Shown here: in pieces, positions 1 to 64,000 of the stretch
Position numbering within the stretch: position 1 is the stretch's first letter
How the letters are laid out: each line of letters opens with the position of its first letter
Assembly: GCA_021826225.1 (NCBI GenBank)
Contig: JAKBAV010000003.1
Location: forward strand, 1,561-65,560
DNA from: Pseudomonadota bacterium
GTDB taxonomy: Bacteria > Pseudomonadota > Alphaproteobacteria > Acetobacterales > Acetobacteraceae
Direction of reading: 5' to 3'
Length of the DNA stretch: 64,000 nt
Position numbers and translations under genes: made by a program
Notes under the pieces: model-generated
Database searches by the model: none
What the model saw: the letters and a program-made list of their open reading frames with translations, nothing else
Told to the model about the DNA's origin: nothing

Positions 1-115
1 CGGCAAGCTGATACCAGTAGAAAAACGGAAAGCCGAACAGCGCGGGCCCCATGCGGTTGAAGAACGGCACGGCCAGAGCCGCGACGAAGATGACCGCCAG
101 CAATATCCTGATCAT
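1..115 (-). CDS. DUF3311-like small membrane protein (5' part; runs off the window)
   Basis: Hand translation from ATG at 115 gives MIRILLAVIFVAALAVPFFNRMGPALFGFPFFYWYQLA. The P-x-x-N...P-x-L-x-G-x-P-F-F-Y-W-Y-Q pattern is typical of DUF3311, which usually precedes a sodium:solute symporter. Confidence 0.75.
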   Translation of the reverse strand, partial: MIRILLAVIFVAALAVPFFNRMGPALFGFPFFYWYQLA

Positions 116-169
116 TCTGCCCCCACCCGCTTTGCCGCTGAAATGCAGCAGGGCAGGGGGTTTGGCAAG

Positions 170-652
170 TTAAGGGGCGAGGCGCTTCTGATAGAACCGG
201 CTGGTTGCCAGAGTCAGCGGCTTCATATCGGCATACTGGCCGAAATAGCTGCGCGGATGGAAGCCGTATTCCTCGAAAAACCGCATCGATTCATCCTGGC
301 CGTGCCCTGTTTCCAGCAGCAGCCAGGTTTTACCGGCGGCGCGCGCCTCATCCTCCAGCCGCGCCATCACGGCTTGGCCCACGCCATGGCCGCGCTCCTC
401 CGGTATGGTGTACATGCGTTTCACCTCGGCAAATTCATCGAACAGGGCGATGCCGCCGCAGCCCACCGCGCGTGGCCCGCGTTTCGCCAGAAAGAATTTC
501 ACATCGGGCTGCAGCAGGCGCTCATAGGGCCAGCCATGCAGCTGCTCGGGCAGATAAAGCCCCGCGAGAAAGGCTTCCAGCTCCGTGATAAGTGCCCGCA
601 TCTCATAATTCGGGCCGCTCACCTGCTCAATATTCAGCTCCATATCGTACAT
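170..652 (-). CDS. GNAT family N-acetyltransferase
   Basis: AVGCGG...AEVKRMY...RGHGVG acetyl-CoA motif A, followed by LETG...FFE-x-YGF. The start may be 643. Confidence 0.9.
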   Translation of the reverse strand: MYDMELNIEQVSGPNYEMRALITELEAFLAGLYLPEQLHGWPYERLLQPDVKFFLAKRGPRAVGCGGIALFDEFAEVKRMYTIPEERGHGVGQAVMARLEDEARAAGKTWLLLETGHGQDESMRFFEEYGFHPRSYFGQYADMKPLTLATSRFYQKRLAP

Positions 653-1340
653 TCCATCTGATAAGCCTTAATTCTGCAACATCGGGTGGCCCCGCTGCAA
701 ACATATGTTGTGTCACACTGCCGTGAGGCAGGCATACCAGACTGGCGCATACGGTCCCAAACCCGTCATTTTCCGCCGCAGCGATGTTGATCTGCTCAGC
801 CCGCGCGCCGGAGCGATCGGCCAGCAACCCGCCCCATTGCGCGAATGGGGTCGCCTGAAAGCGCGGCAGATGCCTCGCGATGCGTGGATTGGCCAGATCA
901 TCCGGCTCCCCCGCCGCGACCATGTGCACGCCGCGCGCCAGGGGCAGCACCTCCGGTCGCCCGGTCCCGAGACCGCGAATGAACCAGGCGCCGCCTGCAT
1001 CGGCGAGCACGAGGTTGAATGCCCGGAACGCCCCGCTATCCAGCGCGGCAATGGCGGCGGCGGCGGCGGCGGCGCTGGCATGGGCCAGGGCGCGCAGCGG
1101 CAGCCGCCCCCGGCTTTCCTTGCCGGGCGCCGGGCCCAGCGTGCCTTCCCGGTTCAGCACGGCGGCCATCACGCCATGGCGGTTCAGCGCCAGCCAGGTT
1201 CCGCCGCCCAGCGTATCGCGCCCGCCGCAAATGCCCGGCCAGTATTCCGCGGGCGGTTCCCAGGCGCGGCTTGCCATCTCATCGCGGTTAGCGGCGGCAT
1301 ATACGCCCTCGGCATGCACCCCGATGATGATCGAGCACAT
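627..1340 (-). CDS. NRDE/TANGO2 family protein
   Basis: N-terminal MC, AANRDE motif, GGRD-x-x-GGGTWL and SRG-x-L. Its start overlaps the stop of the upstream NUDIX gene. Confidence 0.9.
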   Translation of the reverse strand: MCSIIIGVHAEGVYAAANRDEMASRAWEPPAEYWPGICGGRDTLGGGTWLALNRHGVMAAVLNREGTLGPAPGKESRGRLPLRALAHASAAAAAAAIAALDSGAFRAFNLVLADAGGAWFIRGLGTGRPEVLPLARGVHMVAAGEPDDLANPRIARHLPRFQATPFAQWGGLLADRSGARAEQINIAAAENDGFGTVCASLVCLPHGSVTQHMFAAGPPDVAELRLIRWNVRYGAEY

Positions 1341-1975
1341 CAGCCGGCCGCCGCGTGGATCATCGGCAAATGGTCGGGCACGGCGAATTGTTCCGCGGTG
1401 AGGCCGGCAATCCGCATGACATTCACGGCCGTCGCGTCATCGCCCGCCAGCAGCGCCACGTCGCGCAGGTCGCCGGCGATTTTAATACGAAAGCCGAGGG
1501 TGGAGACGGTGAACAGATCATCCTTGGCAATCGGCGTGCCCGGCAGGTTATTCCAGGCACGGCGCACATCGAACGGACGCGCGAAACGCCGGTGGCCGAG
1601 CTGCCGGATATCTGCGCGGGCCAGCACCTCGGCGCCGATCCCGGTCTCCTCCATGGCTTCGCGCAATGCCGCGGCCAGCGAGGTTTCGGCCACGCCGTTC
1701 ACCTCATCCAGCAACCCGCCCGGCAATGCCTGCTTGCCGCGCCCGGGATTATGCAGCCGGGTGATCAGCACCGTCTGGCCGCAATCATCGAGCAGCACGG
1801 AATCCGCGGCATGGCAAACCCATACCGGCTTCTCGCCGCCCTCGGGCAGGTTCACCCGCCCCAGCCCATGCACGGCGCGGCCCGGTTCATCGCCAAAATT
1901 CCCCGCCACGCAACGCGCCGCGATCTCCGTCTGCAGTGCCGGATCGACCAGCATGCCTTCGAAAAATATGTCCAT
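1340..1975 (-). CDS. NUDIX hydrolase
   Basis: Nudix box ALPGG...ETSLAAALREAMEETGI, plus AGDDA and DH motifs. ATG at 1975, or TTG at 1981. Confidence 0.85.
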   Translation of the reverse strand: MDIFFEGMLVDPALQTEIAARCVAGNFGDEPGRAVHGLGRVNLPEGGEKPVWVCHAADSVLLDDCGQTVLITRLHNPGRGKQALPGGLLDEVNGVAETSLAAALREAMEETGIGAEVLARADIRQLGHRRFARPFDVRRAWNNLPGTPIAKDDLFTVSTLGFRIKIAGDLRDVALLAGDDATAVNVMRIAGLTAEQFAVPDHLPMIHAAAG

Positions 1976-2045
1976 GCGCAAAAGCTAGGGCATGATCCGG
2001 GCAAATGAAACATCGACCCGGCTCAATAACGTCAGGGGCGGGATA

Positions 2046-3377
2046 TCAGCCGAACACGCGCTTGAATATGGTGTCCACATGCGCGTGGTGCATCTCGGCG
2101 CTCATCGCGGCATCGATCGCGGTCTCGCTCACCCGGCCGGCGACCTCGGCATCCGCCAGCAGGTTTTCCCGGAATGTTCTTGCCTCGGGCTGGCCGAGTC
2201 TGGTCCATGTCGTCATGGCATTGCGCTGCACGATGCTGTACGCATCCTCGCGTGAAATTCCGGCTTTGGTGAGCGCCAGCAGCACCTCGCCCGAATGCAC
2301 CACCCCGCCCAGGCTCTCGACATTGGCCGCCATCTGCGCCGGATAGATGGTGAGCTTATCCATCATGCCGGCCAGGCGGACCAAAGCGAAATCCAACGTC
2401 ACCGTCGCATCCGGGCCGATGCCACGCTCGACCGATGAATGCGAGATATCGCGTTCATGCCACAGCGCCACATTCTCCATGGCCGGAATAACCGCGGCGC
2501 GCACCAGCCGCGCCAGGCCCGAAAGGTTCTCGCTCAGCACCGGGTTGCGCTTATGCGGCATGGCCGAGGAGCCCTTCTGGCCGGCATGGAAAAACTCCTC
2601 CGCCTCGCGCACCTCGCTGCGTTGCAGGTGCCGCACCTCGGTCGCCAGCCTTTCGATCCCGCAGGCGATCACGCCCAGTGTGGCAAAGAATGCCGCATGG
2701 CGGTCACGCGGGATCACCTGGGTTGAAACCGGCTCGGCGGCGAGGCCGAGCTTTTCCGCCACATATTCCTCCACACGCGGATCGACATGGGCGAACGTGC
2801 CCACCGCCCCGGAAATGGCGCAGGTCGCAATCTCCGCGCGCGCCGCCAGCAGCCGCGTGCGGTTACGGGCAAACTCGGCATAATGCCCGGCCAGTTTCAG
2901 CCCGAAGCTGGTCGGCTCGGCATGGATGCCATGGCTGCGCCCGATGGTCAGCGTATATTTGTGTTCCAGCGCGCGTTTCTTCAGCGCCGCCAGGAGCAGA
3001 TCAATATCCGCCAGCAGCAGATCCGCCGCCTGGGTCAGCTGCACCGCGAAGCATGTATCCAGCACGTCCGACGAGGTCAGCCCCTGATGCACGAACCGGC
3101 TCTCCGGGCCGACACGCTTGGCCAGCCAGGTGAGGAAGGCGATCACATCATGCCGCGTCTCGGCCTCGATAGCGTCGATCTCCGCCGTGTCGGCCTCGGT
3201 GAACACCGCCATGGCGGCATCGCCCTTGGCCCGGATCACCTGCGCCGCCTCGGCCGGAATGGCGCCGTACAGCGCCATCGCATCGCAGGCATGGGCCTCG
3301 ATGGCGAACCAGATGCGATACTTATTCTCCTGGTTCCAGATAGCGGCGGCCTGCGGGCGGGAATAGCGCGGGATCAT
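2046..3377 (-). CDS. purB: Adenylosuccinate lyase
   Basis: MIPRYSRP start with an AAGGAG RBS; TRHDVIAF, GRSHGIHAEP and signature GSSAMPHKRNP. Confidence 0.97.
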   Translation of the reverse strand: MIPRYSRPQAAAIWNQENKYRIWFAIEAHACDAMALYGAIPAEAAQVIRAKGDAAMAVFTEADTAEIDAIEAETRHDVIAFLTWLAKRVGPESRFVHQGLTSSDVLDTCFAVQLTQAADLLLADIDLLLAALKKRALEHKYTLTIGRSHGIHAEPTSFGLKLAGHYAEFARNRTRLLAARAEIATCAISGAVGTFAHVDPRVEEYVAEKLGLAAEPVSTQVIPRDRHAAFFATLGVIACGIERLATEVRHLQRSEVREAEEFFHAGQKGSSAMPHKRNPVLSENLSGLARLVRAAVIPAMENVALWHERDISHSSVERGIGPDATVTLDFALVRLAGMMDKLTIYPAQMAANVESLGGVVHSGEVLLALTKAGISREDAYSIVQRNAMTTWTRLGQPEARTFRENLLADAEVAGRVSETAIDAAMSAEMHHAHVDTIFKRVFG

Positions 3378-3459
3378 GGCGGTCTCCTTGAAGCTCGCGC
3401 TCCGCCTAGCCCCACGCCCGGCCATTGACAAGCAGGCATGGCGCGGGCCACCCAGGCTC

Positions 3460-4053
3460 ATGGATATCTTGCCCCAGTTGCTCATCCTGGCTCAGATATT
3501 GCTCATCGACCTGGTGCTGGCGGGGGACAATGCCATCATCATCGGCCTGGCCGTGGCGCGCCTGGCGCCGGCGCAGCGCCGCCATGCGGTCCTGGCCGGC
3601 ATTATCGGCGCCACGATCATCCGCATCGTCTTCGCCCTGGTGGCGGTGAAGATGCTCGCCATCATCGGCCTCACCCTGGCAGGCGGCATCCTGCTGCTCT
3701 GGGTGGTATGGAAAACCGCGCGCGAACTGCATGAGAGCGAGCGCCAGGCCGAGGCCGCGCCACCGCAAACCCTGCGCGGCGCGATCTGGCGCATCATCAT
3801 CGCCGATATCTCCATGAGCCTGGACAATGTCCTCGGCGTCGCCGGCGCGGCGCGCGGCCACCCCATGCTGCTGGCCGCCGGCCTGGTCATATCCATCGGG
3901 CTGATGGGCGCCGCCGCCAGCCTGGTCGCCCGCATCATGCTCCGCTTCCCCTGGCTCGCCTGGGCCGGCATCGCCATTGTCGCCTATGTCGCGCTGACCA
4001 TGATTTACGCGGGCTGGCACGAGGTGGCGGGCCACCTGCACGCCGTTTCATAG
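3460..4053 (+). CDS. TerC family (YjbE-like) metal-transport membrane protein
   Basis: IDLVLAGDNAIII and ADISMSLDNVLGVAGAA motifs; hydrophobic helices. Confidence 0.9.
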   Translation: MDILPQLLILAQILLIDLVLAGDNAIIIGLAVARLAPAQRRHAVLAGIIGATIIRIVFALVAVKMLAIIGLTLAGGILLLWVVWKTARELHESERQAEAAPPQTLRGAIWRIIIADISMSLDNVLGVAGAARGHPMLLAAGLVISIGLMGAAASLVARIMLRFPWLAWAGIAIVAYVALTMIYAGWHEVAGHLHAVS

Positions 4054-4058
4054 GCGGC

Positions 4059-5063
4059 TCACAGCCGCAGCAGCAACAGCCCGGCAAACACCAGATACAG
4101 CAGGCTCGACCATGTCAGCTGCTTGCCCGTCACCCGTCCGCCGCGGAACATCAGAAACAGCACGGCCACGGCAATCGCCGTAATGGCGCCGGCCAGAATC
4201 ACCGGCGGGGAAAACAGCCAGGGCGTGCCGAACAGCCCGCATGCCGTGGGCACCGTCGCCTGGATCATCATGGCGCCGCTGATATTGCACAAAGCCAGGC
4301 GCTCCTTGCCCTGGCGCACCCAGATGATCGCGTTCATCGTCTCCGGCATTTCCGTGGCGATCGGGCTGAACAGCAGCGCCACAAGCTGGGGCGACATGCC
4401 AAGCCAAGGCCCGATCGTGCTAAGCTGAGCCACGAATGTCCGCGAGGCCAGGAAAATCACACCCAGCGCCGCCAGTGTCTGCAATGCCGCCCAGGCGAGG
4501 GAGGGCCTGTCATCGCGCGGGCGCAGCTTGAGGCGCTCCAGATCATTGGCCTCATGCAGATCCCCGGCACGGCCCATCTCCTTCCAGATATAGACCCCGT
4601 AAGCCGCCAGAAACAAAAACCCGAACCAGTGCTTGCCGGGAAACGCGACCAGCCCCAGCCCCAGCTTGCACAGGAAGATGCTGAGGAACCAGCCCTGGTC
4701 GCGGCTCAGGCGCCGGCAATCCACCGCCAGGACCGCCTTGCGCCGCACCTTCAGATGCCGCGATCCCAGCAAGGTGAGCCCCACCACCGAATAGGCCAGC
4801 GTGCTCAGCGCCAGCGGCCCGCCCAGCGCCGAACCAATGCCGATATCCCGCTCCGCCGCCGTGGCGCCGAACGCCACCGCCACGAAGGTGACGACGCTCT
4901 CCGGCAAAGCCGTGCCGAAGGCGGCGAGGATCGTGCCCGTCGCGGTTTCGGCGATTTTCAGGTGATAGCCGACCCATTCCACGCCGTTGACGAAATATTC
5001 GCACGACAAATAGATCAGAACGGCGGAGCCAAGGAACAGAACGAGGGTGTCGATCATCAACAT
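4059..5063 (-). CDS. CaCA (sodium:calcium antiporter) family membrane protein
   Basis: Alpha-1 repeat GTILAAFGTALPE and alpha-2 repeat SPIATEMPE...NISG; about 10 hydrophobic segments. ATG at 5063 with AGGA upstream. The longer ORF to 5312 runs through the riboswitch. Confidence 0.88.
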   Translation of the reverse strand: MLMIDTLVLFLGSAVLIYLSCEYFVNGVEWVGYHLKIAETATGTILAAFGTALPESVVTFVAVAFGATAAERDIGIGSALGGPLALSTLAYSVVGLTLLGSRHLKVRRKAVLAVDCRRLSRDQGWFLSIFLCKLGLGLVAFPGKHWFGFLFLAAYGVYIWKEMGRAGDLHEANDLERLKLRPRDDRPSLAWAALQTLAALGVIFLASRTFVAQLSTIGPWLGMSPQLVALLFSPIATEMPETMNAIIWVRQGKERLALCNISGAMMIQATVPTACGLFGTPWLFSPPVILAGAITAIAVAVLFLMFRGGRVTGKQLTWSSLLYLVFAGLLLLRL

Positions 5064-5120
5064 GTCCTGGCCAGGTGACGCACTTCGACATCGCCCCTCG
5101 TCCCGGCCGGTCCGGGGGGT

Positions 5121-5240
5121 GATGCCAAAGGTCTTGCCAAACCTGAACGGACTACCAGCGCCATGGTCCGGCTTTACGCGCCGGAAACCAAGCATGTTGA
5201 CGATGGTCCCGCTGAAGCGGGCGGCTACTCCCCAATGACC
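5121..5240 (-). ncRNA. yybP-ykoY (Mn2+-sensing) riboswitch
   Basis: The minus strand reads GGGGAGUAG...CGUCAACAUGCUUGG...CCAUGGCG...GGCAAGACCUU, the conserved yybP-ykoY segments in order, directly upstream of a membrane transporter. Confidence 0.9.
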
Positions 5241-5245
5241 CGCGC

Positions 5246-5274
5246 AGTGTAGGGGCGCGCCGGCAAGAGGTAAA
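5246..5274 (-). promoter_or_regulatory. Putative sigma70 promoter of the yybP leader
   Basis: TTTACC-N17-TACACT ending about 6 nt before the riboswitch 5' end. Confidence 0.6.
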
Positions 5275-5938
5275 GCCCGCAAGGGGTTGGCCGCCTCACC
5301 ACAGGCCTGCATCGTATGACGCGGGACAACTCATCCCCCGTACGGTCTTGCCCGGCCCGGCAATGCTTGGGCAGTGCGGGGGCAGTGCGGGGCTTGGCCA
5401 GTTCGGACAAATCAGATGGCTCCGGAAGGCCGGATCGATGCCGCAAACCGGCATCACTGGTTTCGCGATAATTCTCAGCCTACTGATCAACCAGCCGAAA
5501 GCAACGCTGGCGTGACATAATCACGACGATGAGGCGTTAAGCTGAAAAACCGCTAAACGCCTCATCCTTGGTGGAAACTTTTGAGACAAGTACCGCAAAA
5601 TATCCGGCTTTATTCATTAAAAAATTACGAAACAATATTGAATAATTAAAAGTTATTTCCATCTTTTTTAGTAATCGTGCCGATATCGAGAGCAGCAGAA
5701 TATTATTGTTCAGGAATAAAGAGAACGTGGTCGTTTTCAGCCTCAACGATTCTTTATTTTTTGAACTTCCGGGATAAATACTCTATAACCGGAACCCGGC
5801 ATCGGCTCGGAAAAGCTTGGCTGACCATTTTGCGCCCCGCGAGATGACCAATGTCATCATAAAATACCCATGAAGCATCTGGAGGGGAGGGGAAGTGAAG
5901 AAGCAGGTTGTTCGTTTATTGATCGGAAATTTTAAGGC

Positions 5939-6376
5939 ATGACCACAGAGAATACCGAACGGCGCCACAAAGCCAGGAGAAGGGTTCTCCAGAAAGCCCA
6001 GATTTCATTTGGCTTTTCCGGCTCCACGATCGACTGCCTGATCGCCAACGAGTCGCAGTTCGGTCTGCTGGTTGAAACCGACGCGCCGGTAACGCTGCCG
6101 GATGATATCCTGATCAGGATCAATAACGGCGAAACCAAACCCGCCATCGTGCGCTGGATGCTCGGTACAAAAATAGGCATCGAGTTCAAACGCCGCAACG
6201 AAATCCCGGCGAAAGATACTCTCAGGCAGAAAGCGGTGAAGGATCTGGAATCCGTAAAAACCAGAATCAGCATGCTGAAGACTGAAACCTTCTGTCACGA
6301 TCGCGAGATCATGACCATGGTGCGGGATGTGGAAGATTCCTTCAACAAGCTTTGCAGAAAGCTCGCCGAACACTAA
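5939..6376 (+). CDS. PilZ domain protein with C-terminal helical extension
   Basis: ERRHKARRRV (RxxxR), then IDCLIANESQFG (degenerate D/NxSxxG), and VRW...IGIEF. Confidence 0.75.
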   Translation: MTTENTERRHKARRRVLQKAQISFGFSGSTIDCLIANESQFGLLVETDAPVTLPDDILIRINNGETKPAIVRWMLGTKIGIEFKRRNEIPAKDTLRQKAVKDLESVKTRISMLKTETFCHDREIMTMVRDVEDSFNKLCRKLAEH

Positions 6377-6377
6377 A

Positions 6378-6866
6378 TCAGCCAGCTTCATCCGGCCCCT
6401 CGGGGCATTCTTTCGCGTGGCGAAGCGCGGCGAGGTCACGCTCGATCCGGTGGACTTCCTCAAGCGTGATATCAGCCTGGGTTTCAAGCCGTACCACCTC
6501 CTCCTGCATGCCGAACATATGGCCGTGATGCGCCACGGTCAGTTCGGTCCGCGCCTGGATCTGGTGCAGGAGTTCGCAGGTTTCTTCCAGGAATGCAGCC
6601 AGTATGGCCTCCTGGATATCTTGCGGGTACCGGCGCCATCTTTTCAACATGGCGGCATGGGTTTCGTCCGCCAGCGCATAGGCCAGAGCGGGTTTGCCGG
6701 GCAGGCAAGTTTCCAGATCGCCGCGAAACCGCATGATGGCGGCCCCGGCCAGTTCCGCGACAGGCGGCCCCGGTTCCGCCATCATGGCCAGGCTCATAAC
6801 GCCTGCCGGCGCGGCGCGGGACGCGCCATTATCGGTTGCTCTCGTCATTTCATCTCGGCTCCGCAT
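6378..6866 (-). CDS. Hypothetical protein with predicted C-terminal coiled coil
   Basis: Plausible protein composition; convergent with and abutting the PilZ gene; no recognised motif. Start uncertain. Confidence 0.5.
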   Translation of the reverse strand: MRSRDEMTRATDNGASRAAPAGVMSLAMMAEPGPPVAELAGAAIMRFRGDLETCLPGKPALAYALADETHAAMLKRWRRYPQDIQEAILAAFLEETCELLHQIQARTELTVAHHGHMFGMQEEVVRLETQADITLEEVHRIERDLAALRHAKECPEGPDEAG

Positions 6867-7007
6867 GTCGGCTCGGTCTGGCTTGGGCGGTAGGCTGCTT
6901 GAGACGCGATTATGGGATGATGCGCGACGGCATGCTTGTTGCGGCGTAAACTAACATTGTTTTCGCCGCAGGGGAACCAATAATCCAAAAACACCGCCCA
7001 GGTTCAA

Positions 7008-8396
7008 TCATCCCCCGCGCGGCAACTGCACCCGCACCATGAACCCGCCGCCATGCTCCGCGAATGTGACATCAGCACCGTGCATGAGCGCAACCGCCGC
7101 GACCAGGCTCAATCCCAGCCCGGTACCCGGCGTCGTGCGGCTCTGCTCCAGCCGGTAAAAGCGCTGAAACACCTTGTCGCGGAATGCCTCCGGTATGCCC
7201 GGCCCGGGATCGGCGATTTCGACGCATATGGCATCGCCCCGGCGGCGGGCGCTCATCGTCACCGCGCCCGGGCGGCCATGGCGAATGGCATTCTCGATCA
7301 AGTTGGAGAAAGCCTGTGTCAGCAATTCGGCATCTCCGCCGGCAAACAGGCCGGGCTCTATCGCCCCCGCCAGGGAATGCCCGTATTCCTCGGCGAGCGG
7401 CGTGTAGAATTCGACCAGATCCTCAAGCAGGGCGCTGACATCCAGCCGGGTGAACGCGATCCCCGGTGACTGCGATTCGATCTGCGCGATACGCAGCAAG
7501 GCGGCGAATGTCTCCAGTATGGCGTCCACATTGCCGATCGCCTGTTCCAGCGCCTGGCGCAGCGCGGCCGGATCGCCCTCATGCCTGTGCGCCAGTTCCA
7601 GCCGCTGGCGCAGGCGCGTCAACGGCGTGCGCAGGTCGTGGGCGATGTCGCTGGAAACCTGGTTCAGCCCTTCCATCAAGGCCTGAATACGGTCGAGCAT
7701 GGCGTTGAGGCTCAGGGCCAGCCGGTCGAATTCATCGCCCGTGCCGCGCACCGCGACGCGCCGGCTCAGATCGGTGGCGACAATTTCCTGGCCGGTACGG
7801 CCGATCTCCTCCACCCGGCGCAGCGAGCCCACGGTCATCACCAGCCCGCCAGTCACCGCCAGCAGCAGGCTCGCGCCGATAACCGAGAGAAAGGCCCGCG
7901 CCACGGTCGCCCGCATCTCGTTGAGCGCCAGCGTGCTGCGTCCGACAAACAGGAAATCCCCGCCGGCGGTACGGATGCCAGCACCGCGCACGCCGCTGGC
8001 CAGCGGCCAGAAGTTGAAGATGCTGCTGGTCGGGTACCAGGTCATCGTGCCGGTAACCGGCGGGATATGCGGCATGTTGCCCGCCAGCACCTGGCCGGAT
8101 GGGCCCTCCAGCAGATAACGGTCCCGCACGCTGGCCTGCCGCGCGAAGTCCTGGATAACGCCGCGCAGCCCGCCCGCGCCCGGCTTGGCCGCGGCGGCCT
8201 GCACATCACCCAGCTCATCGCTCACCATCTCGTCAGTCTGCTGGATGACATAGGCGCTGCCCCACCACAGCATCATCACCATCAGCACGAGCACCGAAAC
8301 GGTGAACAGCCCGGAATAGAGCAGCACCAGCCGGAAATTGGAGGTCCGCGCGAGGCGCGGCAGCCAGTGCCGCCATGGCATGCCTTGCTCGGCCAT
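7008..8396 (-). CDS. HAMP-domain sensor histidine kinase
   Basis: Two TM helices, HAMP (GDEFDRLA), H-box IAHDLRTPL, N-box NLIENAIRH, G boxes DPGPGI and GTGLGL. Confidence 0.95.
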   Translation of the reverse strand: MAEQGMPWRHWLPRLARTSNFRLVLLYSGLFTVSVLVLMVMMLWWGSAYVIQQTDEMVSDELGDVQAAAAKPGAGGLRGVIQDFARQASVRDRYLLEGPSGQVLAGNMPHIPPVTGTMTWYPTSSIFNFWPLASGVRGAGIRTAGGDFLFVGRSTLALNEMRATVARAFLSVIGASLLLAVTGGLVMTVGSLRRVEEIGRTGQEIVATDLSRRVAVRGTGDEFDRLALSLNAMLDRIQALMEGLNQVSSDIAHDLRTPLTRLRQRLELAHRHEGDPAALRQALEQAIGNVDAILETFAALLRIAQIESQSPGIAFTRLDVSALLEDLVEFYTPLAEEYGHSLAGAIEPGLFAGGDAELLTQAFSNLIENAIRHGRPGAVTMSARRRGDAICVEIADPGPGIPEAFRDKVFQRFYRLEQSRTTPGTGLGLSLVAAVALMHGADVTFAEHGGGFMVRVQLPRGG

Positions 8397-9077
8397 CTAT
8401 GCCCCGAACGCCGTATCCGACGCGCGCACGCAATAGCCGGCGCCCCGCACCGTATGCACGAGGTCGCCGCCGATTTTCTCCCGCAGCCGGCTGATATGGC
8501 TTTCCACGACATTGGTGCGCGGATCGAAATGGTAGCCCCATACATTTTCCAGCAGCATGGTGCGGGTAACCACCTGGCCGGTATTGCGCAGCAAATATTC
8601 GAGCAGCCTGAACTCCTGGCGCTGCAATTCAAGCACCCGGCCGCCACGGCTCACGCTGCGGGCGAGCAGGTCCATTTCAAGGTCGCCGGCGCGCAGTACG
8701 GTATCCGTGGTCAGGGTACTGGAGCGGCGGCCGAGTGCCTCCACCCGCGCCTCAAGCTCGCTGAAGGCAAAGGGTTTCACCAGGTAATCATCGCCCCCCG
8801 CGCGCAACCCGCTCACGCGGTCGCCGACCCCGCCCATGGTGGTGAGAAACAGCACCGGAATGGCAATGCCGCAGCCGCGCAGCACGCGCACCAGGCCAAG
8901 CCCGTCCAGCCCGGGCAGCATGCGGTCGACGATCAGCAGGTCCCAGCTCTCGCTGGAGGCTTGCAGCAGCCCGCCCCGCCCATCCGCCGCGTGCACCACC
9001 TCATGGCCCGCCTCCTGCAGGCCGGCGGCGATATAGGCCGCGGTCTCCGGCTCGTCCTCGATCAATAGAATACGCAT
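8397..9077 (-). CDS. OmpR-family response regulator (CusR/CopR-like)
   Basis: MRILLIEDE, VDRMLPGLDG, GGDDYLVKPF, and winged helix TNVVESHISRLR...TVRGAGY. Confidence 0.95.
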   Translation of the reverse strand: MRILLIEDEPETAAYIAAGLQEAGHEVVHAADGRGGLLQASSESWDLLIVDRMLPGLDGLGLVRVLRGCGIAIPVLFLTTMGGVGDRVSGLRAGGDDYLVKPFAFSELEARVEALGRRSSTLTTDTVLRAGDLEMDLLARSVSRGGRVLELQRQEFRLLEYLLRNTGQVVTRTMLLENVWGYHFDPRTNVVESHISRLREKIGGDLVHTVRGAGYCVRASDTAFGA

Positions 9078-9306
9078 CCCGCCCCCCGGATAATTCACCG
9101 CCCGGATCCGCCGGCCGTCAAGTTACCAATAGCGAATATCCACCTAACGCCTTTGCAATACCGGCAGGTGTAGGGCCCGGCGCATGGCGGATCGAGGTGA
9201 GCGGTGAAACCGGAACGAAAGACGAAACAGGCAATGGCGCGCATTCCGGACGGAAAACCCAGCATTTTCCGACGGATGGGGCTACTCCGCCCCGCCGATA
9301 CCCGAT

Positions 9307-10836
9307 ATGGTCGCGCGTCGCGTGGCCCCAGGTGGAGAATCGCTGAATGATGGCGCAAACGTCTCGCACCGCCCGGTGGTACGGTTGATGGAAGCTGGCG
9401 CGTTGCGCGCTGCGGTCAGGGATGGCGCTGCCGGCCGCATTGCCGTCTCTGGCCTCCGGCAGAGCCTCCCCGTTACGTCGGCGCGGGCCGCCGCCATAGG
9501 CCTCGCCGTGATGCTCACGGGCTGCGCCACCTACCAGCCCCTGCCTTTGGCGCGGCAGGCCAGTCTCGCCCCTGGCCTAGCGGGTCTCGCTACCCAGGTT
9601 CCGGCGGTGGCGGCGGGCGCCGCGCCACGTCGCATCGATGTCGGCCGGCCCCTCGATATTTCGGATATCGGCTTGCTCGCCATCCTCAACGACCCCGATC
9701 TGAAATCCGAATGGGGCGATATGGGGGTTGCCCAGGCCGGGCTGGTGCAGGCCTCGCTCTTGCCGAACCCCACGGCCTCGCTCGGCTTCGCGGCGCTGCT
9801 CGGCGGCCCCGGCAGCGCGCCGGCCTATACCGCGTCGCTCTCGCAGGATATCGCCGCGCTCGTCACCTACCGGGCGCGGGTCCACGCCGCCCGGGCGCAT
9901 GTGGCCGAGGTCAACGCCACATTGCTCTGGCAGGAATGGCAGGTGGGGCAGAAGGCGCGGCTGCTGGCCCTGGATATCTATTATGGCGAGCGCTCACTGG
10001 CCCTCACCCGGCAGGAGCTGCGCCTGACCTCGGATGAGGCGCAGCAGGCGCAGGCGGCCACCCAGGCGGGCAATCTGGCGCTCGGCGCCCTGGCGCCCCT
10101 GCTGGCCGCCCAGGCCATGGCGGCTCAGGCGCTCATCACGCTCAATGTCGAACAGATCAAGCAATGGCAGGCACTGGATGCGCTGCTCGGCCTGGCGCCC
10201 GATGCCCGGTTTGCCATCGCCGCGCCCGAACTGCCGCCCCCCCCGGTGCAGCTCGCACCGCTGATCGCGCGTATACCCCTCCAGCGCCCGGACATAATCG
10301 CCCTGCAACTGGGTTACAGCGCCGCGGAGGCTGGCATGCGCGCCGCCATACTTGGCCAGTTTCCCGCTTTCCTGCTCGGCGGCAGCTGGGGCTCGGACAC
10401 GACAGGCGTAAGCTCCGCCGGACCGTCGATCACCTTCGACCTGCCGATTTTCGACCGCAACCAGGGCAAGATCACGAATGCCCAGGCAACGCGCCTGCTG
10501 CTGCACGCGCAGTACCGCGCGCGGCTCGACAATGCCGTCGGCACCGCGCGCGGCATAGCGGCCCAGGAACGCATGCTGGCCGATGAACTGCCGCAGGCGC
10601 GCCAGGCGGCGCGGGACGCGGAAAATTTCGCGCGGAGCGCGGAAGCCGCCTACGCCCAGAACAATATCGATCAGATCGCCCTGACCGATTACCAGACCAC
10701 CGCCCTGCAGCGGGACCTCGAACTCATCAGCCTCGAACGCGCGGTTGGCGAGGACAGGCTCGCCCTGGATGTCGAACTGGGCCTCGGACTGCCCGCGACG
10801 AGACTCGCCGCCCCTAATCAAACGGACCAGCAATGA
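9307..10836 (+). CDS. TolC-family outer-membrane efflux lipoprotein
   Basis: Lipobox LTGC (Cys codon at 9523), QRPDI and LPIFDRNQG motifs; first gene of an efflux trio. The true start probably lies downstream of 9307. Confidence 0.85.
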   Translation: MVARRVAPGGESLNDGANVSHRPVVRLMEAGALRAAVRDGAAGRIAVSGLRQSLPVTSARAAAIGLAVMLTGCATYQPLPLARQASLAPGLAGLATQVPAVAAGAAPRRIDVGRPLDISDIGLLAILNDPDLKSEWGDMGVAQAGLVQASLLPNPTASLGFAALLGGPGSAPAYTASLSQDIAALVTYRARVHAARAHVAEVNATLLWQEWQVGQKARLLALDIYYGERSLALTRQELRLTSDEAQQAQAATQAGNLALGALAPLLAAQAMAAQALITLNVEQIKQWQALDALLGLAPDARFAIAAPELPPPPVQLAPLIARIPLQRPDIIALQLGYSAAEAGMRAAILGQFPAFLLGGSWGSDTTGVSSAGPSITFDLPIFDRNQGKITNAQATRLLLHAQYRARLDNAVGTARGIAAQERMLADELPQARQAARDAENFARSAEAAYAQNNIDQIALTDYQTTALQRDLELISLERAVGEDRLALDVELGLGLPATRLAAPNQTDQQ

Positions 10837-11879
10837 AACGAGCCCTCCCCCTGCTTTTTGGCGCCGCCTTGCTGTTGCCGTACGTCGCCCGGGCACAAAA
10901 CACACCCAGTGTGCCCAGCGTACTCGTGCAGCTCACCACGTTGCATAAGGGCAGCCTGCCGCAGGCGGTCACCGCCTATGGCACCATCCAGCCCGGCGCC
11001 GCCGCGAGCCGGACAATCATGGCGCCGCTCCCCGCACTGGTCGAGAGCCTGGAGGTGCAGCCCGGCCAGACCGTGACACAGGGCGCGCCGCTGCTCCGCC
11101 TGGCGCCAAGCCCGGCCGCCGCCGCATCCTATACCCAGGCCGAATCCGCCTTGCAGGTCGCGACCGGGCTTGTCGCCCGCACCCGCGACATGGTGGCCCA
11201 GCATCTCGCCACGGCACAGCAGCTCGCCGATGCGATGAAAGCGCGATCAGATGCCCGCGCCACGCTGCGGGCGCTGCAAGCCCAGGGCGCCGGCGGGGTG
11301 CAGACCCTGCGCGCGCCCTTCGCCGCAATCGTCACCGCCGTTTCCGTAACCCCGGGCAGCGTGGTGGCCGAGGGTGCCGCCTTGCTGCAGCTCGCCCGGG
11401 CGCAGGGGCTGGTGCTGCAAGCCGGCCTGGTGCCGGGCGAGGCGGTTGCCGTGACCGCCGGGGACAAGGTGGCCGTTACCCCGCTCGGCGGCGGCGCCAT
11501 GCTCCAGGGCACGGTGTTATGGCGCGGCGCGGTGGTGCAGGCGAGCGACGGGCTGGTACAGGTCGCCATCGCCGTGCCGGCCGGCCAGCTCTTACTGGGC
11601 GAAATGGCGCAGGCCAGCATCACCACCGGCCAGCTCACCGGCTATGTCGTACCGCATGCGGCGATACTCGTGGACGACCAGGGGCAGGCCTACATCGTGC
11701 AGGCCGAGAACATGACGGCGAAAAAAATCCCGGTGCAGATCCTCGGCGGTGCCGGCGCCGAAAACGTGATTACCGGCGCGCTCGACCCCGCCGCGCCGCT
11801 CGTGCTCTCCGGCAACCATCAGCTCGATGACGGCATGAAGATGCGCACCGCCGCGGCTGGAAGCACATCAGCTCCATGA
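10833..11879 (+). CDS. RND periplasmic adaptor (membrane fusion protein)
   Basis: Lipoyl-like VQPGQTVTQGAPLLRL and LRAPFAAIV, plus VVPHAAI; ATGA overlaps with both neighbours. Confidence 0.9.
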   Translation: MKRALPLLFGAALLLPYVARAQNTPSVPSVLVQLTTLHKGSLPQAVTAYGTIQPGAAASRTIMAPLPALVESLEVQPGQTVTQGAPLLRLAPSPAAAASYTQAESALQVATGLVARTRDMVAQHLATAQQLADAMKARSDARATLRALQAQGAGGVQTLRAPFAAIVTAVSVTPGSVVAEGAALLQLARAQGLVLQAGLVPGEAVAVTAGDKVAVTPLGGGAMLQGTVLWRGAVVQASDGLVQVAIAVPAGQLLLGEMAQASITTGQLTGYVVPHAAILVDDQGQAYIVQAENMTAKKIPVQILGGAGAENVITGALDPAAPLVLSGNHQLDDGMKMRTAAAGSTSAP

Positions 11880-14800
11880 ATCTGATCGACTGGATCGAAC
11901 ACCACCGGCGCAGCCTGGTCTTCGTCGCGCTCGCTCTGGCCGCCGCCGGTCTGTTCGCGGGCGCATCGCTGCCGGTCGGGCTGTTCCCCGTGACCAGCTT
12001 TCCCCGCATCCGGATCGAGGTCAGCACCACCAGCATGCCGGCCAGACAGATGCTCATCGACGTGACGGAGCCACTAGAGGAGGTCGCGCGGGCGGTGCCC
12101 GGCGTCGTCGATGTCGTCTCGACCACATCGCGCGGGTCGGCGCAGATATTCGTGGATTTTCCGTGGAACGCGAACATGAAGCAGGCGCTGCTGAGCGTTG
12201 ATGCCGCATTCGCCCAGGCCATCCCGGGCCTGCCTCCGGGCACGCAATACGATGCCATCCAGATGAGCCCGAACGAGCTCATGCCCTTCGTCTCCTACGC
12301 GCTCACTTCGCAGAGCGTGCCATCATCCGAATTGCGGCGCCTGGCGCAATACCAGATCACGCCGCTGCTCTCGGGCATAGAGGGCATCCGCCGCGTGGGC
12401 GTGCTTGGCGGGCAGACGCCCGAGGTGCAGGTGCGGGTCGATCCCGCCAAATTGCAGGCCTACAACCTCACCCTCACGGATGTCGCCACCGCCATCTCGG
12501 CGGCCAACACCATCGATGCGGTCGGCCGCCTGCAGGATAACGATCTGCTTTATCTGGCGATCAGCAATAACGCGTTCCAATCGGTGCAATCGGTGCGCGA
12601 TGTCACGTTGCGCCTCGCCGGCGGCGGCATATTGCGCCTGTCCGATATCGCAACCGTAACGCTTGGCGCGAAGCCGGAATGGCTGCTCATCGACAATAAC
12701 GGCCAACCGGCCGTCACATTCGATGTCTACCAGCAGGACAGCGCCGATTCTCTGGGCATGGAGCGCGCGGTCAGCCAGAAGCTGGCCAGCTTCATGAAGA
12801 CGCAGCCCGACACCATTCATCTCCATAAATGGTATGATCAGACCCAGCTCGTCCGCTCCTCGATCGGCGCGGTGGAGGAAGCCATCCTCATCGGCCTGAT
12901 CTTCGCGGCAATGGTGATGCTGGCCTTCCTGCGCAACTGGCGCGTCACCCTGGTGGCGATCATGGTCGTCCCGCTTTCCGTGCTCATCACCGTGCTGCTG
13001 CTGTCGCTTTTCGGCATGACCTTCAACATCATGACGCTGGGCGGCATCGCCGCGGCGATCGGCCTGTTGATCGACGATGCCATCGTCATGATCGAGCATA
13101 TCGCGCGCCGCGCCGGCGCGCCGGGGCTCAAGGACGCCAACGCCCATGTGCTGGTGGCCGCGCGCGAGTTTCTGTCGCCGCTGCTGGGCTCCAGCCTGGC
13201 GACCACGATCATCTTCATCCCGCTTGCCTTTCTCAGCGGAATTACCGGCGCCTTCTTCAAGTTCCTGTCGCTCACCATGGCCTCGGCGCTCATCATCTCC
13301 TTCATCCTCACCGCCTTCACCGTGCCGCTGCTGGCACGCAGCATCATCGATTTCGGCAAATGGGAAGATCCCGGACATGGCCGCGAAACCTGGCTGCGAC
13401 GCACCCATGGCCGCATGCTGCGCGGGTTGTTCGCCCGCCCCTGGCTGCTCGCGGCGGGTCTTGCCGTGCTGATCCTGGCCGGGCTCATCGCCCACGCCCA
13501 TGTCGGCACCGGCTTTCTGCCGCGCATGGATGAAGGCGGCTTCGTGCTGGATTACCAGACCGCGCCAGGCACTTCGCTGACCGAGACCAACCGCGAACTC
13601 AGCGAGGTGGAGGCGATCCTGAAGCAGGACCCCGCCGTCGATACATTCTCACGCCGCACCGGCGCCGGGCTCGGCGGCGACCTTGCGGAAAGCTACCAGG
13701 GCGATTTTTTCGTGCGTCTCGTCGCGCCGGGGCGCCGGCCGAATATCTGGAAGGTCATGGACGGCATCGATGCCAAGGTAACCAGCCAGGTGCCCGGCAT
13801 CGCCTTCGATACCCACCAGCTCCTCAGCGACATGATCGGCGACATGGTCGGCCGCCGCCAGCCGGTCGTCATCCAGCTCAGCGCCAAAAACCCGGATGTG
13901 CTGCCCGGCATCGCCGGCAAGGTCGCCGATGCCATCGCCCAGGTTCCCGGTATTCAACCCGCTTCGGTCGATGACGGCGTGGTGCCGGCCGGCGATGCCC
14001 TGGAAATCCATGTCGATGCCGCCGCCGCCGCCATGGAAGGCGTCACGCCGCAGGATGTGGAGGCGAGCCTGTACCACTACCTCAACGGCGCGGTGGTCAC
14101 GCATTACCTCGGCACCGAGCAGGATATCGGCGTACGGCTATGGCTCGCGGTACCGCAGACGCAAATTTATCGTGACGACCTCGGCAACCTGCCGATCCGC
14201 TCCCCCTCCGGCAATATCTTTCCACTGAAGACCATCGCCACCGTCAATTTCGTCGCCGGCCAGCCGGAAATCACCCGGGAGAATCTGCAACAGGTCGTTG
14301 CCGTTACGGCGCAGATCGGCGGCGGCCATGATCTCGGATCGACCATCGCCGCCGTGCAGAAAACCTTGCGCCAGCCTGGCTTTCTGCCATCCGGCGTCAA
14401 CTACACCATCGGCGGCGCCTACAAGCAGCAGCAAATCGCCATGCACGGCATGATCCGCGTCTTCGCCGCCGCCGCGATTGCCGAGATCATTCTTCTGCTC
14501 TTTCTGTATGAGCGTTTCGCCCTGCCGTTCATCATCGTGCTCAGCGCGGTAATCTCGACCGGCGCGGTCTATCTCGGATTATGGATCACCGGGGTGGAAC
14601 TCAACATCACCGGCATGATGGGCATGGTGATGATCGTCGGTATAGCCACGGAAATGGCGATTTTTCTGGTTTCCGAATTCCAGGCGCTGGAACGGGTCAT
14701 GCCGGCGCGCCAGGCGCTGTACGAGGCGGCGCTGAACCGGCTGCGCCCGATCCTCATGAGCTCTCTGGCCATGATCCTGGCACTGCTCCCGCTCGGCGCG

Positions 14801-14938
14801 GCCCTCAGCGGCTCGGGCGATGAGATGCTGCAGCCCCTGGCCATCGCCATCATCTCGGGTATCATCGTGCAGATGCCGCTCGTCCTGCTCGCCATGCCGG
14901 TGGTGATCGGCCTGACCATCCGCAAACGGGACATGTAA
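11876..14938 (+). CDS. RND efflux permease (AcrB/CusA superfamily)
   Basis: 1020 aa; GLLIDDAIVMIE (TM4), FLPRMDEG, RLRPILMS, QPLAIAIISG. Confidence 0.95.
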   Translation: MNLIDWIEHHRRSLVFVALALAAAGLFAGASLPVGLFPVTSFPRIRIEVSTTSMPARQMLIDVTEPLEEVARAVPGVVDVVSTTSRGSAQIFVDFPWNANMKQALLSVDAAFAQAIPGLPPGTQYDAIQMSPNELMPFVSYALTSQSVPSSELRRLAQYQITPLLSGIEGIRRVGVLGGQTPEVQVRVDPAKLQAYNLTLTDVATAISAANTIDAVGRLQDNDLLYLAISNNAFQSVQSVRDVTLRLAGGGILRLSDIATVTLGAKPEWLLIDNNGQPAVTFDVYQQDSADSLGMERAVSQKLASFMKTQPDTIHLHKWYDQTQLVRSSIGAVEEAILIGLIFAAMVMLAFLRNWRVTLVAIMVVPLSVLITVLLLSLFGMTFNIMTLGGIAAAIGLLIDDAIVMIEHIARRAGAPGLKDANAHVLVAAREFLSPLLGSSLATTIIFIPLAFLSGITGAFFKFLSLTMASALIISFILTAFTVPLLARSIIDFGKWEDPGHGRETWLRRTHGRMLRGLFARPWLLAAGLAVLILAGLIAHAHVGTGFLPRMDEGGFVLDYQTAPGTSLTETNRELSEVEAILKQDPAVDTFSRRTGAGLGGDLAESYQGDFFVRLVAPGRRPNIWKVMDGIDAKVTSQVPGIAFDTHQLLSDMIGDMVGRRQPVVIQLSAKNPDVLPGIAGKVADAIAQVPGIQPASVDDGVVPAGDALEIHVDAAAAAMEGVTPQDVEASLYHYLNGAVVTHYLGTEQDIGVRLWLAVPQTQIYRDDLGNLPIRSPSGNIFPLKTIATVNFVAGQPEITRENLQQVVAVTAQIGGGHDLGSTIAAVQKTLRQPGFLPSGVNYTIGGAYKQQQIAMHGMIRVFAAAAIAEIILLLFLYERFALPFIIVLSAVISTGAVYLGLWITGVELNITGMMGMVMIVGIATEMAIFLVSEFQALERVMPARQALYEAALNRLRPILMSSLAMILALLPLGAALSGSGDEMLQPLAIAIISGIIVQMPLVLLAMPVVIGLTIRKRDM

Positions 14939-15223
14939 CCACGCACTGGTCGCGCGCCGGTTATCAGGGTGTTGGTTATTATTGATAAGAACCGTGTCTT
15001 ATTGAAAATAAAGACGGTCCCGGACACGCGGGGCGTTGCACGTGAACGGCTTGGCAAACAAACCACTGGCTGACTGCGAAACGCACAAAACACATATAAA
15101 ATAAAATAGCTGAGGAAAAATATCAGGCGCAGAAAGCGCCCTGCCTCCATAAGCGGGCCGCAGAAAAAAAGTGATCGGCGCGGTCTCGGGCGGCCTCTTC
15201 GCCGGCGAGATCGTCGAGAACAC

Positions 15224-15310
15224 CTCGCCGCGCTGTTCCTGGCCAGTGGCGATGCCCCCTTCATCAACGAAACTCACCTCTTTGTTGATAACGGCTTCAC
15301 CGCGGTGTGA
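15224..15310 (+). pseudogene. Relic 3' end of a short-chain dehydrogenase gene
   Basis: This frame reads LAALFLASGDAPFINETHLFVDNGFTAV*, the typical SDR C-terminus (FLASxxAxFIxGxxLxVDxG). No upstream SDR body is present, and it overlaps the hutC 3' end. Confidence 0.7.
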
Positions 15311-16023
15311 TCCGCCGTCACGCGGTAGCGGCTGCCCAGGCTGTAACGCCCGCCAGGATGGGTGAAGATCGAGAACGTCACAAGCCGGGCATCGATCCAT
15401 GTCCGGCGCAGCAGGCGCAGGCACGGCTCGGCGGCGCTGATCTGCAGCCTGTCCCGCGCCGGTTCATCCGGGGTGACGGCATGGATGACATGCTCCACCT
15501 CATCCGGCGGCGTAATGCCGAGCAGGTAGCGATTGACCGTGATCCTTGTGAAATCCTGGCGCAGATAATCCGGCGCGAAATCAGGTGAGATAAAGCGTTC
15601 CTCGAGTTGAACCGGAATGTCATCCTCGAAATGCACGATCTCGGAGTAATGAATTTTTACCCTGGAGGAAAGCTGAAACTCGGCCGCCAAAGCCGCATCG
15701 GCGCGGCGCGCTTCAAGCCGCAGCACCTGGGCCCGGTGCGTATGGCCACGCGCCGTTATATCCTCCGCGATGTCATGGATTTCAAGCAACGCCGAGCGCG
15801 GCACCTGCCGCTGCACGAAGGTGCCGACGCCCTGGATGCGCAGCAGCAGCCCCGCCGCCGACATTTCCCGTAATGCCCGATGCACCGTCATGCGCGAGGC
15901 GCCAAGCGTTTCCATCAGCGCGAATTCGGAAGGGATCCTGCCGCCCTCGCGCCAGATCCCGGCGGCGATACCCTCGCGCAGATATTGCTTGACCCGCTCA
16001 TAAAGTTTCGGCGGCTTATCCAT
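15274..16023 (-). CDS. hutC: Histidine utilization repressor (GntR/UTRA)
   Basis: GntR HTH IPSE...ASRMTVHRALREM...GVGTFV and a UTRA domain; adjacent to the hut genes. Confidence 0.95.
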   Translation of the reverse strand: MDKPPKLYERVKQYLREGIAAGIWREGGRIPSEFALMETLGASRMTVHRALREMSAAGLLLRIQGVGTFVQRQVPRSALLEIHDIAEDITARGHTHRAQVLRLEARRADAALAAEFQLSSRVKIHYSEIVHFEDDIPVQLEERFISPDFAPDYLRQDFTRITVNRYLLGITPPDEVEHVIHAVTPDEPARDRLQISAAEPCLRLLRRTWIDARLVTFSIFTHPGGRYSLGSRYRVTADHTAVKPLSTKR

Positions 16024-16025
16024 GC

Positions 16026-17318
16026 CTATACGAGCCGCGCGAGCATGGCATCGAAACGCGCGCGGGCAATGCGGGCCAGCTCATGGCGGCCATTCCGCAC
16101 CACGCGCCGCCCGTTCACCCATACATCGCGCACCATCGGGGTACGGGCGGCGAATACGGCTTGCGCGAGGGCGATGTCCGGATCATCCCCCGCAATGGTC
16201 ACGAAGCTCGCCGGCGCGCCGGGCGCGATACCGCCGCCAATGCCGAGCGCCCGCGCGCCGCCTGCCACCGCGCCGGCATAAAGTGCCGTGGCGGTGGCGG
16301 GGATGGCGGCTGTGGCCATAACATTGCGCTGGCGCATAGCCAGGCGCTGGGAATATTCCAGCATGCGCAATTCCTGCGCCGCATCGATCAGCACGTTGGA
16401 ATCCGAACCGATGCCGTACGCGCCCGCAAAGTCATGCGCCGGAAAAATCCCGTCTCCCAGATTAGCCTCGGTGATGGGGCAGAGCCCGGCCACCGCGCCG
16501 CGCGCCGCCATGCCCGCCGCCTCGGCCGGCGTGATATGGGTGGCATGGACCAGGCACCAGTTTTCCGCCACCGCCGCGTGGTCGAGCAGATATTCGACCG
16601 GACGCTGCCCGCTGAAGGCCAGGCAGGCTTCAACCTCGGCCAGTTGCTCCGCGACATGAATGTGCAGCGGCCGCGTTCCGGCAAGGGTGGCAAGCGCAGT
16701 CAGTTCCGCCAATGTTGCCGCCCGCAGCGAATGCGGGGCCACGCCGCTGGGCCCGAGCGCGGCACAGCGCTCGCAAAGCCTGGCATAGGATTCCAGCGTA
16801 TTGCCGAAACGCCGCTGCTCCTCCCGCAACGCGGCGCCGCCGAACCCGGCATGGGCATAGAAAACCGGGAGCAGCAGCAATTCGATGCCGGTATTGCGCG
16901 CCGCCGCCGCCAGCCGCGCCGCCATTTCGCCGATATCGTCATAATGCGTGCCATCCGGCGCATGGTGCAGGTAATGGAATTCCGCCACGGCGGTAAAGCC
17001 GCTTTCGAGCATCTCGGTGAAGGCGAGGGTGGCGGCGATTTCCATATCCTCCGGCTGCATGGCGAGCGCCAGCTTGTACATCAGCTCCCGCCACGTCCAG
17101 AAACTGTCCCGCGTGGCGCCGCGCCGTTCCGCGCGCCCGGCCATGGCGCGCTGGAAAGCATGGCTGTGCAGGTTAGGCATGCCGGGCAAGGCGACATTCC
17201 GGCCCCCGCCGATGCCCGTCTCCACGGCGGCGATCCGCCCCTCCGCGACCGAGAGCCGGACATCCCGGGCCCAGCCGCCTGGCAGCAGCGCATGGCTGAA
17301 AATGAATGTCTCGGGCAC
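16026..17318 (-). CDS. hutF: Formimidoylglutamate deiminase
   Basis: PGMPNLHSHAFQRAMAG, DSFWTWRE, EFHYLHH, APHSLRA, CPITEANLGDG; GTG start at 17318 with an AGGAG RBS. Confidence 0.95.
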   Translation of the reverse strand: MPETFIFSHALLPGGWARDVRLSVAEGRIAAVETGIGGGRNVALPGMPNLHSHAFQRAMAGRAERRGATRDSFWTWRELMYKLALAMQPEDMEIAATLAFTEMLESGFTAVAEFHYLHHAPDGTHYDDIGEMAARLAAAARNTGIELLLLPVFYAHAGFGGAALREEQRRFGNTLESYARLCERCAALGPSGVAPHSLRAATLAELTALATLAGTRPLHIHVAEQLAEVEACLAFSGQRPVEYLLDHAAVAENWCLVHATHITPAEAAGMAARGAVAGLCPITEANLGDGIFPAHDFAGAYGIGSDSNVLIDAAQELRMLEYSQRLAMRQRNVMATAAIPATATALYAGAVAGGARALGIGGGIAPGAPASFVTIAGDDPDIALAQAVFAARTPMVRDVWVNGRRVVRNGRHELARIARARFDAMLARLV

Positions 17319-17344
17319 TGGACAGCTCCTCTCTGGTCTTCTAG

Positions 17345-17356
17345 TTGTATATACAA
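17345..17356. promoter_or_regulatory. HutC operator
   Basis: Perfect palindrome TTGTATATACAA (TGTA-N2-TACA, the known HutC box) between the divergent hutF and hutI. Confidence 0.85.
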
Positions 17357-17385
17357 TGTAAAACCACCCCGGCAAGGCGTCCCCC

Positions 17386-18567
17386 ATGCGTGCTGACCGT
17401 GTATTCCGTAACGCCAGGCTGATGACGATGGACCCGGCTTTGCCCGGGCTCGGACTCGTGGAGCGCGGCATGGTGGCGGAAGTGGCCGGCCGCATCACCT
17501 ATGCCGGGCCGGAACGCGACATTGCCGCCGCCGAACGCATCGATTGCGAGAATCGCTGGATTTCCCCCGGGCTCATCGATTGCCATACGCATCTGGTCTT
17601 TGCCGGAGACCGCGCCGCGGAGTTCGAGGCGCGGCTGGAAGGTGCCAGCTATGAGGAAATAGCCCGGGCCGGCGGCGGCATCCCCGCCACGGTGAATGCC
17701 ACGCGCGCGGCCACGGCGGCGGAATTATCGCGCCTGGCCGAAATACGGATGCGCGCCCTGACGGATGAAGGTGTCACGACCGTGGAGGTGAAGTCCGGTT
17801 ATGGGCTCTCCGCCGAAGCGGAATTTAAATTGCTGCGCGTCATTCGCGGGCTGGGGCAGGGGGCTGACATCGCCTGCACCTTTCTCGGCGCGCATGCGCT
17901 GCCGCCGGATATGGCGCGCGAGGATTATATCGCGCTTCTCTGCAATGAGATGATCCCGCGCATCGCGGCGGAATGTCTGGCCGAGGCGGTGGATGGCTTT
18001 TGCGAGGGCATCGCCTTCTCACCAGCGGAAATCGCAACTTTATTCGCCGCCGCCACGGCGCATGGGCTGCGCGTCAAACTGCATGCCGACCAGCTTTCCA
18101 ACCTGCACGGCGCGGCACTGGCCGCGCGTTTCGGCGCGCTCTCGGCGGACCATCTGGAACATACCGATGAGGCGGGCATCCGTGCCATGGCGCGGGCCGG
18201 CACGGTGGCGGTGCTGCTGCCGGGCGCGTTCTACGCCCTGCGCGAAACAAAACTTCCCCCCGTGGCGGCATTGCGCGCGCATGGCGTCACCATCGCCGTG
18301 GCGACCGACCTCAACCCCGGCACCTCGCCCCTGTTCTCGCTCCTGCTGGCCGCCAACATGGCGGCCACGCAATTCCGCCTCACGGTAACGGAATGCCTGC
18401 TCGGCATCACCCGCAACGCCGCCCTGGCGCTGGGCTATACCGACAGAGGCATGCTGCTTGCAGGTGCGAAATGCCACCTCGCCATCTGGAATATCGAGCA
18501 TCCGGCCGAGCTGGTCTACCGGATCGGCTACAACCCCCTGCACAAGAGAATCTGGAGCGCCGCATGA
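17386..18567 (+). CDS. hutI: Imidazolonepropionase
   Basis: [46 protein letters not shown]. Confidence 0.96.
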
Positions 18568-20072
18568 TGTTCACCCCGGGAGATGTTACTTTATCACAAT
18601 GGCGTGCCATCTACCGTGGCGCCGGGCTAGCCCTGGATGCGGCGGCAATCCCGGCGGTTGCGGCGGGGGAGGCGGCGGTGGCGGAAATATTATCCCGCGG
18701 CGCGCCGGTCTACGGCATCAATACCGGCTTCGGCCTGCTCGCCTCGGTGCGCATCGCCCCGGAGGATCTGGCGGTGTTGCAGCGCAACCTAGTGCTCTCG
18801 CATGCGGCGGGGGTGGGCGAGCCGGTGCCGGTGCCGGTCGTGCGGCTGATGCTCGCGCTCAAGCTGGGCTCCCTGGCGCAGGGGGCGTCCGGCATCCGGG
18901 TCGCGACCGTGCGGATGCTGGAGGCGATGCTGGCGAAAGGCCTGATCCCGGTAATCCCGGCGCAGGGCTCGGTGGGTGCCTCGGGCGATCTCGCGCCGCT
19001 CGCGCATATGGCGGCGGCGATGCTCGGCGTCGGGCAGATGATCACTCCGGAAGGGCCGATGCCGGCGGCCACGGCCCTGGAACGCTTCGGGCTGGCGCCT
19101 CTCGTGCTGGCGCCCAAGGAAGGCCTGGCGCTGCTCAATGGCACGCAGTTCAGCACGGCCTATGCGCTGGCCGGGCTGTTCGAGGCCGAGCAGGTGTTCC
19201 GCGCCGCCCTGGTAACCGGCGCGCTCTCCACCGATGCCGCGAAGGGCACGGATGCGCCATTCGATGCGCGCATCCACGCCTTGCGCCGGCACAGGACGCA
19301 GGCGGAAGTGGCCGAGGCGCTGCGCCACCTCATGCACGGCTCGGCCATCCGCGCCTCGCACCGCGAAAATGACGAGCGCGTGCAGGACCCGTATTGCCTG
19401 CGCTGCCAGCCGCAGGTGATGGGCGCCATACTGGGCGTGTTGCGCCAGGCCGCCGCCACGCTGGAGGCGGAGGCCAATGGCGTGACCGATAATCCGCTGA
19501 TTTTCACTTCACCCGCCATGGCGCTCTCGGGCGGCAATTTCCACGCCGAGCCGGTCGCCTTCGCGGCGGATATGATCGCCATGGCGCTCTGCGAAATCGG
19601 CTCGATCACGGAACGCCGCATCGCCATGCTGGTGGACCCGGCTTTGTCCCGCCTGCCGGCCTTCCTCACCCCCCGGCCGGGGCTGAATTCCGGTTTCATG
19701 ATCGCGCAGGTCACGGCGGCGGCCCTGGTTTCCGAAAACAAGGGCCGCGCTTTTCCCGCCTCGGTCGATTCCATCCCCACCTCGGCCAACCAGGAGGACC
19801 ATGTCTCCATGGCGGCGCATGGCGCGCGGCGCCTGCTGGCAATGGCGGAAAACGCCCGTGCCGTGGTGGCCATTGAATGGCTCGCCGCCGCGCAAGGATG
19901 CGATTTCCACGCGCTGCCCTCCTCCCCGGTTCTTGAGGCAGCGCGCGCGGCCTTGCGCCAGGCCGTGCCCAGGCTGGATGAGGACCGTTATTTCGCCCCC
20001 GACATCGAAGCCGCCATCGCCTTTCTGCGCGCCGGCGCGCTGGCGGATGAGCATCTGCCGGGTGTCGCATGA
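18564..20072 (+). CDS. hutH: Histidine ammonia-lyase
   Basis: [11 protein letters not shown]-forming [34 protein letters not shown]; ATG overlaps the hutI stop. Confidence 0.97.
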
Positions 20073-20857
20073 GCCTGTTCGCGCTTCGCCGGGGCAACGC
20101 GCCGCTCATTCTCAGCATGCCGCATGCGGGTACCGAAATCCCCGGGGAATTCGCGGGCGTTTTCGTCTCGGACTGGCTGGCGCGCAAGGATACCGACTGG
20201 CACCTGCCGGCGCTCTACGCCTTCGCGGTGGCGCGGGATGCAACGATCCTGGCGGCGCGCGTCTCGCGCAGCGTGATCGACCTGAACCGCGACCCCTCCG
20301 GCGCCTCGCTCTATCCCGGCCAGACGACAACCGCCCTGTGCCCCGGCGAAACCTTTGACGGCGAGAAGCTCTACCCTGGCGCCCCGCCCGATGCGGCGGA
20401 GATCGCGCGCCGGCGGGAAAAATATTTCGCCCCCTATCATGCCGCGTTGCAAAGCGAGATCACCCGGCTGCGTGCCCGGCACGGCCAGATCACATTGTAT
20501 GACTGCCATTCCATCCGCAGCGAAGTGCCGCGTCTCTTTCCGGACGTGCTGCCGCATTTCAATATCGGCACCAATGGCGGCGCGTCCTGCGCGCCGGAAC
20601 TGGCGGCGCGCGTGGTTGCTTCCTGCGCCGTGCCGGGGTTTTCCCATGTACTGAACGGCCGCTTCAAGGGCGGCTGGATCACGCGCCATTACGGCCAGCC
20701 GGCGCAAGGCGTCCACGCCATCCAGATGGAACTGGCCTGCCGCGGCTACATGGACGAGCCGGCCGTGGTCTCGCCCGCGAACTGGCCCGGCGCGTTCAAC
20801 CCGTCCGCCCCCATTCTCCCTGTCCTGCAAACCGTGATTGAAAGCCTTCTGCCATGA
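20069..20857 (+). CDS. hutG: N-formylglutamate deformylase
   Basis: [38 protein letters not shown]. Confidence 0.95.
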
Positions 20858-22515
20858 CCCGTCTCGATAATGCCCGCCGCATCACCGCCCCGCGCGGCAC
20901 GGAACTCTCCGCAAAATCCTGGCTCACGGAAGCGCCTTTGCGCATGCTGATGAATAATCTCGACCCCATGGTGGCGGAACGGCCGGAGGAGCTGGTCGTC
21001 TATGGCGGCATCGGCCGCGCGGCGAGGGACTGGGAATCCTTCGACCGCATCGTGGCGGCGCTGCGCCGGCTGGAAAGCGATGAGACCCTGCTCGTCCAAT
21101 CCGGCAAGCCGGTGGGTGTGTTCCGCACCCATGCCGACGCGCCGCGCGTGCTCATCGCCAACGCCAACCTCGTGCCGCATTGGGCCAACTGGGCGCATTT
21201 CAACGAGCTCGATCGCAAGGGGCTGATGATGTACGGGCAGATGACCGCCGGGTCCTGGATCTATATCGGCACCCAGGGCATCGTGCAGGGCACGTATGAG
21301 ACCTTCGTCGAGGCCGGACGCCGGCATTATAACGGCGACCTCGCCGGGCGCTGGGTGCTCACCGCCGGGCTTGGCGGCATGGGTGGCGCGCAACCGCTCG
21401 CGGCGGCGATGGCGGGGGCGTCATGCCTCGCCGTCGAATGCCAGGCCAGCCGCATCGAGATGCGGCTCAAAACCCGCTATGTGGATGTTAAGGCGGACAC
21501 GCTGGACGAGGCGCTGGCGCTGCTCAACCAGTCGCTGCGCGATAAAAAACCGCTCTCCATCGCCCTGCTCGGCAATGCCGCGGAAATTCTGCCGGAATTG
21601 CTGCGCCGGAACATCCTACCGGACATGCTCACCGACCAGACCTCCGCTCATGACCCCATCAACGGCTATCTGCCCGCCGGCTGGAGCGTCGCGGAATGGA
21701 ATGCAAGGCGCGAGAGCGAGCCGCAGGCGGTGGAAGCGGCGGCGCGCGCCTCGATGGCCGCGCATGTCCGGGCCATGCTGGAATTCGTCAAGCGTGGCGT
21801 GCCGACCTTCGATTACGGCAATAATATCCGCCAGGTGGCGAAGGAAGAAGGCGTGGCGGATGCCTTCAACTTCCCCGGCTTCGTGCCGGCCTATATCCGC
21901 CCGCTATTCTGTCGGGGCATCGGCCCGTTCCGCTGGGCCGCGCTTTCGGGCGACCCCGAGGATATCTACAAGACCGATGCCAAAGTGAAGGAATTACTGC
22001 CGCATGACAAGCATCTGCATAATTGGCTGGACATGGCGCGCGCGCGCATCGCCTTCCAGGGCCTGCCGGCGCGCATCTGCTGGGTTGGGCTGGGGGACAG
22101 GCACCGGCTCGGCCTCGCCTTCAACGAGATGGTGGCCAAAGGCGAGCTGTCCGCCCCCGTGGTCATCGGGCGCGACCACCTGGATTCCGGCTCCGTCGCT
22201 TCGCCCAACCGTGAGACGGAAGCGATGCTGGATGGCTCCGACGCGGTATCCGACTGGCCGCTGCTGAACGCGCTGCTCAATTGCGCGTCCGGCGCCACCT
22301 GGGTTTCGCTGCACCATGGCGGCGGCGTCGGCATGGGGTTCTCGCAGCATGCCGGCATGGTCATCTGCGCGGATGGCACGCCGGACGCCGCGCGGCGGCT
22401 CGAACGCGTATTGTGGAACGATCCGGCAAGCGGGGTGATGCGCCATGCCGATGCCGGCTACGGCACCGCGAAGGACTGCGCCCGGGAATTCGGGCTGGAT
22501 CTACCCTCGCTGTAG
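20854..22515 (+). CDS. hutU: Urocanate hydratase
   Basis: [54 protein letters not shown]. Confidence 0.98.
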
Positions 22516-22585
22516 CAGGGGAGCCAAGCCTGCCCTTCAGGGCGCGGCGCGGCATCCGGCGCTGTGCGGAAGCCACGCGCCGGCA

Positions 22586-23983
22586 TCAGGCCTGATACTT
22601 GGTCGCAATGCCGGCGAGGGTTTCCGGGTTCAGAACCTTGTTGAGATCGATGCCCGGGAGCAGTTTTTCCGCCAGCGCCCGCACGGTCGTGCCATCGCGC
22701 AGCACGGCCTGGGCGAGTGCGGCCGCGCGTTCGTAGCCGATATGCGGCACCAGGGCGGTCGCCGTCGCGGTGCTCGCTTCAAGGTGGCGCAGGCAGGCCT
22801 CGGGATTGGCCTGAATGCCATCGATGCAGAATTTCCGCAGCGTCTCCGCCGCATTGCGTAACAGCCGGATGCTGTCGAGCGTATTATGCGCGATCAGCGG
22901 CTCGAACGCGTTGAGCTGCAACTGCCCGCCCTCGGCCGCCATGGTAATGGCAAGGTCATTGCCGATAACCTGAAAGCAGACGAGATTGACCATCTCGGGG
23001 ATCACCGGATTGACCTTGCCCGGCATGATGGACGAGCCGGGCTGGCGCGGCGGCAGCGTGATCTCGCCAAAACCGCCGCGCGGGCCCGAGGATAGCAGGC
23101 GCAGATCATTGGCGATTTTGGAAAGCTTGGTGGCATTGCGCTTGAGCACGCCCGAGAACATCACGAAGGCGCCCATATCCCAGCTCGCCTCCACGAGATT
23201 CTCCGATTGCACGAGCGCGACCTGGCTGATGTCAGACAGCGCCGCGATGGCGACGCGGCCATAGCTGTCATCGGCATTGATGCGCGTGCCGATGGCGGTG
23301 CCGCCAAGATTAACCTCGCGCAGCAGGCCGGAGGCATCATTCAGCCGCATGACATCCTCGCGCAATGTCGTGGCAAAGGCGCCGAGCTCCTGGCCCAGCG
23401 TCATAGGCACCGCATCCTGCATCTCGGTCCGGCCCAGCTTCAGCACCGCGGCAAAGGCGGCGGCCTTGATCTCGAAGGCATTGGCGAGCCGCCCCAGCGC
23501 CTCGGCCAGGCTGTTCTTGGCGGCGATCACGGCCAGGCGCACGGCGGTCGGATACGCGTCATTGGTCGATTGCGAGAGGTTCACATGGTCGTTCGGATGC
23601 ACGGTGTCATAGGCGCCGCGCGGCTGGCCGAGCAGCTCCAGGGCGCGGTTGGCGAGCACCTCGTTCATGTTCATATTGGTCGAGGTGCCGGCGCCGCCCT
23701 GAATCACGTCGATGGGAAACTGCTCATGCCAGCGCCCGGCGATGATTTCCGCCGCCGCCCGCTCAATCGCCCCGCCGATGCGCGGCTCCAGCTTGCCGAG
23801 CGTCACATTGGCCCGCGCCGCCGCCTGCTTCACCATGGCGAGGGCGACGAGCAATTCAGGATGGCGCGATATGGGCACGCCGGAGATCGGGAAATTCTCG
23901 ATCGCCCGCGCCGTCTGCGCTCCCCAGTACACGTCATCCGGTATGGCAAACTCGCCGATGCTGTCATGGTCGAGGCGGGGCAT
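22586..23983 (-). CDS. aspA: Aspartate ammonia-lyase (AspA/fumarase family)
   Basis: QGGAGTSTNMN, HPNDHVN, QSTNDAYPTA, GSSIMPGKVNPVIPE, EGGQLQLNAFEP. Confidence 0.88.
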   Translation of the reverse strand: MPRLDHDSIGEFAIPDDVYWGAQTARAIENFPISGVPISRHPELLVALAMVKQAAARANVTLGKLEPRIGGAIERAAAEIIAGRWHEQFPIDVIQGGAGTSTNMNMNEVLANRALELLGQPRGAYDTVHPNDHVNLSQSTNDAYPTAVRLAVIAAKNSLAEALGRLANAFEIKAAAFAAVLKLGRTEMQDAVPMTLGQELGAFATTLREDVMRLNDASGLLREVNLGGTAIGTRINADDSYGRVAIAALSDISQVALVQSENLVEASWDMGAFVMFSGVLKRNATKLSKIANDLRLLSSGPRGGFGEITLPPRQPGSSIMPGKVNPVIPEMVNLVCFQVIGNDLAITMAAEGGQLQLNAFEPLIAHNTLDSIRLLRNAAETLRKFCIDGIQANPEACLRHLEASTATATALVPHIGYERAAALAQAVLRDGTTVRALAEKLLPGIDLNKVLNPETLAGIATKYQA

Positions 23984-24054
23984 GATCGATCTCTTTCCGG
24001 TTCAGCCCGCTGGTTTCGCGGGCAAGGTATGTATGGGCAGCACCCATGCGGCGC

Positions 24055-24083
24055 ATCATGCGCCCGCCGCCGGATGAGGTAAA
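24055..24083 (-). promoter_or_regulatory. Possible sigma70 promoter of aspA
   Basis: TTTACC-N17-CATGAT about 70 nt upstream of the ATG. Confidence 0.4.
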
Positions 24084-24114
24084 ATCGAGACGATCAGGCC
24101 CGGGCTTCGGTGAG

Positions 24115-24162
24115 TTCAGGGCACATGGATTTCAGGGCACGTGGATTTCAGGGCGCATGGGC
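24115..24162. repeat. 16-bp tandem repeat, 3 imperfect copies
   Basis: TTCAGGGCACATGGAT / TTCAGGGCACGTGGAT / TTCAGGGCGCATGGGC, just past the ABC ATPase stop. Confidence 0.9.
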
Positions 24163-24193
24163 TGTGTGGCCGGCGTCCTGGGGCCCAAATAGG

Positions 24194-25093
24194 CTATTCT
24201 ACCTCATCCCGCACATCGGTCAGCAGCGGCACCGTGGGATACACCTCCTCCTCCCCGGCTGGCCGGCCGGTATGGTGGATGAGCGCATCCAGCCGCGCCT
24301 TGGTGGCGGCGAATTCGGCCGAATGGCAATGCCCCGGAAGCCGTGGACGAATGATGGGCACTTCGATCAGCTCCTGCAACCGGCCGGGATGCGGTGCCAG
24401 AACCAGAATACGGTCCGCCAGGAATATCGCCTCATCGAGATCATGCGTGATGAAAACCACGGTGATATCGACCTTCTTCCAGATTTCCAGCAGGTAGGAC
24501 TGCATGAGCGCGCGGGTCTGCGCGTCGAGGGCGGAGAATGGCTCGTCCATGAGCAGGATGCGCGGCCGGTTCACCAGGGCGCGGATGATGGCAACCCGCT
24601 GCTTCATGCCACCGGAGAGCTGGTGCGGATAGGCATCGGCGAATTTGTCCAGCCCGATCAGGCCAAGCCATTCATTGGCCTGTTTTGCGGCCTCGGCATG
24701 GCCGATATCATTCATGCGCAGGCCGAACATCACGTTCCGGCGGACGGTGAGCCAGGGAAACAGCGTATAGCCCTGGAACACCATGCCGCGTTCGCGCCCG
24801 GGCCCATTCACGGGGCGGCCATCCAGCAGCACCCGCCCGCCGCTCGCCGTCTCCAGCCCCGCGAGAATCCGCACCAGCGTGGACTTGCCGCAGCCCGAAG
24901 GGCCGACGATGCAGAGGAATTCGCGCCTGTGGGTTCTGAAGGAAATATCCTCCAGCGCCGTGATCGCGCTCCGCCCGGTCTGGAATGTCTTGCTCAGGCC
25001 CTCGACCTCGAGGATCACCTCGCGGGCCTTCATCCGGTCGAGGCGCTCGCGCACGGCCGGAGACTGGTCGAGATGGGAAAGGGGTACGGACAT
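24194..25093 (-). CDS. NitT/TauT-type ABC transporter ATPase
   Basis: [32 protein letters not shown]. Confidence 0.95.
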
Positions 25094-25116
25094 TCGGTGG
25101 GGCCTTTCTCGGCGGG

Positions 25117-26124
25117 TCAGGCGGCGGCGCGGTCCCAGGGAAACAGCTTGCGGCCGAGGGCGGCGAGGACCAGGTCCGTCCCCAGGCCGAGTATCCCGAT
25201 CATGGCGATGGCGGCATAGACATTGGCATAATGCTGGTAGCGCGATTGCTGGGTGATGAAGAGCGAAATTCCCGTGGTGGCGCCAATGAGTTCCGCGACG
25301 ATAAGGTAGGTCCAGGCCCAGCCGAGCAGGATGCGCTGGTCGCGGTACAGATCCGGCAGCACGCTGGGGATGACAACGCTCGACAGCAGCCGCAGATTCT
25401 TGGTGCCCAGTGTGAGTGCCGCCTCCACCAGCGAAAAATCCGCCTTGCGTGTGGTGTTGGCGATGATGAGGATTTGCTGAAACAAGGTGCCGATGACGAT
25501 GATGGCGATTTTCGGCCCGGCATAAATGCCCAGCACCGCGACCGCCAGCGTGCCGAAAGCGGGTGCTGGCAGATAGCGGAAAAATTCCGCGAAAGGCTCC
25601 ACCAGCCGTGCCGCGCCGTTATGCGCGCCACAGAGTATGCCGAGCGGCACGCCAATGAGCGAGGAGATGACGAAGCCCCAGAAGATCGTCTGGATGCTCT
25701 GCCAGAGGCTCTGATGCAGCCACAGCCCGTCCTGATCCGCCGGCGGCGTGGTGAAGGAGGTATAGAACGCCACCAGCACGTCGCCGGGCGCCGGAAGATA
25801 AACCGGGTTGCACGGTACACCCACCGGCGGGGCGGTGTTGCTCGCCTTCGCATCGGCGATTTCCTCCGCGAAGCTCGCTTTGGTCACCCGCATGCCGGGC
25901 ATGAAAAAATCCACGTCGCCGGGGTCGGATATCAGAACATCAGGATGCCAGAGGAATGGCACATAGCTCACGGCCGACCACAGCGTGATGGGCAGCACGA
26001 AGGACAGCACGGCCAGGATGACACGCAGGCGGCGCGAGAGCGGTGCGCGTACCCGGAACCATTGTCCGGGTACGGCATCGCCATCAGCGGCCGGATGCGA
26101 GGCAGCGACCGAGATCTGCAGCAC
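25117..26124 (-). CDS. NitT/TauT-type ABC transporter permease
   Basis: EFFRYLPAPAFG, EAA loop LVEAALTLG, WTYLIVAELIG. Confidence 0.93.
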   Translation of the reverse strand: MLQISVAASHPAADGDAVPGQWFRVRAPLSRRLRVILAVLSFVLPITLWSAVSYVPFLWHPDVLISDPGDVDFFMPGMRVTKASFAEEIADAKASNTAPPVGVPCNPVYLPAPGDVLVAFYTSFTTPPADQDGLWLHQSLWQSIQTIFWGFVISSLIGVPLGILCGAHNGAARLVEPFAEFFRYLPAPAFGTLAVAVLGIYAGPKIAIIVIGTLFQQILIIANTTRKADFSLVEAALTLGTKNLRLLSSVVIPSVLPDLYRDQRILLGWAWTYLIVAELIGATTGISLFITQQSRYQHYANVYAAIAMIGILGLGTDLVLAALGRKLFPWDRAAA

Positions 26125-27123
26125 TCAGTGGCTCCCCGCATAGGCATCGAGCAGCGACGGATCGACATAATCCGCGATATTCTGCGGCGTTTTATACACA
26201 CCATTGCTGACATTGAACGCATCGGCATTCGCATCGGAGCCGTAGATGGAGGTGAGCTTGCCGGTTTTCACGAAGGCCGCCTTGGCTTCGGCCAGGCTGA
26301 GCAGATGCGTGCCCTTGACGTAACGCTGGTAGATCTTCGGCGTCACGCCATCGCGCGCCGCCATGATCCGGAGCGCATCGTCATGGGTTTTCGGGTCGTT
26401 CACATAGGCCAGCACGCGATACCAGACCTGAATGACCTTGGCCCATTCCTGCGGGTTTTCCTGCAGACTCTGCGGCGAAACAGCAAGACCATCGAAAATC
26501 AGCCCCGGCGCCTGGGCCGAGGTGTAGACGGCGCGCGAACCAGGCAGCGCCATGCGCGCCTGATCGGCGATCGGCTGCCACGCACCCACCGCGGCAACGG
26601 AACCGGACCCCAGCACCTGCGGCGTGTCGTTGGTCACCGTGTTCACCAGCGTGACCGCGTTAAGCGACATGCCATTGGCCGTGAGCGCATGTTCGAGCAG
26701 CAGATGCTCCACCAGGCCAACCTCGATACCGACCTTCTGCCCGGCAAGCTGCTTGACGCTGGTGATGCCGGGCTTGGCCAGGATCTGATCATTCCCGTCT
26801 GAATAATCGGTGAGCAGGATCAGCACATTTTTGGCGCCATTGGCGCCGGTGGAAAGCCCATCGCCATTGGCGACGAAATCGCCGTCCAGCTTGCCCGCGG
26901 CAAAGGCATCGAGCGATGCGGAATAGTCGAACCACTGCATATCAACATCAACGCCGGCTTGCTTGAACCAGCCTTTATCGATGGCGATCTGCCAGGGCGT
27001 CCAGCCCGGCCAGTCGGAGAAGCCGATGCGCAGCGGCGTCTCGGCGCTGGCCGGGGCCAGGGCGGCCCCGAAGGTGAGCGCGGCGGCGGTAAAGATGGTG
27101 GCAAGTCTGCAGGCCTGCTTCAT
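26125..27123 (-). CDS. NitT/TauT-type ABC substrate-binding protein (guanidine/urea-type by context)
   Basis: Signal peptide MKQACRL...ASA, then IGFSDWPGW, DYSDGND and AWQP. The substrate is inferred from the neighbouring carboxylase operon. Confidence 0.88.
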   Translation of the reverse strand: MKQACRLATIFTAAALTFGAALAPASAETPLRIGFSDWPGWTPWQIAIDKGWFKQAGVDVDMQWFDYSASLDAFAAGKLDGDFVANGDGLSTGANGAKNVLILLTDYSDGNDQILAKPGITSVKQLAGQKVGIEVGLVEHLLLEHALTANGMSLNAVTLVNTVTNDTPQVLGSGSVAAVGAWQPIADQARMALPGSRAVYTSAQAPGLIFDGLAVSPQSLQENPQEWAKVIQVWYRVLAYVNDPKTHDDALRIMAARDGVTPKIYQRYVKGTHLLSLAEAKAAFVKTGKLTSIYGSDANADAFNVSNGVYKTPQNIADYVDPSLLDAYAGSH

Positions 27124-27176
27124 GGGAAAAACCTCGCAATTGGCGGATGAAAAAACAGTGACGCTGATCAAAACAA

Positions 27177-27193
27177 AGCAAGAATGATGCCAG
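27177..27193 (-). promoter_or_regulatory. Sigma54 (-24/-12) promoter of the ABC operon
   Basis: Minus strand CTGGCATCATTCTTGCT has exact GG-N10-GC spacing, about 55 nt upstream of the SBP ATG. Confidence 0.75.
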
Positions 27194-27200
27194 AAGCGCC

Positions 27201-27245
27201 ACAAGACTCCTGAAGTCAGAATTCCAGACGTCAGAACTCCTGAAG
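27201..27245. repeat. 15-bp imperfect tandem repeat x3 spanning the monooxygenase stop codon
   Basis: ACAAGACTCCTGAAG / TCAGAATTCCAGACG / TCAGAACTCCTGAAG. Confidence 0.75.
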
Positions 27246-28550
27246 ATTGTCGCGCAGCAACTGGTGCCGGTATTCCGTGCGGGTAAGGCCGCGCCGCTGT
27301 AGTTCCGGCACCAGCCCGTCGGCCACTTCCGTGAGGTAGCGGCGCCCGACGCGCAGCACCGGCGTGGTGATAAGAAAGCCATCGCCGCCGACCTCGTCCA
27401 TCACCTCGCCCATGCGGCACGCAACTTCGGCCGGCGTGCCGACCAGCTCCACCGAGGAACATAACCCCCCGGCGCCGTCCACCACGAGCTGGCGCAGCGT
27501 CTTGCCGCTGCCCCATTGCTGGAATTTATCGAGCGAGCCTTGCTCCCCGTTGGTGATCAGGCGCGCGGGCAAATTCTGATCGATCGGAAACTGGGCAAAG
27601 TCGATATCCGTGATGGCGGAAACCGAGGCCAGCATGTCATCGATGAAATAGGGCGCATTGAGCCGGCGCTCATGCGTCTCGCGCGCATCCGCCGTGGTTT
27701 CACCCAAGGTCGGCGTCACGCAGAACAGCACTTTTATTTGGTCCGGATCGCGGCCCAGCGCCGCGGCACGGCCGCGTATATCGGCGCGGAAAGCCTTCAT
27801 CTCGCCAACACCACTTGCCACGGAAACAATGGAATCCGCGTGCTTCGCCGCGAAATCCCGCCCGCGCGGCGAGGCGCCGGCCTGCACATATACCGGCCGG
27901 CCCTGCGGCGAGCGCACCGTGTTCAGCGGCCCGCGCACCTTGAAAAACTTACCCTCATGGTTAATCGGGTGGACCTTGGTATGGTCGGCATACATCCCGG
28001 CCTCGCGGTCGAGCACCACCGCGCCTTCCTCCCAGCTTTCGAACAGCTTGCCCATCACCTCCATGTATTCCTCGGCCATTTCATAGCGCAGCTCGCGCGC
28101 CGGCAATTTATCGAGGCCGAAATTCTGCGCGGAAAGATCCTCGGCGCTCGTCACCACATTCCAGCCGAAACGCCCTTTGGTGAGGCTGTCCACCGTCGAG
28201 CAGAGCCGCGCGAGCAGGAAGGGCGGATAGGCGAGCGTTGACATGGTGGCGACCACGCCGAGATGTTTCGTTGCCATGCCCATCGCCACGGCAAGCGGCG
28301 CGGGGTCGTGTTTGGGCACCATCACGCCGCCGCGCAGGCCGCGCTCGCGCGAGCCGCCATAGGTTTCCGAGACCATGAGCTTGTCCTCGATCATGATGTA
28401 ATCGAAGCAGGCCCGCTCAAGCGTCTGCGCCATCTCGATGTAGAACTGCCCGTCCCAGGGCGAGCCACCCTGGCCGAACGGATCGCGCCATTCATCGGGC
28501 GTAAAATTCATAAACCAGCCAAGATGAAATTTTTTCCGCGTCATGTTCAT
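27231..28550 (-). CDS. NtaA/DmoA/DszA-family FMNH2-dependent monooxygenase (luciferase-like)
   Basis: LERACFDYIMIED, GRFGWNVVTS, RYEMAEEY...LFESWE, SPQGRPVYVQAGASPRGRDFAAKHA, LVPELQRRGL...LRDNL. Confidence 0.92.
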   Translation of the reverse strand: MNMTRKKFHLGWFMNFTPDEWRDPFGQGGSPWDGQFYIEMAQTLERACFDYIMIEDKLMVSETYGGSRERGLRGGVMVPKHDPAPLAVAMGMATKHLGVVATMSTLAYPPFLLARLCSTVDSLTKGRFGWNVVTSAEDLSAQNFGLDKLPARELRYEMAEEYMEVMGKLFESWEEGAVVLDREAGMYADHTKVHPINHEGKFFKVRGPLNTVRSPQGRPVYVQAGASPRGRDFAAKHADSIVSVASGVGEMKAFRADIRGRAAALGRDPDQIKVLFCVTPTLGETTADARETHERRLNAPYFIDDMLASVSAITDIDFAQFPIDQNLPARLITNGEQGSLDKFQQWGSGKTLRQLVVDGAGGLCSSVELVGTPAEVACRMGEVMDEVGGDGFLITTPVLRVGRRYLTEVADGLVPELQRRGLTRTEYRHQLLRDNLQEF

Positions 28551-28861
28551 GCCTTCATCTGCGTGGAACAGGCACCCGCCAAAGAGCCCCGAAGCGGTTA
28601 ATCCGTCCACGATATAAGTTGGATTGGCGCAATTAAACTATCGTTCAGCAACCAGCGTCAAGAAAATATGCTTCAAAAAAACCCTGAATATGTCGTATCT
28701 ATTTTAAATATCGTGGTTTTGATTTCTAAATAGGCAGGCCAATGCGACTAATATATGCAGATGATAACGGCACCATAAGCCCGTGCCCCACCAGCCCGTA
28801 CGGGGTATCCGTCATGGCTATGCGGCGTAGTGCTCAGCGCGGAGTCTGGCGGCGGTAGCGC

Positions 28862-30643
28862 CTACGCCGTAGCGGCGCGATAGGCCCGCCAACCGCCGAA
28901 GGATGTGATGTCCGTCGCGGCTTCCAGCACATGAGCCTCACAGAGAAAACCAGGATGCACGCTGCCATCCGCCAGGGTAACTTTGCCGATGCCCATGGGC
29001 TCAGGCAAAGCCGCCACGAACCGGCCGAAATTCTCGGGCGTCAGCGACCATACCTCAACCTCGATCCCCGGCCCGGCAACATCCGGCGCGCGGACCAGGC
29101 CTGGCTTGGGCGGCGTGGTGGGCAGGGCGAACAGCCTGTATCCCGGCGCGGTTCTGGTGGCGCCAACGAGCTTCGCCCGCAGCGAAATAAGCTCGTGATT
29201 CAAGACCATACCGGATAGATGCGCCCCGGCGACAACCAGCGTCACAGCATCATCGTTTGCAACGGCCGCGCGCGTGGCGGGAATGATTTTATCCCGGCCG
29301 GAACCCGCGCCGATTGCGACATGCAGCGCATCCGCCAAGCCGCCCAGTGCAACATCCGAAAAAGCCGGGCCGATGAGCGAGACACCAAAAGGTAGACCAT
29401 CGGGCCGGAACCCCCCCGGCAAAGCGATGGCGGCGAGATCGAGAAAATTCACGAAATTCGTATAAAGCCCCAGCGTCGTATTGGCCTTTATCGGCGCGGC
29501 TTGCATCTGTTCGACGGTAAAAATCGTCGGCGCGGTCGGCAGCAGCAGCGCATCGAAATTTTCAAGCTCCCGTTGCGCGGCCCGGCGCAGCGCCTGAATG
29601 CGATAGATTTCGGCAAACGCGTCCGCGGCATCGAATTGCCGCGCACCCGCGATAATGGCGCGCACGGTGGGATCGAATGAATCCGGTGCGCGTTCAAAAA
29701 AATCCTTCACTGCGGCGAGGCGTTCCGCCACGAACGCGCCGCCATAAAGTGCCGATGCGATCTCCTTGAACACCGCGTAGTCGAATGTTCTGATCCGCCA
29801 GCCGAGGGCGGCCGCATGCGCGATGGCGGTATCGTAGAGCGCGGCGCTGGCGGCATCGCCGGCAAAATCCCTGTCACCTGGCGCCAGCACGCCAATGCAC
29901 GGCGCCGCCGGCAATGTTTTCAACACAGGCACGCGGGAATAGGCGTCGCCCTCATCGACACCCTCCGCCACGGCAAGCACGCGCAGGGCATCCGCCGTGC
30001 TGTTGGCAAAGATCGTGATGCAATCCAAGGTTTTGCACGCAGGCAAGGTTCCCGTCACGGGGATGCGGCCAAAGCTCGGCTTCAGCCCTACGAGGTTGTT
30101 AAACGCGGCGGGAACGCGGCCGGACCCGGCGGTATCCGTGCCGAGCGCAAACACCGCAAGCCCGGCCCCCACGGAAACCGCGGAGCCGGAGGAAGAGCCG
30201 CCGGAAATATACGCGGCATCGAACACGCAACGCGGCGCACCATAGGGTGAGCGGGTGCCATTCAGTCCGGTCGCGAACTGGTCCAGATTAGCCTTGCCGA
30301 GCACGATCGCCCCAGCCGCGCGCAGACGGGCGACAACCACGGCATCCGCTTCCGGCATGAACGCGAAATCCGGGCAGGCGGCGGTCGTCGGCAGCCCGGC
30401 AACGTCGATATTATCCTTCACCACGAAGGGAATGCCGAAAAGCGGGAGCCGGTCGAGCGAAGCGGGCGCCAATGCCTCGGCTTGCGCCAGTACGGCAGCG
30501 GCGGAAGCCTGCGTGATGAATACGGATTTATCAGGATAAGCCGCAATTTTTTCGAGCAACGCGGCGGCCAGCGCACGCGGTGTGAGCGTACCCGCGCGGT
30601 AGGCGGCGTGGATGGTCTCGATTTCCAGTAAAGCGGGGATCAT
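28862..30643 (-). CDS. atzF: Allophanate hydrolase
   Basis: Amidase signature VKDNIDVAG, GGSSSGSA, GTDTAGSGRVPA; C-terminal VAGAHLSG...PKPGL...IGKVTLADG domain. Confidence 0.95.
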   Translation of the reverse strand: MIPALLEIETIHAAYRAGTLTPRALAAALLEKIAAYPDKSVFITQASAAAVLAQAEALAPASLDRLPLFGIPFVVKDNIDVAGLPTTAACPDFAFMPEADAVVVARLRAAGAIVLGKANLDQFATGLNGTRSPYGAPRCVFDAAYISGGSSSGSAVSVGAGLAVFALGTDTAGSGRVPAAFNNLVGLKPSFGRIPVTGTLPACKTLDCITIFANSTADALRVLAVAEGVDEGDAYSRVPVLKTLPAAPCIGVLAPGDRDFAGDAASAALYDTAIAHAAALGWRIRTFDYAVFKEIASALYGGAFVAERLAAVKDFFERAPDSFDPTVRAIIAGARQFDAADAFAEIYRIQALRRAAQRELENFDALLLPTAPTIFTVEQMQAAPIKANTTLGLYTNFVNFLDLAAIALPGGFRPDGLPFGVSLIGPAFSDVALGGLADALHVAIGAGSGRDKIIPATRAAVANDDAVTLVVAGAHLSGMVLNHELISLRAKLVGATRTAPGYRLFALPTTPPKPGLVRAPDVAGPGIEVEVWSLTPENFGRFVAALPEPMGIGKVTLADGSVHPGFLCEAHVLEAATDITSFGGWRAYRAATA

Positions 30644-33600
30644 GCGGCAATGACTCCAAGGCGTTGGCCGGCACGGACGGTCTGGCCGCATTCGGCGCTG
30701 AGAGATTGAAGCGTGCCGGAGGTGGCGGAAATAACACGCACCTCCATCTTCATCGATTCGAGCAGCATCACCGTATCACCGGCCCGCACAACATCACCGG
30801 GCCGCACCAGAATTTGCCAGACGCTGCCAGGAACCGGCGCACCGATGGCGCGCGCCCCCGGCGGCAACACCGTTTCCTCAGGCGCCGGCACGTCTGTTTC
30901 CTCAAACGTGTTCAGCCCCTTCGCCGCCCAATCTGCGCGTTCGGCGGCAAAGGCGGCGCGCTGCGTGTTCTGGAAGGCGGCGATGGCATCTGCATTACGC
31001 GCGCAATATGCCTTGTAGGCATCAAGCGAAAACTCAGTCTCCTCGATTCTGATCTCATATTTCCCGTGCAGAAACCGCTCCCGCGCATCGTCGAGTTCGG
31101 CCGAGCTGACTTCAAAAAAACGAATCTGGTCGAAATGCCGCAACAGCCAGGGATGGCCGGGGGCGAAAGGTGGCGTTTCGCGATGCGTGTTCCAGACCTG
31201 AATGGTGCGGCCGAAAAGCTGATACCCGCCGGGCCCCTCCATGCCGTAGATGCACATATACGCGCCGCCTATGCCAACCGCGTTTTGCGGCGTCCACGGC
31301 CGGGCCGGATTATATTTCGTCGTCACCAGACGGTGGCGCGGATCATACGGTGTTGCCACCGGCGCGCCGAGATACACATCGCCCAGACCCAGAACGACAT
31401 AGGAAGCATCGAACACAATGCGTTTCACATCGCAGGTTCCGGCAAGTCCGTTGATGCGGCGGATGAACTCGATATTATCCGGACACCACGGCGCGTCAGG
31501 GCGCGTGGTCTCCTGATATTTGCGCATCGCAAGCTGAATCTGCGGGTCGTTCCAGGAGAGCGGCAGATACAGAATGCGGCTTTTCACCACCATGTCCTGC
31601 GGTGCAGGTAGAATCGGCAGGATACGCCGCACCGCGGCCATCACGTCGGCCCGCGATATATGCGATATATCGAAATGAATCTGCAGGCTGCGTATGCCGG
31701 GAGTGAGGTCGATGATACCGGGAATAGCCTCTTGCGCCAAGGCATCGCGCAAGGCCTGAACGCGGAGCCGAAGCTCGAAATCCAGCATCATCTCGCCGAA
31801 TTCGATGAGAATATCCTCATCGCCCGCCTGGCGGATGACGATATCGTCCTCCCGGGATATGATCGCGGGCGAGGCATCGGCCGCCACGAAGCGGATTTTA
31901 TCGCCAGGCCGTAACTGGCCGAGCTTCCATAAATCTTTTTTCGTAACGACGGCGGGACACACGAAACCACCAAGCGACGGACCATCCGGACCTAGCAGGA
32001 TCGGCATGTCGCCGGTGAAATCTATGGCGCCCACGGCATAGGCATTGTCATGGATATTCGAAGGATGCAGCCCGGCTTCACCGCCATCGGCCCGCGTCCA
32101 TTGCGGCTTGGGACCTATGAGGCGGATGCCGGTGCGGGCGGAATTATGATGCACCTCGTAGCTCGCGGTGAACAGCGTCTCGATATCGGATGGCGCGAAA
32201 AAATCCGGCGCCTGGTGCGGGCCGTTGCGCACTTCCAATTCCCAGTCATGGCAGAGTCTGGCAAGCTCCGGGTTGCCAGAGCTTTGCGCGGCACCAGGGT
32301 TTTTCAGGCGCAGCGTATCACCAACACGCAGCGCACCACCCGAATGACCGCCGAATCCGCCGAGCGTGAAGGTGGCGGTCGAGCCGAGATATTCCGGTGC
32401 CGCAAACCCGCCCGCCACCGCCAGATAACTCCGCTGCCCAGGGCCGGTAATGGCGCCAAGCGCCAGCACCTGCCCGGCGCGCAACCGCACAGGCCGGTTA
32501 TACGGCACGGGCTGTCCCTCCAACAGCGCCTCCATCTGCGCCCCGGTCAGCGCAATCGTTGCGTCATGCATAAATTTAAGCGTGGGGCCACAGAGCGTCA
32601 GTTCGAGCGCGGTTTCGTTCGGATCATTGCCGAGCAAAATATTCGCGGCAATGAAACTCTTATCATCCATTGGGCCACTCGGCGGAATGCCGACCTCCCA
32701 GTAGCCGAGCCGCCCGGGCAGGCTTTGCAGCGATGACAGCGCACCGCCATCGAGCACCGCGACGGATTGCGGGATATAGCCAAAATCGTTAAGCGTGCGG
32801 GTCGTCATCGCACCTGACACAAATTCAGGAATTTTCATAATATTACGGCAATAATCCATATTCGTCTCGATCCCGCTAATATCCGCCACCGCGAGCCCGG
32901 CGCGCAGGGCGGCAATAGCCTCCGTGCGCGTGGCGCCGGTCGCGATGAATTTGGCGAGCATCGGGTCGTAATACGGTGAAACCTCCGTGCCGGTTTCCAC
33001 CCAGCCATCCACGCGCAAGCCAGGCGGGGCGGCGTAATTGATGATGGTGCCCGAAGCCGGACGGAAATTCTCGGACGGAATTTCCGCATAGATTCGCGCC
33101 TCGATGGCGGCACCCTTGGCGATGAGACTTTCCTGCGCGGGCAGGACGAAGCCGCCCGCCGCCTGGCGGATCATCCATTCCACGAGATCGACACCGTAGA
33201 GCTCCTCGGTCACGCCATGCTCCACCTGAAGCCGCGTATTTACCTCAAGAAAATAGAATTGCCGCGTCTCGGCATCGTAGATGAACTCCACCGTCCCGGC
33301 GGAGGCATAGGCCACGGATTTCGCCAGTACCAAAGCCGCATCTTGCAATGCTGCAAGCGTTTCCGTGGTAATATTCGGCGCCGGCGCTTCCTCGATAATT
33401 TTCTGGTTGCGCCGCTGGAGCGAGCAGTCCCGGCACCCGAGCGAGACGACATTGCCCTTGCCATCGCCGAAAATCTGCACCTCGACATGGCGCGCCCGGG
33501 CAACATATTTTTCTATGAATAACGCCGCGTTACCAAAATTATTGGCCGCCAGCCTGGCCGTCGTCTCGAATGCCCGACGCAATTCATCGGCATCGTTGCA

Positions 33601-34107
33601 CAATACCATGCCGATACCGCCACCGCCCGCGGAGCTTTTCAGCATTACGGGATAGGTGATGCCGGCCGCCGCGCGTAGTGCCGCCGCCGCATCCGGCAGC
33701 ACACCGGAGCCCGGCAGCATCGGCACGCAGGCTTTCGCGGCAAGCGCGCGGGCCGTGTGCTTCAGCCCAAAATCGCGCAAATGCTCTGGTGCCGGGCCGA
33801 TGAATGTAATACCCGCGGCGGCGAGACGCGCGGCGAATTCCACACGTTCGGACAGAAAACCATATCCGGGATGCACGGCCTGCGCCCCCGTTTCGCGGCA
33901 CGCCGCGATAATGGCATCGATATTGAGGTAGCTTTCAGCCGCCGGTGCCGGGCCGATGGCAACGGCCTCGCCAGCCGCGAGCACCGCCGGTGCGAATTTA
34001 TCGGCATCAGAATACACCGCCACGGAAGCGATGCCCATTCTGTCCAGCGTCCGGCAGACACGGCGTAAAATCTCGCCCCGGTTGGCGATGAGAATTTTCG
34101 AGAACAT
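30640..34107 (-). CDS. uca: Urea/guanidine carboxylase (probably guanidine-preferring)
   Basis: Biotin carboxylase (IANRGEI, HPGYGFLSE, CSLQRRNQK), carboxyltransferase (GLHPSNIHDNAYAVGAIDFTGD, TTKYNPAR) and biotin site ESMKME. Confidence 0.96.
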   Translation of the reverse strand: MFSKILIANRGEILRRVCRTLDRMGIASVAVYSDADKFAPAVLAAGEAVAIGPAPAAESYLNIDAIIAACRETGAQAVHPGYGFLSERVEFAARLAAAGITFIGPAPEHLRDFGLKHTARALAAKACVPMLPGSGVLPDAAAALRAAAGITYPVMLKSSAGGGGIGMVLCNDADELRRAFETTARLAANNFGNAALFIEKYVARARHVEVQIFGDGKGNVVSLGCRDCSLQRRNQKIIEEAPAPNITTETLAALQDAALVLAKSVAYASAGTVEFIYDAETRQFYFLEVNTRLQVEHGVTEELYGVDLVEWMIRQAAGGFVLPAQESLIAKGAAIEARIYAEIPSENFRPASGTIINYAAPPGLRVDGWVETGTEVSPYYDPMLAKFIATGATRTEAIAALRAGLAVADISGIETNMDYCRNIMKIPEFVSGAMTTRTLNDFGYIPQSVAVLDGGALSSLQSLPGRLGYWEVGIPPSGPMDDKSFIAANILLGNDPNETALELTLCGPTLKFMHDATIALTGAQMEALLEGQPVPYNRPVRLRAGQVLALGAITGPGQRSYLAVAGGFAAPEYLGSTATFTLGGFGGHSGGALRVGDTLRLKNPGAAQSSGNPELARLCHDWELEVRNGPHQAPDFFAPSDIETLFTASYEVHHNSARTGIRLIGPKPQWTRADGGEAGLHPSNIHDNAYAVGAIDFTGDMPILLGPDGPSLGGFVCPAVVTKKDLWKLGQLRPGDKIRFVAADASPAIISREDDIVIRQAGDEDILIEFGEMMLDFELRLRVQALRDALAQEAIPGIIDLTPGIRSLQIHFDISHISRADVMAAVRRILPILPAPQDMVVKSRILYLPLSWNDPQIQLAMRKYQETTRPDAPWCPDNIEFIRRINGLAGTCDVKRIVFDASYVVLGLGDVYLGAPVATPYDPRHRLVTTKYNPARPWTPQNAVGIGGAYMCIYGMEGPGGYQLFGRTIQVWNTHRETPPFAPGHPWLLRHFDQIRFFEVSSAELDDARERFLHGKYEIRIEETEFSLDAYKAYCARNADAIAAFQNTQRAAFAAERADWAAKGLNTFEETDVPAPEETVLPPGARAIGAPVPGSVWQILVRPGDVVRAGDTVMLLESMKMEVRVISATSGTLQSLSAECGQTVRAGQRLGVIAA

Positions 34108-34724
34108 CAGGTTTCCGAAACGATGATGCGGATGGGCGTGGGCCGAAAGCCGTTGCACGGATTATTGACCTGCGGGCAATTGGATATCAGCACGAGGATA
34201 TCCATCTCCGCGCGCAGTTCGACAAATCCTCCCGGCGCGGAAACACCATCATCCACGGTAAGCTCGCCACCCGGGCGGATCGGCACGTTCATGAAGAAGT
34301 TGACGTTGGAGACAAGATCCCGCTTGCCAAGCCCGTAGCGCCCAAGCTCCGTCAGAAAATTCTCGCGGCACGCATGCATGAATCTCGTCTCATGTCCGAA
34401 GCGCACCGTGTTGCTCTCGCAGGAGCAGGCCCCGGCGCAGGTATCATGAAACCCACAAGTATCGGCGATGATCGTTGCCATCGCGCGGCCTTCATTGGAG
34501 AGCAAAACCGCGCCGGTTTCCAGATAAAAAGTCCCACCGCGCGCCGCCTGGGCCGCCAGCGTATCCTGCGCCGAATAACGCTCGGACGTATCGGCCGCGT
34601 TATAGAAAAGTGCATCCACCGCCTGCTGGCTTTCCAGATCGATGATCCTCATCAACTGTCCGGCCTTCAGCGTTACGGAATACGGCGCGCGGGCGGGCAC
34701 CACCATGTCCGAGATGATGTTCAT
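34107..34724 (-). CDS. cgdB: Urea carboxylase-associated protein 2 / carboxyguanidine deiminase subunit B
   Basis: DUF1989: ERYSAQDT, HDTCAGACSCESNTVRFG, ACRENF, NFFMNVP, SNCPQVNNPCNG. Confidence 0.9.
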   Translation of the reverse strand: MNIISDMVVPARAPYSVTLKAGQLMRIIDLESQQAVDALFYNAADTSERYSAQDTLAAQAARGGTFYLETGAVLLSNEGRAMATIIADTCGFHDTCAGACSCESNTVRFGHETRFMHACRENFLTELGRYGLGKRDLVSNVNFFMNVPIRPGGELTVDDGVSAPGGFVELRAEMDILVLISNCPQVNNPCNGFRPTPIRIIVSET

Positions 34725-35515
34725 CGCGCATACTCCGGATCCGTGTTCTCGAAGCCGCGCACGGCCTCCTCGGTGAAGCGGCGGCACAGATCATTGGCCG
34801 CGGGAGGTCTGTGGCCGATTTCGATGATGAGCGTCCCGGTGGCCTCCTGAATGGGGCTCAGCGCATGGGGTGTGTTGGACAATGCGAGAATCAGATTCTG
34901 CTCGGCGCGCAGCTCGATCATCCCTCCCGCGGGCGGCGGTCCGGAAAAATGCAAGCGGCCGCCTTCATCCATCCGCAATGGTGAGAACAGGCTTATGGCG
35001 GGGCCAAGATCGCGGCGCGTCATGCCGAACTTCGCCGCCGCGAGGCGCAGATTATCGCGCCCGTTGCGCCCGCCCGGCATCTGCGCCGGACTGTTGGGGC
35101 CGATGATACTGTCATGCCCGGCGCCCGTATCCGCCGTGATCGAGGCGAGAACCCGCCCCATATCAGAGAACAGCACGCGGCCCGTCGTCAGCACCGTCGT
35201 CCATTGTACCTTCACCGTATCGCCGGCATTATAACGCTCGGAAACATCATCGGCATTCCACAGAAACAGCGCGGCACCCGGCGTGGCTTGTGGGTTATGG
35301 ATGCGGATAACATCAAATCGCCGGAGTTTAAGTGCCACATAACCGCCGGGCGGAATGCTCTCGGTTTTCCACGGCGTGGAAAGTGGCGTCAATTCAGCCT
35401 CAGGCACGGGTGCCGCCGCCCGTTCGCGCGCTTTTGCCTGCAGCGCTTCATAGCGCGCGCGATATTGCGCGGGCGTCAGACTGTCCAGATCGGGCGATTG
35501 TGCATCCCGGCTCAT
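34721..35515 (-). CDS. cgdA: Urea carboxylase-associated protein 1 / carboxyguanidine deiminase subunit A
   Basis: DUF1989: ERYNAGDTVKVQW, LFSDMGRVLASI, LRAEQNLILALSNTPH, TEEAVRGFENT. Confidence 0.9.
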   Translation of the reverse strand: MSRDAQSPDLDSLTPAQYRARYEALQAKARERAAAPVPEAELTPLSTPWKTESIPPGGYVALKLRRFDVIRIHNPQATPGAALFLWNADDVSERYNAGDTVKVQWTTVLTTGRVLFSDMGRVLASITADTGAGHDSIIGPNSPAQMPGGRNGRDNLRLAAAKFGMTRRDLGPAISLFSPLRMDEGGRLHFSGPPPAGGMIELRAEQNLILALSNTPHALSPIQEATGTLIIEIGHRPPAANDLCRRFTEEAVRGFENTDPEYAR

Positions 35516-35598
35516 TGCCGCGCCCCCAGGGCCACGATGGGGGCCAAACGCTGCGCCGGAAAGCCCGCGACGCGCCAGACAACCAAATACCTGCACTG

Positions 35599-35690
35599 AA
35601 AAAGCATCGGACGGCAGCTCCACTCATCAAGCTGCCGGGCCGTCCCGGACTTGCGACCCGCAAGGGGGCGAGGACGTGGCCTCCGCCAGC
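35599..35690 (-). ncRNA. Candidate structured leader (guanidine-II-like variant)
   Basis: One canonical CCGGG-ACGG-CCCGG hairpin, two further upstream hairpins, and an overlapping downstream stem followed by a U tract (see findings). Confidence 0.5.
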
Positions 35691-35692
35691 CC

Positions 35693-35720
35693 AGTCTAGC
35701 AAATGGCCGCTCACGGTCAA
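35693..35720 (-). promoter_or_regulatory. Putative sigma70 promoter of the cgdAB-uca-atzF operon
   Basis: TTGACC-N16-TAGACT immediately before the structured leader. Confidence 0.55.
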
Positions 35721-35912
35721 TATCTATTATTGCAACATGTTCCAGGATTTCACGCCCCAGCCCCGCCAGGATGCCGCCAGAGCGTATGCAGGCCTGAGCG
35801 CCACGCTGCTTTCCGGCTCATGCACGGCAAACTCCTGGCCGCCTGAAGCCAGTGCGGCTATTCCGCCATCAAGGACTGCCGCGTTTCACCCGGAGCTTCT
35901 GAAAGCGTAACG

Positions 35913-35956
35913 CCAACAGCCTTCGATGATCAGTCATCGAGGGTTGTTGGTATTTT
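35913..35956 (+). terminator. Long hairpin / terminator
   Basis: CCAACAGCCTTCGATGA-TCAG-TCATCGAGGGTTGTTGG: 17-bp stem with two G-U pairs on the + strand, followed by TATTTT. It lies just past the doxDA stop. Confidence 0.65.
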
Positions 35957-35961
35957 CATGA

Positions 35962-37026
35962 TCAAGGCGCCCCCGCCAGCTGTAGCGACAGGTTGAAATC
36001 CCGGCCATTCACGGTGGTAAGCCGCAGGCTGTAGCCGTCCTGCATCGTGGGTGGCGTGACCGCGGGCAGGGTGATACGCGCCGCGGCGCCCATGCCGCTG
36101 ACAATCCCGAATGGCCCGGCCTTGAATTTCTGGTAGGGGAAGTCATTGCTGAAGGCTGTGGCGGGCAGGGCGGTCAGGGCCGCGGTGTTCCAGCTTTCCA
36201 CGGCCTGGCCGTTGCGCATCACCGCCGCGCTCACAATATGCGAAGGCTCTTCCGGCGTGCCGCCATCGAGATAGGCATGGAAGCTCACCGAACCATCGGC
36301 CATCAGCACGCCGTTGCTCAGCGCGTAATCATGCCTGGTAGGGCTTACCGGGCCGCTATGAAACGCGGAGAACACGGAGCCGCGATAGTAGTTATACGTT
36401 CCCACGTTGAACAGCACCGTGAAGGCGAACAGGGCCAAAGCCGTGTTGCGATATGCCACCGGCCTGAGCGGCAGCGGCAGGCTGCCCCCGAGCCAGCGGA
36501 ACCAATTGCGTTCCGCCAAAGCCGGATTACGGCGCAGCAGCACATTGTCCAGCGAATAGGCGCCACTGCCGGCAAGCACCAGCGTCGCCCCCATGCCGAG
36601 ATTGGCCGCCGCCATGGTCCATTCATCGATGCAGGTCGCACCCTGCCAGCCGAACATCAGCATCAGCGAGATCGACAGCCCAATGGTCATAACGGCGGCG
36701 GCCCGCGTGAACAGCCCGGTAATCAGCATCAGCCCGGCGACCAGCTCAATCGCGCTGAAAACGATCACGCTGGCGTAAAGCAGGATGAAATGATGCAGCA
36801 GATAGGCGATGATCTTGTCAGTGCCAAGCAGCGCGCCGGGCATCGCGGTCTGGAATTTATAGGCCATCCAATGCCCGTGCGGGTTGAGCTTCTGCGGCCC
36901 GTAGATGAACCGGCGGGAGCCGCCACCCCAGTAGATGAAGCCCTGAATGAAGCGCACGGCCAGCAGCCCGATCGCCGCATTGCGCCAGCCCGTATCGGCA
37001 ATGCCGGAGGGTACGGAGGTAGACAT
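35962..37026 (-). CDS. doxDA: Fused DoxD-DoxA thiosulfate:quinone oxidoreductase-like protein
   Basis: RFIQGFIYWGGGSRRF, FGWQGATCIDEWTM (DoxD), GSGAYSLD, and a periplasmic C-terminal domain; AAGGAG RBS before ATG 37026. Confidence 0.85.
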   Translation of the reverse strand: MSTSVPSGIADTGWRNAAIGLLAVRFIQGFIYWGGGSRRFIYGPQKLNPHGHWMAYKFQTAMPGALLGTDKIIAYLLHHFILLYASVIVFSAIELVAGLMLITGLFTRAAAVMTIGLSISLMLMFGWQGATCIDEWTMAAANLGMGATLVLAGSGAYSLDNVLLRRNPALAERNWFRWLGGSLPLPLRPVAYRNTALALFAFTVLFNVGTYNYYRGSVFSAFHSGPVSPTRHDYALSNGVLMADGSVSFHAYLDGGTPEEPSHIVSAAVMRNGQAVESWNTAALTALPATAFSNDFPYQKFKAGPFGIVSGMGAAARITLPAVTPPTMQDGYSLRLTTVNGRDFNLSLQLAGAP

Positions 37027-37072
37027 GTAGCTGCTCCTTTGTTGGAACCGGCGCTGCCCTGTGCGGGCCGGT

Positions 37073-38125
37073 TCATCCGTTATATGGTTTGAAGCCGTAT
37101 CGTTCGAATATCGCCAGTGCCTGGGGTGAATGGATGAAATCCAGCCAGGCACGCGCGGCATCCGGATGTGCTGCCCCGCGCACCATGGCGCCGGCATAGA
37201 TCGCGGTGGTATTATCCGCCGCCGGTATCGTAATATCCTCGATCGGATGCCCCGCCTGCTCCTGGAACACCGCCTCGGATTTCCACGTCACACCCGCATC
37301 CGCCAGCCCCTGCATTATAAATAGCGGCGTCTGGCGATGGTGGATATGGGTCAGCACGGTCGTGCCGTTCTTAACCCCTGTATCGTAAATGGCACGCTCG
37401 AGCGCACTGCCGCCGGCTTTCGTCAACGAGATCTGGATCTGCCGCGCGATGCCCTCATAGGCGGGGTTGGGCATCACCACATGCACGCCGGGCCTGTCGA
37501 GATCCGCGAGCCCCGTGATATGCGCGGGATTGCCCTTCGGCACCATGATGGTGAGGTCATTGGTCACGTAAGGCACGGCCGGACCGGCGAGCTTACCCTC
37601 GGTAATCAGTGCCTTCACCTTCTTCAGCCCCGCGAAATACGCATCGGGCCTGGCGGTGAAGGTCATGTTGCCGGAGGTGAACACGCCGCCCGCCTGCATG
37701 GCCTCAACCAGCATCCCGGGCGGTATGGTAACGTAAAATATTCTGCCCTTATATTCCGGCCGCTGCGCTTCAAATGCGGCGACAAGTGGTGCCATGGCGA
37801 AAAAATAATTACCGCCGACATAGAGCACCAGTTTCGGAGCGGTCAGGTCGCCATGGAAATCCGCCATGTCGTCCACTTCCGGCACGGTGAAGCCAAAGCC
37901 TTTGTGCGTGGCATCGTTATTGGCGCCATGCTGCCAGGGCGGAAAAATATCCTCCTGGTAGCGTGGCGCTTCGGCCTGGCCCTTCCATCCGGTATCGGGC
38001 GCCGCGGCAGGTTGTGCCGCGGCGCATAAGGGCAGCGCGGCGCACAGCGCCAGCGCCGATAGCCGAAAACTCCTCCAAAGGTCATTTTTCATGTTCATTC
38101 CATCAAACTCTCGAACAGGGATCAT
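37073..38125 (-). CDS. ModA-like periplasmic oxyanion-binding protein
   Basis: Signal peptide; FPPWQHG-x-NN, GGNYFF, NDLTIMVPKGNP, HHRQTPL, LAIFERYGF; ATGA overlap with the upstream gene. Confidence 0.82.
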   Translation of the reverse strand: MIPVREFDGMNMKNDLWRSFRLSALALCAALPLCAAAQPAAAPDTGWKGQAEAPRYQEDIFPPWQHGANNDATHKGFGFTVPEVDDMADFHGDLTAPKLVLYVGGNYFFAMAPLVAAFEAQRPEYKGRIFYVTIPPGMLVEAMQAGGVFTSGNMTFTARPDAYFAGLKKVKALITEGKLAGPAVPYVTNDLTIMVPKGNPAHITGLADLDRPGVHVVMPNPAYEGIARQIQISLTKAGGSALERAIYDTGVKNGTTVLTHIHHRQTPLFIMQGLADAGVTWKSEAVFQEQAGHPIEDITIPAADNTTAIYAGAMVRGAAHPDAARAWLDFIHSPQALAIFERYGFKPYNG

Positions 38126-38946
38126 GAGGCGGTATAGTGGAAACCGGCGCGTTGCAGTTGCGGAATCGTGCCGACAACACCGGGGCTCAGCACAATGCCG
38201 GGAATGAGGTGGTTGGTAAGCTCCGCCGCCAGCGCCTCATGCGAGAGCTTGTCAGGGTTCTTGCCGTTCTTCAGCAATGCGCCGGAAAACTCCCAGATCG
38301 CGTTATGGCAGCCGATGAATACGACTCCCCGGCGCTGCAGCACCGTAATGCTGTTGGCCGCCGGTGCGTAGGCGCCCGCGGGGTTGTTGAAGTCCGCCGC
38401 ATCGGCCGAGGCGGCGGCGGGAACATCGATCAGCGTGTTCGCCTTGAATTTACCCTGGGTCACGGTGGCAAGATCGTATTTATCCCAGATCGCCTCGTCA
38501 TACAGCGCCAGATGCGCCGTGCCATGCGTTGCCGATACCGCGAGAAAATCCGGGTTCTTCCAGGAGAACACCTGCGCGTTCAGCGCGTTTCGCATCAGGT
38601 TGAGCCACGGGCCGCCAAGCACCGTGTTATCCCACACCTGGGCCGGGCTTCCGGCATAGCCGATTACCGCGTTCAGCGCATCGCTGTCCCACTGGTCGGC
38701 ATTGGTCAGTATCATCGGCACGGTCTTGAAGTCACGCCGGCGGGACGCCTTGGCAAGCGTGGCGGTGAGCGCGTCCAGCGTGGTGGCACCTTGCGGTTCC
38801 ATCGCCGGGCTTGCCTCAGCCGCACGGGCGGTTTGCCGCGCCATGGCGGCAAACCCCACGGCCCCCGCGGAAATGCCGAGGCCCCGCAACAGGCTCCGGC
38901 GGTTGGCCTGGGCGGCCATCGCAACGTTGGTTTTTTCTTCTGACAT
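38122..38946 (-). CDS. Tat-exported DsrE-like protein, thiosulfate dehydrogenase (Tsd)-like
   Basis: Twin-arginine NRRSLLRG...ARA; SATHG and LQRRGVVFIGCHNA DsrE-like motifs. Its position next to modA-like and doxDA genes mirrors the Acidithiobacillus ferrooxidans tsd locus. Confidence 0.7.
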   Translation of the reverse strand: MSEEKTNVAMAAQANRRSLLRGLGISAGAVGFAAMARQTARAAEASPAMEPQGATTLDALTATLAKASRRRDFKTVPMILTNADQWDSDALNAVIGYAGSPAQVWDNTVLGGPWLNLMRNALNAQVFSWKNPDFLAVSATHGTAHLALYDEAIWDKYDLATVTQGKFKANTLIDVPAAASADAADFNNPAGAYAPAANSITVLQRRGVVFIGCHNAIWEFSGALLKNGKNPDKLSHEALAAELTNHLIPGIVLSPGVVGTIPQLQRAGFHYTAS

Positions 38947-38989
38947 GGAGCGTCTCCTTCTTGTTGTTAAGCGTAATGAGTTGATGGCT

Positions 38990-39796
38990 TCAGGCGGCAT
39001 GCATCAATGCGCCGCCACTGCGCCAGAGCATGTAGATCGCGACGACAAAAATCAGCCCGGCAAACACCGTCGCGAGCCGGCCGCGATCGGCGGAGAGCCG
39101 CCGCGCCGCCGCCGCGCCGCCAGCCCCTCCCACGACCCCGCCGGCGATGAACACCACGGCCAGGGTCCAGTCCACCATCCCGGAAAACGCGTAATTCACG
39201 GCCGTCGTCAGGCCGAACGCGCTCACCGCGACCAACGATGTGCCGACCGCATTCAGAATGGGCATGCCGGTAGAGGCGATCAGGCCGGGCACGATCAGAA
39301 ACCCGCCGCCAATGCCGAAAAATCCTGAGAACACACCCGTTCCGAAGCCAAAACCAATAACCTTCGGCGCGTTTTCCCGGTTGCACTGCGCCTCCGCCAG
39401 TCCGGTATTGTTACGGGAGCGCAGCATCATGACCCCGATACCGATCATCAGCAAAGCGAACAGGAAGAGCAATTGCTGGCCATTCACGCTCTTGCCCAGC
39501 GTCGAGCCGAGCAGCGCGCCGATAATGCCAGCGGCGGCGTACACCCCCCCGCAACGCCATTTCACGCAACGCGCCCGGGCATGGCTTATCAGCCCCGTCG
39601 CGGCATTGGCCGCCACGGCGAGTGCGCTCGTGCCGATGGCGACATGCGGGTCCCGCACCCCGACAAGATAAACCATGAGCGGCACCGCGAGGATCGATCC
39701 GCCGCCGCCCACGAGCCCGAGCGTGAAGCCGACCAGCAGGCCGCTCACCGCACCCAGCCCGTATTGTGTGGTGTCGAGGACCATGCCGCCGCTCAT
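38990..39796 (-). CDS. TauE/SafE sulfite exporter family protein
   Basis: Duplicated motifs GLVGGGGSILAVP / GFFGIGGGFLIVP and AIGTSA / AVGTSL. Confidence 0.92.
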   Translation of the reverse strand: MSGGMVLDTTQYGLGAVSGLLVGFTLGLVGGGGSILAVPLMVYLVGVRDPHVAIGTSALAVAANAATGLISHARARCVKWRCGGVYAAAGIIGALLGSTLGKSVNGQQLLFLFALLMIGIGVMMLRSRNNTGLAEAQCNRENAPKVIGFGFGTGVFSGFFGIGGGFLIVPGLIASTGMPILNAVGTSLVAVSAFGLTTAVNYAFSGMVDWTLAVVFIAGGVVGGAGGAAAARRLSADRGRLATVFAGLIFVVAIYMLWRSGGALMHAA

Positions 39797-39812
39797 CCGG
39801 GAGGCTCGGGCA

Positions 39813-40730
39813 TCACGCGGCGTCCAGCGGGATTTTCAGATAGCGTCTGCCGTTATCCTCGGCCGGCGGCAGGCGCCCGCCCCGCATGTTCACCTGGATC
39901 GAGGGCATGATCAGCCGCGGCATGCCGAGCGTCGCATCGCGGGCCTGGCGCATGGCGACGAACGTATCCTCGGACACGCCGTCATGCACATGCACATTCT
40001 CCGCCCGCTCCGCCCCGACCGTGGTTTCCCAGCAATATTCCGCGCGCGCCGGCGTCTTGTAGTCATGGCACAGAAACAGCCGGCTATTCCCAGGCAGAGC
40101 GAGCAGGCGGCGGATGGAGCGGTAGAGCTGGCGCGCATCCCCGCCGGGAAAATCCGCCCGGGCGGTGCCGTAATCGGGCATGAACAGGGTATCGCCGGTG
40201 AACACCGCGTCGCCGATCACATAGGCCAGATCCGCGGGCGTATGGCCCGGTACATGCAGGGCCACGGCCTGCAATCCGCCGATCTGGAAGGCATCGCCAT
40301 CCTGGAAGAGTACGTCAAAATCCGACCCGTTCCGGAGAAAGCCAGCGCCGGCATTGAACAGATCACCGAAAATCCGCTGCACATCGACGATTTTCGCACC
40401 GATGCCGAGCCTGCCCCCGAGCCGCTCCTGAAGATACGGCGCGGCGGAAAGATGATCCGCATGGGCATGGGTTTCCAGCAGCCAGTCCACACCCAGCTCC
40501 TCCTGCGTGACATAGGCCAGAATCGCCTCCGCTGCGGCGAGGGAGGTACGGCCCGAGGCGGGGTCGTAATCGCGCACGCTGTCGATAATCGCGGCGCGGC
40601 GGGTGGCAGGATCATGCACCACATAGCTGACCGTGAATGTTTCCGGATGGAAAAACGCCTTTACCGGCACGGCCCCGGCCGGAGTCGCTTCAATCAGGCC
40701 CGCAGCGCGCCGCCAGGCTTCATTACGCAT
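39813..40730 (-). CDS. Persulfide (sulfur) dioxygenase, MBL fold
   Basis: LETHAHADH, PGHTPA, FTGDTLFMPDYGTARADFPGG, LCHDY, PSIQVNMRGG (Blh/SdoA type). Confidence 0.9.
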   Translation of the reverse strand: MRNEAWRRAAGLIEATPAGAVPVKAFFHPETFTVSYVVHDPATRRAAIIDSVRDYDPASGRTSLAAAEAILAYVTQEELGVDWLLETHAHADHLSAAPYLQERLGGRLGIGAKIVDVQRIFGDLFNAGAGFLRNGSDFDVLFQDGDAFQIGGLQAVALHVPGHTPADLAYVIGDAVFTGDTLFMPDYGTARADFPGGDARQLYRSIRRLLALPGNSRLFLCHDYKTPARAEYCWETTVGAERAENVHVHDGVSEDTFVAMRQARDATLGMPRLIMPSIQVNMRGGRLPPAEDNGRRYLKIPLDAA

Positions 40731-40749
40731 GGAGTTCCTTAATTATTAA

Positions 40750-40766
40750 TTATATGATATATGTAA
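40750..40766. promoter_or_regulatory. Putative ArsR (BigR-like) operator
   Basis: AT-rich imperfect palindrome TTATAT-GATAT-ATGTAA in the divergent pdo/prx intergenic region. Confidence 0.45.
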
Positions 40767-40884
40767 CTATGAAGATTATAGGACGTCAAGTAAAGCTTCG
40801 GTAATCCTGGCCAATGGAATCTGGCAGTGGAGTCTGGCAGTGGAAAATGTACAAATTGGCGTCGATATGCGGATTGGAGACCAG

Positions 40885-41523
40885 ATGGACGATGAACTCA
40901 CCCCAGCGCTCTCCCCGCGGCCATTGCGTATCGGCGATGCCGCGCCCGATTTCCGGGCCCGCACCACGCAGGGTGAGGTGAAGCTCTCGGGCTACCGGAA
41001 GCGCTGGCTGGTGTTTTTCTCCCATCCGGCGGATTTCACCCCCGTCTGCACCTCCGAGTTCGTCGCCCTGGCCCGGGCCGCCGACCGTTTCGCGGCGCTG
41101 AACTGCGCCCTGCTGGGCCTTTCCGTGGATAGTTTATTTTCCCACCTCGCCTGGCTGCGTGCGATCCGCGATGTCTTTGGCGTCACCATCCCGTTTCCGG
41201 TGGTGGAAGATCCGAGCATGGCGGTGGGCCGTGCCTATGGCATGATCGCCCCGGGCGTGCCGGACAGCGCCGCGGTGCGCGCGAGCTATTTCATTGACCC
41301 GGACGGGATTATCCGCGCGATGACTTGGTATCCGAACAATGTCGGCCGCTCGGTCGAGGAAATGCTGCGCCTGGTCATGGCGCTGCAGATGACCTCGGGC
41401 GATCAGGCGCTGGCGCCGGAAGGCTGGCAACCCGGCGCCCCGGGCCTGGCGCCGCCCGCTTCCAGCCTGGCGGAGATGGCGCCGGGGGCGGACTGGTTCT
41501 GCCGCCAGGCGGATAAGGCATGA
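40885..41523 (+). CDS. Peroxiredoxin (Prx6 subfamily)
   Basis: FSHPADFTPVCTSEF, VGRSVEE, PEGW-x-PG and C-terminal DWFC; GGAG before ATG 40885. Confidence 0.92.
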   Translation: MDDELTPALSPRPLRIGDAAPDFRARTTQGEVKLSGYRKRWLVFFSHPADFTPVCTSEFVALARAADRFAALNCALLGLSVDSLFSHLAWLRAIRDVFGVTIPFPVVEDPSMAVGRAYGMIAPGVPDSAAVRASYFIDPDGIIRAMTWYPNNVGRSVEEMLRLVMALQMTSGDQALAPEGWQPGAPGLAPPASSLAEMAPGADWFCRQADKA

Positions 41524-41930
41524 CCGCGTTACACAAGGACCGCGCCCGCGCGATTGCGGTGGCGGAGACGCTGAAACTCTTTGCCCAGCCGCAGCGGCTG
41601 ATGATCCTCTCATACCTTCTGGCGGGGGAGCGGACGGTCAGCGAGATCAATGCCGCCACCAGCATCGGCCAGCCGGCATTGAGCCAGCAGCTCGCGGCGC
41701 TGCGGGGCAAGGCGCTGGTCCGCACCCGCCGCCACGGCACGCAGATTTTCTATGCCCTGGCGGATGAAACGGCCACGCCATGGATACGCTGCCTTGAGGC
41801 GATGTTCGGCGCCGGCACCGCCCCCTTCGCCGCCATCCAGGCCACGGCATCGCCCGGTCCAGCCCAGGCCGCCGCGCCGCGCCCGGCCGGTGCCGCGGCT
41901 TTTGTGCAAATGCTCGGCAAGAATTATTAA
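41520..41930 (+). CDS. ArsR/SmtB family transcriptional regulator (BigR/SqrR-like)
   Basis: LK-x-x-A-x-P-x-RLMIL, QPALSQQLAALR, LVRTRR-x-G-x-QIFY; ATGA overlap with prx. Confidence 0.9.
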   Translation: MTALHKDRARAIAVAETLKLFAQPQRLMILSYLLAGERTVSEINAATSIGQPALSQQLAALRGKALVRTRRHGTQIFYALADETATPWIRCLEAMFGAGTAPFAAIQATASPGPAQAAAPRPAGAAAFVQMLGKNY

Positions 41931-42061
41931 GGCGCGGGCAACGCCGCTTCCACGCCGCGCCCTGTGTTCCCATTCGAAACCACCTGAACCGGCCCTCAAA
42001 CAGGGCGCTTGAGCCAGAGCGCCAGTCTATCTGCCCCATTTTGTTGTTTGTTTTCAACGCT

Positions 42062-42079
42062 TTTTAGCCATGCTAAAAT
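42062..42079 (+). promoter_or_regulatory. Extended -10 promoter overlapped by a palindrome, upstream of the decarboxylase leader
   Basis: TGcTAAAAT overlapping the inverted repeat TTTTAGC-CAT-GCTAAAA. Confidence 0.5.
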
Positions 42080-42152
42080 AGCATAACACCAGCTGGACCA
42101 CATGCCTTACATCCCGATCCGCTTCGCCCACTCAATGCCTGAGCGGGTGGAC

Positions 42153-42200
42153 GAAGCGCGACGCATCGGAAGCTCGACGCATCGGAAGCGCGACGCATCG
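42153..42200. repeat. 16-bp tandem repeat x3
   Basis: GAAGCGCGACGCATCG / GAAGCTCGACGCATCG / GAAGCGCGACGCATCG. Confidence 0.95.
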
Positions 42201-42347
42201 TACGTGCCAAGAGTCAGGTTGCCGATAATCAGTTTGCGCTAATCAGTTTGCCGCGGACCCGGTCGGGTACAGCAACCACGAGACGCATCCTGCTAGGTCG
42301 AAATCGGTCCCCCTTCCATGGTGGCCGGGATCAATTGGAGACGCTTG

Positions 42348-42398
42348 ATGTCGCACATACGGTTCATAACGATGCGAAGTCCACGCAGCCTCGCCTGA
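42348..42398 (+). CDS. Candidate leader peptide MSHIRFITMRSPRSLA
   Basis: GGAG 7 nt before the ATG; rare codons (ATA x2, CGA); stop codon directly followed by a terminator-like hairpin. Confidence 0.5.
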   Translation: MSHIRFITMRSPRSLA

Positions 42399-42448
42399 GC
42401 GCGTCCGCGCATGTCCGCATGCGCGCCCCGCGTTTCTTGTTGTTTTTT
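42399..42448 (+). terminator. Attenuator-like intrinsic terminator in the decarboxylase leader
   Basis: CGCGCATG-TCCG-CATGCGCG stem (extendable by GCGCG/CGCGT), then TTTCTTGTTGTTTTTT ending 55 nt before the CDS. Confidence 0.6.
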
Positions 42449-42502
42449 GAACAATCGGCGGGTCAGATTCAGCCTGCCGGCGATTTGCGAGGATTTTTCT
42501 CC

Positions 42503-43771
42503 ATGAGCCTTATTGAAAACCGCGGCCTTATTGAAACCCACAGCCTCACCGAAACCCGCGCCGCCATAGGCCCGCCGCACCGCCATGTCTCCCTCCGCGC
42601 CGATAGCGATATGCTGCCCAGCGTGGCGGAAATGGTCAAAACCCTGCATCCGTCCGAGCCGTTGCACTGCATCCGCCCGGCCGCCATCAGCGCCGCGGCG
42701 CGGAATTTCGCCGCCGCCTTCAATGGCGACGTGCTCTACGCCGTGAAGTGCAATCCGGAGCCCGCCGTGCTGCGCGCCTTATGGGAGGGCGGCATCCGCC
42801 ATTTTGACTGCGCCTCAATCTCCGAGGTCACGCTGGTCCGCCGCCTGTTTCCCGGCGCGCATATCCATTTCATGCATCCCGTCAAATCCCGCCCGGCCAT
42901 CGCCGAGGCCTGGGTCCTGCACGGCGTGCGCGATTTCGTGCTCGATTCCTTCAGCGAACTCGACAAGATCATGGCGGAAATCACCGCCTCGGCGCTTGAC
43001 CGCCCCGGCCTGTTCATCCGCATCGCCTTGCCCGAGACCGGCGCCGTCATCAATCTTTCCAAAAAATTCGGCACGGATTTTGCCACCGCCATCGCCCTGC
43101 TGCGCGCCGCCCGGCCTCTGGCCGGCCGCCTGGGTGTGGCCTTCCATGCCGGCTCGCAATGCCTCGACCCGCTGGCCTGGCGGGACGCCATCGCCCTGGC
43201 CGGCGAAGTCATCCTTGCCGCCGGCGTGCGCGTCGATGTCCTGGATGTAGGCGGCGGCTTTCCCGCCGCCTATCCGGACATGGACCCACCCCCACTCGGC
43301 GCCTTCATGGCGGAAATCGATGCCGCCTATGACCGTCTGAACATGCCCGGCCTGAGGCTGTGGGCCGAGCCCGGCCGCGCGCTTGTCGCCGGCGGCGGCT
43401 CTGTGGTGGTGCAGGTACAGCTCCGCCGCGACAACATGCTGTACATCAACGACGGCGTGTATGGCGCCCTGGCCGATGCCGGCGCGCTGAAATTCCGCTT
43501 CCCCACCCGCCTGCTGCATAGCCGCCACTCCGCCGGCGCGCCGGATGCATCGTTCGGCTTCTTCGGCCCGAGCTGCGATTCGCTCGATGTGATGAACGGC
43601 CCCTTCATCCTGCCCGATGACGTGGCCGAAGGCGACTGGATCGAGATCGGCCAGCTCGGCGCTTATGGCACATGCCTGCGCACCGCCTTTAACGGGTTCG
43701 ACCGCGCCACTCTGGTCGAGGTCTCCGACCGCGCCATGCTCGAAGGCCCCGTTTCCGAGCCCCAGCCCTGA
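42503..43771 (+). CDS. Ornithine/lysine decarboxylase, group IV (type III PLP, alanine-racemase fold)
   Basis: YAVKCNP (PLP Lys), FDCASISE, KKFG, FHAGSQ, LDVGGGF, EPGR, GPSCDSLD, GAYG; GAGGA before ATG 42503. Confidence 0.93.
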   Translation: MSLIENRGLIETHSLTETRAAIGPPHRHVSLRADSDMLPSVAEMVKTLHPSEPLHCIRPAAISAAARNFAAAFNGDVLYAVKCNPEPAVLRALWEGGIRHFDCASISEVTLVRRLFPGAHIHFMHPVKSRPAIAEAWVLHGVRDFVLDSFSELDKIMAEITASALDRPGLFIRIALPETGAVINLSKKFGTDFATAIALLRAARPLAGRLGVAFHAGSQCLDPLAWRDAIALAGEVILAAGVRVDVLDVGGGFPAAYPDMDPPPLGAFMAEIDAAYDRLNMPGLRLWAEPGRALVAGGGSVVVQVQLRRDNMLYINDGVYGALADAGALKFRFPTRLLHSRHSAGAPDASFGFFGPSCDSLDVMNGPFILPDDVAEGDWIEIGQLGAYGTCLRTAFNGFDRATLVEVSDRAMLEGPVSEPQP

Positions 43772-43827
43772 TGTACTGATGGCCAAGCCCGTCCCGGCGC
43801 GGTAATCTCGCCGGAACGGAGGGTCAC

Positions 43828-44754
43828 ATGCTGCTCATCACCCGGGAAATGCCGCCAGCGGTGCTGGCGCGCGCGCAACGCGAGCACCAGCTGCGCGAGC
43901 TGCGCCTGACCGGCCGTTTCGCCCCGCATCACGTGCTCAATAATTGCGAGGGCGTCACCGCGATCCTCTGCATCCCGGCCGATATTTTTGACGCCGCCCT
44001 CATCGCCGCCTTGCCGGACAGCGTGAAAGTCATCGCCACCTTCAGCGTCGGGCTGGAACATATAGACCGCGATGCCGCCGCCGCGCGCGGCATAAAAATC
44101 TGCCACACGCCGGATGTGCTCACCACCGCCACGGCGGAACTGTCGCTCATGCTCATGCTCATGGCGGCGCGCCGCGCCGGCGAGGGCGAGCGCATCCTGC
44201 GCGCCGGGCTCTGGCCGGGGCTGGCGCCCACTTTTCATCTTGGTCGAGGCGTCGCGGGCAAGGTGCTGGGCATTTTCGGCATGGGGCGCATCGGCCAGGC
44301 TTTGGCCGGCATGGCGCGCGGGCTAAACATGCAGGTGCATTACCGCAATCGCCAGCGCCTGCCGCCCACGCTGGAGCAAGGTGCCATTTACCATGGCGAG
44401 GATGCCCGCTTCCTCTCCGCCATCGATTTTCTCTCCATCAACGCCCCTGGCGGGGCTGAGACATTCCACTGGCTCAACCACGCGCGCCTCGCTCGGCTCA
44501 AACCCGGCGCCATCATCGTCAATACCGGGCGCGGCACCATCATCGACGATGCCGCCCTCATCGCCGCCTTGCGCTCAGGCCATGTCGCCGCCGCCGGGCT
44601 CGATGTTTTCGCCCATGAGCCGAAAATTCCGGCGGGCTATCTGGCCCTGGAAAACGTGGTGCTGCTGCCGCATATCGGCTCCGCCACCATCGAGGCGCGC
44701 AACGCCATGGGCTTTCTCGCTTTGGACGGCATCAAGGCCGCTCTGGCGGCTTGA
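43828..44754 (+). CDS. D-isomer 2-hydroxyacid dehydrogenase (glyoxylate/hydroxypyruvate reductase-like)
   Basis: TPDVLT, GIFGMGRIG, VNTGRG, GLDVFAHEP, LPHIGSAT. Confidence 0.93.
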   Translation: MLLITREMPPAVLARAQREHQLRELRLTGRFAPHHVLNNCEGVTAILCIPADIFDAALIAALPDSVKVIATFSVGLEHIDRDAAAARGIKICHTPDVLTTATAELSLMLMLMAARRAGEGERILRAGLWPGLAPTFHLGRGVAGKVLGIFGMGRIGQALAGMARGLNMQVHYRNRQRLPPTLEQGAIYHGEDARFLSAIDFLSINAPGGAETFHWLNHARLARLKPGAIIVNTGRGTIIDDAALIAALRSGHVAAAGLDVFAHEPKIPAGYLALENVVLLPHIGSATIEARNAMGFLALDGIKAALAA

Positions 44755-44793
44755 CCAGGATCTCAAGGCCGCTCTGGCGGCTTGACCAGGATC
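44732..44793. repeat. Perfect 31-bp tandem duplication containing the upstream gene's stop codon
   Basis: TCAAGGCCGCTCTGGCGGCTTGACCAGGATC at 44732-44762 and 44763-44793. Confidence 0.97.
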
Positions 44794-44852
44794 AATGTCC
44801 CGGTTTGCGTCCAGCCTCAGCATGTTCCCATTCAGCAAAGGGAGCCACGCTC

Positions 44853-45251
44853 ATGGCGGCACAACATCTCAACCTGCTCATCGTCATCGCCGATGCCGAG
44901 CATGCCCGCTTCGTCCGCCCCGCCGAGGAGGATAACACGCTGCGTTCCTCCAGCCGGGTCCAGCCGGAGGAGGGCCATGGCGGCGCCGAAAATCAGGCGC
45001 ATAACCAGCATCCGGAAAAATTCGCCACCTGGGTTGCCGGGCAGCTCAACCAGCATGCCGCCAGCTATGATGAGCTGGTCCTGGTCGCCCCGGCCCATAC
45101 GCTTAGCCTGATCGGCGCGCATCTCGACAAGCCGGCTCAGGCCAGGCTCATCGGCAAACTGGACAAGGATCTGGCGAAAATCTCCGACCACGATCTGTGG
45201 CCGCATGTGAAACACTGGGTCCGCCGCGTGCACCGGGCGAAGCTGCTATAA
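44853..45251 (+). CDS. Host attachment protein (AtsE/baeRF12-like)
   Basis: LIVIADAEHARF, FATWVAGQLN, LVLVAPAHTL, DKDLAK; GGGAG RBS. Confidence 0.8.
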   Translation: MAAQHLNLLIVIADAEHARFVRPAEEDNTLRSSSRVQPEEGHGGAENQAHNQHPEKFATWVAGQLNQHAASYDELVLVAPAHTLSLIGAHLDKPAQARLIGKLDKDLAKISDHDLWPHVKHWVRRVHRAKLL

Positions 45252-45272
45252 CGCCGGCTGGGAGAAGCCGGC

Positions 45273-45947
45273 CTATTCCTTGAGCCAGACCGGCTCCTTG
45301 AGCTTCGCCACAAACGCCGCATGCGCGGCCTTCTGCGCCTCGCTCACCTCGATCACCCGCACCACCCGGTCCACTGGCGCGTCATATTGCGCGAAGGCCA
45401 GCGCCTGCTCCGTCTCCAAAATCAGCCCGCGCTGCCGCCCGCCGGTCAGCTCCACATACACTTCCGCCAGCAGCTTGCAGTCCAGCAGCGCATTATGCGT
45501 GCTGCGCGCCGAGAGATCGACCTCGAACCGCCGGCACAGCGCGTCCAGGCTGTTCGGCATGCCGGGAAACCGCGCCTTCGCCAGCACCAGCGTATCGATC
45601 ATGCGCCCGCGATCCAGCTTCGGTTTGCCGATGCGCGTCAGCTCATGGTCGATAAAGCCGAAATCGAACGGCGCGTTATGCGCCACCAGCGGCGCATCGC
45701 CGAAGAATTCAAGCATCGCATCCGCCACATCGGCGAATTTCGGCTTGCCCTCGACATGCGCGTTGGTAATGCCATGCACCCGCGTGCTGTCGCTCGGAAT
45801 ATCCCGCTCGGGGTCGAGCAGCGCGTAAAACTGCGCCCCCGTCGGCAGGTCGTTGAACAGTTCGATGGCGGCGATCTCGATCACCCGGTCGCCGGTCAGC
45901 GGCTCGAAGCCCGTGGTTTCCGTATCGAACAGGACCGAGCGGCTCAT
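45273..45947 (-). CDS. dnaQ: DNA polymerase III epsilon subunit
   Basis: FDTETTG, VAHNAPFD, HNALLD, YVELTGGRQ; aroE-coaE-dnaQ order. Confidence 0.96.
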   Translation of the reverse strand: MSRSVLFDTETTGFEPLTGDRVIEIAAIELFNDLPTGAQFYALLDPERDIPSDSTRVHGITNAHVEGKPKFADVADAMLEFFGDAPLVAHNAPFDFGFIDHELTRIGKPKLDRGRMIDTLVLAKARFPGMPNSLDALCRRFEVDLSARSTHNALLDCKLLAEVYVELTGGRQRGLILETEQALAFAQYDAPVDRVVRVIEVSEAQKAAHAAFVAKLKEPVWLKE

Positions 45948-46543
45948 AATTTCAGTTCCTCTAATTTCAGTTCCGCGAAAATACGCGCCACCTGCGCCTG
46001 CGTGTTTTCAAGCGTGCCGCTGGTATCGACGATAAAATCCGCCAGCGCGCGCTTCTGCGCATCGGGCATCTGCCGCGCGATGATGGCCTCGATATCAGCC
46101 AGCTTCACGCCGCGCGCCAGCACCCGCGCCACCTGCATCGCCCGCGGGCATGATACCACGATCACCTTATCCATCCCGCCTTGCACGCGGCTCTCGAACA
46201 GCAGCGGTACATCCAGCAGCACCGCGCGCCGCCCGGCCTGGCGCGCCGCCGCGATGAGCCCCGCCTGGCGGTCCCGCACCAGCGGATGCATGATCGCCTC
46301 AAGCCGCTTCATTTCAGCATCATCGGCCAGCACCCGCGCGCGCAACGCCGCGCGGTCCAGCACCCCCTCATGCACCGTGCCGGGAAACGCCGCGTCAAGC
46401 GCCGGGATCGCCGCGCCATCTCTCGCCTGCAACGCATGCACCTCGGCATCCGCGTTGAAAACCGGGAGGCCATGTGCCGCGAACATTCCGGCCACGGTCG
46501 ATTTACCCATGCCGATCCCGCCGGTCAGCCCGAGCAGCATCAT
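45944..46543 (-). CDS. coaE: Dephospho-CoA kinase
   Basis: GLTGGIGMGKST, LEAIMHPLV, LDVPLLFE, RQMPD. Confidence 0.96.
   Translation of the reverse strand: MMLLGLTGGIGMGKSTVAGMFAAHGLPVFNADAEVHALQARDGAAIPALDAAFPGTVHEGVLDRAALRARVLADDAEMKRLEAIMHPLVRDRQAGLIAAARQAGRRAVLLDVPLLFESRVQGGMDKVIVVSCPRAMQVARVLARGVKLADIEAIIARQMPDAQKRALADFIVDTSGTLENTQAQVARIFAELKLEELKL
45947..45974. repeat. 15-bp-period duplication at the coaE 3' end
   Basis: TAATTTCAGTTCC twice, giving the C-terminus ELKL-E-ELKL. Confidence 0.85.
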
Positions 46544-47361
46544 GCGGCGGCAATCCGGTACAATTCGTCATCCACCACCGGCGTCACGCCGAACCAGGCG
46601 GCGAAACCCGGCACGGCCTGGTGCAGCAGCATGCCGAGCCCGCCCACCGCGCGCAGCCCCCGCGCCGCCGCCTCGGCGAGCAACGCCGTCTCAAGCGGCG
46701 TGTACACGATATCCGCCACCGCCATGCCGGCGGCGGCGCGGTCCAGCCCCATCTCCAACCTCTCATGTCCGGCCATGCCGAGCGAGGTGGTGTTGACCAG
46801 CAGCGCGAAATCGCTACAGGCCGCCGCGCGTTGCGCCCAGGGCAGCAGCCGGGCAGGGGGCAGGGCGGCCGCCAGCGCCGCGGCGCGCTCCGGCGAGCGG
46901 TTGGTAATCGTCACCTCCGCCCCCGCCTCCTGCAACGCCGCCACAATCGCCCGCGCCGCGCCGCCCGCCCCCAGCACCAGCACCGGCCCGGCCGGCGCCA
47001 CGCCATGCGCGCGCAGATTGGCAATAAACCCGTACCCGTCAGTATTGCGCCCCTCGATACCCCGGGGCCCGAAAACCAGCGTGTTCACGGCCCTCGCGCG
47101 GCGGGCGAAATCCTCCACTTTGTCGCACACGGCAAAGGCCGCCTCCTTGTGCGGGAGCGTCACATTCGCCCCGGCGAAGCCGGCTTTGGCCAGAGCCCGC
47201 GCCACTTCGGCGAAATTCTCCGGCGCCACCGGCAGCGGCACATAGGCGCCATCGATGCCATGGCGTTGCAGCCAGAGCCCATGAATACGCGGCGAGCGGG
47301 AATGGGCGACCGGCCAGCCGATTACCCCGGCAAGCCGGGCGGAGCCGGATAGGAGTCGCAT
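46540..47361 (-). CDS. aroE: Shikimate dehydrogenase
   Basis: HSRSPRIH, NVTLPHK, AVNT, NTDGYG, GAGGAARA, GMLLHQA. Confidence 0.96.
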   Translation of the reverse strand: MRLLSGSARLAGVIGWPVAHSRSPRIHGLWLQRHGIDGAYVPLPVAPENFAEVARALAKAGFAGANVTLPHKEAAFAVCDKVEDFARRARAVNTLVFGPRGIEGRNTDGYGFIANLRAHGVAPAGPVLVLGAGGAARAIVAALQEAGAEVTITNRSPERAAALAAALPPARLLPWAQRAAACSDFALLVNTTSLGMAGHERLEMGLDRAAAGMAVADIVYTPLETALLAEAAARGLRAVGGLGMLLHQAVPGFAAWFGVTPVVDDELYRIAAA

Positions 47362-48485
47362 GGCGCGACACCACCACGGCGCATGGCGCTTGCCAAGAGC
47401 AGCAGCAGCAGCACCGGCACCAGATGCGCGTAGCGCGGCATCCAGGGCAGCAGCCCGGGGGCGAACCAGACGAGAAAATACAGCACGGGCTCGCCCGGGA
47501 AAAACCCCGCCGCCCGCCGCTCCCGCACCAGCAGCGCCACCGCCAGCGCCACCCCGAGCAGGTCGTAATCATGCAGATACGGGCTGGCCAAAGCCGAGAG
47601 CACGAGCAGCACCGCGGGCCGCCGCGTCCATAGCCCCGCCGCGATACAGGCGGCACTCACCACCGCCTGCCCGAGCAGCGCCCCACGCACCCCGGCATAG
47701 GGCTTCAGCGCGGCGAACACGCTGATCAGCCCGCCCGCGAATTCCGGCGGCTGGCCGGTGAGCAGCACCTTGCTCATGGCCGGGCTGGTATAATGCACGA
47801 AGCCCAGCCACGCCGCCGGGCCGAAGGCCAGCAGCGAGGCGCCGGCCAGCAGCACCGCCGCCAGCGCCGCCCAGGCAAAGGCGATGGGCCGGCGGCGCAG
47901 CAGATGCAGCGGCAGCACCAGCCCGAGCTGCGGCTTGATCGTCGCCAGCCCGATCAGCCCCCCGGCCAGACGCGGCCGCGCCTCCAACAGCAACAGCCCG
48001 CCGCCCAGCAGCGCCGTCATCAGTGCCGCGTTCTGGTGCTCCAGCGCATTCTCCAAACTCGCCGGCGCCACCGCGATGGCGGCGATAAACCACCAGCTCT
48101 GCCCGCTCAGGCGCAACAGCAAGGCCAGCAGCGCCAGGCTGGCAACATCGAAGCTCAACACGTCGCCCCAGGGCGGCAGGAGCGAAAAACCGGCGGCGAC
48201 CAGCCCATAATTCGGCGGATAGCTCCACAGATGATACGGCAGCTTGCCATAGAGCCCCTGCAAAAAAGCCTGATACGCGCCGTGGTCGAATAATAGCGGC
48301 AACTGGTGGTGCCGCAGCAGAAACCCGCCGGCCCAGAAATCCAGCCCATCGCGCAGCGCCTTGCCGGTATAGCCGTGCCGTTCGCCCCATAATATGGCGT
48401 AGGCCTCGCAGAGCGAGGGCAGGGCACACACCGCCAGGATCAGCCCCAGTTTAACACGGGCCGAGAATTGACTTGTTTCGTCCAT
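47322..48485 (-). CDS. GT87/DUF2029-like membrane glycosyltransferase
   Basis: DFWAGG, WSYPP, QNA-x-L, IKPQLG, SPYLHDYD; polytopic membrane protein. Confidence 0.8.
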   Translation of the reverse strand: MDETSQFSARVKLGLILAVCALPSLCEAYAILWGERHGYTGKALRDGLDFWAGGFLLRHHQLPLLFDHGAYQAFLQGLYGKLPYHLWSYPPNYGLVAAGFSLLPPWGDVLSFDVASLALLALLLRLSGQSWWFIAAIAVAPASLENALEHQNAALMTALLGGGLLLLEARPRLAGGLIGLATIKPQLGLVLPLHLLRRRPIAFAWAALAAVLLAGASLLAFGPAAWLGFVHYTSPAMSKVLLTGQPPEFAGGLISVFAALKPYAGVRGALLGQAVVSAACIAAGLWTRRPAVLLVLSALASPYLHDYDLLGVALAVALLVRERRAAGFFPGEPVLYFLVWFAPGLLPWMPRYAHLVPVLLLLLLASAMRRGGVAPCDSYPAPPGLPG

Positions 48486-48531
48486 ATGCGCTTTATTCCG
48501 GGCTTTCTGTCCGCGCCTTGAAAGCACATCC

Positions 48532-49728
48532 ATGTACCCCGCGCTAATGCCGAATTACAATCGGGCCGACCTCGCCTTCACCCATGGCACCGGAGCCTGG
48601 CTGCATGCGGAAAACGGCCGCCGCTACCTGGATTTCGGCGCCGGCATCGCGACCTCCTCGCTCGGCCACGGCCATAAGCATCTGGCCGCCGAAATCGCCG
48701 CCCAGGCGGCCCGGGTCATTCACGTCTCCAACCTGTACCGCGTGCCGCAGGCCGAGCGCCTGGCCGCGCGCTACGTGGCGGCCAGCTTCGCCGACAGCAT
48801 CTTTTTCTGCAATTCCGGCGCCGAGGCCAATGAGGCGCTGGTCAAAGCCATCCGCAAGGCGCAGTCCGATGCCGGCCATCCGGAACGCACCCGCGTCATC
48901 TGCTTCGAGGGCGCCTTCCACGGCCGCACCCTGGCTATGATCTCGGCCACCGGCAACGCCAAATACCTCGCCGGGTTCGGCCCGCCGGTCGCGGGCTTCG
49001 ACCATGTGCCCTTCAACAATCTGAACGCCTTGCGCGCCGCCATCACGGCGGAAACCGCCGGCATACTGGTCGAGCCCGTGCAGGGCGAGGGCGGCGTACG
49101 CCCGGCTGAGCCGGGCTTCCTGGCGGGGCTGCGCGCCGCCTGCGACGAATTCGGCCTGTTCCTCGGCTTCGATGAGGTGCAGACCGGCATGGGCCGCAGC
49201 GGCAAATTCTTCGCCCATGAATGGTCCGGCATCACGCCTGATATCCTGTCCTCCGCCAAGGGCATCGGCGGCGGCTTCCCCATGGCGGCGGTATTCGCGC
49301 GTGAAGCCCTGGCCAAGGCATTGGTCCCGGGCAGCCACGGCACCACCTATGGCGGCGGCCCGCTCGCCTGCGCCGCCGGCAATGCGGTGCTCGACGTGCT
49401 GCTTGCCGACGGCTTTCTCGACCAGGTCAACCATACCGCCGCCTATCTGCGCGCCGGGCTCGAGGCCCTGGTCAGCCGCCACGGCCAGGTCTTCACCGAG
49501 CTGCGCGGCCTTGGCCTGCTGCTCGGCCTGAAATGCGCCGTGCCCAACGCCGCTGCGCAAACCGCCGCCATGGAGGCCGGGCTGCTCACCGTCGCCGCCG
49601 GCGAGAACGTGCTGCGCCTGGCACCACCTCTCATCATCGGCCGCGCGGAATGCGACGCGGCGCTGGACATGCTCGAAACCACGGCGCGGCGCCTCAAGCC
49701 CGCCGCAACTGAGGCTTTGGCGAAATAA
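48532..49728 (+). CDS. argD: Acetylornithine aminotransferase
   Basis: [38 protein letters not shown]; upstream of argF. Confidence 0.95.
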
Positions 49729-49729
49729 C

Positions 49730-50668
49730 ATGAGCGCGGTGGTAGAATTGCGGCCAGGCCCGCCCCGGCATTTCCTTGATCTCCGGCATTTCTCCGGCGC
49801 CGACCTGCGCGCCCTGCTCGACACCGCCGCCGCCTTCAAGCGCGCCCGGCGCAATGGGGCCAAAAAACCCCTGGCCGGCAAAACCCTGGCGATGATCTTC
49901 GAGAAACCCTCCACCCGCACCCGCGTCTCCTTCGAGGTCGCGGTGAAGGAGCTGGGCGGGGACGCCATCGTGCTGTCCTCGCGTGACATGCAGCTCGGGC
50001 GGGGCGAAACCATCGCCGACACCGCCCAGGTCCTCTCCCGCTTCGCCGACGGGCTGATGCTCCGCACCGACAGCGCGGCCAAGCTCCACGCCCTGGCCCG
50101 CCACGCCACCGTGCCGGTCATCAACGGCCTGACCGATCTTTCGCATCCCTGCCAGATCATGGCCGATATCCTCACCTTCGAGGAACATCGCGGCCCCATC
50201 GCCGGGCAGAAAATCGCCTGGATCGGCGACGGCAATAACGTCGCCGCCTCGCTCATTGAAGCCGCCGCCCGCTTCAATTTCACGCTGCATCTGGCCTGCC
50301 CGGCCGGCTACTGGCCGCGCCCCGAGGTGCTGGAATGGGCCCGGGCGGAAAAAGCCGATGTCGAGGTGACCATCGACGCCGAAGCGGCGGCCGAAAACGC
50401 CGCCTGCATTGTAACCGACACCTGGCTCTCAATGTCAGACTCAGAAGACCAGGCCGCCGCCCGCGCCGCCGCCTTCGCGCCCTATCAGGTCACCCCCGCG
50501 CTGATGGCCCAGGCCCAGCCCGGCGCCATCTTCCAGCACTGCCTCCCCGCCCATCGCGGCGAGGAAGTCGCGGCCGAGGTAATAGACGGCCCCGCCTCCG
50601 TGGTGTTCGACGAAGCCGAAAACCGCCTGCACGCCCAAAAAGCCATTCTGGCTTGGTGCATGGGGTAA
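49730..50668 (+). CDS. argF: Ornithine carbamoyltransferase
   Basis: [35 protein letters not shown]. Confidence 0.97.
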
Positions 50669-50679
50669 TCCGGCCCGGC

Positions 50680-51498
50680 TTACGGCTGGGTGGCGAAGGC
50701 GCCCGTACTGTATCCCGGCTGCGCCGGTTCCCCGAAGGCCGCCAGTATCTCCCGGAAACGCGCCGCCACATTGTCCCGGTATTCCGGATGGGTGATGATA
50801 TATGGCGCATTCGCCGCCACCGCCCGCACCACGGCGCGGCCCAGCCAGACTGGCTCCATCATGCTGGCGCGGATGGCCTCGGCCCGTTGCGGATCGGCGA
50901 CCGCCTTTAACAGATCCGTCTCCGCCATGCGGCTGCGCGTCAATCCTGGAAACAGCGTCGAAACCCCGACGCCGCGCGGCGCCAGCTCCTGCCGCAGCGC
51001 ATCCGAAAGCCCGAGCACGGCGAATTTGCTCGCTGAATAGGCCGCGAAACTGCCATGCGGCATCAGCCCATTCATCGACGAGGTATTCACGATATGCCCG
51101 CTGCCACGCGCGCCCATGGCCTCGGCAAAGCTGATCACGCCGTTATAAACGCCGGTCACGTTGATCGCGATGATCCGGTTGAACGCTTCGGGCGGGATCG
51201 CGGTGAGCGGCTTGAAACCCGAGGAAATTCCCGCATTATTGCACAATACATCGATGAGCCCGTGGCGTGCCTCGATCAGCCGCCGCGCCGCCGCCCAGCT
51301 CTCGAGCGAGGTCACATCCAGCGCCGTCACCATCACATCGGTGCCGGCGGGCAGTCCGGCCGCCACCGTCGCGGCATGGTCCCCGTTGATATCGGCCAGG
51401 ATGATTTTCGCGCCCTGCTCGGCAAAGGCCAGCGCCATGCCTTGCCCGATACCGCCGCCACCACCCGTGATCAGCACGCTCTTGCCCGCGATCTGCAT
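50680..51498 (-). CDS. Short-chain dehydrogenase/reductase
   Basis: TGGGGGIG, NNAG, GHIVNTSS, YSASK. Confidence 0.92.
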   Translation of the reverse strand: MQIAGKSVLITGGGGGIGQGMALAFAEQGAKIILADINGDHAATVAAGLPAGTDVMVTALDVTSLESWAAARRLIEARHGLIDVLCNNAGISSGFKPLTAIPPEAFNRIIAINVTGVYNGVISFAEAMGARGSGHIVNTSSMNGLMPHGSFAAYSASKFAVLGLSDALRQELAPRGVGVSTLFPGLTRSRMAETDLLKAVADPQRAEAIRASMMEPVWLGRAVVRAVAANAPYIITHPEYRDNVAARFREILAAFGEPAQPGYSTGAFATQP

Positions 51499-51628
51499 CG
51501 TCCATTCCTCCGCTTTTATAATTTACAACATCATTGTCGCAAAAATTCGCAGGATGGAAAAGAGGCCATGCCGGCCCGCCGCGGTTTAATCGCCTCAGGG
51601 TTTGACTATGTAATGCCCAGGAGGAACC

Positions 51629-51925
51629 ATGATGACCAAGCTTCTCGATAAATCCGCCCTGACCAGCCTGCCCAAAAAATGGACGCTCAGCGGGGATGAA
51701 AAATCCATCCACCAGAATTTCGAATTCAAAACCTTCGCCGAGGCGTTTTCCTTCATGACTCACGTCGCCCTGCTCGCGGAAAAAGCCGACCATCATCCCG
51801 ATTGGTCGAACGCCTACAACAAGGTAGACATCACCCTTTCAAGCCATGATGCCGGCGGCCTCACGCAGAAGGATATCGACCTCGCCGCGCAGATCTCGCA
51901 TTTCGTCTGGCTGCCGCAAAACTGA
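51629..51925 (+). CDS. phhB: Pterin-4a-carbinolamine dehydratase
   Basis: [17 protein letters not shown]...SHDAGGLT-x-KD; AGGAGG RBS. Confidence 0.93.
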
Positions 51926-51937
51926 TCAGCGAACCAC

Positions 51938-53359
51938 TCAGCCGCCCGGCACGGCAATCCAGCGCGGACCGGGATTGGTGCCATCCGCCGCATTGCCATC
52001 CACCAGAAACACCGGCGGCGCGTTCCCCAGCGCCGTAACCCGCGCCTGCAGCGCCCCGGCATCGGCCACGGTCAACCCATTCACCTGCTCGATCACATCC
52101 CCCGCGACAATCCCGGCTTTCGCCGCCGCGCCGGTGGCGGACATCACCGACACCCCGCTGACCACGCCCTGCACCGCGGGCTTGCCCGCCAGCCCGAGCC
52201 CGAGCGCGCTCAGAATCACCGGCGCCGCTGGCGGCGGCGGCGGCAAAATCAGGCTCTCATCCAGCGGCGGCGGCGGCGCGGTCACGGTCACATCCGCCTG
52301 GCCGATGCCGCCATCGCGGTAAAACCGCACCACCACGGTCTTGCCCGCCGGAATTTCGGCGGTGCGGATCAGCAAAGCCCGCGGGTTATCCACCGCCACA
52401 CCATCCAGCCCCACGATCACATCGCCCGTATCGAGCACGCCGGCACTCGGCCCATTGGGGGCAACCGCGCCCACCAGCGCGCCTTTCGTGTCCGGCAGGG
52501 TCAGCACCGCCTGCACCTGCGGCGTCACCTCCTCGGTCGCCACGCCCAGCCAGCCGCGCTGCATCGCCCCGGTATGCGCGAGCGCCCGCGCCACGGGTGC
52601 CGCCATGGCGGAGGGAATGGCAAAGCCGATCCCATCGGAATCGCCATTGGGCGACTCGATGGCCGAATTCACCCCGATCACCTCGCCCGCCAGATTGAAC
52701 AGCGGCCCGCCGGAATTGCCGCGATTGATCGCCGCATCGGTCTGGATGAAATCGTCGAAACTCGTATCGCCGATCACCCGGTGCAGCGCGCTTATGATCC
52801 CGGCGGAGGTGCTCCCCGGCAGGCCGAACGGATTGCCGATCGCCATTACCCAGTCACCCACCCGCATCTTCCCGGAATCGCCGAATTTCAGGAAGGGCAG
52901 CCTGTGTCCGGCATCGATCTTCAGAACCGCAAGGTCGGCATCCTTGTCCCGCCCGGCGATCGTGGCATCGTAGACCGCGCCATCGGGGAAGGTCACGGTC
53001 ACGGCGCTGGCGCCGTCGATCACATGATTGTTGGTGAGAATATAGCCCGCCGGATCGAACACGAAGCCCGAACCCAGCGATTCGATGGTTTTGGGCGGCG
53101 GCACCAGGCTGCCCGAGGTGTTCTCGGTGGTATCGGCGGTGCGCAGCGCGCTGCTATCGCCGCCAGTTTCGCCGCCATCCTGGCTGGCGTCAGCCGGCGG
53201 CGCGCTCGTCAGCGGCGCCATGGCGGCTATGCTCACCACCGCCGGCATCACCTGCGCCGCCAGATTGCCGAGCCCCAGCGGCAGCTCCGCCGCCCGCGCG
53301 GCACCCAGGCCGAACCCGGCGAAACTGAGGAGAGCAAGCAGGCGGGCGATCTGGCGCAT
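51938..53359 (-). CDS. DegP/HtrA (Do) family serine protease with PDZ domains
   Basis: Signal peptide; TNNHVI, DLAVLK, GNSGGPL; RGWLGV PDZ entry. Confidence 0.93.
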   Translation of the reverse strand: MRQIARLLALLSFAGFGLGAARAAELPLGLGNLAAQVMPAVVSIAAMAPLTSAPPADASQDGGETGGDSSALRTADTTENTSGSLVPPPKTIESLGSGFVFDPAGYILTNNHVIDGASAVTVTFPDGAVYDATIAGRDKDADLAVLKIDAGHRLPFLKFGDSGKMRVGDWVMAIGNPFGLPGSTSAGIISALHRVIGDTSFDDFIQTDAAINRGNSGGPLFNLAGEVIGVNSAIESPNGDSDGIGFAIPSAMAAPVARALAHTGAMQRGWLGVATEEVTPQVQAVLTLPDTKGALVGAVAPNGPSAGVLDTGDVIVGLDGVAVDNPRALLIRTAEIPAGKTVVVRFYRDGGIGQADVTVTAPPPPLDESLILPPPPPAAPVILSALGLGLAGKPAVQGVVSGVSVMSATGAAAKAGIVAGDVIEQVNGLTVADAGALQARVTALGNAPPVFLVDGNAADGTNPGPRWIAVPGG

Positions 53360-53416
53360 GGCTAAACTTTGCGGCGCGGGGATGATCTTCGCAAGAGGCT
53401 GGGCTATGCCTGGGCC

Positions 53417-54418
53417 ATGAATGAATCAGATATCCGCGCCGCCCTGGCGCCCTTCGGTCTCGAAACCCGGCTCGACGGTGTGCATGTCCAGGACGGGCTG
53501 GTCCAGGTCAGCCTGTTATCCTCGCGCGCGGAAGCCGCCGGGCTGGAGCCCCTGCGCCGCGACATCGAGGCCGCCTTGCGCGCCCTGCCCGGGGTGCGCT
53601 CCGCCAGCGTGGTGCTCACCGCCGCCACCAAGCCGGCCGCTCCAGCCGCGCCGGACTCCCTGCTGCCCGGCGTTAAAACCATCATCGCCGTGGCCTCGGG
53701 CAAAGGCGGGGTCGGCAAATCCACCGTCGCGGTCAATCTCGCCGTCGCTTTGGCGCAATCCGGCCTGAAAACCGGCCTGCTCGATGCCGATATCTACGGC
53801 CCCTCAGTGCCGCGCATGCTCGGCACCGCGGCCCAGCCGGAGGTGCGCCAGGGCCGCATCCAGCCCCTCACCGCCTGGGGCCTCACCCTCATGTCCATGG
53901 GCTTTCTGGTGCCGGAGGATAAAGCCCTGGTCTGGCGCGGCCCGATGGTGATGGGCGCGATTAACCAGATGCTGGGCCAGGTCGATTGGGGCACGCTCGA
54001 CGTGCTGGTGGTCGACATGCCGCCCGGCACCGGCGATGCCCAGCTCACCTTGGCGCAAAAGGCCAAACCGCATGGCGCCGTCATCGTCTCCACCCCGCAG
54101 GACATCTCGCTGCTCGACGCGCGGCGGGGCATAAAAATGTTCGAACAGGTGAATGTGCCGATCCTCGGCATCATCGAGAACATGTCGTATTATGCCTGCC
54201 CGCATTGCGGCCACCATGCCGAGATTTTCGGCCATGGCGGCGCCCGGGCCGAGGCGATGCGCCTCGGCGTGCCCTTCCTCGGCGAAATTCCGCTCGAACG
54301 CGCCATCCGCGAAAGCGGCGATGCCGGCGCCCCCATCACCGCCGCGGCGCCGGAAAGCGAAACCGCCGCCGCCTTCCGCGCCCTGGCGGCACAATTGCGC
54401 GAGACCCTGCACATCTGA
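53417..54418 (+). CDS. mrp: Mrp/ApbC Fe-S cluster carrier ATPase
   Basis: SGKGGVGKST, DADIYGPS, WRGPMV, DMPPGTGD, ENMS...CPHC. Confidence 0.95.
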   Translation: MNESDIRAALAPFGLETRLDGVHVQDGLVQVSLLSSRAEAAGLEPLRRDIEAALRALPGVRSASVVLTAATKPAAPAAPDSLLPGVKTIIAVASGKGGVGKSTVAVNLAVALAQSGLKTGLLDADIYGPSVPRMLGTAAQPEVRQGRIQPLTAWGLTLMSMGFLVPEDKALVWRGPMVMGAINQMLGQVDWGTLDVLVVDMPPGTGDAQLTLAQKAKPHGAVIVSTPQDISLLDARRGIKMFEQVNVPILGIIENMSYYACPHCGHHAEIFGHGGARAEAMRLGVPFLGEIPLERAIRESGDAGAPITAAAPESETAAAFRALAAQLRETLHI

Positions 54419-54864
54419 TGGCGGAAATCGGCTTCTACCACCTCACCCGCACGGATATCCTCGCCGCCCTCCCGGCCCTGCTCGGCCGCACGCTGGCCCT
54501 CGACGAACGCGCGCTCGTGGTCTGCGCCGATGCCGCCACGCTGAACAAGCTCGATGCCGGATTATGGAGCTGCCTGTCGCCCGACTGGCTCCCCCACGGC
54601 ACCGCCGCCACGCCGCACCCGGAATGGCAGCCTATTTTCCTCACCCTCGATGGCACCGCCAACCCGGCCGGCGCCAAATTCCTGTTCCGCCTCGGCGGTG
54701 CCGCCGCCGATCCCGCCGGCTTCACGCGCATGTTCGACCTGTTCGACGGCAATGACGACGAAGCCGTCCTGGCCGCCCGCGCCCGCTGGCGCGAGGCCAA
54801 AGCCGCCGGCCACACGCTCACCTACTGGAAACAGGAGGAAACCGGCTGGGTCAAAGCCGGCTGA
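54418..54864 (+). CDS. holC: DNA polymerase III chi subunit
   Basis: MAEIGFYHLTR, LDAGLW, WLPHG, FDG-x-D...ARARW, YWKQ...GW; TGATG overlap with mrp. Confidence 0.92.
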   Translation: MAEIGFYHLTRTDILAALPALLGRTLALDERALVVCADAATLNKLDAGLWSCLSPDWLPHGTAATPHPEWQPIFLTLDGTANPAGAKFLFRLGGAAADPAGFTRMFDLFDGNDDEAVLAARARWREAKAAGHTLTYWKQEETGWVKAG

Positions 54865-55009
54865 TCCCGATATCGGCGGGGCGTTCCGCAAGGCGCTTGA
54901 CGCCCTGTAGGCCCGGTTATAACCCTGTCGGCCAAGAAAGATGCCCGACGCGAACAAGCGCGCAGGGGCGGTTTTTCAAGCAATCAAAGCTTTGAACCAA
55001 GGGGAAAAC

Positions 55010-55861
55010 ATGGCCAAAATCACCGTCAACGGGCTCGGCATCGCCTATGAGATCATCGGCAGTGGCAGCAAGACCGTGGCCATCACCCCCGGCGGCCGCT
55101 TCGCCAAGGAAACCCCCGGCGTGCGTGAGCTGGCCGAGGAACTGGCCAGAAACGGCATGAAGGCGCTCATCTGGGACCGCCCCAATTGCGGTGAATCCGA
55201 TATCAGCTTCGATGCCGAGAGCGAGTCCATCCTCAACGCCGATACCTATGCCGGCCTGCTGAAAGCCCTGAATTTCGGCCCCACGCTGCTGGTCGGCGGC
55301 TCCGCCGGCTCGCGTGTCACCCTGCTCACCGCCATCCGCCATCCGGAAGTGGTCTCCGCTCTGTTCCTGCTCTGGATCTCGGGCGGTCCCATCAGCCTGG
55401 CCTCGCTCGCCGCGCATTACAACGCCGCCAACGCGGTCTCCGCCGTTATCGGCGGCATGGCGGCGGTCGCCGCTCTGCCCGAATGGGAGGAGCAGATCCG
55501 CCGTAATCCGGGCAACCGCGACCGCATCCTCGCGCAGGACCCGAAAACCTTCATCGCCACCATGCAGCGCTGGGCCGACAGCTTCCTGCCCAAGAGTCCC
55601 GCCCCCGTTCCCGGCCTCTCGCCGGAACAGCTCGGCGCCTTCAAATTTCCCGTCACCGTGCTGCGCAGCGGCGAGTCGGACCTCTACCACACCCGCGAAA
55701 CCAGCGAGGCGCTGGCGCGGATGATCCCCGGCGCCGAATTGCGGGAGCCGCCCTGGGCCGACACCGAATGGAACGAGCGTTCAATGGATGCCGGCAAGGG
55801 CCTGTTCCTGAGCTGGCCGAAACTGGCGCCGCAGATTCTGGAACTGGCGAAAAAAATCTAA
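55010..55861 (+). CDS. Alpha/beta hydrolase fold protein
   Basis: WDRPNCGESD, nucleophile-elbow-like GGSAGS, and PVTVL..GESD. Confidence 0.8.
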   Translation: MAKITVNGLGIAYEIIGSGSKTVAITPGGRFAKETPGVRELAEELARNGMKALIWDRPNCGESDISFDAESESILNADTYAGLLKALNFGPTLLVGGSAGSRVTLLTAIRHPEVVSALFLLWISGGPISLASLAAHYNAANAVSAVIGGMAAVAALPEWEEQIRRNPGNRDRILAQDPKTFIATMQRWADSFLPKSPAPVPGLSPEQLGAFKFPVTVLRSGESDLYHTRETSEALARMIPGAELREPPWADTEWNERSMDAGKGLFLSWPKLAPQILELAKKI

Positions 55862-55898
55862 CCGCGTCAAAAATCAGTCAAAACCGGAGGGACGAAAC

Positions 55899-56879
55899 AT
55901 GTCAGGCATTCAGGTTCGTGACCTACGGCACGGTCTGCCCTACGGCGCCATCGTTGCCGGCGTGACCTACGAAACGCTTGCCGATCCGCTGGTCCGTCAG
56001 CAGCTCAACGCCATCTTCGAAGATCGTGGCCTCATCGTCTTCGAGGGCGTTGAGCCCTCACAGAAAATGCACGTCACCGTCAGCAACGTGTTCGGTCCCC
56101 TCAAGGACCACCCCACCAACTCCACCCCGCGCGTCGATGGCGACGCGATACCCGGCGTCATCGACATGCACTCCAGGTCCCGCCCGTTCGATGGCAATAC
56201 CGACGGCCTGGTCGAAATAAACGGCAAACTCCTCGCCCGTTTCTCGCCCTGGCATTTCGACCATTGTTATAACGATGAGCTTAACCGCGCCGGCGTGCTG
56301 CGTGCCGTCATCAACGCCCCCAAAGGCGAAGGCGGCCGCACCGGCTTCGCCGATGGTGCTGAAATCTACAAAACCTTCTCGCCCGAACTGCGGAGCAAAA
56401 TCGAGCACCTCAACGCCATCTACACGCTCGATGTCCGCCTCTCCACCATGCGCTTCGGCCGCACCTTCAAAAGCTTCGGCGAACAACCCCATGTCTATAA
56501 AACCGTCGAGGAATCCCGCATTTTCCCACGCGCCATGCACCCCATGGTCTGGACCCGCCAGGACGGCAAGAAAGTGCTCCATGTCGGCCCCTGGATGGCC
56601 GTCGGCATCGAACACCACGAAACCCCCGAGGGCGAAACGCTGTTCGAGGAAGTCTGCCAGGAACTCAACCGCCAGGCCGACGCCAACGCCTATTGGCACG
56701 ACTGGAAACCAACCGACCTGCTGATCTGGGATAACTGGCGCATGGTCCACGCCGTCGAGGGCTGCGACCCGAAATGGGAACGCCAGACCCAGCGCACCAC
56801 CATCAAAGGTGATTATGGCCTGGGCACCTTCGAACACGGCAAAAAAATCGGCGAAGTCTTCCGCGAAATCGCCATGTAA
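55899..56879 (+). CDS. TauD/TfdA family Fe(II)/2-oxoglutarate dioxygenase
   Basis: WHFD (HxD), TGFAD, HPMV, W-x-x-x-DLLIWDNWRMVH...R; GGAGG RBS. Confidence 0.9.
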   Translation: MSGIQVRDLRHGLPYGAIVAGVTYETLADPLVRQQLNAIFEDRGLIVFEGVEPSQKMHVTVSNVFGPLKDHPTNSTPRVDGDAIPGVIDMHSRSRPFDGNTDGLVEINGKLLARFSPWHFDHCYNDELNRAGVLRAVINAPKGEGGRTGFADGAEIYKTFSPELRSKIEHLNAIYTLDVRLSTMRFGRTFKSFGEQPHVYKTVEESRIFPRAMHPMVWTRQDGKKVLHVGPWMAVGIEHHETPEGETLFEEVCQELNRQADANAYWHDWKPTDLLIWDNWRMVHAVEGCDPKWERQTQRTTIKGDYGLGTFEHGKKIGEVFREIAM

Positions 56880-57109
56880 GGGAAAAGGCCAGGGCTTTGC
56901 CCCTCGTGCGAAGCACGCCTTCGGCGTGACGCCCCCACCAAGGGCCGAAAGGCCCTTGGATCCCGTAACTAAAAAGGGTTTGGAAGGGGCCTGCCTCCCA
57001 GCCTCGTCGAGGCACGGCGGCAGGCCCCTTCCAAACCCTATCTTTAAGTCATGAGGTCCAGGGGCTCGGCCCCTGGCGGGTCCAGGGCGGAGCCCTGGCC
57101 TTTCCTAAC
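56876..57109. repeat. Nested palindromic intergenic element (REP/MITE-like)
   Basis: Terminal inverted repeats GGAAAAGGCCAGGGCT / AGCCCTGGCCTTTCC; central perfect 21-bp inverted repeat (56975-56995 / 57019-57039); several GC hairpins. Confidence 0.8.
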
Positions 57110-57132
57110 AACGCGTTTCAGGAGATTTTGCA

Positions 57133-58332
57133 TTGGTCGAGTGGGCGGGGCCGTTGGCGGGGGTACGGGTTTTGGATTTCACGCGCGTGCTGGCAGGGCC
57201 GGCGGCGGCGCTGGCCCTGGCGGATCTCGGTGCCGAAGTGTGGAAGCTGGAGCCGCCGGGTACGGGTGACGATACGCGGCTGTTTCCGCCGTTCCGTGAG
57301 GGCGAAAGCCATTATTTTCTCGCCATCAACCGTGGCAAGAAGAGCATCGTGGTCGACCTCAAAACCCCCGAAGGTGTCGCCCTGGTGCGCGATCTCGCGG
57401 CGAAATGCGACGTGTTGATCGAGAATTACCGGCCCGGCGTCATGGATCGTCTGGGCCTGGGCTATGAGGCGCTTTCGGCCATCAACCCGCGCCTCATCTA
57501 TTGCGCCATTTCCGGCTACGGCATGACCGGCCCGCTGCGCGACAATCCCTCGTTCGACATTGTGCTGCAGGCCATGTCCGGCGCTCTCAGCGTCAATGGC
57601 GAGGCCGGCCGCCCCCCGACCAAACTCGGCATCCCGCTGGGTGACCTCGTTGGCGGCGTCAACGGCCCCATGGCCATTCTCGCCGCTTTATATGAGCGCA
57701 ACACCACCGGGCGCGGCCGGCTCATCGATGTCAGCCTCATGGATGGCATGATCAACATGCTCGCCTATTTGCCGCAGCTTGCCTGGTTCACCGGAAAAGA
57801 CCCGCTGCCCCAGGGCGCCCAGCACCCCAACCTCGTGCCCTACGGCATTTTCCCGGCGCTGGACGGCAACATCATCGTCGCCTGCCTCACCAACGGGTTC
57901 TGGAAGCGCATCTGCGAAGCTCTCGGCCGTGCCGATCTGGTCAACGACCCGCGCTTCGATGTCATCGAGAAGCGCCGCGACAACCGTGCCCAGGTGAATG
58001 AGATGATCTCGGCCTTCACCAGCCAGCGCCATGTCGCCGTGCTGGTTGAGCTGTTTTCGAAATATGAGGTGCCGCACGCCCCGATTCTCGGCATTCTCGA
58101 AGCGCTCTCGCAGCCCCAGGCCGTGGCGCGCGGGATGGTGGTCGAAACCGAGCATCAGAGCCTGGGCAAAATTCCCATCACCAGCCGGCCGATCAAATTC
58201 CCCGGCGCGCCGCAGCCCGTACCGACGGCCCCGCCGGTGCTGGGCCAGCACACGGATGAAATCCTGCGCGAGGGCCTGGGCCTCACCCAGAGCCAAATCG
58301 ATGGTCTGCGCGCGCTCAGGATCGTCTCCTGA
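57133..58332 (+). CDS. CaiB/BaiF family III CoA-transferase
   Basis: PLAGVRVLDFTRVLAGP, GDDTR, NRGKKS, ENYRPG, ISGYG-x-TGP, PVLGQHT; TTG start with AGGAG. Confidence 0.93.
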   Translation: MVEWAGPLAGVRVLDFTRVLAGPAAALALADLGAEVWKLEPPGTGDDTRLFPPFREGESHYFLAINRGKKSIVVDLKTPEGVALVRDLAAKCDVLIENYRPGVMDRLGLGYEALSAINPRLIYCAISGYGMTGPLRDNPSFDIVLQAMSGALSVNGEAGRPPTKLGIPLGDLVGGVNGPMAILAALYERNTTGRGRLIDVSLMDGMINMLAYLPQLAWFTGKDPLPQGAQHPNLVPYGIFPALDGNIIVACLTNGFWKRICEALGRADLVNDPRFDVIEKRRDNRAQVNEMISAFTSQRHVAVLVELFSKYEVPHAPILGILEALSQPQAVARGMVVETEHQSLGKIPITSRPIKFPGAPQPVPTAPPVLGQHTDEILREGLGLTQSQIDGLRALRIVS

Positions 58333-58347
58333 GCGCGCGCGGCCAGC

Positions 58348-59529
58348 TCACCCCTCAAACGGCACATGCACCCAGCCGCTCATCAGCACGCGGGCGCTGC
58401 GGCTCATTATGGCCTTGGAAACCTCCCAGTCGCCATTGACCAGCTTCGCCTTGGAGCCGACGCGCAGCGTGCCCGAGGGATGCCCGAAGCACACCGCCTC
58501 GCGCTCAGCCCCGCCGGCTGCCAAATTGACCAGCGTGCCGGTAATCGCGGCGGCGGTGGCGATGGCGACCGATGCCGTGCCCATCATGGCGTGGTGCAGC
58601 TTGCCCATGGACATGGCGCGCACCAGCACATCGATATCACCCGCGCCGATGGCCTTGCCGCTGGAAGCGGTATACGCCTTGGGCGGGGCGACCCAGGCAA
58701 TTTTGGGCGTGTGCTGGCGCGAGGCGGCTTCCGCCACATCCTTGATCAGCCCCATCTTGAGCGCGCCGTAAGCGCGGATGGTCTCCAGCTTCTTCAGCGC
58801 GGCGGTATCGTTGTTGATGTCGTCCTGCAATTCGGTGCCGGTATAGCCCAGCTCCGCGGCGTTCAGGAAAATCGTGGGGATGCCGGAATTGATCATCGTC
58901 GCCCGATAAGTGCCAACACCCGGCACTTCCAGATCATCCACCACATTGCCGGTGGGGAAGAGCGCGCCGCCATCGCCTTCCTCGGCCGGGTCCATGAATT
59001 CCAGCACCAATTCGGCGGCCGGGAAGGTCACGCCGTCCAGCTCGAAATCGCCGGTTTCCTGCACCTCGCCATTGCTCATGGGCACATGGGCGATGATGGT
59101 CTTGCCGATATTGGCCTGCCAGACGCGCACCACGGCCACGCCGTTCTGCGGCACGCGGGCCGCATCCACCAGGCCCTTGGTTATGGCGAAGGCGCCAACC
59201 GCGGCGGAGAGATTGCCGCAATTGCCGCTCCAATCCACGAACGCCTTATCGATGGCGACCTGGCCGAACAGGTAATCCACATCATGGTCCGGCCTGGTGC
59301 TGCGGGCCAGCAGCACGGTCTTGCTGGTGCTGGAGGTCGCCGCCCCCATGCCGTCAATCTGCTTGCCGTAAGGGTCGGGACTGCCGATCACCCGCAGCAG
59401 CAGCCTGTCACGCGCCGGGCCGGGCACGCGGGCGGCTTCGGGCAGCTCCTCCACCGCGAAGAAGACGCCCTTGGAGGTGCCGCCACGCATATACGTGGCG
59501 GGAATTTTGATCTGCGATGTGAAGCTCAT
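58348..59529 (-). CDS. prpF: 2-methylaconitate cis-trans isomerase
   Basis: YMRGGTSKG, GSPDPYGKQIDGMG, SGNCGNL, SMGKLHHAMMGT, SRSARVLMSG. Confidence 0.95.
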   Translation of the reverse strand: MSFTSQIKIPATYMRGGTSKGVFFAVEELPEAARVPGPARDRLLLRVIGSPDPYGKQIDGMGAATSSTSKTVLLARSTRPDHDVDYLFGQVAIDKAFVDWSGNCGNLSAAVGAFAITKGLVDAARVPQNGVAVVRVWQANIGKTIIAHVPMSNGEVQETGDFELDGVTFPAAELVLEFMDPAEEGDGGALFPTGNVVDDLEVPGVGTYRATMINSGIPTIFLNAAELGYTGTELQDDINNDTAALKKLETIRAYGALKMGLIKDVAEAASRQHTPKIAWVAPPKAYTASSGKAIGAGDIDVLVRAMSMGKLHHAMMGTASVAIATAAAITGTLVNLAAGGAEREAVCFGHPSGTLRVGSKAKLVNGDWEVSKAIMSRSARVLMSGWVHVPFEG

Positions 59530-59543
59530 GTTCCGCGCCCCCC

Positions 59544-62141
<2,598 letters not shown>

Positions 62142-62164
62142 GGCGTGGTTCCTCAAGAAAATCT

Positions 62165-62221
62165 GACGTTACGAAAGCGGACGTTACGAAAGCGGACGTT
62201 ACGAAAGCGGGCGTTACGAAA
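62165..62221. repeat. 15-bp tandem repeat, about 3.8 copies, containing the gntR stop codon
   Basis: GACGTTACGAAAGCG x3 plus GGCGTTACGAAA. Confidence 0.97.
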
Positions 62222-62918
62222 TTTGGGCTTCGATATTGAGCCGCGAGGTGCGGATATGGCGGCGCATCAGCAGCTCCGCCAATTCGCCGTCACCCTCGGC
62301 AATGGCATCGAGTATGCGATGATGCTCGGCAAAAGCCTGTACCGGGCGGTGCGGCGTCGCCGAATACTGGATGCGGTACATGCGGGCGAGCTGGTACAAC
62401 TCATCGCAGAGCAGGCGGATCAGCATCCCGTTGCCGCTGCCCTGGACGATGCGGTAGTGAAAATCGTAATCGCCTTCCTGCAGGTAATAGCCGCTCCCGG
62501 CCTGGAACGCCTCGTCGCGCTCATGCGCGCGCAGCACCTCGCGCAGCGCCTCGACCTCGCCGGGCGTCATGCGCGCGGCGGCCAGGCGGCAGGCCAGCCC
62601 CTCCAGCGCTTCGCGGATCTGGTAAAGCTCGCTCAGCTCGTCGCGGTTGAGCGCGACGACCCGGGCCCCGGCATGCGGCACCCGCACCAGCAGCTTCTGG
62701 CCCTCCAGCCGGTGCAGCGCCTCGCGCAACGGGCCCCGGCTTATGCCATAGGCGCGCGCCAGCTCAGGCTCGGAAATTTTACTCCCCGGCGCGATCTCGC
62801 CCTTCACAATGGCCGACTGGATCAGCCGCAATACATTATCCGCCAGCGTCTCGCCCGCGCTGCAGGCGGGCAAAACCTTGGTTTTCGGAGTTGTGTCTAC
62901 AATCTCATGCAATTTCAT
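62214..62918 (-). CDS. GntR/FCD regulator of the type found before prp operons
   Basis: ISEPELA...ISRGPLREAL...PHAGARV HTH; FCD motifs DFHYRI and EHHRILDAI; upstream of acnD. Confidence 0.92.
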   Translation of the reverse strand: MKLHEIVDTTPKTKVLPACSAGETLADNVLRLIQSAIVKGEIAPGSKISEPELARAYGISRGPLREALHRLEGQKLLVRVPHAGARVVALNRDELSELYQIREALEGLACRLAAARMTPGEVEALREVLRAHERDEAFQAGSGYYLQEGDYDFHYRIVQGSGNGMLIRLLCDELYQLARMYRIQYSATPHRPVQAFAEHHRILDAIAEGDGELAELLMRRHIRTSRLNIEAQIS

Positions 62919-62966
62919 GGCGGGCCGACAAAATTATCGGCCCAGCCGCACCAATTGTCAACAATT
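62894..62966. promoter_or_regulatory. Two putative GntR operator palindromes
   Basis: AATTGTCAACAATT (62953-62966) and TGTCTACAAT (62894-62903) fit the TTGT-N2-ACAA type of site. Confidence 0.55.
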
Positions 62967-62989
62967 ACCCGCCCGCGCTGGGCAGGGCG

Positions 62990-63976
<987 letters not shown>

Positions 63977-64000
63977 CTAAACCAACAAAAGTTTTTGCGC

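Follow-up and report, generated by a model that had tools for sequence, protein, structure and literature searches.

The window analysed here, i.e., the whole stretch of 64,000 nucleotides, carries on its forward strand (42503-43771) a gene for an alanine-racemase-fold (group IV) ornithine/lysine decarboxylase of 422 residues, which is recognised by PF02784 and PF00278 and whose closest matches among solved structures are lysine/ornithine and ornithine decarboxylases (E 1.7e-40). The product is termed ODC below, the substrate being a prediction from these matches, as in an earlier reading of the sequence only, which had likewise named a group IV ornithine decarboxylase; its closest named orthologues are from Acidocella (Acetobacteraceae). 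A peroxiredoxin gene and a gene for an ArsR-family regulator lie upstream (40840-41930), next to a divergent minus-strand cluster, and these neighbours differ in the relatives. A manganese (yybP-ykoY) riboswitch was also found in the window, on the minus strand at 5067-5253 (62.9 bits).

The gene is preceded by a leader of about 420 nt, the length proposed earlier, which would begin at a promoter-like site, TTTTCA-17-TAAAAT (42051-42079, plus strand), a consensus match only, of which the promoter scan found one against 0.4 in shuffles. This site overlaps an ATGC-N7-GCAT inverted repeat (42070-42084, within a feature spanning 42051-42087), which covers the -10 region, is kept in most Acidocella leaders (L002-L023), is rare elsewhere, and may possibly be a regulator site.

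Within the leader, the GGAG word (42337-42340), the gap of 7 nt and the ATG at 42348 are found where the sequence-only reading had placed them, and open a uORF of 16 codons on the plus strand, MSHIRFITMRSPRSLA, which ends with its TGA at 42398. Some of its codons are rare, as had been claimed, given that, over 1501 long ORFs of the genome, ATA makes up 11.1% of the Ile codons and CGA 4.7% of the Arg codons, to which can be added AGT, at 4.6% of the Ser codons, which had escaped that reading. The stop is followed directly by a GC hairpin (42399-42433) and a U-rich tract (42433-42449), and a further hairpin (42457-42478) stands before the decarboxylase RBS region (42484-42497, with the SD GAGGA at 42489-42493), all on the plus strand and as described before. 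The frame of the enzyme is itself open for 85 codons upstream of its start (42248-43771), crossing the uORF in a different frame, an opening that the relatives do not have. A frameshift fusion of the uORF and the enzyme was considered and rejected, since the spacers of the relatives are 43-281 nt long and, by inspection, show no shared remainder.

The frame of the uORF is conserved well beyond this genome. An SD-led frame with MRS(P/T) occupies the same place in 23 of the 25 same-genus leaders that have upstream DNA (the window included), the exceptions being one locus in which the uORF is degenerate (L015) and one in which it was lost (L024). The comparison was carried beyond the genus with 66 loci and 80 of 121 family-level matches, and, counting each distinct leader that has the conserved upstream motif and for which a start could be called (L103 has no start call), a short ORF is present in 120 of 123, the remaining three running directly into the enzyme. 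Among 109 distinct uORFs, most have 15, 16 or 17 codons (16, 48 and 13 uORFs, respectively), the start is ATG in 102 and GTG in seven, the stop is TGA in 90, TAG in 17 and TAA in two, and in 86 the stop falls in the stop column of the window in a frame-blind alignment. Of the 38 non-modal lengths, 37 differ by multiples of three, compared with 43/43/37 for a control non-coding distance. Given this, the uORF is, by comparison of the loci, a real conserved frame, which is probably translated.

The peptide, on the other hand, is not conserved in this Acetobacteraceae family. The 48 uORFs of 16 codons share no invariant residue after the start, their third positions are not the most variable, and the pN/pS of the uORFs is 0.86-1.03, whereas the enzyme shows 0.27-0.36 in the same pairs, with a mild signal for the uORFs in codons 4-7 (0.73) and values of 1.08-1.53 in the other codons. 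The conservation at the level of amino acids that a leader peptide would call for thus fails.

These results bear directly on the mechanism that had been put forward for this locus, taken here in the form in which an arrest peptide similar to SpeFL captures ornithine through its His-Ile-Arg residues, stalls the ribosome at the stop and blocks an intrinsic terminator. This model can draw on the HIR of the window, of three close relatives and of one Ferrovibrio uORF, on the hairpin and U tract directly after the stop, and on the fact that induction by the substrate would suit an ODC, but HIR is found in only these five of the 109 distinct uORFs and HIRR in none (MRSP is found in 45). SpeFL, according to its description (10.1101/604074), depends on HIRRXXH, at residues 10-16 of its 34, together with a Phe effector domain, whereas here the HIR lies 11 residues from the C-terminus, compared with about 24 in SpeFL, no Phe effector domain is seen, and the window uORF has a single Phe, at position 6. 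The model is, in large part, refuted by conservation, and the sensing of ornithine through HIR falls with it; the pairing and the gene contexts described below leave it hardly credible. What survives of the earlier reading is a conserved uORF whose 3' end lies on regulatory helices and whose occupancy by a ribosome would turn the enzyme on.

Upstream of the uORF lies a structured RNA element (42184-42349, plus strand), which the sequence-only reading had missed and which is conserved far better than the uORF. Its parts follow one another as a stem P1 (42192-42196 with 42285-42289), a near-invariant core (42199-42208 with 42271-42280), a hairpin P2, which carries an insertion in the window, a UCCUUU linker, a hairpin P3 (42305-42328), and the SD and start of the uORF. 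In alignment A1, which comprises 68 of 104 non-redundant sequences, P1, P2 and P3 covary, with 98.2% of the cells paired and 66 double changes against 10.5 +/- 2.7, a number reached in none of 500 shuffles. For example, P1 appears as GACGC/GCGUC, as GAUGC/GCAUC in Acidocella, and as GCCC/GGGC in ar45 loci. The core helix, by contrast with the stems, never covaries in these 68 homologues, and its register is therefore tentative.

A covariance model (R1), built without the window sequence, scores the window copy at 40.7 bits (E 3.8e-7) and matches 76 of the 80 family-level ODC loci, many of which are training sequences, three of the misses having no upstream DNA; here, as in the other tallies, kin are not independent. 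Matches to R1 were obtained in 18 of 151 class-wide genomes and in five of the six Rfam speF loci (E 1e-4 to 1e-6), where they extend over the ar45 module and the start of speF, and the core of ar45 is the same as that of the element, with the same core words. The Rfam models themselves score nothing here: the window has no ar45 (RF02347) or speF (RF00518) match at the gathering threshold, a search of 41930-42620 gave nothing at E<=10, 20 related loci gave nothing at E<=1, and RF00518 has no match in this genome. Since R1 joins the ar45 module and the start of speF to a shared core, while Rfam scores neither the window nor its relatives, the element is, on sequence comparison, a divergent branch of ar45 and of the extended speF element of Corbino et al., homologous to ar45 and the 5' part of speF. 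The link to the alphaproteobacterial speF leader that had been raised for this locus therefore holds through R1, but not through the Rfam speF model.

The genome also encodes a second ODC paralogue (39% identity, contig C137, starting at ~1896), which has its own divergent copy of the element (~1735-1800), seen by eye and missed by R1, which finds one copy in this genome. The subtype of this second copy recurs before speF-type ODCs in many metagenome matches, with the ATG of the enzyme ~105 nt behind the core.

The window copy is atypical, given that P1 has a C-A mismatch, the core has two changes, P2 carries an insertion, and a 16-mer is triplicated, so that its score contrasts with the 77-120 bits of the family members. 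The three tandem 16-nt copies (42153-42200, plus strand), which triplicate the 5' strand of P1, are absent from the aligned relatives, and together with a tandem pair of 14 nt (42218-42245) they are unique to the window copy and may represent either recent slippage or an assembly artefact. Degeneration or loss is also seen for further Acidocella copies (L015, L020, L022 and L024). These features would be expected if the element had decayed in this genome, leaving a near-constitutive leader in which the mechanism of the family is gone, but the SD, the frame, the CGA-AGT codons, the spacing to the stop and the helix between the uORF tail and the RBS (-21.3, top 4%) are all intact, and the change in the 5' core is matched by the HIR codons and is also present in the second copy of the genome. 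Decay at this locus is, given this, very improbable.

The element is predicted by folding to flip between a state that hides the SD and AUG of the uORF and a state that frees them. With P1 and the core enforced, opening of the uORF start region costs, in the folding model, a mean of 11.3 kcal/mol, against 15.2 with P1 broken, when a long helix is predicted to take in the SD and the AUG, and the P1-broken state is the harder to open in 60 of the 68 homologues and the easier in one. In the model, the SD-hiding fold comes out ahead by about 8 kcal/mol, and the difference between the two states is weak in the window copy (8.2 vs 9.6 kcal/mol). In 112 sequences, the 3' core pairs with the start region at -5.1 (shuffled -2.9, ODC starts -2.6) and the 5' core pairs with nucleotides 7-36 of the ORF at -10.5 (shuffled -8.3, ODC starts -8.8). 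The codons for H-I-R (42353-42362, plus strand) are complementary to the 5' core of the element, in a predicted alternative helix whose duplex of -11.0 kcal/mol makes them its best partner within the uORF, and the HIR codons of the Ferrovibrio uORF are likewise the best partner of the 5' core. The pairing of these codons with the RNA core in both lineages also counts against a SpeFL-like peptide, given that RNA pairing can explain the conserved letters of the uORF, HIR and MRSP. As another cause of the MRSP conservation, a hairpin within the 3' half of the uORF was considered, and was dropped for its weakness in the window (-4.7 kcal/mol, z 0.15). In one locus (L181:1218-1299, minus strand), the core is deleted, P1 has become a plain hairpin, and the element is fused directly to an ODC, which is likely a constitutive derivative; the loss of the core with the retention of P1 fits an on state formed by P1.

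The genes that follow the element point to polyamine metabolism. Among 171 pattern-match loci, 84 are followed by an ODC, 52 are too short, and 35 have other contexts, many of which are without P1 and probably chance; five viral matches, which are without P1 and look like chance as well, were rejected as copies. The element occurs in two ODC clades, before homospermidine synthase (L388, E 1e-181 against solved structures, with L244 and L271 assigned by the same Pfam pair), and before a SAM decarboxylase plus spermidine synthase pair (L202, an R1 match). P1-bearing elements also precede a class I glutamine amidotransferase (L380 and L382) and an uncertain gamma-glutamyl cyclotransferase (L303). 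Direct fusion of the element to a class I glutamine amidotransferase-like gene is seen in L188/L382, L380 and L381, a context which may have a link with polyamine catabolism. In nine loci (L084, L088, L091, L092, L187, L190, L194, L195 and L201), the ATG of the element is the start of the enzyme itself, and the RNA can therefore act without a uORF. In the genome of the window, SAM decarboxylase and spermidine synthase genes lie on contig C42 (14964-16431) with no element pattern upstream, and a homospermidine synthase was not found with one query in this genome, which is 87% complete.

Homospermidine synthase and SAM decarboxylase do not use ornithine, which is a further point against an ornithine-sensing peptide, since the element also stands before these enzymes. 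Polyamine feedback is the simplest logic, given that the regulated enzymes share end products and not ornithine, and by the same end-product logic the ligand would be spermidine or another triamine. Corbino et al. report no binding of ornithine, lysine, meso-DAP, putrescine, cadaverine or spermidine, results which, in their account, concern the full-length Agrobacterium construct (PMC1273637). The long SD-hiding helix may be the "long bulged stem-loop" of these authors, in which case the full-length construct was probably locked in the SD-hiding fold. A ligand that binds the fold with P1 and the core would give an on-switch, a poor fit with end-product feedback, and the polarity would thus demand either that polyamines favour the long helix or that a signal of shortage binds the core.

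A different role for the element may be considered here, in which Hfq or a specific regulator binds the ar45-like module, or the module is released as a trans-acting sRNA, and the uORF provides a fixed coupling that involves no metabolite. In S. meliloti, Smr45C is described as a stable, Hfq-bound RNA of 148 nt, detected apart from the downstream leader (PMC3346310), the same is reported for Bartonella (PMC7717549), and the ligand-binding results mentioned above are negative (PMC1273637). But the element is always on the same strand as, and directly before, polyamine genes, its pairing partners lie in the downstream SD and start region, the Acidocella copies have no U-tail after P1, and the S. 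meliloti study itself, as far as its text covers the point, leaves a cis role possible (PMC3346310). The S. meliloti locus names had no match in the supplements of PMC10117765 and PMC13285730. On balance, such a protein- or sRNA-based role is quite unlikely.

The 3' half of the uORF offers a path from the element to the enzyme. The minimum free energy fold of 42348-42495 (z -2.95) pairs the uORF tail, as a predicted anti-SD segment (42376-42395, plus strand), with the RBS region of the ODC and encloses three hairpins, the codons for R-S-P-R being those complementary to the enzyme RBS. Over 100 loci, with starts called without the uORF, which left out nine of 109 loci in which none was obtained, the cognate duplex reaches -15.5, compared with -12.8 across loci, -11.2 when shuffled and -10.4 for the 5' part of the uORF, and in 34 loci the cognate pairing is in the top 10%. 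A clade with a GGGGAC RBS (L008-L012) has matching letters in its uORFs. Covariation of this anti-SD helix is modest, with 77% paired against 32-60% in slid registers and 11 double changes against 6.1 +/- 2.0 (7 of 500), other measures giving 18, 30, 245 and 324 of 500. Outside the Acetobacteraceae, where start calls are unreliable, the tail-RBS pairing gave no signal (mean rank 0.47, 7 of 39). The distance from the anti-SD motif to the stop is 20 nt in 54 of 68 uORFs and 17 nt in nine, and insertions fall upstream of the motif.

A ribosome modelled at the stop, with an assumed footprint of -17 to +12, lowers the mean cost of opening the ODC start from 13.3 to 11.5, and from 17.3 to 8.5 kcal/mol in the window, with a drop of at least 2 in 42 of 98 loci against 17 for a control block. 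The mean unpairing of the SD rises from 0.20 to 0.31, with no gain in the window (0.20 to 0.15). By the same footprint, the ribosome would cover the 5' arm of the hairpin after the stop, as the sequence-only reading had supposed. This hairpin is stable (-20.1 kcal/mol, z -2.9, equalled in three of 200 shuffles) and forms with its U-rich tract a candidate intrinsic terminator (42399-42449, plus strand), although a simple terminator scan of 41800-43000 is not above chance on its own, with two sites against 1.2 +/- 1.4 in shuffles. A U-rich tract follows the uORF stop in 31 of 32 Acidocella-clade loci, compared with 27 of 68 others. Control by an intrinsic terminator, as originally proposed, is too narrow as the sole mechanism, given that these tracts are general only in the Acidocella clade, while the tail-RBS pairing is seen across the family.

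The rare codon pair CGA-AGT (42375-42380, plus strand) is a candidate site for ribosome dwell. Where RS(P/T/S) occurs, Arg is encoded by CGA in 64 of 66 cases and Ser by AGT in 63 of 66, each of these codons being under 2% in ODC genes. In 121 cluster representatives of 182 class-wide uORFs, AGT is the most frame-biased triplet, occurring 84 times in frame against two and 10 times in the other frames (56/2/7 without the CGAAGT group), compared with 69/396/223 by frame in ODC genes. An in-frame AGT is present in 70 of the 121 representatives, at 25 different codon indices, mostly two to six codons before the stop. The residues that precede the AGU look conserved as a peptide in other clades, with a frame-0 pN/pS of 0.30-0.57 in four groups, against 0.8-1.9 in the other frames, the groups being defined by their motifs and hence biased. 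Longer uORFs in these clades show apparent C-terminal peptide motifs that end at an AGT codon, Y-x-x-L-I/F-G-R-x-N-P-L-S-S, H-T-A-Q-D-I-Q-S and D-P-S-S-L, and are found, in the same order, in L191, L231, L241, L394, L395 and L397, in L072, L076, L078, L081, L174 and L176, and in L242, L250, L258 and kin; on their sequences, they are candidate arrest peptides. The bias fits either a pause site, acting as a fixed dwell for a relay or as the sensor itself, or a relic of RNA pairing that has stayed in frame.

If the ribosome itself were the sensor, it would pause with the rare AGU, which follows CGA in this family, in its A site, for longer when polyamines are low and with the help of clade-specific nascent peptides, and would cover the anti-SD segment and switch the enzyme on, the RNA setting only the rate of loading. 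This would account for the frame bias and for the peptide conservation in other clades, its polarity suits feedback, and two Acidocella loci (L020 and L022) keep the CGA-AGT uORF after the loss of the core. But an in-frame AGT is missing from 51 of the 121 representatives, among them those before homospermidine synthase and SAM decarboxylase, and at the same site within the family 32 of 97 members have other codons (10 of them AGA), so that Ser is not needed there. Some of these substitutions are matched by changes in the RBS (L125, L134, L141 and L143), the need for an open ORF would by itself hold an inherited AGT in frame, the direct fusions of element and enzyme dispense with the uORF, and among the papers listed by one literature search none dealt with polyamine-sensitive decoding of AGU. 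A sensing ribosome is therefore regarded as unlikely, though less so than the readings set aside above.

The reading preferred here is a two-stage switch, in which the RNA would sense the polyamine status and the uORF would relay the signal to the decarboxylase, and the sequence evidence leaves its chances evenly poised. The ar45/speF-type RNA would flip between its two folds, hiding the SD and AUG of the uORF in one and freeing them in the other, and a ribosome admitted to the freed start would read the 16 codons. While on the uORF, possibly dwelling at CGA-AGU or at the stop, it would strip the 3' half of the uORF from the RBS of the decarboxylase and occlude the 5' arm of the terminator-like hairpin, thereby turning the enzyme on, probably under polyamine scarcity. 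This two-stage switch requires neither the frame bias of AGU nor the peptide conservation in other clades, it is hard to see how a polyamine would favour the SD-hiding fold, and the uORFs kept without a core in L020 and L022 also speak against it. A wider proposal, possible yet more doubtful than probable, places the ar45/speF RNA as sensor at the head of a polyamine regulon in the Alphaproteobacteria, with ODC, homospermidine synthase and SAM decarboxylase/spermidine synthase under its control. The RNA would then represent a new class of polyamine-responsive two-state translation-initiation switch, wired to the enzyme either directly or via lineage-specific AGU-pause uORFs, and the ligand would have been missed since the probed construct was locked off.

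Several known systems resemble this two-stage switch in part. In attenuators of the ermC/cat type, a ribosome on a leader ORF frees a sequestered downstream RBS, and these systems sense a drug-induced peptide arrest, whereas in the present case it is initiation on the uORF that likely varies. The closest working analogy is the B12 riboswitch of M. tuberculosis ppe2, as described in PMC11260477, in which a riboswitch controls a uORF required for the downstream gene. There, the aptamer is known and coupling occurs by termination-reinitiation (PMC11260477), whereas the uORF studied here ends ~100 nt before the enzyme and would open a long-range anti-SD helix and the terminator arm. The spermidine riboswitch, a SAM-I variant, also stands before polyamine biosynthesis genes and gives end-product feedback, but it has another fold and is a transcriptional off-switch; the term speF is absent from that paper (PMC10853860). 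SpeFL/orf34 (10.1101/604074; PMC6386406) is likewise a short uORF that precedes an ODC and contains rare Arg codons, and there too a ribosome on the uORF turns the gene on, but SpeFL has 34 residues, depends on the essential HIRRXXH and the Phe effector domain, and acts via Rho (10.1101/604074), in contrast to the uORFs described here, which have modally 16 residues, do not conserve the peptide and follow a structured RNA.

The extended speF element of Corbino et al. (2005), for which these authors found no ligand (PMC1273637) and which Rfam divides into ar45 (RF02347) and the speF leader (RF00518), has the same core words, a P1 that closes the core, a U-rich/anti-SD linker, a P3 hairpin and an SD-like word, and is also found before a group IV ODC. 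The branch described here differs in falling below the Rfam thresholds, in its compact P2 and the other letters of its P1, and in its further contexts before homospermidine synthase, SAMDC-SpeE and a GATase. It also has a clean AUG uORF with a conserved stop, whereas the ar45/speF loci examined have only TTG and no conserved frame was found in them. The available text on the extended element gives no mechanism or ligand (PMC1273637), and ar45, the 5' half of the speF motif, is filed as a trans-acting sRNA (PMC3346310, PMC7717549) whose function was still called unclear in 2025 (PMC12403871). A literature search, in which subscription journals were poorly covered, found no description of the uORF or of the gene contexts of the element.

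Given this, the locus holds, to judge from its sequence relationships, a divergent form of a known orphan element with a likely uORF relay. To the speF motif, an orphan since 2005, the divergent branch adds compensatory versions of P1, a predicted competing fold and a set of genes joined by polyamine end products, although P1 and the alternative fold may already be drawn in the alignment of Corbino et al. These additions make the question of the ligand testable with a truncated P1-core-P1' construct. The uORF also illustrates that apparent peptide motifs, such as HIR and MRSP, can arise from RNA pairing. If the proposed switch is true, the element would add a second type to the RNAs that sense polyamines and provide a clear example of a uORF relaying the signal of a structured RNA.
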